This document shows positions 1-31,090 of a stretch of 31,090 bases of DNA, piece after piece. Location of the stretch: NCBI RefSeq assembly GCF_000185845.1, contig NZ_GL629647.1, positions 580,471 through 611,560 of the forward strand, given 5' to 3'. The stretch comes from Segatella salivae DSM 15606. GTDB lineage: Bacteria; Bacteroidota; Bacteroidia; Bacteroidales; Bacteroidaceae. The position numbers and the translations under genes were made by a program. The notes beneath the pieces are model-generated. The model had not been told where the DNA came from and searched no databases. It worked only from the letters and a program-made list of their open reading frames with translations. The first letter of the stretch is position 1. Each line of letters opens with the position of its first letter.

Positions 1-1
1 A

Positions 2-178
2 AGAATTCTAGGTGATTACAATCTCAGCATCAAAGAAGTCATAATAGAAGATGAAATATTAAAATATAGTAGAGAAGAGTATCTTAAGTTATTCAATTAT
101 TCTGAGGAAATAAACACCTTACCACGCGTGTTTTATGAGCCTATTAGAATTCTTTTGGTAATTCATAATAAAGAATAA
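2..178 (+). CDS. 3' fragment (58 codons) of an unknown gene truncated by the window start
   Basis: The frame is open from the window edge to TAA at 176-178 (…GDYNLSIKEVIIEDEILKYSREEYLKLFNYSEEINTLPRVFYEPIRILLVIHNKE*). No recognisable motif. Confidence 0.25.
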   Translation, partial: RILGDYNLSIKEVIIEDEILKYSREEYLKLFNYSEEINTLPRVFYEPIRILLVIHNKE

Positions 179-419
179 CGCGCGAGATCCTAAATTGGCT
201 ATTACAACATTATTTATGATAGTTTAGAACGATTTGATCATTGGATAATCTCAAAAGCAAAGAATTATAAATTGATTGTAATGTAAACTGCTTTGAAGAT
301 ATTTCGTTGCGATGTCAGATTATTTTTACTTACAACATCAAATCAACTTCTGAAGTTCCAGCTTGCCTATTTAATCACGACTTCGGAGTGATTTAATCTC
401 CCCTTTTGGGGCAAGGGTC

Positions 420-452
420 TTTGTGGTACAAATGGCAATTTGTGGTACAAAG
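420..452. repeat. 13-bp direct repeat tttgtggtacaaa x2 (period 20) in a convergent intergenic region
   Basis: Copies at 420-432 and 440-452, each carrying a ggtacc-like core. Two hairpins lie just upstream: 373-393, aatcac…gtgatt with a c(uucg)g tetraloop, and 400-411, cccc tttt gggg. Confidence 0.5.
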
Positions 453-557
453 ACACACCTTGCTGTATCAAGAATGATATGGATAAGCCCTGCTGTGTTA
501 CTGCATTCACTGAATACAGTAACTCGGCGTAGGCTTGCATTCGAGGAATGCAGTACT

Positions 558-1064
558 TCAGAGTTTCCGCCATCTTTCCACATCATCTTTGTATTGGTCG
601 AGATGTTCTCGGAGCACCTGCTCCACATATCCTGAAACGCTTGCTCCCTGCTCACCGATTTTCCTCACCACGAAGTCCAACTTTCGTTGAGTTTCCTCTG
701 ATACATACACGGCTTTGCGGTGGCTGTTGCGAAAGGGCCGTAGATATTTCCCCTGAAACTCGGATAATTGCTTCCTGTCCCTTGTATTTCCCATTCGTTG
801 ATGATTCTCTTCGGTAGAAGTAGCCCTCTCCGTTGGTGACAACTCTGTTTCTTGATAGGACGGTTGAGAATAGTCCTTGTGACTCTCCTCGTCATTTTGT
901 TCCTCAACTTTAACAGGCTCAAATCTTTTCTTCTCCTCTTCATAATCTACGGGCTGGTCAAAATCGGGCAATTCCTCGGGCTTGCGGAGTTTTACGCCAT
1001 AATTTCCCATATCTCTGATGGCTTGCTCTAAAACGGCTTTTCTCTTTTCATCTATGGTCGGCAT
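558..1064 (-). CDS. DUF3408-like conjugative-transposon protein with a C-terminal ribbon-helix-helix-like segment
   Basis: 168-aa ORF. The acidic/Glu-rich middle and the C-terminus (RKAVYVSEETQRKLDFVVRKIGEQGASVSGYVEQVLREHLDQYKDDVERWRKL) match, from memory, the conserved tail of the DUF3408 family found in Bacteroides CTns. Confidence 0.55.
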   Translation of the reverse strand: MPTIDEKRKAVLEQAIRDMGNYGVKLRKPEELPDFDQPVDYEEEKKRFEPVKVEEQNDEESHKDYSQPSYQETELSPTERATSTEENHQRMGNTRDRKQLSEFQGKYLRPFRNSHRKAVYVSEETQRKLDFVVRKIGEQGASVSGYVEQVLREHLDQYKDDVERWRKL

Positions 1065-1366
1065 GGCTTCTTGTGTATTGGGTAATAATGTCTTTCAAGC
1101 ATGGCTTGTATGTCGCTCTGTTTGTAGAGTATCTTGCCACCGATTTTGCAGTAGGCAATCATGCCATTGTCCCGATAGTCCTGAAGCGTGCGGAGACTTA
1201 GCCGTAAAAGTTTGCAGACTTCCTCGCCTGTAAGGTAAACCTCTCCGCCCAACATCGGACGGGCCGTAGCACAATACCGCTCCAATTTCTTTAATATGCC
1301 CTCCATCAGTTGTGCAAACATCTGCATTTGAGGGTCTTGCTGTGTAATGATTTCATTCTCTTCCAT
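1052..1366 (-). CDS. Excisionase-family helix-turn-helix DNA-binding protein (mobile-element associated)
   Basis: 104 aa. The HTH segment LTGEEVCKLLRLSLRTLQDYRDNGMIAYCKIGGKILYKQSDIQAML follows the typical EVC..L.IS.RTLQ..RD.G...Y pattern of Bacteroides CTn HTH_17 proteins. Confidence 0.6.
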   Translation of the reverse strand: MEENEIITQQDPQMQMFAQLMEGILKKLERYCATARPMLGGEVYLTGEEVCKLLRLSLRTLQDYRDNGMIAYCKIGGKILYKQSDIQAMLERHYYPIHKKPCRP

Positions 1367-1369
1367 AGT

Positions 1370-1640
1370 TCATTCATTGTTTGAGTTCAATAACTCCGTG
1401 ACGTCGCTCTCCTTGTAATAGCATTTATGTCCAATCATGGAGAAAGGGATTTTACCCGTGTCGCGATAGGATTGCAGGGTGCGTTTGCTGATGCCCGAGC
1501 CTGCGGCATACGGCTTCATTGTCGAGCCATTCGTCCTTTTCGGGCGGATTGCCGATGAGTTGTTCGATACGATGAATAAAGTCTGCAAAGTCGGAGCTGT
1601 GCCGATCCCATGCCTTGCGGTCGATGATAATGAGTTTCAT
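1370..1640 (-). pseudogene. Frameshifted excisionase-family HTH gene; the intact product would be about 89 aa
   Basis: Two overlapping minus-strand ORFs (1452..1640 and 1370..1588) lie in frames offset by 1. Joining frame B (MKLIIIDRKAWDRHSSDFADFIHRIEQLIGNPPEKDEWLDNEAVCRRLG) to frame A (ISKRTLQSYRDTGKIPFSMIGHKCYYKESDVTELLNSNNE) reconstitutes the canonical family architecture. The shift maps to the short C/G run at plus-strand 1494-1497. Confidence 0.55.
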
Positions 1641-1811
1641 TTCCTTGATTTTGTTTTGATTACTTTATTGTTACTCGGCAAACAAACTCATATACAGTCT
1701 GTTGCCACTATTGTTGTGTGCAAAGGTAAGCGTAGAACTACATTGAACAAAGCAACGCAGAAAAGCAAGGATATAGAAGGAAGAGAAGAGAAGTTAGTCT
1801 GTTAGTCAGAA

Positions 1812-1825
1812 AAGCTTATAAGCTT
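1812..1825. repeat. 14-bp perfect palindrome aagcttataagctt
   Basis: Seen directly. Two overlapping aagctt hexamers make a dyad, placed about 170 bp upstream of the minus-strand HTH operon start at 1640. Confidence 0.6.
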
Positions 1826-1833
1826 TTTGTAAA

Positions 1834-1907
1834 TTGTACGTTGTCAAACAAAAGTGCACAACTGCAAATATTGTACGTTGTCAAACAAAAGTGCACAACT
1901 GCAAATA
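1834..1907. repeat. Perfect 37-bp tandem duplication (ttgtacgttgtcaaacaaaagtgcacaactgcaaata x2)
   Basis: Copy 1 at 1834-1870 and copy 2 at 1871-1907, identical at every base. Each unit contains a gtgcac palindrome. Confidence 0.9.
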
Positions 1908-2053
1908 TAGTTATTTACTCTGATATTTCATTGTTTTATTATCATAAATTCTTTTGTTGATTGTTTTTTGCTTTATAATTTCTCTTATCATTTTAATTTT
2001 CTCCCCTTGTCCTAAATATACGTCTTTGGGTGTGAGATTATCCAACGATTCAT

Positions 2054-2381
2054 GAAATGATTTTCGCCATGCGCGGAAACTCCAAACCTTTCGGGAAATG
2101 ACTTTCGCCGAGCGCGAAAATACCAAACCCTTCGGGAAATGACTTTCGCCATGCGCGGAAACACCAAACCATTTGGGAAATGATTTTCGCCGAGCGCGGA
2201 AATGCCAAACCATTCGGGAAATGACTTTCGCCAAGCGCGGAAATGCCAAACCTTTCGGGAAATGATTTTCGCCGAGCGCGGAAATGCCAAACCATTCGGG
2301 AAACGACTTTCGCCATGCGCGGAAATGCCAAACCATTCGGGAAATAACTTTCGCCAAGCGCGGAAACTCCAAACCTTTTGC
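2054..2381. repeat. Tandem array of eight 41-bp units (consensus gaaatgactttcgccgagcgcggaaatgccaaaccattcgg), with degenerate partial units at both flanks (about 2040-2416)
   Basis: Unit starts counted at 2054, 2095, 2136, 2177, 2218, 2259, 2300 and 2341, an exact 41-bp period. Units 4 and 6 are identical. Variation is confined to a few dinucleotide blocks. The period is not a multiple of 3, and all three minus-strand frames are stop-free across the array. Confidence 0.9.
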
Positions 2382-2593
2382 GGAATGAGTTGCGAGAGGC
2401 CCGCAAGCAATTTCACCAACTTAAAAATAAGCGAAAAGAGGAAAAGGTAAACAACAAAAACCAATGCAGGCAATGCATAAGAAAGAAAGGATGCCAGAAA
2501 CCAAACTACCCTCAAGAAGTAAACGACATCCAACAAAGTTCGTATTTTTTGCTTTTTAACCTTTTTCCATTCCCCACTTTTTCATTTTTTTAC

Positions 2594-2601
2594 TATCTTT
2601 G
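2594..2601 (+). promoter_or_regulatory. Bacteroidetes sigma-A -7 element TAtcTTTG upstream of the mmdA-like operon
   Basis: tatctttg matches the TAnnTTTG consensus, 78 bp upstream of ATG 2680, within an AT-rich tract. Confidence 0.5.
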
Positions 2602-2679
2602 CATCCGAAACTATAGTGTAATCATAAATGGGTTACTAATTGACATTAGGACAACAAAAGATTTAATTGATAAAAACTT

Positions 2680-4245
2680 ATGAGTAAGCAAGTAGAAAAG
2701 ATCAAACAGCTTATTGCAAAACGCGAAGAAGCTCGCCTGGGAGGTGGTCAGAAAGCTATCGACAAGCAGCACGAACGTGGTAAGTACACGGCACGCGAAC
2801 GTATTGAAATGTTAGTGGATGAAGGTAGTTTCGAAGAATATGATATGTTCAAATTGCATCGTTGTCATAACTTCGGCATGGAGAAAAAACAATACTTAGG
2901 TGATGGAGTTGTAGCTGGTTCGGCAACTATCGATGGTCGCTTGGTATACCTTTATGCACAGGATTTCACCGTTAATGGTGGCTCTTTGTCTGAGACTATG
3001 GCACAAAAGATTTGCAAGGTTATGGACATGGCAATGCGTATGGGAGCTCCCGTCATCGGCATGAATGACTCAGGTGGTGCACGTATTCAAGAAGGAATCT
3101 CGGCACTTGCTGGCTTTGGTGAGATTTTCGAACGCAACATTCTTGCCAGTGGAGTCGTTCCACAAATCAGTGCAATCATGGGGCCTTGTGCCGGTGGTGC
3201 AGTCTATTCACCCGCACTAACAGACTTTACCATTATGACCGAAGGCACTTCTTACATGTTCCTTACAGGTCCGAAGGTTGTTAAAACCGTTACAGGTGAA
3301 GAGATTGATGCAGAACATTTAGGTGGTGCAAGCGTACATGCGAGCAAGAGTGGTGTTACTCATTTCACGGCAAAGACCGAAGAGGAGTGCATGGAACTCA
3401 TTAAAACATTACTCTCATATATCCCATCTAATAACACAGAAACAGCTCCCCGTGTAGAATGTACCGACCCGATTGATCGTAAAGAAGACCTTCTCAACGA
3501 GATAATTCCAGAAGATCCTAATCAAGCTTACGACATGTATAAAGTCATCGGTGCAGTCGTTGACAATGGTGAATTCTTTGAAATCCAACCAAAATTTGCA
3601 AAGAACATCATCACAGGCTTTGCTCGTTTCAATGGTCAAAGCGTAGGTATTGTAGCCAACCAACCAGCTGCTTATGCAGGCGTTCTTGATGTAAATGCAA
3701 GTAGAAAGGGTGCACGTTTCGTGCGTTTCTGTGATGCCTTCAATATTCCAATCGTTAGTTTGGTAGATGTACCAGGTTTCTTGCCAGGAACAGGTCAGGA
3801 ATATAATGCTGTCATCCTTCACGGAGCACAACTTCTTTACGCTTATGGTGAGGCAACAGTACCAAAGATTACGATCAACCTTCGTAAGAGTTATGGTGGT
3901 TCTCACATCGTTATGGGTTGTAAACAACTTCGTTCTGACCTCAACTTTGCATGGCCTTCAGCCGAGATTGCAGTAATGGGTGCAAGCGGGGCTGTTGCTA
4001 TTCTTTGTGGCAAAGAAGCTAAAAAGATTAAGGAAGAAGGTGGAGATGTTAGAGCATTCCTTGCAGAAAAAGAAGAGGACTACACTGAAACATTTGCCAA
4101 TCCTTATCAAGCTGCACAATATGGTTACATTGATGATGTTATTGAACCACGCAACACACGTTTCCGTATTTGTCGCGGATTGGCTCAACTTGCAACCAAG
4201 CGCCAGGATATTCCTGCTAAGAAGCATGCCTGCATGCCTATGTAA
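2680..4245 (+). CDS. mmdA: Acyl-CoA carboxyltransferase (methylmalonyl-CoA decarboxylase alpha / propionyl-CoA carboxylase beta family)
   Basis: 521 aa with carboxyltransferase-domain hallmarks, for example the GGARIQEG-type oxyanion region (NDSGGARIQEGISALAGFGEIF) and the conserved C-terminal half. Confidence 0.85.
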   Translation: MSKQVEKIKQLIAKREEARLGGGQKAIDKQHERGKYTARERIEMLVDEGSFEEYDMFKLHRCHNFGMEKKQYLGDGVVAGSATIDGRLVYLYAQDFTVNGGSLSETMAQKICKVMDMAMRMGAPVIGMNDSGGARIQEGISALAGFGEIFERNILASGVVPQISAIMGPCAGGAVYSPALTDFTIMTEGTSYMFLTGPKVVKTVTGEEIDAEHLGGASVHASKSGVTHFTAKTEEECMELIKTLLSYIPSNNTETAPRVECTDPIDRKEDLLNEIIPEDPNQAYDMYKVIGAVVDNGEFFEIQPKFAKNIITGFARFNGQSVGIVANQPAAYAGVLDVNASRKGARFVRFCDAFNIPIVSLVDVPGFLPGTGQEYNAVILHGAQLLYAYGEATVPKITINLRKSYGGSHIVMGCKQLRSDLNFAWPSAEIAVMGASGAVAILCGKEAKKIKEEGGDVRAFLAEKEEDYTETFANPYQAAQYGYIDDVIEPRNTRFRICRGLAQLATKRQDIPAKKHACMPM

Positions 4246-4281
4246 TCCAAGTTGAAAACGAGAAATAATAACGTAAAAACA

Positions 4282-4434
4282 ATGGATAAAAATATATATG
4301 CAGCTATTGCCATGGCACTCTATGAGTTTGAAGGCAATAACGTTCACGACAATGAACCTGGAAAAATCACAATTGCTTTGCGTCCAACGCTATGGAATGC
4401 CAAGTTCTTGTCATTAACAAAGAAACCAAAATAG
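4282..4434 (+). CDS. Small conserved-position ORF between the carboxyltransferase and the biotin carrier; possibly a decarboxylase small subunit
   Basis: MDKNIYAAIAMALYEFEGNNVHDNEPGKITIALRPTLWNAKFLSLTKKPK. Its position mirrors the small MmdE/OadG-type genes in mmd operons. It is in-frame with the downstream BCCP gene, separated by a single TAG. Confidence 0.35.
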   Translation: MDKNIYAAIAMALYEFEGNNVHDNEPGKITIALRPTLWNAKFLSLTKKPK

Positions 4435-4437
4435 AGT

Positions 4438-4863
4438 ATGAAAGAGTTTAAATATACAATTGATGGCAAAGAATATAAGGTTGCTATCGGTGAAATTGAC
4501 GAGAATAACATTGCATCTGTAAATGTAAACGGCGAGGACTTCAAAGTCCAAATGGAAAAAGAAGCAGAACCCGAGAAGAAGAAAGTTGTGCTTGGTAAAC
4601 CTGCACAAACTGAGGAAACAGAAGCTACTCCATCAGCTAATGTCAACACAAACAATGCTGTTAAGGCGCCTCTCCCTGGTACAATCACAGCTATCAACGT
4701 TGAAGTTGGACAAGAGGTTAAGGCTGGAGATGCTGTTGTAGTACTTGAAGCAATGAAAATGGCCAATAATATTGAAGCAGAAAAAGATGGTAAGATTACA
4801 GCTATCTGCGTGAAAGTTGGTCAAACTGTTCTTGAAGAAGACCCACTTGTTGTGATTGAATAA
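4438..4863 (+). CDS. mmdC: Biotin carboxyl carrier protein (biotin/lipoyl attachment domain)
   Basis: 141 aa. Ala/Pro/Glu-rich linker followed by the biotinylation motif EAMKM ([21 protein letters not shown]). Confidence 0.8.
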
Positions 4864-4888
4864 CAAATGATAACTACATTATAAAGAA

Positions 4889-4924
4889 AAGGATATGCTT
4901 CACTTAAAGCATATCCTTTTTTAT
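4889..4924 (+). terminator. Rho-independent terminator after the biotin carrier gene
   Basis: Perfect 12-bp stem aaggatatgctt / aagcatatcctt (4889-4900 and 4907-4918), 6-nt loop, then ttttt. Confidence 0.8.
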
Positions 4925-5241
4925 ATTCTCATCTTCTTTGATTTAATAAGGAAATAAAAGGCTGGCAACATGAACTTCTATTTGATTAAAATCATAGGAT
5001 AATGCATATCAGAACATTATGCACTTATAATCAAATCATAATATCAAGTAAAAGTAAGATGAAAATTATATGTATCAAATTACTCCGTAAAATGCTTTAT
5101 ATTGATGCATAAACTGATAGAAATCATTCGATAATCTATAGCTATTTACTTCATCCAGCTTGACTCGTTATAAAAAAAGAGCAGAAGATTCACGCCTTTA
5201 TTCCCCCACCCTTATAAGATAACCCTATGCTAAAGGCAAAT

Positions 5242-5679
5242 TTAATGCGTTCCTCTCAACACCCAAATACCTCCAAAGAACATGAATAATGACCAGAGTG
5301 TGAGCAGCGCAAAACATAAGATTACAAAACCAAGTAACACTTTGGCCAACATATTTCGTCGTGACACTTCAACCAAAAATGCAATCGTTGAGGCAATAAA
5401 CCAAAAGTAACCACCGAAGATTGTAAATAACCAAACAAAAGGAATCGCCTCCATCCAACTTGCAGAATAAGGCTGACCAACGGGATGTTTGTCTATAAAC
5501 ACATAACAAACCACAGCTGTTATTAGGCATAAGATATTGCCAAAATAGATATATTTGAACAGCTGTCGTTTATGAATATACATCATTATAGCCAACAGAA
5601 TGATAAAAGTGATTGGCAAAAAAAAGCAAGATAAAATATTACTATCGTGTAACATAAGATTGATTATTATTAATTTCAT
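5242..5679 (-). CDS. Hypothetical multi-pass membrane protein
   Basis: 145 aa with several hydrophobic 20-residue segments. The true start may be the internal Met (MMYIHKRQ…). No recognisable motif. Confidence 0.45.
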   Translation of the reverse strand: MKLIIINLMLHDSNILSCFFLPITFIILLAIMMYIHKRQLFKYIYFGNILCLITAVVCYVFIDKHPVGQPYSASWMEAIPFVWLFTIFGGYFWFIASTIAFLVEVSRRNMLAKVLLGFVILCFALLTLWSLFMFFGGIWVLRGTH

Positions 5680-5716
5680 TCAGACAACTCATTCATGGTG
5701 GAGAGTTCTTTCAACT

Positions 5717-6634
5717 TCAATCATCCATGAAATGAGCTCCTTGCCTTATACCATGAGCTTGCATGTAACGACAAAGCAAGTTAGTAAACTCATAATTCTT
5801 CAATCCCCATTTCGGTGCAATCAAAAGATTGGCAGGAGATTGGCTAACGAAACGCTCTAAAACAAGTGTTGGCCGGAGATAAGAAATATAGTCTGCAACC
5901 AGCCGAATGTACTCTTCTACCGAATAAACATGAAAGGGAGTAGCCCGAAATTCAGCTGCTAACCGCGTGCCACGTATAATCTGCATTTGATGAATCTTAA
6001 GGATATCAAGAGGTAAAGAAGAGATAATCTTTGCCTGTCTTATGCTTTCTGCTGCATCTTCTCCAGGCAAACCAAGAATGATATGCCCACCACAAAGGAG
6101 TCCACATGCGTGAGTTTTCATAATCGCTTGTTGGCAACATGCAAAATCATGACCACGATTTATTCGCTTAAGCGTATCATCATTGACACTCTCTATACCA
6201 TATTCCACCAACACAAACGTATGCTTTTGCAGACCAACAAGATAGTCAAGCAATTCATCATTGACACAATCCGGGCGTGTACCAATAACAAGTCCGACAA
6301 CATCTTCTACCTGGAGGGCTTCTTCATAGAGGGCCTTTAACTGCTGAAGTGAAGCATAAGTGTTTGAATAGGCCTGGAAATAAGCTAAGTATTTCATGTC
6401 AGGATACTTATGAGAAAAGAAACTTTTACCCACTTCCAATTGTTCCGTTACAGACTTATGCCGGTCACAATAATTAGGATTGAAAGTCTGATTATTACAA
6501 TAAGTACATCCTCCTATACCGACATTTCCATCACGATTCGGACAGGAAAAGCCTGCATCAATACTTATTTTCTGTACTCTGAAAGGGAATTTCTTCCTTA
6601 TCCACGAAGAGAAATCATTGTAAAAACCATCCAT
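5717..6634 (-). CDS. Radical SAM protein, TIGR01212/YhcC-like family
   Basis: Cys cluster FSCPNRDGNVGIGGCTYC near the N-terminus. The start is trimmed to ATG at 6634 (MDGFYNDF…). The -7 motif taactttg on the minus strand (plus 6641-6648) lies immediately upstream, so the mRNA may be leaderless. Confidence 0.75.
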   Translation of the reverse strand: MDGFYNDFSSWIRKKFPFRVQKISIDAGFSCPNRDGNVGIGGCTYCNNQTFNPNYCDRHKSVTEQLEVGKSFFSHKYPDMKYLAYFQAYSNTYASLQQLKALYEEALQVEDVVGLVIGTRPDCVNDELLDYLVGLQKHTFVLVEYGIESVNDDTLKRINRGHDFACCQQAIMKTHACGLLCGGHIILGLPGEDAAESIRQAKIISSLPLDILKIHQMQIIRGTRLAAEFRATPFHVYSVEEYIRLVADYISYLRPTLVLERFVSQSPANLLIAPKWGLKNYEFTNLLCRYMQAHGIRQGAHFMDD

Positions 6635-6692
6635 TGCATGCAAAGTTATGAAAAAAGCAGGTAAACAACAAATGATTATCAAGGCTTTTTTG

Positions 6693-6700
6693 TAACTTTG
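6693..6700 (+). promoter_or_regulatory. -7 element TAacTTTG for the dipeptidyl-peptidase gene
   Basis: taactttg lies 16-28 bp upstream of the candidate ATGs at 6716 and 6728. Confidence 0.45.
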
Positions 6701-6727
6701 TAAACATAAAACAAAATGGTAATCAAT

Positions 6728-8932
6728 ATGAAAAAACTTTTTTTTCTATGTGTAACAATACTTTTAATGACGTCAGGAATGAGGGCTGACAATAAGATTA
6801 CACTGAAAGATGTCACTGGACAAACCTTTTCACCTCAATATATTTCAGGGGTTGATCCCATACAAGGAACAGACTTATATGCCAGTATCAGTAAGGATGG
6901 CAAACAGATTATAGAATATGCTTTCAAATCGGGAAAACCAACACGTGTGTTATTTGACATAGCCAACACACAAGGAGAAAGCCTCAAACAATTTGATGGT
7001 TACAGTCTTTCTCCTGACGGAAAGCGAATGTTGATACAGACAAATACGCATAAAATCTATCGCCGTTCGTCTACGGCAGACTATTATATCTATACCATTC
7101 AAAGTCGGAAATTAGAGAAACTCTCGTCAGGTGGGCCTCAACAAATACCGACTTGGTCTCCAGATGGAAATCAAATTGCCTTTGTAAGAGACAATAACAT
7201 CTTCTTAGTTAAACTGCTTTACGACAATGCTGAAAGTCAAATCACAAAGGATGGTAAGTTTAATGAGATTATCAATGGTGTGCCAGATTGGGTTAATGAA
7301 GAAGAGTTTTCGACCAATCGGTCTCTTTGTTTCACAGCAGATAGCCGCATGATATGTTGGATTAAATATGATGAGAGAAAGGTAAAAGAGTATTCTCTAC
7401 AAATGTTTATGGGCAGTCATCCAGCAATGAAGGCTTATGAAGTTTATCCTGGAGCATATACTTACAAATATCCTAAAGCCGGAGAAGACAATGCTATCGT
7501 GTCAGTTTGGGCCTATGATATACAAAGTCATAAAACAAACAGACTGCAAGTACCTCTTGATGCTGATGGCTATATACCACGGATTAAATCTACAAATGAC
7601 CCAAATAAAGTCATTGTGTATACCATGAACCGTCACCAAGATGTATTAAATCTATACGCTGTGAATCCTCATTCAACGCTTTCCCAATTAATTATCAAGG
7701 AAAGTGCTGACAAATATGTAAAAGAGGAAGCTATGGAAGGTATCAAAATCGGACAGAACAGCATTCTCCTACCAAGCGATCGCGATGGGTTTATGCACCT
7801 CTACCTATATAATATGAATGGTAGTTTGATTCGTAAAATTGGTGAAGGGAACTATGATATAACCAATGTTTATGGTTATGATGAGGCCTCTGGAGACGTA
7901 TATTATCAGGCAGCTTCAGTCAATCCACACGACAGACAGATTTTTGTCAGCCATAAAAATGGCAAAACTGAACGCTTAACTGATGCAAATGGCTGGAATA
8001 CAGCTATGTTCTCAGGGGATTATAAGTATTTCTTGAATACATGGAGCAACTATAATACTCCTTATGTTTTTACGATTCGTGATAACAAAGGGAAAGTGCT
8101 TTCAACTCCTGTTGACAACAAGGAACTAAAAGAGAAAATCAAATCATTTGGTTTTCATGGTAGGGAAACATTCTCTTTTACAACATCAGAAGGTATAAAA
8201 CTTGATGGTTGGATGGTTAAACCGGCTGATTTCAACCCACAAAAGAAATACCCAGTAATTCTCTTTCAATACAGTGGACCTGGTAGCCAGCAAGTAACTG
8301 ACGCATGGAGTGCTGGTTCTATGGGCAACGGAGGAGCCTTTGATTATTATCTTTCTCAGCAAGGTTACATCGTGGTTTGTGTTGATGGACGAGGAACAGG
8401 AGGCCGAGGTGCAATGTTTGAGAAGTGTACTTATCTGAAACTTGGTGAATTAGAATCACGTGACCAAGTAGAGACCGCCCTTTGGTTAGGTAGTCAAAGC
8501 TATGTTGATAAAAATAGAATTGGTATTTGGGGATGGAGTTTTGGTGGCTTCAATACATTGATGAGCATGAGCGAAGGCCGTCCAGCATTCAAAGCCGGCA
8601 TTGCGGTTGCCCCACCAACTAACTGGAGATATTATGACACCATATATACAGAACGTTATATGCGCACACCAAAGGAGAATGGAAGTGGCTATGCAACAAA
8701 CCCAATTCAACGTGCAAATAATCTTCATGGAGCACTATTGATTTGTCATGGTATGGCAGATGACAATGTACAACCACAAAATACAATGGAGTATTCAGAA
8801 GCTTTGGTGCAAGCAGATAAGGACTTTAAGGAGAACTTCTATACGAATCGAAATCATAGTATCTATGGAGGAAATACGAGAATACATTTGCTTCGACAGA
8901 TTACCAATTGGTTTAATGATAATTTAAAATAA
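6728..8932 (+). CDS. dpp4: Dipeptidyl-peptidase IV, S9B-family prolyl peptidase, secreted
   Basis: Signal peptide MKKLFFLCVTILLMTSGMRA, an N-terminal beta-propeller-like region, and a C-terminal alpha/beta-hydrolase domain with the nucleophile motif GIWGWSFGG and the acid/His region CHGMADDNV. Confidence 0.85.
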   Translation: MKKLFFLCVTILLMTSGMRADNKITLKDVTGQTFSPQYISGVDPIQGTDLYASISKDGKQIIEYAFKSGKPTRVLFDIANTQGESLKQFDGYSLSPDGKRMLIQTNTHKIYRRSSTADYYIYTIQSRKLEKLSSGGPQQIPTWSPDGNQIAFVRDNNIFLVKLLYDNAESQITKDGKFNEIINGVPDWVNEEEFSTNRSLCFTADSRMICWIKYDERKVKEYSLQMFMGSHPAMKAYEVYPGAYTYKYPKAGEDNAIVSVWAYDIQSHKTNRLQVPLDADGYIPRIKSTNDPNKVIVYTMNRHQDVLNLYAVNPHSTLSQLIIKESADKYVKEEAMEGIKIGQNSILLPSDRDGFMHLYLYNMNGSLIRKIGEGNYDITNVYGYDEASGDVYYQAASVNPHDRQIFVSHKNGKTERLTDANGWNTAMFSGDYKYFLNTWSNYNTPYVFTIRDNKGKVLSTPVDNKELKEKIKSFGFHGRETFSFTTSEGIKLDGWMVKPADFNPQKKYPVILFQYSGPGSQQVTDAWSAGSMGNGGAFDYYLSQQGYIVVCVDGRGTGGRGAMFEKCTYLKLGELESRDQVETALWLGSQSYVDKNRIGIWGWSFGGFNTLMSMSEGRPAFKAGIAVAPPTNWRYYDTIYTERYMRTPKENGSGYATNPIQRANNLHGALLICHGMADDNVQPQNTMEYSEALVQADKDFKENFYTNRNHSIYGGNTRIHLLRQITNWFNDNLK

Positions 8933-8990
8933 GGAAATAACAACATCATAAAACGTTATTATTCTATCATCATAAACAGATGATGTAGAC

Positions 8991-9038
8991 AAAAGCAGGG
9001 ATAAATTGTAGAAAACAATACTCCCTGCTTTTCGTTTC
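8991..9038. terminator. Extended hairpin terminator, probably bidirectional, downstream of dpp4
   Basis: aaaagcaggga (8991-9001) pairs with tccctgctttt (9022-9032). The loop holds an inner ttgt/acaa pairing. A/T runs flank both sides. Confidence 0.55.
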
Positions 9039-9148
9039 TATACAAAACAAAATTCTTTGTCAAGTATCTTTTGAATAAATTTGATGCAAAAAATAAAATG
9101 TTTCGAAAAAAAGAATGAAAAAGTCTTGGACAAATCAAAATGTTTTTA

Positions 9149-9156
9149 TACCTTTG
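9149..9156 (+). promoter_or_regulatory. -7 element TAccTTTG for the tRNA pair
   Basis: tacctttg lies 49 bp upstream of tRNA-Ser. The same tatacctttg context recurs at 25705-25714. Confidence 0.5.
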
Positions 9157-9204
9157 CACCGCATTTAAGAATAATGCTTGGCGAATCGGATACAATCCAT
9201 CAAA

Positions 9205-9291
9205 GGAAGGATGGGTGAGTGGCTGAAACCAGCAGTTTGCTAAACTGCCGTGCGAGTTCTCGTACCGGGGGTTCGAATCCCCCTCCTTCCG
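9205..9291 (+). tRNA. tRNA-Ser, anticodon GCT
   Basis: Acceptor stem GGAAGGA/TCCTTCC. Anticodon stem GCAGT/ACTGC with loop TTGCTAA. Long variable arm. T-arm GGGGG TTCGAAT CCCCC. Discriminator G. Confidence 0.85.
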
Positions 9292-9323
9292 CAGGCAATA
9301 TTCTAAGAGAATATTAGCCAACT

Positions 9324-9395
9324 GGTCGGTTCATCTAACGGTTAGGATACAAGATTCTCAATCTTGGCATACGAGTTCGATTCTCGTACCGACTA
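9324..9395 (+). tRNA. tRNA-Glu, anticodon CTC
   Basis: 72 nt. Acceptor stem GGTCGGT/ACCGACT with one G-U pair. Anticodon stem CAAGA/TCTTG with loop TTCTCAA. T-arm ACGAG TTCGATT CTCGT. Confidence 0.7.
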
Positions 9396-9453
9396 CAAAA
9401 GAGTCCTGCAAATCATTGATTTGTGGGGCTTTTTACTTTATAATAGGATATAT

Positions 9454-10665
9454 ATGGAATCGATTAAAGAGATATTCAAGATAGGAAAAGGTCCTTCAAG
9501 CAGTCACACAATGGGACCACAGAAGGCAGCAAAAATCTTCACGGAGCGGCATCCAGACGCCACCTCCTTTCAAGTAATCTTGTATGGCTCGCTGGCTGCC
9601 ACAGGAAAGGGACATATGACAGACACTGCAATAGAAGAAGTCATGCAACCAACAGCACCTGTTGAGATTATCTGGCAACCTCAAACGTTTCTTCCTTTCC
9701 ATCCAAACGGCATGAAATTTATAGCTTTGAATGATAAAGAAGAACCCACAGAAGAATGGACTGTCTATAGCATTGGAGGTGGAGCACTATCTGAAGGCAA
9801 GGCTTCTGATGATTTCTTTTCTACTAAAGAGGTCTATCCCCTTAACTCACTCCATGACATTATGCGGTGGTGTAATGACAATGGACGCAGTTATTGGGAA
9901 TATGTTGAAACATACGAAGATGAAGATATATGGGAATATCTGTATCAAGTATGGGACGTTATGAAACAAGCCGTGAGATCAGGCTTAGCACATGAAGGCG
10001 TACTTCCGGGTCCATTACACCTTCCAAGAAAGGCCGCCACATACTATGTAAAGGCTACTGGATACAAACCTTCATTACAAAGTAGAGGCTTAGTTTATTC
10101 ATATGCCTTAGCAGTAAGTGAGGAAAATGCATCAGGGGGAACTATCGTTACGGCACCAACTTGTGGAGCCTGTGGTGTAGTTCCAGCCGTTTTATACCAC
10201 CTTTATAAAGCACATAACTTCAGTAACGAACGTATTATCCGAGCACTTGCTACTGCAGGACTATTCGGAAATATCGTAAAGAAGAATGCATCCATTAGTG
10301 GTGCCGAGGTTGGATGCCAAGGAGAAGTTGGTGTTGCCTGTGCCATGGCGTCAGCAGCAAGCTGTCAACTCTTTGGTGGAAGCCCCACTCAGATTGAATA
10401 TTCTGCTGAAATGGGATTAGAACATCACTTGGGTATGACATGCGATCCTGTCTGTGGATTAGTTCAAATCCCTTGCATCGAGCGTAACGCCTTTGCCGCC
10501 ACACGTGCACTTGATGCTCAACTCTACGCATCTTTTGGTGATGGGAGTCATCGTGTGAGTTTCGATAGAGTGGTAAACGTCATGAAACAGACTGGTCATG
10601 ATTTGCCTTCACTCTACAAAGAGACCAGCGAAGGGGGCTTAGCTAAAGGGTATAATCTGGAATAA
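9454..10665 (+). CDS. sdaA: L-serine dehydratase, single-chain iron-sulfur type
   Basis: Start trimmed to ATG 9454, because the longer ORF would overlap tRNA-Glu. N-terminal IGKGPSSSHTMGP motif plus a Cys-rich C-terminal half (CGACG…, CQGEVGVACAMA). Confidence 0.8.
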   Translation: MESIKEIFKIGKGPSSSHTMGPQKAAKIFTERHPDATSFQVILYGSLAATGKGHMTDTAIEEVMQPTAPVEIIWQPQTFLPFHPNGMKFIALNDKEEPTEEWTVYSIGGGALSEGKASDDFFSTKEVYPLNSLHDIMRWCNDNGRSYWEYVETYEDEDIWEYLYQVWDVMKQAVRSGLAHEGVLPGPLHLPRKAATYYVKATGYKPSLQSRGLVYSYALAVSEENASGGTIVTAPTCGACGVVPAVLYHLYKAHNFSNERIIRALATAGLFGNIVKKNASISGAEVGCQGEVGVACAMASAASCQLFGGSPTQIEYSAEMGLEHHLGMTCDPVCGLVQIPCIERNAFAATRALDAQLYASFGDGSHRVSFDRVVNVMKQTGHDLPSLYKETSEGGLAKGYNLE

Positions 10666-10715
10666 AAAATCTGCTTGTAGGCTAATTAGCGTCAGAATTT
10701 GTTGATGAATAAATG

Positions 10716-10757
10716 AGAGAAAGTTGTTCTTATAAAGACTTTACTTTCTCTTTTTTA
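10716..10757. terminator. Bidirectional hairpin terminator between convergent sdaA and the lipoprotein gene
   Basis: agagaaagt (10716-10724) pairs with actttctct (10743-10751), followed by tttttt. A/T-rich on the other side too. Confidence 0.6.
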
Positions 10758-10781
10758 TTTAATCATATTCAATTTATCTTG

Positions 10782-12209
10782 TCAATGATGCTCAAAAGCC
10801 CCCATATCTGGAACTGACTTCCGTCTGATTCCATCATGATCTATCTGAGGGCATGAATTTTTATCTGCCTTTCCGATAACAAAAGCCTTATTTTTGAGAT
10901 GAAAATCATAGTCTAACGCCTCATTATCCACCTTCATAAATAAGTTTGCCCCCATATTAATAGTGTCTTTAGTTGATTCAAAAATAACATCCTTATAATG
11001 TATCTGGTCTTTTTCTTTGGGTTTTGTTGTGCGCAACAAACTATTCAAAAATTGATAGGATAGATTTGAACTACCCTTAGATGGCAATTTTATCTGCTCA
11101 TCAGCAAAACCTGTTATAATACTATTTAGAACCGACAAATGAGTTGGTTGATATTGAGATGAAATATAGAGTGCTTCTCCCCTACTACTATCAAAAGGAT
11201 AATATTGTGCCAATGTACAAGCATTCAAAAGTACATCTGCCCCCTCCACTGACAAACAATTATGCAAAGTGTTAGATAATTGCGTATTAATTAGTTCAGC
11301 TTTACAATTTACTAACCTAACACCATAGCCCTGACAATTATGTATAGTAGCTTGTTCGAGCTTCATTTTTGTTCTATTTATATCACTACTATCACAGACA
11401 ATGCCATTAAAACAACCACGAATATCAACATACGACAAGGTATTTTGATAAGAAGAGCCATAGAAATGTAGACCTTGCCATTGACCACTTACACGGTCAT
11501 AAGGCAGATTTGAAAACATCTTATCCAATCTACTACCACGTAAAAGTACTCTTTTTTCAGATTCACCTTCTATAGACAGCCTTCCCAAAACATCTATTCC
11601 GGCATCATGATTAAAGTAAATGGTCGTACCACCTTTTATCCTTAATGTTGCACCTTCATGTATTTTGATTCCTCGTGAGCATAATATTGGACGCTGAGGA
11701 CTATCTATAATGGTATCATTCGTCACCTCTAAACGATCAATATGTGTTGCTTGCCAAGACCAAGCCCTCAACTTCACCCGTTGTTCTACCCCACTTTCTA
11801 AAGTAAACACCACCTCATCATCAAATTCTTGCGGCTTAATCACATCCAAAGATGGTGCAGTTGCTTCAACAAACACACATAAACTATCTCCATGATAGAC
11901 AGGAATATCATTCACACGGAACCCATTATTATTACTAAGTGGAATCCCATTCACATTGACTCTAAAACCTTTCTGATTGCCATTTGCTAACTTTACACTC
12001 GCGAGTCTCACACCCTTTGTGTTCCTATTATAAAGCCAGAACTCATACGTTGAAGACGAAGTATTAGAAAAAAGCGTATCTAAACTGAGGGTATCTGTAG
12101 AAAATACCAACCGATTATCCTTAGACAAAGAGAATGATTCTTCATTGTTGCAGGAAGAAAGTATAAGAAAAGCACCTATCAAAAGGAAGCCAATAAAAAA
12201 TCGTTTCAT
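10782..12209 (-). CDS. Lipoprotein, putative right-handed parallel beta-helix repeat protein
   Basis: Start trimmed to MKRFFIGFLLIGAFLILSSC (lipobox Cys). Repetitive N/G/V-rich segments (NCQGYGVRLVNCKAELINTQLSNTLHNCLSV) suggest beta-helix repeats. Confidence 0.5.
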   Translation of the reverse strand: MKRFFIGFLLIGAFLILSSCNNEESFSLSKDNRLVFSTDTLSLDTLFSNTSSSTYEFWLYNRNTKGVRLASVKLANGNQKGFRVNVNGIPLSNNNGFRVNDIPVYHGDSLCVFVEATAPSLDVIKPQEFDDEVVFTLESGVEQRVKLRAWSWQATHIDRLEVTNDTIIDSPQRPILCSRGIKIHEGATLRIKGGTTIYFNHDAGIDVLGRLSIEGESEKRVLLRGSRLDKMFSNLPYDRVSGQWQGLHFYGSSYQNTLSYVDIRGCFNGIVCDSSDINRTKMKLEQATIHNCQGYGVRLVNCKAELINTQLSNTLHNCLSVEGADVLLNACTLAQYYPFDSSRGEALYISSQYQPTHLSVLNSIITGFADEQIKLPSKGSSNLSYQFLNSLLRTTKPKEKDQIHYKDVIFESTKDTINMGANLFMKVDNEALDYDFHLKNKAFVIGKADKNSCPQIDHDGIRRKSVPDMGAFEHH

Positions 12210-12226
12210 TAATATTATAACGTAAA

Positions 12227-13402
12227 TCAACGATTTTTATTTTCCATATACCAATGATGTACAAAACAATTATAATAGAGAAATGCCATTAAAACTAATG
12301 CAAACATAACCCACAATGCCATAAACTCTTTGTTAAAGAGGTATGACCAACCTAACGACAAACCTATTGATAGTCCTAACTCTGAGGCTAGAAAATAACT
12401 ACTTTGTGATGTTCCACGTTGACAATGCTTACTTAACTTAATAAAAAACAATTGGAAACGCGAGGCAATTAAACTCACTCCAAAACCTATAAAAGCAGGA
12501 ATCAGTAGATGGACTGACGAATCCTTACGCGTTAAAAACATAAGGATTGCCATAGCAATTGTAAGAAGTCCCGTAATGGTTTCACTCTTTAAGTTAGCAT
12601 TAGCGAAAGCAAACTTCTGCGCCAATAATGCTACAAAGAACCCCACAGCCATCATTCCATAGAATGTGATTGAATGGACAAGCGACAGAAAGATCCCTAA
12701 AACCATAGAAACCAAAATGAGATTCACAAACAAATATTTACCTTGTGGAAGGAAAAACCTGTCTAAACTAAATATGGATAGGCCTTCTTCAGGGGCTTTA
12801 AAAGGGAATTTCACCATATAAATCAAAACCATCGAAACCAAACAACACAATGCAGAACCAATGACAAAGCCCTTCAGCCCGAATAAGTTACTGATAAACA
12901 ATCCAAAAATTGGCCCAAAAGTCAATGCAAAGCGAGAAAACCAAGAGGCTGCATAATTAGCTTCCGTTCGACGAAATGATTCACAGACATCAATAATCAA
13001 TGTGCTTGAGAGAATCATTTGAGATAATCCGAACATAGCACCGAGTAGAAAACACAGGCCAATTATTATCCAAAATAACCATCCACTTTCATACTTCTCG
13101 ACAAAACTCAAAGCATAAATACAAACCATAACTATGCCTATACACAGCATACAGACACGATTGCGGCGATATTTCTCAACAAGATATCGACAAACTCCAC
13201 CCAAAGAAAACAGTCCTACACCAAAAGAAACAAAGGCAAGTGCCACATGCCAATGTGTAATATGCTGTACTTTGATTAACCATCCAGGCACAACTGGAAT
13301 CAACATATATACAGCCATACACAGAAAGAGATTGGATAGCGACAGCATCCAAAACTCACGATGCCACAGATTAATATGTACAGGCGTATTCTGAGTATCC
13401 AT
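12227..13402 (-). CDS. MFS-type multi-pass membrane transporter
   Basis: 391 aa with about 12 hydrophobic helices. Overlaps the downstream gene by 4 nt (operon). Confidence 0.5.
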   Translation of the reverse strand: MDTQNTPVHINLWHREFWMLSLSNLFLCMAVYMLIPVVPGWLIKVQHITHWHVALAFVSFGVGLFSLGGVCRYLVEKYRRNRVCMLCIGIVMVCIYALSFVEKYESGWLFWIIIGLCFLLGAMFGLSQMILSSTLIIDVCESFRRTEANYAASWFSRFALTFGPIFGLFISNLFGLKGFVIGSALCCLVSMVLIYMVKFPFKAPEEGLSIFSLDRFFLPQGKYLFVNLILVSMVLGIFLSLVHSITFYGMMAVGFFVALLAQKFAFANANLKSETITGLLTIAMAILMFLTRKDSSVHLLIPAFIGFGVSLIASRFQLFFIKLSKHCQRGTSQSSYFLASELGLSIGLSLGWSYLFNKEFMALWVMFALVLMAFLYYNCFVHHWYMENKNR

Positions 13403-13406
13403 TCAA

Positions 13407-14225
13407 TCAATAACTTTCGTCTATATTTGGGAAAGAACAAGTTTTAACTTCGCGAATATAGGCCTGAACACCAGCCGTCATACACTTGTTCACATCTGCA
13501 AAATGGCGCAAGAACTTAGGCTTAAACCCTTGAGTCATCCCCAAGGCATCAGCATAAACCAAAATCTGTCCATCTGTTCCACAACCAGCACCAATACCTA
13601 TCGTGGCACAACGAACATTGCGTGTTACCTCTTCTGCAAGTTTAGCAGGCACTTTTTCCAATGTAATACAAAAACATCCAGCCTCATCTAACAGCCGAGC
13701 ATCATTGAGAAGTTTCTCTGCTTCAGCCTCCTCCTTGGCACGAAGTCCGTAACCTCCAAACTTATGTACACTCTGTGGAGTTAATCCTAAATGGCCCATT
13801 ACAGGAATTCCGGCATCAATAATACCTTTAACGGTAGCAATAATCTCTGCTCCTCCCTCCATCTTTAGTGCATCAACGCCTGTTTCTTTCATTATCCTTA
13901 TGGCGTTCTTAACCCCTTCTTCACGACTAACTTGATAACTTCCAAAAGGCATGTCACAGACCACCAAACAATGACTACATGCGCGAACAACACTCCGAGC
14001 ATAATAAATCATTTCATCTATGGTGATGGGGAGAGTATCTGAATTTCCTGCCATGACATTAGAGGCTGAGTCCCCCACAAGGATTCCATCAATGCCTGCA
14101 TTGTCTATAATAGATGCTGTGGTGTAATCATAAGCAGTGAGCATTGTTATTTTCTCACCAGCTGCTTTCATTTCCGCAAATGTTCTTGAAGTAATCTTTT
14201 TCTTCTCTGTAGATAAGTATCCCAT
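13407..14225 (-). CDS. panB: 3-methyl-2-oxobutanoate hydroxymethyltransferase (ketopantoate hydroxymethyltransferase)
   Basis: MLTAYDYTTASIIDNAGIDGILVGDSASNVMAGN… canonical PanB N-terminal region. 272 aa. Confidence 0.9.
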   Translation of the reverse strand: MGYLSTEKKKITSRTFAEMKAAGEKITMLTAYDYTTASIIDNAGIDGILVGDSASNVMAGNSDTLPITIDEMIYYARSVVRACSHCLVVCDMPFGSYQVSREEGVKNAIRIMKETGVDALKMEGGAEIIATVKGIIDAGIPVMGHLGLTPQSVHKFGGYGLRAKEEAEAEKLLNDARLLDEAGCFCITLEKVPAKLAEEVTRNVRCATIGIGAGCGTDGQILVYADALGMTQGFKPKFLRHFADVNKCMTAGVQAYIREVKTCSFPNIDESY

Positions 14226-14278
14226 GATTATTTATTTTTCAGCTTGCAAAAATACATCAAAAACACGACATGTCAAAA

Positions 14279-14932
14279 TTAATGTTTATTAAATTCGACG
14301 TTTAACCACTGATAATTGCAGCCTACATAATTAGGTATTACAATATCAGCATAAGCGCTTATGGCTGTTTCTGGATTGGTTGTAGATAGTCCAACAGTAA
14401 ACTCTCCTGCCCCACGAACAGCTTTTAAGCCATTGAAACTGTCTTCAAAGCCTACGCACTGGGATGGTGTTAAACCAAAAACTTCTGCACCTTTCAAATA
14501 AGGTGCAGGATTAGGCTTACCTTCTGTGAAGTTTTCGCTCGTCAAAATACGATCAAACAAATTCTTAAATGTAGGAACTTTAGCATAGACATTCTCCATC
14601 TTTTGCCTATTACTACTGGTTACAACAGCTGTCTTCACCCCATTGTTCCTAAGATCTGTTACGAAATCAACAAAGCCTTCTATGAACTCAAAATGCATAT
14701 TGACTTCAAATTCATTTAATTTTGCGGTTATCTGTGCTTGTTCTTCTATCCTGTTTGCAAAATACTTGTCATATATTTCCACAAGTGTCATCCCCTTTAT
14801 TTGATTCTCTATTCCTGGGAGTTCAGGATGATACATACTAAATTGTGACTTCCAGAACATCGTATATTGGGGCTCTGTATTAAACACAACACCATCTAAA
14901 TCAAACAAAGCTGCTTTTAGTTCTCTTACCAT
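14279..14932 (-). CDS. HAD-superfamily hydrolase (beta-phosphoglucomutase-like subfamily)
   Basis: Motif I ALFDLDGVVFNTEP. 217 aa. Confidence 0.7.
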   Translation of the reverse strand: MVRELKAALFDLDGVVFNTEPQYTMFWKSQFSMYHPELPGIENQIKGMTLVEIYDKYFANRIEEQAQITAKLNEFEVNMHFEFIEGFVDFVTDLRNNGVKTAVVTSSNRQKMENVYAKVPTFKNLFDRILTSENFTEGKPNPAPYLKGAEVFGLTPSQCVGFEDSFNGLKAVRGAGEFTVGLSTTNPETAISAYADIVIPNYVGCNYQWLNVEFNKH

Positions 14933-14979
14933 TTTTATTCTGTTATTCGTTCACAATAGTTATATCGTTGTGGCTATCC

Positions 14980-15591
14980 CTATTTTTGCGTCTCTAATTG
15001 GTTAGCAATCGCTTGAGAAGGCTTTGTTACAGACTGCTTATTCTTCATTACAAAATCTTTCCAACTACTATAATGTCGCGCATTACTCTCGGGCTTTCCC
15101 ATCTGGAGAAAATGGCAATAAGCAGCAGCAAGCGCATCGGTTGCATCCATAAATCGTGGCATCTCCTCTTTCTTGAGATTCAAAACACGCTGCAACATTC
15201 CAGCCACTTGCTCCTTAGAAGATTGTCCTTGTCCCGTGATAGCCATCTTAATTTTTAATGGGGCATATTCATGAATAGGGATATCTCGGTGGATTGCAGC
15301 TGCAATAGCCACTCCCTGAGCACGTCCAAGCTTTAGCATTGATTGCACATTCTTACCAAAAAAAGGAGCTTCTATCGCTAATTCATCAGGAAGATAAGAT
15401 TCTATTATCCCCGTGACACGTTCAAAGATATGACCAAGACGCAAATAAGGGTCTGGCATTTTTCGAAGATCAATTACCCCCATTGCCTCCATTTTCGCCC
15501 TATTTCCTTGTACACGGAGTACTCCATAGCCCATAAGATTCGTACCAGGGTCTATGCCTAAGATAATCTTTTCTGTCTTCTGAATCGTCAT
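14980..15591 (-). CDS. ruvC: Crossover junction endodeoxyribonuclease RuvC
   Basis: [19 protein letters not shown]-terminal catalytic region; about 200 aa with a basic C-terminal tail. Confidence 0.85.
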
Positions 15592-15594
15592 AGG

Positions 15595-16239
15595 CTAACG
15601 ATCTAAATAAGGATTACTTGCAAGTTCGGCTCCAATTGTTGTCTCTGGGCCATGTCCGGGGTATACTCTTGTCGTATCAGGAAGCTGACAAATCATGCGA
15701 AGGCTTTGAATCATCTGAAACATTGAGCCTCCTTCAAAGTCTGTTCTGCCTATAGAACGCTGAAAAAGGGTATCACCAGAGAAGGCCACATGCTCTTCTT
15801 CGTCATAAAAAAAGACACTACCACGTGAATGACCGGGAGTCTCTATCACTGTAAAGGCATGAGAACCAAAAGACACTTTATCGTTATCATGAAGATATTT
15901 ACCAACAGAAGGAAAATCATCTTGAAGCTTAATACCCGTCATTTGAAGTGCCTGCTGTGCCAACTTAGCCATTAAAGACTTGTCATTCTCATGCACTTCA
16001 ACTTTCAGTCCATATTCTTTATAAACCATTACATTGCCAAAATTATGATCAATATGACCATGTGTAGCCAGCAAATGAACAGGAGTTAATTCCTCACTAA
16101 CAATATAATCCCGAATAAGAGAGAACTCTTCTTCATCCATTGCACCACAATCTATGATGACACATTCATTGGTTTCATCGCTAACAACATAACAGTTTTC
16201 CTGCAACATGTTGCATATAAATCGTTTGATTCTAAGCAT
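15595..16239 (-). CDS. MBL-fold metallo-hydrolase
   Basis: HxHxDH motif (LLATHGHIDHNFG) plus downstream His/Asp ligands. Confidence 0.8.
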   Translation of the reverse strand: MLRIKRFICNMLQENCYVVSDETNECVIIDCGAMDEEEFSLIRDYIVSEELTPVHLLATHGHIDHNFGNVMVYKEYGLKVEVHENDKSLMAKLAQQALQMTGIKLQDDFPSVGKYLHDNDKVSFGSHAFTVIETPGHSRGSVFFYDEEEHVAFSGDTLFQRSIGRTDFEGGSMFQMIQSLRMICQLPDTTRVYPGHGPETTIGAELASNPYLDR

Positions 16240-16240
16240 A

Positions 16241-16870
16241 TTATCCTATTGGAACATAAATAATTTTCTTATTTTCACGATACCATTCTTCATCAAAGAA
16301 ATCATTTAAGGGGTAAACTTCAACGATATTCTTAAATGGTTTGAGTTCTTCATGAAGATCACCTCCCTTTAAACACAGCAGTCCATTGGGCAAAGCATTA
16401 TGCTGTTCCTTACGAATGTTCTTGCGAATTAACTTCATTAAATCAGGTAAAGGCATCACTGCACGACTCACAACAAAATCAAATTTACGTGTTTCTTCCT
16501 CTCCCCTACGCTGTAACGCCTCTACATTCGTAAGACCGATTGCCTTAGAAATCTCGGTTGCTACACGTATTTTCTTCCCTATACCATCAATTAAATGGAA
16601 TCTACATTGAGGGAACATGATTGCTAATGGAATACCAGGAAACCCACCACCTGTACCAAAATCCAAAATCTCTGTACTTGGTTTAAAGCGTAAAACCTTT
16701 GCAATTGCTAAGGAATGTAACACGTGATGTTCATACAAATTGTCGATATCTTTACGCGAAATCACATTTATCTTGCTGTTCCAATCACGATAAAGTGCAT
16801 CAAGCATCTCATATTGTTGGCACTGCAAATCGGTGAGATCGGGGAAATACTTCGTGATAATATCTATCAT
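16241..16870 (-). CDS. rsmG: 16S rRNA (guanine527-N7)-methyltransferase
   Basis: SAM-binding motif ILDFGTGGGFPGIPLAI. 209 aa. First gene of a minus-strand rsmG-MBL-ruvC string. Confidence 0.85.
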   Translation of the reverse strand: MIDIITKYFPDLTDLQCQQYEMLDALYRDWNSKINVISRKDIDNLYEHHVLHSLAIAKVLRFKPSTEILDFGTGGGFPGIPLAIMFPQCRFHLIDGIGKKIRVATEISKAIGLTNVEALQRRGEEETRKFDFVVSRAVMPLPDLMKLIRKNIRKEQHNALPNGLLCLKGGDLHEELKPFKNIVEVYPLNDFFDEEWYRENKKIIYVPIG

Positions 16871-16892
16871 TTTTGTTATTGATTTGATAATG

Positions 16893-16900
16893 CAAAAGTA
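16893..16900 (-). promoter_or_regulatory. -7 element (minus-strand TActTTTG) for rsmG
   Basis: The plus strand reads caaaagta; its reverse complement is tacttttg, 23 bp upstream of the rsmG start. Confidence 0.45.
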
Positions 16901-17674
16901 CGAATTTTCTTTGTAAGTCTATGGAATAAAACACTAAATGTTTTCAAATCACGGAGGGAAAAGAAATTAGGTGCAAATGAATTGCAGGGCTTTAATATGA
17001 AGAACTAATGCAAAACAAAATCTTTTTCAATATTGTTATAAGTAACTAATAATCAATACATAAAACAATATCCTGTAAATTATTAAATGAAAGTAAATTA
17101 ACCTGTTTATAAAACCACTTGAATCACGCTGTAAACTGACTGGTTTTACCTCTTGAAATGCATGGTTTTGCAGAGCAAAATGGCTGTGTTTATCACAAAG
17201 AGTGCGCCTTTCTACAAGTTAACGCAATCTAAAACTCCACATAAGAACAAGAGAAAGATAAACAAAAGGCTAAGAATGAAACTTCTACTCTCCATTAAAT
17301 AAAAGCATGGAACAACAGAAAATATATTGTTTACGCTATAAAAGAGCGTTGAGATTAAATCTTTATCATGGCAAAACTACAATGATAAGGGATAAGAAAA
17401 AAGCAGTCCCGGAATCACTTCCAAAACTGCATTATCTTATGATTTGAAATTTCATTGTTGAGTGATTACTCACTCTTTGTTATCCACAATCTTTAATTTT
17501 ACCTAAAAACTAATACTTTTCAAAATCACAATCTTTAAACCTAATAACTAAAAACCTAAACAATCTATTAACCTTTTGTGAGTGCAAAGTTAAACAAGAT
17601 GTGAGGAACATCCAAACGATTGAATATTTATTATCAATAAATTCCGTTTTTATTGATTTATATCAAAATAGGTC

Positions 17675-18298
17675 TTATAAGATAGATTGCATCACTTCTT
17701 GTGTCCAATCTTGTCCATTTATAGCTAAGATTGTATGAATGCCTAATTTGTTTGCAGCTTCTACATTGCGTGGGCTGTCATCGATGAACAATACTTCATT
17801 GCCATTTATCCCCTCCTTTTCAAGGATATATTCGAAAAATTTCAATGAAGGTTTCAAGGTTTTCATTTGATAACTCACATAAAGTTCATCCAAATAGTGA
17901 CGTATACCATTGCCTTTTCCATCGAAATCACTACTATCAACCCACGACATCATGAATGAGTTTGTATTGCTTGCCAAGGCTGTTCGTATTTTCATTTGAC
18001 GCAAATGCAACAATAAATCAAGATTACGTTGAGGTAAAAATGTGGCATATCCTAACCAAGCATGCCTACATTCATTCCAGGAAATAGGTCTTTTTGCCTC
18101 TTCAGAAAGCTGAATCAGGAACTCTTTATCACTAATTTCTCCCTCTTCTAACGCACCAAAATAGCCCGTTTGTGTATACATATTAAGACGTTCTTCAGCA
18201 TCCTTGAGTCCTAAATGTGAAAAGCGTTTCACAGCTTCTAAACGATTACTGGTGTAAATAACGCCACCTAAATCAAACAAAATCAAACGTAGTTTCAT
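17675..18298 (-). CDS. HAD-superfamily hydrolase
   Basis: Motif I LILFDLGGVIY, C-terminal LFIDDSPRNVEAANKLGIHTI. The start overlaps the upstream gene by 4 nt. Confidence 0.7.
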   Translation of the reverse strand: MKLRLILFDLGGVIYTSNRLEAVKRFSHLGLKDAEERLNMYTQTGYFGALEEGEISDKEFLIQLSEEAKRPISWNECRHAWLGYATFLPQRNLDLLLHLRQMKIRTALASNTNSFMMSWVDSSDFDGKGNGIRHYLDELYVSYQMKTLKPSLKFFEYILEKEGINGNEVLFIDDSPRNVEAANKLGIHTILAINGQDWTQEVMQSIL

Positions 18299-19410
18299 GC
18301 TTTTGGATTTTGAACTATTTTAAATAATGTACCTGTTGGGCAAACAAATCTGCAATAAGGATGAGGAACAAAGACGGAAAGAATGACCACAATCACGCCT
18401 AACACCAATACAACAGCAGAGGCGCTATGCAATATAAACGCAGAGAACACCTCGTAATCCATCCATTGGAATCCGATTCCGAGTAACATCATCATTGTTA
18501 AAACAGCCCACAAGGTATCACGAAAACGCTCCAAACTCTTTACTGTTTCGGCCTTCATCTTCCATTTTCTACGTTTATTGGTTTTGCCAAGTAATTCTTG
18601 AAGCGACCCACAAGGACAGATATGGTTGCAATAATAGTTTTTCTTTCCAAAGAAAGGATAAATGAAAGCCGTAATTAACATAATCACCGGAGTCACAGAT
18701 ACCCATAAGTTTATGCCATTAGACATGTATCCTACCATAAGAGAATAAGAGATAAAAGTGCCACACCAAAAGCCAAGTACACCAACGTTCAGTATCATTT
18801 GAATAGTTCGATAGGTCTTATTATGATAAAATAAAGGCACAATAGCAGCCATAAGTACCACAATTAATCCTGCAATAGTTTCCAAATTGAGATTCATTTT
18901 ATCAATAAAACTCTTCTCATATACATGCTTAGAAGCATATTGAAGACCTCGTTCCACGTTACCAATAATACCTCTCGATGAGAAGGTTGCACCACTAACA
19001 GCGTCAACTTTCAACTGTTGTGCCTGATCAATTGTCTTGCCATTCCAAGCTGAAAGCAGTCTACTTGCCTCACTAAAGAAGTCGGGGGTCTCATGGTTTT
19101 TCAATGCAATGATACGCTGAATCCTGTTATTTTTAATATAAATTTCTAAGGGAACGTTTCCACCATAGCCTGTAACATCTTTGGCAAGTGATGTGGTATT
19201 GACCACTGTAAAGCCGTCAGCAGTATGACGAATCACGTCATCATTCATGCTTTTAACTATGGAATCATTTGGTAAAGTACGAACTTTATGCCCAAAAACC
19301 TGACCATCTCGCACCACAGCTATTACCGCCATAGCAATAAAACAAACGATGAATGATGCAACCTGTCTAAGCTTCTTATTTTCTATTTTCATTGTTATCA
19401 CACTTAACAA
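18295..19410 (-). CDS. Membrane protein with an extracytoplasmic FMN-binding domain and C-terminal CX3CP (ferredoxin-like, NosR/NapH-type) motifs
   Basis: N-terminal TM, then the flavinylation-type motif DAVSGATFSSRGI. A polytopic region follows, with CNHICPCGS and CRFVCPTG. Confidence 0.6.
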   Translation of the reverse strand: MLSVITMKIENKKLRQVASFIVCFIAMAVIAVVRDGQVFGHKVRTLPNDSIVKSMNDDVIRHTADGFTVVNTTSLAKDVTGYGGNVPLEIYIKNNRIQRIIALKNHETPDFFSEASRLLSAWNGKTIDQAQQLKVDAVSGATFSSRGIIGNVERGLQYASKHVYEKSFIDKMNLNLETIAGLIVVLMAAIVPLFYHNKTYRTIQMILNVGVLGFWCGTFISYSLMVGYMSNGINLWVSVTPVIMLITAFIYPFFGKKNYYCNHICPCGSLQELLGKTNKRRKWKMKAETVKSLERFRDTLWAVLTMMMLLGIGFQWMDYEVFSAFILHSASAVVLVLGVIVVILSVFVPHPYCRFVCPTGTLFKIVQNPKA

Positions 19411-19474
19411 TGTGTAAAATTACAAATTAAAATAAATTTTGGAAGATAAAAAACTCCTTTTTAATATTAATTAG

Positions 19475-19482
19475 TATCTTTG
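19475..19482 (+). promoter_or_regulatory. -7 element TAtcTTTG immediately upstream of the DUF488 gene (probably leaderless)
   Basis: tatctttg ends 5 nt before ATG 19488. Confidence 0.4.
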
Positions 19483-19487
19483 CTTTT

Positions 19488-19859
19488 ATGAAAGAATTAA
19501 GGATAAAACGTATTTATGAAGCCATCGAAGAACAAGATGGTTATCGTGTTTTGACAGACAGATTGTGGCCGAGAGGCATAGCAAAAGCTAAGGCTGCTAT
19601 CGACCTTTGGGAGAAAACTGTTGCTCCTTCAACAGAACTTAGGGAATGGTTCGGGCATATTCCTGAAAGGTTTCCAGAGTTCACAGAACGCTATTTGCAA
19701 GAACTTGAAGATAATTCTGACGCAACCAAGTTTGTTGAACTCTGTCAAAAACAACTCGAAAAGAGTAATGTTACCTTATTATATGGTGCCAAAGATGAAG
19801 TTCATAACCAAGCCGTTGTGTTGCAAAACTTCATTAACAAGCATCTAAGAACAAAATAA
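19488..19859 (+). CDS. DUF488-family protein
   Basis: MKELRIKRIYE…YRVLTDRLWPRGIAKAKAAIDLWEKTVAPSTELREWFGH matches the DUF488 N-terminal signature as remembered. Confidence 0.6.
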   Translation: MKELRIKRIYEAIEEQDGYRVLTDRLWPRGIAKAKAAIDLWEKTVAPSTELREWFGHIPERFPEFTERYLQELEDNSDATKFVELCQKQLEKSNVTLLYGAKDEVHNQAVVLQNFINKHLRTK

Positions 19860-20471
19860 AGCTATCAACATGGGAATGCTAACTTCAAGTATTAACCCAT
19901 GAAATATGGCGACGGGTATTATTCGTTTATCGCCTGAAGCATTAAGAATTGAAGGCAGACAAACATCCATTGAACTGATACCTGCTGTCGAAATAGCTGC
20001 TAAACTCCCTCCTTTTAGAGTAAAGAAACGGCATCCAAACAAAGAAAGTAGCTCGCGAGCAACGTTCGTAAGCAATGCAATTGTAGCCAATTGTGTTGCT
20101 TGTGTAGCCCCTACTGTTATTGTTTTTAGCTGTGCAATCAATACAGATGACAACGAATAATAACCGAAACCACTTCCTATTGCCATTATATCTGAGAGCT
20201 CATGTGTATTGAAAAGGAAGAAAGCTAAAGCCGTAAAGACTAATGTTCCAACTATAGTACAAGCGGGTAATAGGAACATTTTCAAGTTAATTGAACGTAA
20301 CATCTTCCCTAAATTGTCCATAGATCCCACGCCAATTCCAACCTGAATGATTAGCGCAGACAATACAATCATAGGCAAAGATGGGTTGAGTAACCACTCC
20401 GGAGCTATATCAAAAGCTCCAACTCCGATTCCAACAATCAACGCAAACAATAGGGAGAGATTATCTTTCAT
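19845..20471 (-). CDS. LysO/YbjE-family (DUF340) membrane protein, large part
   Basis: Start trimmed to MKDNLSLLFALIVGIGVGAF. Multi-TM, Gly/Ala-rich helices typical of lysine-exporter LysO. Confidence 0.55.
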   Translation of the reverse strand: MKDNLSLLFALIVGIGVGAFDIAPEWLLNPSLPMIVLSALIIQVGIGVGSMDNLGKMLRSINLKMFLLPACTIVGTLVFTALAFFLFNTHELSDIMAIGSGFGYYSLSSVLIAQLKTITVGATQATQLATIALLTNVARELLSLFGCRFFTLKGGSLAAISTAGISSMDVCLPSILNASGDKRIIPVAIFHGLILEVSIPMLIALFCS

Positions 20472-20748
20472 TGTTATTTTGTTCTTTATTATTAATGAAG
20501 CGATTAAACATATAAGCCGTTCCAAAACTGCCAATCATACCTAAAACAGCTATAACAAAAGCCTGCCAACCAAAATAACCAATATTAGAAATGAGGTCAT
20601 GATTAGCACCTATCGAAACACCGAATATGAAAAGAAGAACTATTATGGTATAATGTGCGGTGTGATCTACCTTTTGTATTCCACGAATATTACGCAGTAA
20701 ATACCCTATTCCAACACCAAGCAACAGCAGAAAAAGTATCTTGAACAT
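20461..20748 (-). CDS. LysO-family small N-terminal partner membrane protein
   Basis: 95 aa with 3 TM. Overlaps the downstream LysO gene by 11 nt, a common split arrangement. Confidence 0.5.
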   Translation of the reverse strand: MFKILFLLLLGVGIGYLLRNIRGIQKVDHTAHYTIIVLLFIFGVSIGANHDLISNIGYFGWQAFVIAVLGMIGSFGTAYMFNRFINNKEQNNNER

Positions 20749-20773
20749 GTCTATTTAATCTGTTTGTTTGATG

Positions 20774-20781
20774 CAAAGGTA
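20774..20781 (-). promoter_or_regulatory. -7 element (minus-strand TAccTTTG) for the lysO pair
   Basis: The plus strand reads caaaggta, 26 bp upstream of start 20748. Perfect palindromes lie upstream: ttaattgatt/aatcaattaa about 20836-20859, and gtttgata/tatcaaac about 20967-20985. Confidence 0.45.
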
Positions 20782-20923
20782 TTAAATTATGCCCTAATCC
20801 AACATCATATTTATGCATTTTTTAATCATATTGCCACTTAATTGATTTGAATCAATTACATAAACGAGTTAAAATCTACAAGTTATATACTTTATTTCGC
20901 ATTAAGGTTACTATCACGCAAAA

Positions 20924-20953
20924 AGGAGATACACACAAAATGTATCTCCTTTT
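20924..20953. terminator. Bidirectional terminator hairpin downstream of the zinc-ribbon gene
   Basis: aggagataca (20924-20933) pairs with tgtatctcct (20941-20950). aaaa precedes it and ttt follows. Confidence 0.7.
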
Positions 20954-21068
20954 AATATAATATCACCGTTTGATAGATTATCAAACTCAATATGAATATT
21001 ACTTTATAATTAAATTCTTGCTTACTTTTTATACTACATTATAAAACAAAGCATGATACGCATTGCAA

Positions 21069-22427
21069 TTATTCAATAGTATATTCAGTTGATAATTCTG
21101 CGCCTTTTTCCCATTTCCCTGTCGCAATATCAAAGCCATAAGCATGCATATCATCATAGGTATTACGACGATTACGCTTTCCTATAATCCAAATCACATT
21201 GCCTACACGCTCTCCTCCAACCACTTCTGAGAAGCGATCTAACACTTGAGTCCAAAGGATTTTCCCCGTTTTATCATACAATCTAAACATAGACCGAGCG
21301 TCAGATGCCAAAGAAGGATTAAAATATATCAACGCATAATGTGCATCTTGATAAATAAACTGCCCATTAAATCCAACAAACCAATCGGTCATTGGGGTTG
21401 CACTTACAAACCTTCCACCACGATCTGAAGAGAAAGTACCATAAAACCAATCATAAAAAACAAAGTCCTGAGGGTCTCCTAAGTGGTATTTGGCATGAAT
21501 ATTCCATAATCTCAGCAGTCCTTTTCGGTCTGTATTATTGTTTGGTGACTTACTAATCAGCTGCCAATACAATGTATCTCGCACTTCCCCATTTAGTTGA
21601 GAAGGCGGTAATTGCCTTGCATAATTAAAGGCTTCTTCGGTATATAAACGATTCGTTGCAGGGAAATAATAGTAGCTTTCCGCTATATTATTCTCCACCT
21701 TAAAGCCTTCTCCATCAGCTGGATAGATGAATTTAATCGATGCTATGCCGGTATTCATAGCCTGCTTACCCTTAAAGAATGACTGAGAAACATCTGTTAT
21801 TGTTAACGATGCAGGATTAACCTCATAAACAAAGCGGCCTGCTACGACTAAATACCAGTGCTTAGCTTGCTTTAAATAGCTTAGTTCTGTGTCTGAAGTT
21901 GGACTAATAGACTGTTTATCTGCATCGTCTTCAGACATAAAAAGCTGTTCTTTGAGCACCTTACCAGTAATTGCATCGCGGAAACCCATATAGTAACCAT
22001 TTACATACTTCGACCCCGTTGAGCTGTAATTTGTATTAAAATTGCGCTCAACAAGATAGAAAATACAAGGTTTTCCTTTATTATTCATCGGCGAAACGAG
22101 GGTATACAAGTCGCGAACAGTTGTCGAAGAGCTGCTATCCGATGAGCTTCCACTACTTGAAGTCGTAAGGAAAATTGCGATAACAAAGACTACTATCAAC
22201 GGCACCACTACTGCACCGATTGCAAGTTTGATGCCTGTTGATAAGTCATTATTCAAAAAATTGGATGACTGAAAATCGTAATGATGATTCACATTAACGT
22301 TAATATCGTCATCATCAAGGAAGAATTCAGTCCCACAATTTAAGCATCTATATCGCTTTTCGTCTAATTGTTCATGCTTCTCACTACCACATTGTGGACA
22401 TTTTACAGCCTTTATTCGTGTTGCCAT
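21069..22427 (-). CDS. Zinc-ribbon membrane protein: N-terminal CxxC…CxxC ribbon, one TM, Ser-rich linker, about 350-aa aromatic-rich ectodomain
   Basis: CPQCGSEKHEQLDEKRYRCLNCGTEF; TM IKLAIGAVVVPLIVVFVIAIFL; linker SSSGSSSDSSSSTT. Third gene of a translationally coupled operon. Confidence 0.6.
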   Translation of the reverse strand: MATRIKAVKCPQCGSEKHEQLDEKRYRCLNCGTEFFLDDDDINVNVNHHYDFQSSNFLNNDLSTGIKLAIGAVVVPLIVVFVIAIFLTTSSSGSSSDSSSSTTVRDLYTLVSPMNNKGKPCIFYLVERNFNTNYSSTGSKYVNGYYMGFRDAITGKVLKEQLFMSEDDADKQSISPTSDTELSYLKQAKHWYLVVAGRFVYEVNPASLTITDVSQSFFKGKQAMNTGIASIKFIYPADGEGFKVENNIAESYYYFPATNRLYTEEAFNYARQLPPSQLNGEVRDTLYWQLISKSPNNNTDRKGLLRLWNIHAKYHLGDPQDFVFYDWFYGTFSSDRGGRFVSATPMTDWFVGFNGQFIYQDAHYALIYFNPSLASDARSMFRLYDKTGKILWTQVLDRFSEVVGGERVGNVIWIIGKRNRRNTYDDMHAYGFDIATGKWEKGAELSTEYTIE

Positions 22428-22434
22428 AAGTGCT

Positions 22435-22773
22435 TTAAGCCTTCTTTGAGTAATAAATTGCCAAGAACAACAATATAGCTTGAACAGCTGTTAGAATGAC
22501 AACACTCAACAACCACCAGTTATTTTCCCATTGTTCTGGGGCAAAGAATCCTGTGATGAACTCTAAAGCGCCAACACCTGCAAAGATAAAACCTAAAGTT
22601 AAACGATGAGTACTCTCTGCATTTCCTACAAATGAGCCAGCAAGTAGCAATCCATTAAGAATAATTGCCAAGCTCGTAAAGAGAAAATTCGTTGGAGAAT
22701 AAGCAGTTATCAGTAATCCCGCAAGAAGATTGGCGACTAATATTATAACAGAAATAACTAAAATTCTTTTCAT
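22435..22773 (-). CDS. Small 4-TM membrane protein
   Basis: 112 aa with four hydrophobic helices. Its ATG overlaps the upstream stop (ATGA), and it ends 7 nt before the downstream gene. Confidence 0.55.
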   Translation of the reverse strand: MKRILVISVIILVANLLAGLLITAYSPTNFLFTSLAIILNGLLLAGSFVGNAESTHRLTLGFIFAGVGALEFITGFFAPEQWENNWWLLSVVILTAVQAILLFLAIYYSKKA

Positions 22774-23780
22774 AATTTCTCTAATATTTCATTCTTTTTC
22801 TTTGTAAATTCCTCTTCAGAAATTAACTGGGCATCAAAAAGTTGCTTTAATTGTGTCAGGCGAGTTGCAGCATCTGGCATTGCAACCTCTTGCGAAACAT
22901 TAGCATCACTCTTCGTATTGAAGAATTCTTTTGCCAATTGAACCCCTGCACCTACTTGCAAACCAGCTCCTGCAAGACCGCCTTCTGTGCGCACTGCATC
23001 GCGTAAAGCAGCCAACTTTTGAACGCCAGCATAATCTAAATCAACTTCAGACGCAGCACGTTTCTCTGCTGTCATATCTGCAATCTTACCGATTCGCTCA
23101 AGTGTACTCTCATCAAATGTAACTGAATCTATACGGAAATCTGTCAGCACAAAACCCAAACGTTCTAACTCTTCGGTTGTACGCGCTTTCAAATCTGCCG
23201 ATAATTCAAGCAAATGTTTATCTACTTCAGTATAAGGATAGCTTTTTTCGGCTAAGAAAGAAGTTAGTGGTGCAACGATACGTGAAGACACTAATTCGCG
23301 CACATCGCGTGCCGTATAGTCAGAAACCGAACCCAACAACGTTGTGAACATTGTCTCAGCGTCACCAATTTTAACAGAGAAGTTACCACAAGCTCCCAGT
23401 GCAACAGGAATATTATAGTTGGGTTCCATGTATTTTACAGGTGTAGCTGTGCCCCAAAGTACATTTACCAATTCTGCCGTACGGAAGAAATAGAACCGCA
23501 TTTTGTGCTCACTCTCAAAGTTTTGTGCCAGATTGAGCAACGTGGTGATAAACGGATGGTTATCTGATTGAAGTTCATACGTGCCTTGTTCTGTTAGTAC
23601 TGACTTCACCTTTCCATCATAAACTAAAAGACAACCTTGGCCTGGTGCAACAATAAGTTTACTTGAGTTTTTGATTTCATCGGTAGTAGTTGCCATTCGA
23701 TGGAACAGGATATTCATGTCTTGTTCTTTCCACTCAATGACTGAACGCAATTGCTTTCTAAAAGGATTCCTTATATTCAT
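22770..23780 (-). CDS. SPFH/band-7 (stomatin/prohibitin-like) domain protein with a C-terminal SHOCT-like short helical domain
   Basis: Start trimmed to ATG 23780 (MNIRNPF…); the 23810 start is a TTG. Band-7 core, then a coiled Ala/Glu-rich region and the terminal LKQLFDAQLISEEEFTKKKNEILEKL (SHOCT-like). Confidence 0.65.
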   Translation of the reverse strand: MNIRNPFRKQLRSVIEWKEQDMNILFHRMATTTDEIKNSSKLIVAPGQGCLLVYDGKVKSVLTEQGTYELQSDNHPFITTLLNLAQNFESEHKMRFYFFRTAELVNVLWGTATPVKYMEPNYNIPVALGACGNFSVKIGDAETMFTTLLGSVSDYTARDVRELVSSRIVAPLTSFLAEKSYPYTEVDKHLLELSADLKARTTEELERLGFVLTDFRIDSVTFDESTLERIGKIADMTAEKRAASEVDLDYAGVQKLAALRDAVRTEGGLAGAGLQVGAGVQLAKEFFNTKSDANVSQEVAMPDAATRLTQLKQLFDAQLISEEEFTKKKNEILEKL

Positions 23781-23852
23781 AGGTGTTAGCTTTAATCTAT
23801 GTGCACACAAAATGCATGCACTGTATTCTTAAAAGTTTTCGACAAAGTTAAG

Positions 23853-23860
23853 TAAATATT
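23853..23860 (-). promoter_or_regulatory. -7 element (minus-strand TAacTTTG) for the SPFH operon
   Basis: The plus strand reads caaagtta, 73 bp upstream of ATG 23780. Confidence 0.4.
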
Positions 23861-24367
23861 CTTAAACCTGAAGAAATATCATTCATTTTTTTTCATTTTA
23901 TATGAAAGTATATAACTCTTTCTCGTTTGATTTATGAGAACTAAACACTTAAAACATGATACACTTGAGTATAAATAAGATAATAGAATCAGTAAATATC
24001 GTATCTAATTGCACATACTTTATTACGACATAAAAGAGGTAGAGCGATTCGATTCAATTGTAGGATTTCGCCCTTTCCATAGTCTTAATCATCTCATTTT
24101 AAGGCTTTGGCGGTTTAATAGCTATCACTTGGCATTGCGGTTTGCATCATTTTACCGCACAATATACGTCATTTTATCGTGTAAAACAAGTTTAATCACA
24201 CGACCATTTGCATCAAAAGTATAGCTCAAGCAAAAGAGCTACGCTTTTATATGAATAGAAAAGAAAAGAGCTTATTAAACACTCTGACGCTCGAGGCCCC
24301 ATTTTTCATGGGCTATAACATCACATCTCTGCGCATGGTATACCTCTCCTTAAAGAAAGGATAGGGG

Positions 24368-24712
24368 TTAAAGCTTATTCCCTTCTTTGGGAAATACAAC
24401 AATAGGACTATAGTTTTTTGCTTCTTCGAAATCCATAAGTGCATAAGCAATGATAATCACCACGTCACCAACTTGAACTTTACGTGCCGCAGCTCCATTC
24501 AAACAAACACACCCCGACCCACGTTTGCCTTTAATGATATACGTTTCAAAGCGCTCACCATTATTGTTATTGACAATCTGAACCTTTTCCCCCGCAATAA
24601 GATTTGCCGCATCCATCAGATCTTCGTCTATTGTAATGCTCCCCATATAGTTTAGATTTGCCTCTGTAACCGTGGCACAATGGAGTTTACTTTTCAACAC
24701 TTCGATCATCAT
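24368..24712 (-). CDS. panD: Aspartate 1-decarboxylase (pyruvoyl-dependent proenzyme)
   Basis: [28 protein letters not shown]… with the Gly-Ser self-cleavage site and the conserved LNGAAAR region. Confidence 0.9.
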
Positions 24713-24713
24713 T

Positions 24714-25571
24714 TCATTTTCCCTTTCTATATCTTATATGGTCAATGAGACGTATAGGAGTCATTCCGCAATAGACTGTTATACATCCAACAACCCCATG
24801 TTCTGACGTCCAATCATCAACCGCCAATAACGTTTTACCATCTACAATCTCAAAATATTCAACCTCAAGTCCGTCAATCGCATTTATTTCGGCTACGACT
24901 TTATCATGCGTTTCCTCAACAGAATGAGTCTTGGAATAATCCAAACTATCTTTTAATGCTTGATAAATTGCTGGAGCAATAGCCCGTTCTTCCTTCGTCA
25001 GCAGCTTGTTACGGCTACTCATTGCCAAGCCATCCGCTTCTCGAATTATCGGACATTCTACAATCGTTATATTGCTATTCATATAATCTACAAGTTGTTT
25101 GATGACCGCAATCTGCTGCCAATCTTTCTCTCCAAAATAGGCATTATCAGGGGCTACGATAGTAAATAAGCGACTAACAACCTGACACACCCCATTGAAA
25201 TGTCCAGGACGACGCGCTCCTTCCATCACCGTTGTAACAGGAGGGAACTCAAACACACGCGTGTCGGGCTCGGGATAAATCTCTTCTACGGCAGGTGCAA
25301 AAACATAATCTGCACCACAAGCTTCAGCCAGACGAACATCTTCATCCAATGTTTTGGGATAACGTTCAAGGTCAGCCTTATCATTAAACTGAGTAGGATT
25401 AAGGAACACCGAGACAACAGTAATGTCATTGTCTTGTACACTGCGTTTAATCAGCGAGGCATGTCCCTCGTGTAAAGCCCCCATCGTGGGCACAAAACCT
25501 ATACTCTTGTCTGCATTTCGCGCGGCATTGAGTTCGTTTTGAAGTTCAACAATCTTTTTTTCGACTTTCAT
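24714..25571 (-). CDS. panC: Pantoate--beta-alanine ligase
   Basis: Start trimmed to [10 protein letters not shown]…. The HIGH-like motif [11 protein letters not shown]. Confidence 0.85.
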
Positions 25572-25706
25572 TTTCTTTATCCAAATCGGGCCACAAAATA
25601 ACAACTTTTTTCTTAAATAAGAAAGAATAATTATAAAAATATGCGAATTAATAAGCGCATTTGAGCCTTTATAGACAATTTTCTAATTTATTTCGTGTTT
25701 TTTTTA

Positions 25707-25714
25707 TACCTTTG
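25707..25714 (+). promoter_or_regulatory. -7 element TAccTTTG for the GT5 gene
   Basis: tacctttg lies 25 bp upstream of ATG 25739. Confidence 0.5.
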
Positions 25715-25738
25715 TGGCACTCAAATTTGAAAAAAGAC

Positions 25739-26554
25739 ATGGCAAAGAAAGTATTATTCATCAATCAAGAGATTACCCCATATGTCCCCGAGACGAATAT
25801 GTCTGTCATGGGAAGAGACTTGCCACAGAAGGTACAAGAGGCTGGTCTCGAAATCAGAACGTTTATGCCTAAGTGGGGAAATATCAATGAACGGCGCGGC
25901 CAACTGCATGAAGTCATCCGACTATCAGGCATGAATCTCATCATTGATGATACCGACCACCCTCTCATTATCAAGGTTGCTTCAATCCCACAATCAAGGA
26001 TTCAGGTTTACTTTATAGACAATGATGACTACTTTACCAAGCGACAAATGACAACAGATGAGGCAGGTGAAGAGTATGCAGACAACGGAGAGCGTGCTAT
26101 CTTCTTTGCTCGAGGAGTCTTAGAGACTGTAAAGAAACTAAGATGGGCGCCGGATATCATCCATTGTCAAGGCTGGATGAGTGCTGTTGTGCCTTTCTAC
26201 ATCAAGAAAGCTTACCACGAAGAGCCTTCTTTTGCAAACACAAAGATTGTAACCTCACTCTTTTCAGAGCAACTCAAAGGGGATTTGGGAAGCAAATTCA
26301 AGTCTATTGTTGCTTTCAGAGATGCCAAGAAAGAACTTGTTTCTGGCTACAACGAGAAGTTTGACTTCGTTGAATTAGGAAAGCTTGCACTTGATTATAG
26401 TGATGGAATCATTGAAGCTCGCCCAACAGTAAACAAGGAATTATTAGACTATGCAGCTGAAAAGAAGTTGCCGATTCTTAAATATCCAGGAGAAGACTTC
26501 ATCGAATCATATGTAGATTTCTATGATAAGATTTATCCAACAAGTGAAGATTAA
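25739..26554 (+). CDS. Glycogen/starch-synthase-like glycosyltransferase (GT5 N-terminal-domain-type, short form)
   Basis: MAKKVLFINQEITPYVPETNMSVMGRDLPQ… resembles the GlgA N-terminal region (KxGGL-region analogue degenerated). The protein is 271 aa, so not a full-length GlgA. Confidence 0.55.
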   Translation: MAKKVLFINQEITPYVPETNMSVMGRDLPQKVQEAGLEIRTFMPKWGNINERRGQLHEVIRLSGMNLIIDDTDHPLIIKVASIPQSRIQVYFIDNDDYFTKRQMTTDEAGEEYADNGERAIFFARGVLETVKKLRWAPDIIHCQGWMSAVVPFYIKKAYHEEPSFANTKIVTSLFSEQLKGDLGSKFKSIVAFRDAKKELVSGYNEKFDFVELGKLALDYSDGIIEARPTVNKELLDYAAEKKLPILKYPGEDFIESYVDFYDKIYPTSED

Positions 26555-26573
26555 TCACAAAATCAATTATTAC

Positions 26574-27995
26574 ATGAAACTGAAAACTCTTGCAAGTGCA
26601 CTACTTGTAACCCTAATGATATCGTCATGTGACGACTCTACCGGAACCATTGGTACGTCAATCACGAGCGACATGGATAAGTTGGAGATTAAAACCGACT
26701 CTTTTAATGTCACCACAAAATCGATTGCAGCTGGCGATGTCCTTTCAAGAAACATCAACGGATATCTTGGTAAGTTCAAAGACCCTGAGACTGGCTCGTA
26801 TATCACGGCTGACTTCATGACACAGTTTGGCGTACTTGAAGACTTCAATCTTCCTAACGAGGGAGACATTGTGTCGAAGGATAATGGCAAAGTCATTGCA
26901 GACTCTTGTGAAATCAGACTTTATTATGACGATGTTGTTGGTGATTCTACGGCATTGATGCATTTGAAGATGTATGAATTAAGCAAGCCTGTAACAGATG
27001 CTGCAGCATTATATACAAACTCAAACGATATTGAAAGCAACTATCTCCGTAGCGGAGGATTTGAAGTTGAGAAGGCATATACGCTGGCAGATCTGACAAC
27101 TGATGCGAAAGAAAAGGCTGAAAAGAATTATAGTCCGAGTATCAAAATCTCAATGAATAAGCCTTACACCGATAAAGATGGAGTGACATACAAGAACTAT
27201 GGCACGTATCTGTTGCAGAAGTATTACAGCAAACCATCTGACTTTAGCAATTCATACACACTGATAAATAACGTCATTCCTGGCTTCTATTTCAAGTCGG
27301 TTGGAGGCTCAGGCTCTATCGGAAGGGTTTTCAATACTATCATGTTTGTTTACTTCCGCATTCAATACAATGGCAAAGTCTATAACAGAATCGCATCCTT
27401 CAGCGGTACGCAAGAAGTGTTGCAAGCCACACACATTGTCAATGACCAACAGGCTTTACAACAATTGATAAATCAAAACTCTGGAACCTATCTCAAAACA
27501 CCAGCTGGAATATTCACAGAGATGACACTTCCTGTAGATAACATTATTGCAGGTCATGAGAAAGACAGCATCAACAGCGCAAAGATTACGTTACAACGAA
27601 TCAACAACGTTTCGACAAGCCCTTATGCATTGCAAGCGCCAAAGCAGGTATTGATGATTCCAAAAGATAGCATTCAAACCTTCTTTGCACATCATAACAT
27701 CATGAATTATAAGAATTCTTTCGTGGCAAACTTCAGCCAAAATGGTTACACTTTCAATAATATTAGTTCGTTGATTCGCTCAATGTATGAGAACAAAAAG
27801 AATGGAACAGCATCGGCTGATTGGAATAAGGTTGTCATTGTTCCTGTGACTACAACGAGCATGACCATTCAAAACGGAAGCTATTCTTCAACCTATTCAA
27901 CGGGAGTATACAATGACATGTCGGTGAGAAGCGTGAAATTGTTAGGCGGAAACACGCCTCTCAAGATCTCAGTCATCTATAGCAAGTTCAAGTAA
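26574..27995 (+). CDS. Bacteroidetes lipoprotein (DUF4270-like), hypothetical
   Basis: Start trimmed to MKLKTLASALLVTLMISSCDDS (lipobox). Ser/Thr/Asn/Tyr-rich, beta-rich composition. Confidence 0.5.
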   Translation: MKLKTLASALLVTLMISSCDDSTGTIGTSITSDMDKLEIKTDSFNVTTKSIAAGDVLSRNINGYLGKFKDPETGSYITADFMTQFGVLEDFNLPNEGDIVSKDNGKVIADSCEIRLYYDDVVGDSTALMHLKMYELSKPVTDAAALYTNSNDIESNYLRSGGFEVEKAYTLADLTTDAKEKAEKNYSPSIKISMNKPYTDKDGVTYKNYGTYLLQKYYSKPSDFSNSYTLINNVIPGFYFKSVGGSGSIGRVFNTIMFVYFRIQYNGKVYNRIASFSGTQEVLQATHIVNDQQALQQLINQNSGTYLKTPAGIFTEMTLPVDNIIAGHEKDSINSAKITLQRINNVSTSPYALQAPKQVLMIPKDSIQTFFAHHNIMNYKNSFVANFSQNGYTFNNISSLIRSMYENKKNGTASADWNKVVIVPVTTTSMTIQNGSYSSTYSTGVYNDMSVRSVKLLGGNTPLKISVIYSKFK

Positions 27996-28005
27996 CTCTA
28001 TTCTT

Positions 28006-28137
28006 ATGGCAGACAACTTCCTTGAACGCCAGCGCGAGAGTTACGAAGAGCGTAAGCAACAATGGCTGCGAAATAAAAAACACCTCACTAAGATTAAGAG
28101 GTCGCGACCCGAAAAACCCGAAGACGAAGCATTATAA
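28006..28137 (+). CDS. 43-aa basic micro-protein (MADNFLERQRESYEERKQQWLRNKKHLTKIKRSRPEKPEDEAL)
   Basis: ATG 28006 to TAA 28135-28137. It sits cleanly between the lipoprotein gene's stop and a strong terminator. Below the 60-aa cutoff of the ORF track. Confidence 0.4.
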   Translation: MADNFLERQRESYEERKQQWLRNKKHLTKIKRSRPEKPEDEAL

Positions 28138-28152
28138 AAACAATTCAATAAA

Positions 28153-28184
28153 GCCGAGACCACATCAGATGTCTCGGCTTTTTT
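28153..28184 (+). terminator. Rho-independent terminator
   Basis: gccgagac (28153-28160) pairs with gtctcggc (28171-28178), loop cacatcagat, then tttttt. Confidence 0.85.
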
Positions 28185-28205
28185 CCACTGATAAACATTA
28201 TATTT

Positions 28206-29957
28206 ATGAAAAGACTCATTTCTTTTATGCTTTTAACAGCATTGATGCTTTCGGCCAATGCAACTGAAAAGAAAGTCACACTCCGCTTTATTGAAACAAG
28301 CGATGTGCACGGAAGTTTCTTCCCCTACGATTTCACGAACCGCAAACCAAGGGTCGGTTCAATGGCACGCATCAGCAGTTATGTAAAACAACTGCGCAAA
28401 CAATATGGCAACAACGTTGTCTTGCTTGACAATGGAGATATACTTCAAGGACAGCCCACAAGCTATTTCTATAATTATGTGGCTACTAACGAGCCTAACA
28501 TTGCAGCCCAAGTAATCAATTATTTAGGCTATGATGCAGAAACAATCGGCAATCATGACATCGAACCCGGCCATGCTGTTTACGACAAGTGGATTAAAGA
28601 GGTGAAATGCCCCGTGCTTGCATGCAACGTTGTTAACGTAAAGACCGGACAGCCTTACACGCACCCTTATGCAATCATCAAGCGCAATGGCGTCAAGATT
28701 GCCGTGTTGGGCATGCTCACCCCAGCTATTCCCAACTGGCTGACAGAGAATATTTGGGAGGGACTGCGCTTCGACGACATGGTGAAATCGGCAAAGAAAT
28801 GGATGAAAATCATTCAAGAGAAAGAACACCCCGATGTTGTCGTTGGACTTTTCCACAGCGGACGCGAAGGCGGCATCAAAACGAAAGACTATGAAGAAGA
28901 TGCAAGTTGTGTCGTTGCTCAGCAAGTGCCAGGCTTCGACATCATCATGTTTGGCCACGATCACACACGCTTCAATCAAAAAATCAAGAATATCGAAGGC
29001 AAAGAAGTGCTTTGCATAGACCCTGCAAACAATGCAATGACGGTAGCACAGGCCGACCTCACGCTTACGCTCAAGAATGGCAAAGTTACAAACAAGCAAG
29101 TTACGGGAACACTTGTTGATGTCACCAAACTCCCAATTGACGAGGAGTATATGGCACATTTCAAACCCGAAATCGAGAAAGTAAATCAATATGTTGACCG
29201 CATCATCGGCAACATTGAGAACACCATATACACACGTGACAGTTATTTCGGCTCAAGCGCATTCAATGACTTCATTCTCAATCTTGAATTGCAAATCACA
29301 AAGGCCGACATAGCCTTTAACGCTCCACTCCAGTTTGATGCATCTATCAAAGCTGGTCCGGTGAGAGTAGCCGACATGTTCAATCTCTATCGATTTGAAA
29401 ATCAGCTCTACGTCATGCGTATGACAGGCGAGGAAATCAGAAAACATCTTGAAATGAGCTACGATCAATGGGTCAACACAATGAAGTCGCCCGACGATCA
29501 TCTACTGCTCTTGGCCGACACACGCGGTGATGCACAGCGTTTGGGATTCAAGAACTTCACATTCAACTTTGACTCTGCTGCTGGCATTGATTATGTGGTC
29601 GATGTAACCAAACCCGACGGGCAGAAGGTGAAAATCCTACGCATGTCAAACGGACAGCCCTTCGATGAGCATAAATGGTACACTGTAGCCATCAACAGCT
29701 ATCGTGGAAACGGCGGCGGAGAGCTGCTCACAAAGGGGGCAGGCATCCCCAAAGACAGTCTGAACAGCCGAATCATCTATCGCAGCCCTCGCGACCAGCG
29801 TTATTACCTCATGCAGGAAATCGAAAAGATGGGAACGGTTGCGCCGAAAGCCAACAACAACTGGAAATTCATTCCCGAAAACTGGACAAAACCTGCTGCA
29901 ACTCGCGACAGCCTGCTATTGTTCAGCCACCAACGCAATCCTAAAGACGAAAAATAA
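28206..29957 (+). CDS. Secreted bifunctional metallophosphatase / 5'-nucleotidase
   Basis: Signal peptide MKRLISFMLLTALMLSANA. Calcineurin-like motifs DVHGS, DNGD and GNHD(IE). C-terminal 5'-nucleotidase substrate-binding region. Confidence 0.8.
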   Translation: MKRLISFMLLTALMLSANATEKKVTLRFIETSDVHGSFFPYDFTNRKPRVGSMARISSYVKQLRKQYGNNVVLLDNGDILQGQPTSYFYNYVATNEPNIAAQVINYLGYDAETIGNHDIEPGHAVYDKWIKEVKCPVLACNVVNVKTGQPYTHPYAIIKRNGVKIAVLGMLTPAIPNWLTENIWEGLRFDDMVKSAKKWMKIIQEKEHPDVVVGLFHSGREGGIKTKDYEEDASCVVAQQVPGFDIIMFGHDHTRFNQKIKNIEGKEVLCIDPANNAMTVAQADLTLTLKNGKVTNKQVTGTLVDVTKLPIDEEYMAHFKPEIEKVNQYVDRIIGNIENTIYTRDSYFGSSAFNDFILNLELQITKADIAFNAPLQFDASIKAGPVRVADMFNLYRFENQLYVMRMTGEEIRKHLEMSYDQWVNTMKSPDDHLLLLADTRGDAQRLGFKNFTFNFDSAAGIDYVVDVTKPDGQKVKILRMSNGQPFDEHKWYTVAINSYRGNGGGELLTKGAGIPKDSLNSRIIYRSPRDQRYYLMQEIEKMGTVAPKANNNWKFIPENWTKPAATRDSLLLFSHQRNPKDEK

Positions 29958-30730
29958 TGAAACACCTTTGGTTTATCTTTTGCAAAGGCGACCTCATGCT
30001 CGAGAAGCTTCCTAATGGGAGCTTTTCGATTCCCGAAGGCAACCAACCGCCTATTGCAACGAAGGATTGGACACATGTGCTCAATGTCTCACCCATGGAC
30101 AATGGCGATGAGGTAAAGACTTTCCTCATCGACGAACCCGTCACCGACAATCCACGCTATGAAATGTATGGTCTCCGAAAAAGTTTCTATCATCTTTCCA
30201 CCGACCTCTATCTCAAAGCGGGCAAATGTCACGAGCTAATCTACTGGGACCAGAACACAAAATATTGTGGCGTATGTGGTTTTCCGATGAAGATGCACAC
30301 CGACATCAGCAAACGTTGTCCCAATTGTGGCAAAGAGGTATGGCCCACAGTAGCCACCGCCATCATCGTGCTCATTCATCGTGACGACAAGGTGTTGCTC
30401 GTTCATGCGCGCAATTTCAAAGGCAATTTCTATGGTCTTGTGGCTGGCTTTGTTGAAACCGGTGAAACTTTAGAAGAGGCCGTGCATCGAGAGGTGATGG
30501 AAGAAACCGGACTCACAATCACTAACCTACGCTATTTCGGCAGTCAGCCCTGGCCCTACCCGAGTGGCCTGATGGTGGGCTTCACAGCCGACTATGTCAG
30601 TGGCGACATCCATCTGCAACGCGAAGAACTCTCACGTGGTGCATGGTTTACAAAGGATAATTTGCCCGAAATACCCGAAAAACTCAGCATTGCAAGACAA
30701 ATTCTTGACGACTGGCTCGCAAAAGCATAG
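29957..30730 (+). CDS. nudC: NADH pyrophosphatase-type Nudix hydrolase with a zinc ribbon
   Basis: CGVCGFPMKMHTDISKRCPNCG zinc ribbon, followed by the Nudix box GFVETGETLEEAVHREVMEETG. The start overlaps the upstream stop (TAATG). Confidence 0.8.
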   Translation: MKHLWFIFCKGDLMLEKLPNGSFSIPEGNQPPIATKDWTHVLNVSPMDNGDEVKTFLIDEPVTDNPRYEMYGLRKSFYHLSTDLYLKAGKCHELIYWDQNTKYCGVCGFPMKMHTDISKRCPNCGKEVWPTVATAIIVLIHRDDKVLLVHARNFKGNFYGLVAGFVETGETLEEAVHREVMEETGLTITNLRYFGSQPWPYPSGLMVGFTADYVSGDIHLQREELSRGAWFTKDNLPEIPEKLSIARQILDDWLAKA

Positions 30731-30776
30731 AAAAACATTATCTACTTATTTATTTGCCCCTTTAATTTTTTCTTCT

Positions 30777-30784
30777 TACCTTTG
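30777..30784 (+). promoter_or_regulatory. Candidate -7 element TAccTTTG in the right-edge intergenic region
   Basis: tacctttg. A transcript from here would run through the (AC)12 tract. Confidence 0.3.
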
Positions 30785-30897
30785 CCGCCGTGAAACAATT
30801 AGCAATGACATATCAAGTGAACGAAGTACTGCAAAGAATCTCTCGATTCTTTGCATCTTTTTGCACTTTATCTTTGGTCAATCCAAATAATTTGCTA

Positions 30898-30921
30898 ACA
30901 CACACACACACACACACACAC
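30898..30921. repeat. (AC)12 dinucleotide microsatellite, followed by (GC)4-5 at about 30963-30971
   Basis: acacacacacacacacacacacac counted directly; cgcgcgcgcg lies 40 bp downstream. Confidence 0.9.
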
Positions 30922-31090
30922 TCGCACCTGGCGTCACTAAGACATTTTTTCTTCTCGCATACGCGCGCGCGAAGCGTGCCGTAACCCCTGCAAACAAAGG
31001 ACTTCTCGGAGTTTCCTTTGTTCGCTTTTTTATGTTCTTTTGTGAACTCTGTTTAGAACAAAATAAGAATGAAATAACAATTATTTTAAT

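Follow-up and report, generated by a model that had tools for sequence, protein, structure and literature searches.

A 41-bp tandem repeat array upstream of mmdA in Segatella salivae and the dispersed intergenic repeat family to which it belongs

The array and its flanks

The window analysed here is a stretch of 31,090 nucleotides from Segatella salivae DSM 15606 (contig NZ_GL629647.1, positions 580,471 to 611,560 of the forward strand), and all the coordinates given below refer to it. A first-pass annotation had described a tandem repeat array with a remnant of a CTn-like element on its left side and the carboxyltransferase gene mmdA on its right side, and Pfam searches support this context. 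The gene mmdA (2680–4245, plus strand), encoding a methylmalonyl-CoA decarboxylase alpha / acyl-CoA carboxyltransferase, shows the Carboxyl_trans domain with E=8e-195; its product is an exact match to the S. salivae protein EFV05284.1, and it is a core gene that anchors the array locus across strains. The spacer that precedes it (2423–2679, plus strand) was defined from the sequence and from the comparison of strain haplotypes, and includes the region of the putative mmdA promoter. At 2594–2601 it has a -7 box of the Bacteroidota type, TATCTTTG, which, judging from the published consensus TAnnTTTG, may represent the mmdA promoter. The segment 2423–2507 is one of two alternative haplotypes that occur between the array and the promoter.

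A single tandem array was detected with TRF at positions 2054–2375, with a period of 41, 7.9 copies, 87% matches and no indels. The listing of the individual units agrees with the exact period of 41 bp that had been proposed, with starts at 2054, 2095 and so on up to 2341, and units 4 and 6 are indeed identical (41/41). From TRF and this listing, eight units of the type that we call T1 were delimited (2054–2381, plus strand; consensus GAAATGACTTTCGCCAAGCGCGGAAATGCCAAACCATTCGG). In each T1 unit, positions 9–25 form an imperfect palindromic core, TTTCGC-CNNGC-GCGGAA, and two GGAAAYR half-sites are separated by approx. 20.5 bp; a 27-nt pattern drawn from the core has eight matches in the window, versus zero expected from shuffled sequences. 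According to the entropy profile of 401 distinct units collected family-wide, the variable positions of T1 are 5–6, 16–18, 27–29, 36–37 and 39–41. The comparison of many loci revealed that the array ends with a T2-like unit kept in the same 41-bp register (2382–2422, plus strand), which carries the hairpin TTGCGAG-AGG-CCCGCAA (TTGCGAGAGGCCCGCAA) at 2390–2406. At many loci a unit of the form TTTTGCGGAATGA(G/T)TTGCGGGAGGCCCGCAAG closes the T1 block or opens the T2 block. The degeneration that had been proposed for both ends of the array was not found, given that the sequence to the left of 2054 is the tail of an IS3-family element with no decayed unit, and the right side (2382–2422) is a well-defined unit of a different type, T2.

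The tail mentioned above corresponds to the last 182 bp, at the 3' end, of an insertion sequence of the IS3 family (1872–2053, minus strand), and it was recognised by its recurrence at other loci. It contains the last 46 codons of the rve transposase (1911–2050, ...FHESLDNLTPKDVYLGQGEKI...) and the right inverted repeat TGTACGTTGTCAAACAAAAGTGCACAACTGCAAAT (1872–1906), of which a second tandem copy is present at 1835–1869 (minus strand) as part of a perfect 37-bp repeat in two copies (1833–1906). The 182-bp segment was found again in 20 of the first 121 loci with 82–98% identity; a longer copy, in locus L125, scores rve/rve_3, and loci L124 and L127 show both ends of the IS together with the layout orfA-AAAAAAG-orfB. 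When the window was compared with the copy in L125, the junction between the IS and the array was located at 2051–2059, at the microhomology CATGAAATG, where the IS side (...TTCATGAAATC...) and the unit side (...TTCGGGAAATGA...) share GAAAT. Two further IS-array junctions also lie on GAAAT or GGAAAA; IS fragments abut arrays at several distinct truncation points, of which three fall on GAAAT/GGAAAA microhomology. The configuration seen in L001 and L014 had raised the idea that the array resides inside the IS, between IRL and orfA. This idea was discarded, since the true IRL and orfA sit elsewhere in L124 and L127, and the L001-type configuration is another junction between an array and the interior of the IS, at the AAAAAAG frameshift site. 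A second IS tail was also considered from an inverted similarity between 237–269 and 2017–2049, and was dropped because the alignment was unconvincing.

Further to the left is the remnant of a conjugative/mobilisable transposon module (558–1640, minus strand), identified with Pfam. Its genes are a DUF3408 gene (558–1064), an HTH_17 gene (1052–1366) and a second HTH_17 gene present as two overlapping ORFs (1370–1640). Among the loci sampled this remnant is strain-specific, given that positions 1–1834 of the window have no match in any fetched locus. As originally described, the array lies where variable mobile DNA meets the core genes.

The locus in other strains and the dispersed family

The region upstream of mmdA has an array, oriented in the same way, in 15/15 other strains or contigs of S. 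salivae, and over the 16 strains or contigs the number of units at this locus ranges from 2 to 8 for T1 and from 0 to 9 for T2. Whole units are gained and lost between strains, which is the pattern of slippage or unequal crossover that had been suggested for this array. MmdA is 100% identical in the ten loci fetched by its exact sequence (L122–L131), with flanks that are 93–97% identical, and both the number and the order of the units differ among strains with identical MmdA. The arrangement in L128, L130 and L111 consists of a TPR gene, a terminator, the array and mmdA, with no IS and no CTn. No array exists at mmdA in the sister species S. oulorum, P. fusca and S. maculosa. In S. salivae, the array ahead of mmdA is a constant feature, independent of the CTn or IS remnant.

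The array of the window is not a solitary structure. At least 120 metagenome loci contain the unit core, in arrays of 1 to 15 units with a strict spacing of 41 bp, and the sequences around them fall into approx. 25 upstream and 28 downstream flank classes. The 41-bp unit family occupies approx. 25 or more intergenic sites with unrelated flanks, housekeeping ones included; all the arrays inspected are intergenic, and at least seven are located approx. 200 bp past 5S rRNA genes. The arrays are composite, with blocks of T1, T2, T3 and further related unit types placed head to tail on the same strand. Variation in unit number among strains is also seen within flank classes other than that of mmdA, and the flanks on either side of the arrays are combined differently in different strains. 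A scan with the strict T1 core matched only one MAG contig in a genome collection from which the genome of the species itself appears to be absent or masked. Composite 41-bp arrays with a near-identical T2-type core were found in Tannerella serpentiformis, which belongs to a different family. Our literature searches on the unit sequences, on 41-bp repeats in Prevotella and on repeats of S. salivae found no description of these elements.

The unit types share a palindromic core of the form TT-N5-N3-N5'-AA, in which 93% of the cells are paired and four of the seven pairs have changed on both sides, i.e., in a compensatory manner. The 16 G.U cells and the absence of A.C cells indicate better pairing on the plus strand. 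Among the 401 distinct T1 units some positions vary in approx. 50% and others in 1–3%. Units differ at 5.0/41 positions within one array versus 5.75/41 between loci, and the edge units are more diverged, with 4.4 and 5.7 differences from the T1 consensus versus 3.4 for the interior ones.

The starts of the arrays are heterogeneous. Recurrent start modules were recognised, TTCCATATCTTTGCAACAACTAA in three flank classes and AATAAACGATTCGC in two, as well as a recurrent T1-to-T2 transition unit; most flank classes begin with unique degenerate units. The leader TTCCATATCTTTGCAACAACTAA, whose three classes include the IS-free mmdA haplotype, contains a perfect Bacteroidota -7 box TAnnTTTG, and is absent from this window, where the IS tail takes its place. 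The leader TATCTTTG was considered as a universal promoter and rejected, being present in only 3 of approx. 25 flank classes. The terminal inverted repeat TATTGCTGTCCGGTAAA was detected in 16 loci, where it encloses other unit types or only adjoins class E arrays, and no terminal inverted repeats were found bounding the T1/T2 arrays.

Interpretations of the 41-bp arrays

The reading that we favour, and that we regard as probable, is that the array belongs, as one locus, to a modular, non-coding minisatellite family that is dispersed over the S. salivae chromosome and is similar in kind to BOX, BrickBuilt and REP clusters. Replication slippage, together with unequal or ectopic homologous recombination among the units, would lengthen, shorten and reorder the arrays. 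At the 5' edge of this array an IS3-family element may have inserted, to be truncated later by a deletion mediated by the GAAAT microhomology; the CTn remnant could represent further mobile DNA accumulated on the unstable side. Most likely the array does not serve the mobile element or mmdA in any dedicated way, and its main biological effect would be that of a hot spot for length variation, deletion and rearrangement. It is considered non-coding because its period is not a multiple of 3, its alleles shift the frame, it has no Pfam match, and open frames such as those seen here are expected by chance in 14% of cases.

Among the known systems, the BOX elements of pneumococcus have the structure boxA-(boxB)n-boxC, in which a hairpin-capable internal module of approx. 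45 bp is present in tandem, in variable number, at many intergenic sites that vary between strains. Likewise, the S. salivae arrays are modular, dispersed and formed by a variable tandem number of hairpin-capable internal units. Nevertheless, BOX is an element of Firmicutes whose boxA and boxC ends are defined and pair mutually, whereas the S. salivae arrays have heterogeneous ends that include leaders of several types; in S. salivae one block of units is succeeded by another of a different type, and the two systems are unrelated in sequence. REPs, in turn, are targets of some IS elements. REP/BIME sequences are short extragenic palindromic units, often in tandem clusters and usually near the 3' ends of genes (PMC3733652), and the T arrays likewise have an extragenic palindromic unit of 20–40 bp present in many copies. 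On the other hand, REPs have a conserved GTAG/CGTC tag and RAYT transposases, whereas no such tag was found in the T arrays and no such transposase was noticed among 51 ORFs that neighbour them, and REP clusters usually alternate in orientation, whereas the T arrays keep a single orientation and a fixed period of 41 bp. BrickBuilt of Porphyromonas gingivalis is an intergenic MITE minisatellite with approx. 20 copies per genome and the arrangement leader - direct repeats - tail (Klein et al. 2015, PMC4596501); the pieces that flank it look like fragments of transposases, and promoter-like elements are present in both leader and tail (PMC4596501). Both systems occur in oral Bacteroidales, are strictly intergenic, and gain and lose whole units between strains at conserved loci (PMC4596501). 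However, the units of BrickBuilt have 22–23 nt instead of 41, the terminal inverted repeats of a MITE form its boundaries while none were found around the T1/T2 arrays, and the S. salivae arrays are composites of unit types with a palindromic core and have no sequence similarity with BrickBuilt.

Several observations do not sit easily with a family that is nothing other than a minisatellite. Conservation within the T1 unit is far from neutral, and the 41-bp period and the palindromic core persist across unit types; composite 41-bp arrays are also present in T. serpentiformis. The units within one array are almost as different as those of different loci, which would not be expected from simple local slippage. 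The minisatellite reading also leaves the seeding of the family at approx. 25 sites without account. An unlikely alternative is that the 41-bp arrays are a conserved functional chromosomal element of oral Bacteroidales, either a phased platform for protein binding or structure (e.g., an insulator or boundary, an anchor of the nucleoid, or a buffer between replication and transcription) or a leader-driven RNA. This possibility is kept alive because 41 bp correspond to four helical turns with a palindromic core, because this design is maintained across unit types and in two families (Prevotellaceae and Tannerellaceae), because the arrays are placed at the ends of rRNA operons and beside highly expressed genes, and because the conserved positions are phased at 10.25 bp.

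The more specific proposal that the array is a phased platform of double-stranded DNA, in which a nucleoid-associated or other DNA-binding protein would touch the same side of the helix at each of the four turns of a unit, the arrays being architectural or boundary elements of the chromosome (e.g., at rRNA operon ends and ahead of the highly expressed mmdA operon), seems unlikely to us. The entropy profile of T1 is dominated by a Fourier component of 10.25 bp (power of 61.9 versus ≤29 for the other components), and the recurrence of the variable positions every 10.25 bp gave P ~0.001 under a block-preserving null, before correction for the choice of harmonic. The period of 41 bp kept in all the unit types and in Tannerella, the arrays at several rRNA operon ends and the two half-sites of the T1 unit, spaced as described above, also agree with this proposal. 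However, the equivalent periodicity in T2 units is not significant (P ~0.15), and the sequence of the core changes while its symmetry is kept, which fits a structural constraint better than a single sequence-specific protein. Moreover, copy number and unit order are extremely variable among near-identical strains, and no candidate protein was identified.

The array might instead act as RNA, either as a leader-driven repetitive non-coding RNA (e.g., a protein sponge) or as a 3' UTR stabiliser or terminator in the manner of REP and BOX, which we judge rather unlikely. The conserved leader with its -7 box at the start of three flank classes, and the wobble pattern of the core hairpin that favours the plus strand, are consistent with this idea, as is the fact that the gene on the 3' side converges on the array in 22/28 flank classes, according to a rough ORF-based count. 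A further point in its favour is the folding energy of the T2 units, -12.4 kcal/mol (z = -1.8). Against it, the T1 array of the window folds no better than shuffled sequences (z = +1.1 and +1.7 for the two strands) and a single T1 unit has z = +0.3. The leader is missing from most flank classes and from the window, canonical terminators separate the convergent genes from the arrays, and the strand favoured by wobble pairing is opposite to the one that read-through from these genes would produce. A terminator scan found none, and sigma-70 promoter-like matches are uninformative for Bacteroidota. Only tRNAs reached the Rfam gathering scores in the window, the array itself having no Rfam match, and permissive Rfam scans with T1, T2 and the Tannerella arrays gave only sub-threshold chance matches.

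Active propagation of the units by a hairpin-recognising enzyme, REP/RAYT-like or MITE-like, with the arrays as by-products, is in our opinion improbable. It would agree with the compensatory changes that keep the palindromic core, with the scattering of the family over many intergenic sites, and with the IS fragments repeatedly joined to arrays; in L029 a MITE-like element with TATTGCTGTCCGGTAAA ends encloses another 41-bp unit type, and tandem head-to-tail REP clusters are known (PMC3733652). However, no conserved GTAG or CGTC tag was found in the T1/T2 arrays, where the CGTC-like position 3' of the T2 hairpin is among the most variable ones, and the lack of terminal inverted repeats around these arrays also speaks against it. 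By inspection of the listing, no Y1 transposase was noticed among 51 neighbouring ORFs, and the hairpins all point one way, unlike REPIN pairs.

The array had been proposed to be a set of iterons or binding sites for the replication or partitioning of the mobile element, or a recombination substrate next to an att site. That it is an iteron, partition site or att site of the CTn-like element or of the IS is very improbable, even though it adjoins both remnants, and a related array in L001 lies approx. 475 bp from two tyrosine integrase genes. The array occupies the same place in strains free of CTn and IS, and it belongs to a family with approx. 25 or more chromosomal loci and unrelated housekeeping flanks, rRNA operon ends included. 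The array is found throughout the species, the CTn remnant in this strain only. Pfam revealed no rep or par domain in positions 1–4863 of the window, T1 had no match in the viral collection, and plasmid BLAST with T1 and T2 gave no match. Iterons resemble these units in being direct repeats of similar length and regular spacing, a likeness shared with CRISPR arrays; nevertheless, they are 17–22 bp long and, instead of being dispersed, are located at one origin with a rep gene beside them. The role as a recombination substrate can be retained in a general sense only, for the junctions of IS truncation and the differently combined flanks; there is no evidence for an att site.

As stated from the beginning, the repeats do not form a CRISPR array: complete 41-bp units follow one another with no unique sequence in between, where CRISPR repeats have unique spacers, and the array has no match to the CRISPR-DR models of Rfam. 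The repeat of the type I-B CRISPR locus present in L026 and L067 (GTTATAATTGAACCTTAGTGGAATTGAAAT) is unrelated to T1, T2 and T3, and the Cas6 gene found beside arrays in L067, L026 and L007 opens an ordinary type I-B operon located after an rRNA operon.

Finally, a repeat-protein gene on the minus strand, which the first-pass annotation already rated as less likely, almost certainly does not exist here: the three overlapping open frames are real (153, 174 and 118 aa), and at least 956 such ORFs are predicted by gene callers in public data, but a period of 41 is not divisible by 3, the differences in unit number between strains are not multiples of three either and thus shift the frame, Pfam gave only sub-threshold noise on the three ORFs, the T2 blocks of the same arrays contain stops, and the 153-aa ORF is a chimera, since its end lies in the transposase tail of the IS. 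The stop-free frames, which had been thought very unlikely by chance, are expected for 14% of random 41-mers of the same composition repeated in tandem on a given strand, and for 24% when all three frames on either strand are considered; 330 bp of such a repeat hold only 41 independent trinucleotide positions.

Significance for S. salivae and oral Bacteroidales

Taken as a locus of a dispersed minisatellite family, the array loses a tempting but wrong annotation, namely that of a CTn iteron or att site or of a W/F/R-rich repeat protein, and the arrays account for at least 956 spurious "hypothetical proteins" produced by gene callers in public data. The arrays also break short-read assemblies, and many of them are located at contig ends. 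The family marks junctions of rearrangement and IS truncation, and its variation among strains with identical housekeeping proteins is sufficient for a VNTR typing marker. It represents a repeat family of a common oral commensal that has apparently been undescribed so far. If the phased conservation and the 41-bp period shared across families were to reflect a function, which is the minority possibility, these arrays would offer a tractable entry to the chromosome architecture or the RNA biology of the Bacteroidales.

The window array and the remnants beside it

The 41-bp array of the window is real and has the coordinates first given for it. Tandem Repeats Finder gave a single report, at 2054–2375, with a period of 41, 7.9 copies and 87% matches, free of indels. 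The first units begin at 2054 and 2095 and the last at 2341, and a 27-nt unit core has eight matches in the window against none expected from shuffles. The unit listing also bore out that units 4 and 6 are identical, as the first-pass annotation had noted. The same annotation saw degenerate units at both ends of the array, a description that did not hold. The left end is insertion sequence (IS) and not a decayed unit, because the IS interior joins the array at CATGAAATG, where the IS (TTCATGAAATC) shares a microhomology with the unit (TTCGGGAAATGA); the last unit on the right (2382–2422) actually belongs to a second type, T2, and carries the hairpin TTGCGAGAGGCCCGCAA.

The minus-strand ORF at 1911–2372 closes with the transposase tail ...FHESLDNLTPKDVYLGQGEKI..., and a BLAST comparison of the left flank with the fetched loci showed that 1872–2053 is a repeated 182-bp segment, shared by 20 loci among the first 121. 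S. salivae F0493 (L125) has a longer copy, with scores for rve and rve_3, and the elements that retain both ends (L124, L127) consist of the left inverted repeat, orfA (HTH_Tnp_1), AAAAAAG, orfB (rve) and the right inverted repeat (IRR). This layout, with the ends TGTACGTTGTCAAACAAAAGTGCACAACTG, identifies the element as an insertion sequence of the IS3 family; only its last 182 bp remain in the window. A perfect 37-bp tandem duplication at 1833–1906 represents two IRR copies of an IS3-family element (TGTACGTTGTCAAACAAAAGTGCACAACTGCAAAT); this doubled end, which is unusual, adjoins the transposon remnant. The latter, formed by a DUF3408 gene and two HTH_17 genes on the minus strand (558–1640), is a conjugative or mobilisable transposon (CTn) module of a sort typical of Bacteroidales. 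Its second HTH_17 gene, excisionase-like, is split into the overlapping minus-strand ORFs 1370–1588 and 1452–1640 and looks like a frameshifted pseudogene, fitting a decayed mobile module. Window positions 1–1834, including the CTn remnant, had no matches among the fetched loci. Positions 237–269 resemble the IS transposase tail at 2017–2049 in inverted orientation (33 nt, 82%), and could represent another IS fragment, highly degenerate, on the other side of the CTn remnant; the alignment past 33 nt was unconvincing and this candidate was set aside.

The mmdA locus across strains and species

To the right of the array lies mmdA (Carboxyl_trans, 2680–4245), followed by the genes for the small and biotinyl subunits. 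Exact protein look-ups assign the window to Segatella (Prevotella) salivae DSM 15606. An exact look-up of the MmdA protein gave ten further contigs and the metagenome set five more, and in 15/15 an array is located upstream of mmdA, in unchanged orientation. Copy number was found to vary between strains, from 2 to 8 units of the window type (T1) and from 0 to 9 T2 units, and the order of the units is almost unalignable, except for the terminal ones; the last three are the same in the window and in contigs L126 and L003, preceded by five units in the window versus two in the other contigs. The co-occurrence with CTn ends, which the first-pass annotation had wanted checked, is not general, given that three contigs (L128, L130, L111) keep the array in the absence of both IS and CTn. 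In these, a TPR gene is followed by a terminator, approx. 150 bp, a short leader (TTCCATATCTTTGCAACAACTAA) and the array, a layout that is probably ancestral. In the sister species S. oulorum, P. fusca and S. maculosa, the orthologue of the mmdA region lacks such an array. From the 15 contigs that carry the array, the three that lack IS and CTn, and the sister species without it, it follows that the mmdA-upstream array is species-wide and independent of the mobile element, with the mobile DNA gathered on its 5' side.

Between the array and the mmdA promoter, contigs L123–L129 (approx. 3700–3830) carry an alternative spacer haplotype with four copies of a ~24-bp motif (AGGNCCACTTTAAATGA...), a motif that also precedes arrays at another locus (flank class N); in the window the spacer is of the other haplotype (2423–2507). 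Near the orthologous mmdA region, S. oulorum has intergenic arrays of 42 bp x5.6 (L136 1025–1257) and 41 bp x6.1 (L137 502–749), and S. maculosa has three successive 22–23-bp arrays with differing unit types (L141 1261–1640). Periods of ~21–23 bp and 41–42 bp are recurrent in the repeats of oral Bacteroidales.

A dispersed family of 41-bp units

A strict core pattern had one match in 185,579 species representatives, a 5.4-copy array on an 'Alloprevotella' MAG contig, and a slightly looser one detected at least 120 loci in metagenome contigs, with the core in strict 41-bp spacing and 1–15 copies per array; one long contig can hold several arrays. T1 blocks (GAAATGACTTTCGCCAAGCGCGGAAATGCCAAACCATTCGG) have blocks of two other 41-bp units, T2 (AAAAAGTGATTTGCGGGAGGCCCGCAAGCGTCAAAACCTTT) and T3 (CTTCTTTTTGGCCTTTCTGCAGTGTGCAGAAGCATGAAAAA), before or after them, with register and strand unchanged. 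Clustering sorted the flanks of the listed loci into about 25 classes on the upstream and 28 on the downstream side, and the neighbours, named from reading ORF translations and not from a family scan, are ordinary chromosomal genes, among them those for ABC-F ATPases, a penicillin-binding protein, FBPase, FtsY and TonB-dependent receptors. At least seven arrays lie beyond an rrn terminator, ~200 bp past the 5S rRNA gene. In several contigs (L067 1–8180, L026 9073–9872, L007) the order is 5S rRNA gene, 41-bp array and type I-B cas operon, with Pfam matches for cas6, cas7 and cas3 and none for the other two ORFs; L026 also has a genuine CRISPR array, whose 30-nt repeat (GTTATAATTGAACCTTAGTGGAATTGAAAT) is unrelated to the T units.

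Four IS–array junctions were defined: IS sequence meets T1 position 1 at window position 2053, and a T2 unit at the equivalent of window position 1977; the rve interior meets T1 position 23 (L125, L073); and the orfA/orfB frameshift site abuts the 3' end of a T1 array (L001, L014, L041). Microhomology (GAAAT or GGAAAA) is present at 3/4 of them, and the pairing of upstream with downstream flank classes varies from contig to contig. From the IS truncation points, the microhomology and the re-paired flanks, we infer that the arrays would be hot spots of illegitimate and ectopic recombination. The reading of the first-pass annotation by slippage and recombination is supported. In L001, where a T1-type array is fused to the IS orfB, adjacent tyrosine integrase genes (223–2638; 393 and 409 aa) lie ~475 bp upstream of the array; the 409-aa integrase is common to several Prevotella species.

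All unit types have in common a palindromic core, TT-N5-N3-N5'-AA. When 25 cores from T1, T2, T3 and two Tannerella types were aligned, 93% of the cells were paired (at most 65% in slid controls), changes on both sides occur at 4/7 pairs, and the covariation score is 0.436 versus 0.150 in shuffles, a value reached by 0/500 shuffles; these cores represent only ~5 independent lineages, so that event counts are overstated. The variability of 401 distinct T1 units is concentrated at positions 5–6, 16–18, 27–29, 36–37 and 39–41, each drawing on few alternatives (e.g., AT/AA/GA at 16–17 and TG/CT/CA at 27–28), and the remaining positions vary in just 1–3% of the units. These dinucleotide alternatives are freely recombined between units (window 2054–2381 and L001–L131). 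The dominant Fourier term of the T1 entropy profile is at 10.25 bp (block-preserving null, P ~0.0014, with no correction for having chosen the harmonic post hoc); for T2 units this test was not significant. Units differ at 5.0/41 positions within an array versus 5.75/41 across loci, the most diverged being those at the array edges. By a rough count from ORFs, the gene 3' of the array converges on it in 22/28 flank classes. Wobble in the hairpin favours the plus strand (16 G.U cells, zero A.C cells), which is opposite to the strand transcribed by convergent read-through. A near-identical T2-type core is found in Tannerella serpentiformis, from a different family, in a two-block 41-bp array located ~150 bp upstream of htpG (L132 10800–11205), with four TTTGCGGGAGTCCCGCAA-type units followed by six TTGCGCGNNNTGCGCAA-type units; its period and core architecture match those of the S. 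salivae arrays. Simple drift does not explain the pattern of T1 variability, its phasing, the divergence within arrays, the Tannerella array, the convergence and the wobble bias.

Identity of the family

The S. salivae family fits the description of a dispersed intergenic minisatellite, and no account of it was found in the literature searched. Pneumococcal BOX elements form a functionally similar class. Tandem REP clusters are likewise similar in function (PMC3733652). The closest described relative in kind is BrickBuilt, a MITE minisatellite of P. gingivalis that is intergenic, has ~19 copies and is organized as leader, 23-nt repeats and tail; its units are won and lost between strains, its flanks are transposase-like, and promoter elements lie inside (PMC4596501). 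A MITE-like element with inverted terminal repeats TATTGCTGTCCGGTAAA (L029 1175–1729; also in L014, L063, L068 and L074) encloses, in L029, ~10 copies of a further type of 41-bp unit (GAAAAAGAGATTTTTAGCCCTAAAGCGTCGCGCGGAAGCAT), an architecture like that of BrickBuilt.

A repeat-protein gene had also been considered, given that overlapping minus-strand ORFs of 153, 174 and 118 aa span the array, and such open frames were thought very unlikely by chance. They are unremarkable, because just 41 of the trinucleotide positions in the array are independent, and among random 41-mers with this composition 14% lack stops in every frame of a given strand. Gene callers have turned arrays of this kind into at least 956 'proteins', and among the 120 matches listed the sole one with a named source is from S. 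salivae. This reading was rejected, since allele differences in unit number shift the reading frame, T2 blocks of the same arrays contain stops, the array ORFs have no significant Pfam match, and the 153-aa ORF is chimeric, part of it being the IS transposase tail. Regarding a structured RNA, no Rfam family matched, no terminator-like site is present, and the window array folds no better than shuffles (z = +1.1 for the plus and +1.7 for the minus strand); a single T1 unit forms the predicted TTTCGC/GCGGAA hairpin (-5.4 kcal/mol, z = +0.3), and T2 folds at -12.4 kcal/mol (z = -1.8). REP/RAYT identity failed, with the tag absent and no RAYT seen. The family also failed the tests that define CRISPR arrays, TIR-bounded MITEs and iterons, and the iteron or partition role suggested for the window array was discarded.

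The array locus itself is ordinary. The 41-bp period shared across unit types and two families, the phased conservation and the positions at rrn ends are regularities at the level of the family, and it is these, and not the single locus, that make the family worth attention.

Follow-up and report, generated by a model that had tools for sequence, protein, structure and literature searches.

We found that three genes of Segatella salivae DSM 15606 form a compact operon encoding a soluble SPFH protein, a mini-protein with four transmembrane (TM) segments (4-TM) and a membrane protein with a zinc ribbon and a beta-propeller-like ectodomain (ZR). The SPFH protein is a homologue of YdjI (SamI) of Bacillus subtilis, and across the phylum Bacteroidota its gene is tightly linked to that of ZR. 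We lean towards the view that the products of the operon form an SPFH scaffold complex at the inner membrane, which would work without PspA as an analogue of SamGHI in the surveillance and organisation of the envelope or membrane. Literature searches on SPFH proteins with SHOCT, on PF13421, on Bacteroides and beta-propellers and on anti-phage contexts returned no description of this module.

Operon structure and flanking DNA

Coordinates refer to the window, the whole stretch of 31,090 nucleotides that was analysed, and all features of the three genes lie on its minus strand. The SPFH gene (22770-23780) encodes 336 amino acids from its ATG, as also annotated by NCBI on the source contig, and is followed by the ORFs of the 4-TM protein (22435-22773; 112 amino acids) and the ZR protein (21069-22427; 452 amino acids). 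As read from the sequence, the TGA of the SPFH gene overlaps the ATG of the 4-TM gene in an ATGA junction, and a gap of 7 nt (agcactt) precedes the ATG of the ZR gene. An earlier note on this DNA had proposed a tight operon of these three genes with this overlap and gap. It had also recognised a strong bidirectional terminator at 20924-20953, which we found as an intrinsic-terminator hairpin at the end of the operon (20921-20953), consisting of a 13-nt perfect inverted repeat (AAAAGGAGATACA/TGTATCTCCTTTT) with a 7-nt loop and flanked on both sides by A- and T-tracts. The −7 motif of the same note, placed at 23853-23860, was not recovered there. In a pattern scan, the sole match to TAnnTTTG upstream of the SPFH start was TAACTTTG at 23843-23850, 63 nt 5′ of the ATG. 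Because this motif is frequent (0.72 per kb per strand), the match is weak evidence and is taken as a candidate Bacteroidota −7 element only.

The operon is bordered by two LysO ORFs on one side and by PanD/PanC on the other, as the lysO-like and panD/panC neighbours of the note had implied. Taken together, the flanks consist of genes for pantothenate synthesis, LysO and Rnf-like proteins and other housekeeping functions. The two spacers next to the operon measure 320 bp (20749-21068) and 587 bp (23781-24367; 560 bp in the note) and are indeed AT-rich, with a GC content of about 0.28-0.31 versus 0.35-0.44 in genes. The note had described these flanks as palindrome-bearing, which holds for the terminator hairpin of the operon; the upstream spacer contained no palindrome except the hairpin of the panD terminator (24221-24242). 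The spacers look like ordinary intergenic DNA. We searched for borders of a mobile element and found no integrase, no border tRNA and no meaningful direct repeats; an Rfam scan of the window gave two tRNAs only, at 9.2-9.4 kb. The cassette is without marks of an inserted element, and its description as an insertion was not borne out.

The SPFH protein is homologous to YdjI

The SPFH protein scored 119.9 bits with Band_7_1 (PF13421; cut-off 24; E=1.6e-34), and the alignment takes in positions 2-209 of the 211 in the profile. The match spans residues 27-236 (23073-23702), with a pLDDT of 80-93 over most of this core, and in the model a long helix follows the SPFH alpha/beta fold. At the C-terminus, SHOCT (PF09851; 29.2 bits, cut-off 27) forms a bihelical domain at residues 307-333 (22782-22862), with helices at 304-316 and 322-335 in the model; its motif LKxLLDExIITQEEFxxKKKExL is kept in the sampled homologues of other orders. 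Conservation within the protein peaks in a Gly/Ala-rich segment, EGGLAGAGLQVGAGVQLA (residues 262-283; 22932-22997), which has a column conservation of 0.87 among 71 Bacteroidota SPFH proteins and a low pLDDT. Within it, G268, A270 and G279 are invariant, also when relatives of Bacillus YdjI are compared, and the segment may serve in membrane contact or oligomerisation. According to one prediction, SHOCT tethers domains to the inner leaflet of the membrane (bioRxiv 10.1101/2020.09.24.301986). No other domain accompanies SHOCT as often as Band_7_1, and a role of SHOCT in oligomerisation was not supported by experiments (PMC3581485).

Kyte-Doolittle scans gave zero, four and one TM segments for the SPFH, 4-TM and ZR proteins, respectively, the last two counts being those of the earlier note. 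The SPFH protein has no hydrophobic segment and therefore no N-terminal membrane anchor. A sequence search of the PDB with this protein gave no match, and a homologue search with it as query returned close Prevotellaceae relatives only. When it was compared directly with B. subtilis YdjI (P0176) by BLASTP, we observed 26% identity over 235 amino acids (E=1e-24), in an alignment that starts at residue 7 and extends across the complete SPFH core, the invariant Gly-rich segment included.

The likeness extends to the operons. In pspA-ydjGHI (pspA-samGHI), as here, the genes are tightly packed, the SPFH protein is a TM-less member of Band_7_1, and two further membrane proteins are encoded, one of which starts with a cytoplasmic CPxCG zinc ribbon. 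In experiments, YdjI is soluble, and its membrane foci need both YdjG, which carries N-terminal zinc ribbons, and YdjH (PMC8581546; bioRxiv 10.64898/2026.02.06.704340). There are differences as well. The SPFH protein ends in SHOCT here and in a zinc ribbon in YdjI, and the host is a diderm, unlike B. subtilis. In YdjG, two ribbons and a cytoplasmic NTF2-like domain are joined to a TM segment at the C-terminus (see also bioRxiv 10.1101/2020.09.24.301986), whereas ZR combines a ribbon, a TM segment and a predicted periplasmic beta-propeller; the two aligned in the first ribbon only (10/30 identities, E=0.004). YdjH is a TPM-domain protein, whereas the second membrane protein is here the 112-amino-acid 4-TM protein or, in other genomes, a 2-TM protein of about 79 amino acids, and none of our three proteins matched TPM_phosphatase (PF04536). 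In addition, tblastn gave 0 matches to PspA/IM30, YdjG or YdjH in the window and the 79 loci described below. Set directly against the B. subtilis locus, ZR and 4-TM were rejected as orthologues of YdjG and YdjH. The resemblance to pspA-ydjGHI, to which the earlier note had drawn attention, thus stands for the SPFH protein and for the general make-up of the operon, but not for PspA, for YdjH or for YdjG beyond its ribbon. No effector or regulator, PspA or other, was found in the operon.

ZR joins a conserved tail, predicted to be cytoplasmic, to a divergent ectodomain

The layout of ZR in the earlier note, CxxC…CxxC followed by a poly-Ser stretch (TTSSSGSSSDSSSSTT) and an aromatic-rich C-terminal part of about 350 amino acids, was seen again in the translation. 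The protein begins with a Cys4 zinc ribbon, predicted to be cytoplasmic (residues 8-36; 22320-22406), with a CxxC-x14-CxxC spacing and no conserved His. Its cysteines C10, C13, C28 and C31 each recur in 90% or more of the 93 family members compared. The ribbon is followed by an acidic motif, LDDDDINVNVNH (residues 37-48; 22284-22319), in which the conservation of ZR is highest (0.72; D38, D40 and D41 at least 90% conserved) and which we propose as a cytoplasmic docking site. Next come a single TM helix (residues 64-87 in the model, Kyte-Doolittle peak at 68-86; 22167-22238), a Ser-rich flexible linker (residues 88-102; 22122-22166; pLDDT below 50 at 89-98) and an all-beta domain, predicted to be extracytoplasmic, that resembles a beta-propeller with about 24 strands in roughly 6 blades (21072-22121). 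The AF2 model of ZR had a mean pLDDT of 80.6 and a pTM of 0.71. Ribbon and acidic motif are far better conserved (0.69-0.72) than the propeller (0.37), which would make sense with a tail in contact with the highly conserved SPFH protein and an ectodomain that is diversifying.

Among 1.84 billion representatives, matches at E<=1e-3 defined a ZR family of 666 cluster representatives (50% identity), nearly all of them full length with 400-470 amino acids. The ectodomain matched no curated family, consistent with the note, which had recognised none. A PDB sequence search with ZR returned ribbons only, and the ribbon gave weak matches to zinc ribbons in Pfam and the PDB, as well as to TFIIB/TFS-type ribbons. 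The same layout of N-terminal cytoplasmic ribbon, one TM segment and large ectodomain is found in Firmicutes proteins of the TcaA/YvbJ type. The match of NCBIfam TcaA to ZR (E=0.022; 13.6 bits against a cut-off of 550) was confined to the ribbon and TM segment (residues 9-87), however, and the TcaA ectodomain is unrelated to the ZR propeller. We know of no linkage of TcaA to SPFH genes.

A ribbon inside, one TM segment and a sensor-like domain outside is also the layout of membrane-bound regulators and zinc-binding anti-sigma factors. ZR could accordingly be a membrane-tethered one-component regulator, similar to ToxR or an anti-sigma factor, in which the propeller senses a periplasmic signal, the ribbon binds nucleic acid or a transcription factor and the SPFH protein is an accessory. 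The weak TFIIB/TFS-type matches point in this direction, and DNA binding was raised for the YdjG ribbon by Popp et al. However, the ribbon has only about 30 amino acids and is followed by the invariant poly-Asp motif, which is expected to repel nucleic acid, and ZR contains neither an HTH domain nor the HxxxCxxC motif of ZAS anti-sigma factors. Moreover, ZR is linked to an SPFH gene and not to a regulator: among 148 non-redundant proteins encoded in the flanks of the collected loci, response-regulator and AraC domains occurred in 2 each, and sigma-factor domains were outside the 25 commonest Pfam families. We therefore consider a regulator of this kind very unlikely.

Small membrane proteins encoded next to the SPFH gene

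The 4-TM protein matched no Pfam, NCBIfam or PADLOC family. Its gene was present in 24/24 Prevotellaceae loci, the window included, and overlapped the SPFH gene by 4 nt in 23 of these 24; conserved features of the protein are an AESTHRLSLG loop and a DNWW motif. A small ORF with at least two TM segments lay directly 3′ of the SPFH gene in 60/73 loci, and such a gene was absent from this position in about 13 of the 73. The position is occupied by two unrelated families of small proteins. The 2-TM proteins of 79 and 73 amino acids are related to each other (hhalign 95%). We rejected the idea that 4-TM is a duplicated 2-TM protein, as hhalign probabilities of the whole protein or either half against the 2-TM family were only 0.4-2.4% and that between its two halves was only 11%.

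The gene order resembles that of SPFH-NfeD pairs (QmcA-YbbJ, stomatin PH1511-PH1510, FloA/NfeD, YqiK-YqiJ), in which the SPFH gene is also followed, often with an overlap, by a gene for a small multi-TM protein. Furthermore, the SPFH fold is similar in structure to QmcA, stomatin, HflK/C and prohibitin. The SPFH protein might thus form a cage, as in HflK/C-FtsH or QmcA-YbbJ, that encloses and regulates ZR and 4-TM as its clients, for example a receptor or a small channel, and act as a brake on them. A restraint of SamGH signalling by SamI, argued for in the 2026 SamGHI preprint, would fit this idea. However, NfeD (PF01957) was found neither in 4-TM (Pfam, E<=1) nor in the 2-TM proteins (Pfam, E<=0.01); both are too short for its OB-fold domain, and neither matched a protease or channel family. 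The SPFH protein lacks the TM or hairpin anchor of SPFH-NfeD pairs and the N-terminal TM anchor of cage-forming SPFH proteins. Identity to the HflK/C-FtsH and flotillin/prohibitin cages is only 7-14%, and these differ further from the SPFH protein, which has a SHOCT C-terminus and no linked protease. ZR is a conserved third component that SPFH-NfeD systems do not have. The SPFH gene and its neighbour are not the ordinary NfeD-type pair that the note had raised against its own proposal. Client regulation, which overlaps heavily with a scaffold held by anchors, appears unlikely to us but deserves some weight.

The SPFH-ZR linkage is conserved in Bacteroidota

Using the ZR protein, we collected 79 independent Bacteroidota loci. 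In 74 of them the SPFH gene adjoins the ZR gene on the same strand, with permuted gene order, from Prevotellaceae to Sphingobacteriales, Flavobacteriales, Cytophagales and Chitinophagales. This linkage far exceeds chance, and the three genes, which might have been confined to the source genome, recur well beyond it. The order SPFH-4TM-ZR was seen in 23/23 Prevotellaceae loci, usually with a gene for a secreted MORN-repeat protein downstream. The window lacks this gene, and tblastn detected no remnant of it in the 320-bp spacer (best E at least 0.19, at scattered positions). In about 50 loci of other orders, one to three ZR genes precede the SPFH gene and that of a small 2-TM protein, with a median gap of 7 nt between ZR and SPFH genes (50 loci). 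Both this gap and the 4-nt overlap in Prevotellaceae fit co-translation. Tandem ZR paralogues, up to three beside a single SPFH gene, fit a contact through the ZR tail combined with a diversifying ectodomain. Because small TM genes are missing from some loci and the MORN gene from the window, only SPFH and ZR make up the firm core. The SPFH gene is split in two draft genomes, which suggests either that the module is dispensable or that there are sequencing errors.

The earlier note had also considered a defence module. A compact operon of uncharacterised membrane proteins could encode an anti-phage or abortive-infection system, with ZR as an envelope sensor of phage attack and the other two proteins as an effector that disrupts the membrane. 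The chromosomal position of the operon varies between genera, and the tandem ZR duplications are possible for diversifying receptors. The surroundings argue against it: the neighbour genes vary and look housekeeping, as do the pantothenate, LysO, Rnf-like and other flanking genes here, and each PADLOC family matched at most one of the 148 flanking proteins, whose Pfam families were heterogeneous. PADLOC-DB v2 matched none of the three proteins, with sub-threshold noise only (Cas5d, E=0.004; Cas12 models on the ribbon), PHROGs gave weak SHOCT and ribbon matches only, and a scan of 2.9 million viral contigs yielded no relative of ZR. Moreover, SPFH identity declines smoothly with taxonomic distance, from 81% to 43%, which fits vertical inheritance, and the borders show no sign of mobility. 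A role in defence is therefore highly improbable.

A proposed scaffold coupled to the periplasm

For the scaffold complex that we favour, the following mechanism can be envisaged. The SPFH-SHOCT protein, like its homologue YdjI/SamI, would oligomerise beneath the cytoplasmic membrane and, having no anchor of its own, would be held there by two co-translated membrane proteins. Anchoring would fall to the 4-TM mini-protein and to the ZR tail on the cytoplasmic side, with its zinc ribbon and invariant acidic LDDDDIN motif. ZR would span the membrane once and display its beta-propeller in the periplasm; such a topology would couple the cytoplasmic scaffold physically to a domain for binding or sensing in the periplasm. 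The propeller may have a partner in the secreted MORN-repeat protein of most relatives, a pairing for which a conserved C-terminal strand, (K/R)LxVxxDGxIxV, is of particular interest. More tentatively, and with more doubt than confidence, the module, together with the MORN gene where there is one, could be seen as a Bacteroidota-wide trans-envelope system and a distinct SPFH-based class for envelope stress or organisation, in which a YdjI-type SPFH cage is coupled via the zinc-ribbon/acidic tail to tandem-duplicating periplasmic propeller receptors and senses or organises the envelope without PspA. If this were true, zinc-ribbon membrane adaptors would be the general route of Band_7_1 proteins to the membrane.

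SPFH proteins, among them the flotillins, stomatins, prohibitins and HflK/C, are universal organisers of membranes. To our knowledge, their soluble Band_7_1 branch has been studied in B. subtilis only, where its role is entangled with PspA. The module described here is a simpler version without PspA, kept throughout a phylum to which major human oral and gut bacteria as well as soil bacteria belong, and its membrane partners represent three unannotated protein families, the ZR propeller, 4-TM and 2-TM proteins. It also leaves one candidate fewer among possible defence systems. Our analysis predicts that the SPFH protein is recruited by the ribbon/acidic tail together with a small TM protein, and that the periplasmic side is made up of the propeller and the MORN-repeat protein. 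The module could reveal how cytoplasmic membrane scaffolds are connected with the periplasm in diderm Bacteroidota.

Organisation of the cassette in the window

Three consecutive minus-strand ORFs make up the cassette, as the earlier note had claimed: the genes encoding the SPFH protein (22770-23780, 336 aa counted from its ATG), the 4-TM protein (22435-22773, 112 aa) and ZR (21069-22427, 452 aa), a protein with a zinc ribbon and an ectodomain resembling a beta-propeller. The proposed tight spacing was seen in the sequence, with the TGA of the SPFH gene and the ATG of the 4-TM gene sharing ATGA and 7 nt separating the latter from ZR. The NCBI annotation of the source contig (GCA_019391875.1) has the same SPFH start, and homologues are 327-345 aa long; there is no need for the longer TTG-initiated ORF. 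The terminator expected at the operon end is a perfect 13-nt inverted repeat with A- and T-runs on either side (20921-20953). The suggested '-7' motif, on the other hand, was misplaced by about 10 nt; a TAnnTTTG box, which is a common motif, lies at 23843-23850. The flanks had been described as AT-rich and palindrome-bearing. Both spacers (320 and 587 bp) are indeed AT-rich, at a GC of about 0.28-0.31, but the upstream spacer harbours no palindrome except the panD terminator hairpin.

The neighbours are those named before: the cassette lies between two LysO ORFs and PanD/PanC. The LysO lysine-exporter homologue (19845-20748, minus strand) is divided into two overlapping ORFs of 95 and 208 aa, which both match PF03956 and are split identically in the NCBI annotation; its 3' end runs 15 nt into the convergent DUF488 gene (19488-19859). 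The pantothenate genes do not form one cluster, panB (13407-14225) being about 10 kb from panD/panC (24368-25604). Several co-directional genes lie in between, one of them encoding FMN_bind and Fer4_5 domains and possibly Rnf-type, along with the DUF488 gene, both LysO ORFs and the SPFH module. Elsewhere in the window, tRNA-Ser(GCT) adjoins tRNA-Glu(CTC) (9205-9396). The serine dehydratase ORF (9364-10665) is listed with a TTG start that overlaps tRNA-Glu, so the true start is probably further downstream.

Linkage of ZR and the SPFH gene in Bacteroidota

A word-indexed search with ZR gave 54 clusters at 90% identity. Against 1.84 billion 50%-identity representatives, searched exhaustively, there were 666 matches at E<=1e-3, of which 226 reach E<=1e-30. 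Almost all matches are full length (400-470 aa), and the family is small and uniform. Scanning one genome per GTDB species, we found 179 ZR relatives; the neighbourhoods of the best 79 of these 179 loci, all from Bacteroidota, were read by tblastn and ORF clustering. The SPFH gene adjoins ZR co-directionally in 74 of these 79, and the association accordingly extends beyond the source genome. Loci without this adjacency are mostly contig ends or extra ZR paralogues.

In Prevotellaceae (23 loci and the window) the SPFH gene overlaps the 4-TM gene by 4 nt, and ZR follows after 6-22 nt. In about 50 loci from other orders, the SPFH gene is preceded by a single ZR gene or by a tandem of two or three, with a median ZR-to-SPFH gap of 7 nt, and a gene for a 2-TM protein of 73-82 aa usually follows. 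This second arrangement is found in Dysgonomonas, Porphyromonas, Pedobacter, Sphingobacterium, Mucilaginibacter, Flavobacterium, Chryseobacterium, Hymenobacter, Niabella and Crocinitomicaceae, among others. In 60 of 73 loci, a small ORF with two or more TM segments begins within 220 nt 3' of the SPFH gene. The 4-TM protein, with its four TM segments, has no family match in Pfam, NCBIfam or PADLOC, and homology between it and the 2-TM protein is not detectable, so the slot is filled by different families. SPFH and ZR therefore form the firm core of the module, and a small membrane protein right after SPFH is its second conserved feature.

The 2-TM family carries no annotation. Its members (loci L024-L079, e.g. 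L029:8365-8601) share a conserved motif at the end of the cytoplasmic tail, (Y/F)(D/N)xxxGN(R/K)AHP(K/R), a possible docking peptide. Several genera have two or three ZR paralogues per single SPFH gene, arranged in tandem upstream of it (L011, L012, L018, L024, L030, L049, L054, L062, L068 and L077). The SPFH gene is in two ORFs in L003:4636-5650 (Prevotella aurantiaca JCM 15754) and L009:4668-5886, the latter beside a 4-TM gene that is truncated too; either pseudogenisation or draft-assembly frameshift errors could account for this.

Nearly all other Prevotellaceae loci that extend far enough carry after ZR, often overlapping it by 4 nt, a gene for a secreted MORN_2/YwqK-like repeat protein of about 250 aa, whose tail is Lys-rich and whose C-terminal strand, (K/R)LxVxxDGxIxV, is conserved. 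The window is unusual in lacking this gene, and no remnant was detectable in the 320-bp AT-rich spacer (20749-21068).

These neighbourhoods also bear on the suggestion that the cassette may be a defence module. When the defence catalogue was consulted, none of the three proteins had a PADLOC match. The flanks encode 148 non-redundant proteins, among which no defence family occurs repeatedly and the commonest Pfam family accounts for only four; the window's neighbours are housekeeping genes. No ZR relatives were found on viral contigs, PHROGs matches are weak and fall only in the ribbon and the SHOCT tail, and the cassette borders carry no tRNA, repeat or integrase. A defence role is therefore disfavoured.

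Conserved features of ZR and the SPFH protein

ZR comprises a Cys4 zinc ribbon (residues 8-36), an acidic motif LDDDDINVNVNH, a single TM helix (residues 64-87), a Ser-rich linker and an all-beta domain of about 350 aa. Because a zinc ribbon requires a reducing environment, and from the charge distribution, we infer an N-in/C-out topology with a periplasmic propeller. Across 93 proteins, column conservation is highest in the ribbon and acidic motif (0.69-0.72), compared to 0.37 in the propeller and 0.21-0.28 in the linker and TM helix. Of these 93 proteins, paralogues included, at least 90% keep the ribbon cysteines and acidic motif, which suggests that the periplasmic propeller diversifies. 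A membrane-tethered transcription regulator or anti-sigma factor would also place a cytoplasmic domain before a TM helix, but is unlikely here, as both an HTH domain and an HxxxCxxC motif are absent, the poly-Asp tail after the ribbon is invariant, and the module has no regulator as a consistent neighbour.

Conservation of the SPFH protein is very high, identity between orders being 43-55%, and sampled homologues keep its SHOCT tail. Its most conserved block is a Gly/Ala-rich segment, EGGLAGAGLQVGAGVQLA (residues 262-283; window 22932-22997), partly invariant even in Bacillus YdjI and predicted with low structural confidence. This segment could insert into the membrane or mediate oligomerisation in an SPFH protein that is otherwise considered soluble.

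Comparison with SamGHI and proposed mechanism

The earlier note likened the cassette to the pspA-ydjGHI (SamGHI) module of B. subtilis. As YdjI reference we used NCBI protein P0176 (323 aa, PF13421 and a zinc ribbon), fetched with a query that served as bait only. Its locus encodes, in order, PspA (PspA_IM30), YdjG (341 aa, Zn_Ribbon_TF), YdjH (254 aa, TPM_phosphatase) and YdjI. Residues 7 to 234 of the window's SPFH protein align with YdjI (26% identity, E=1e-24), and G268, A270 and G279 of the Gly-rich segment are invariant between the two groups. ZR, in contrast, matches YdjG only in the first ribbon (10/30 residues, E=0.004); YdjG differs in build, as also described by Ravi et al. (bioRxiv 10.1101/2020.09.24.301986), with a pair of ribbons, a cytoplasmic domain and its TM helix at the C-terminus. 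The 4-TM protein is no relative of YdjH, which has a TPM domain. In tblastn searches of the window and the 79 loci, PspA, YdjG and YdjH gave no matches, whereas YdjI matched 74 of the 80 sequences. The likeness thus holds for the SPFH component and the logic, a soluble SPFH protein with two membrane proteins, one of them N-terminally ribboned, and fails for the partners and PspA.

YdjI is experimentally soluble, forms membrane foci that depend on YdjG and YdjH, and acts as a scaffold or brake on both (PMC8581546; bioRxiv 10.64898/2026.02.06.704340). From the YdjI homology and the conserved linkage, we propose that ZR and the small TM protein bring the SPFH-SHOCT protein to the inner membrane, in a model whose contacts, oligomeric state, topology and physiological role are inferred. 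The strong conservation of the ribbon and acidic motif, together with that of SPFH and its retained SHOCT tail, supports a conserved cytoplasmic contact. The propeller, more variable and at times tandemly duplicated, would be the periplasmic binding or sensing end. A candidate periplasmic partner is the MORN-repeat protein, whose C-terminal strand is conserved. The operon contains no enzyme or regulator gene. Control of ZR and the small TM protein as clients of an SPFH cage is compatible with the same data as recruitment.

The combination of Band_7_1 with SHOCT has been on record since 2013 (PMC3581485), and the principle of an SPFH protein with membrane partners is already known from B. subtilis. 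The ZR propeller family, the 4-TM/2-TM partners and the conserved Bacteroidota operon are undescribed in the available literature. The module holds no surprising new principle; it offers a clean, PspA-free, phylum-wide system to study soluble SPFH scaffolds.
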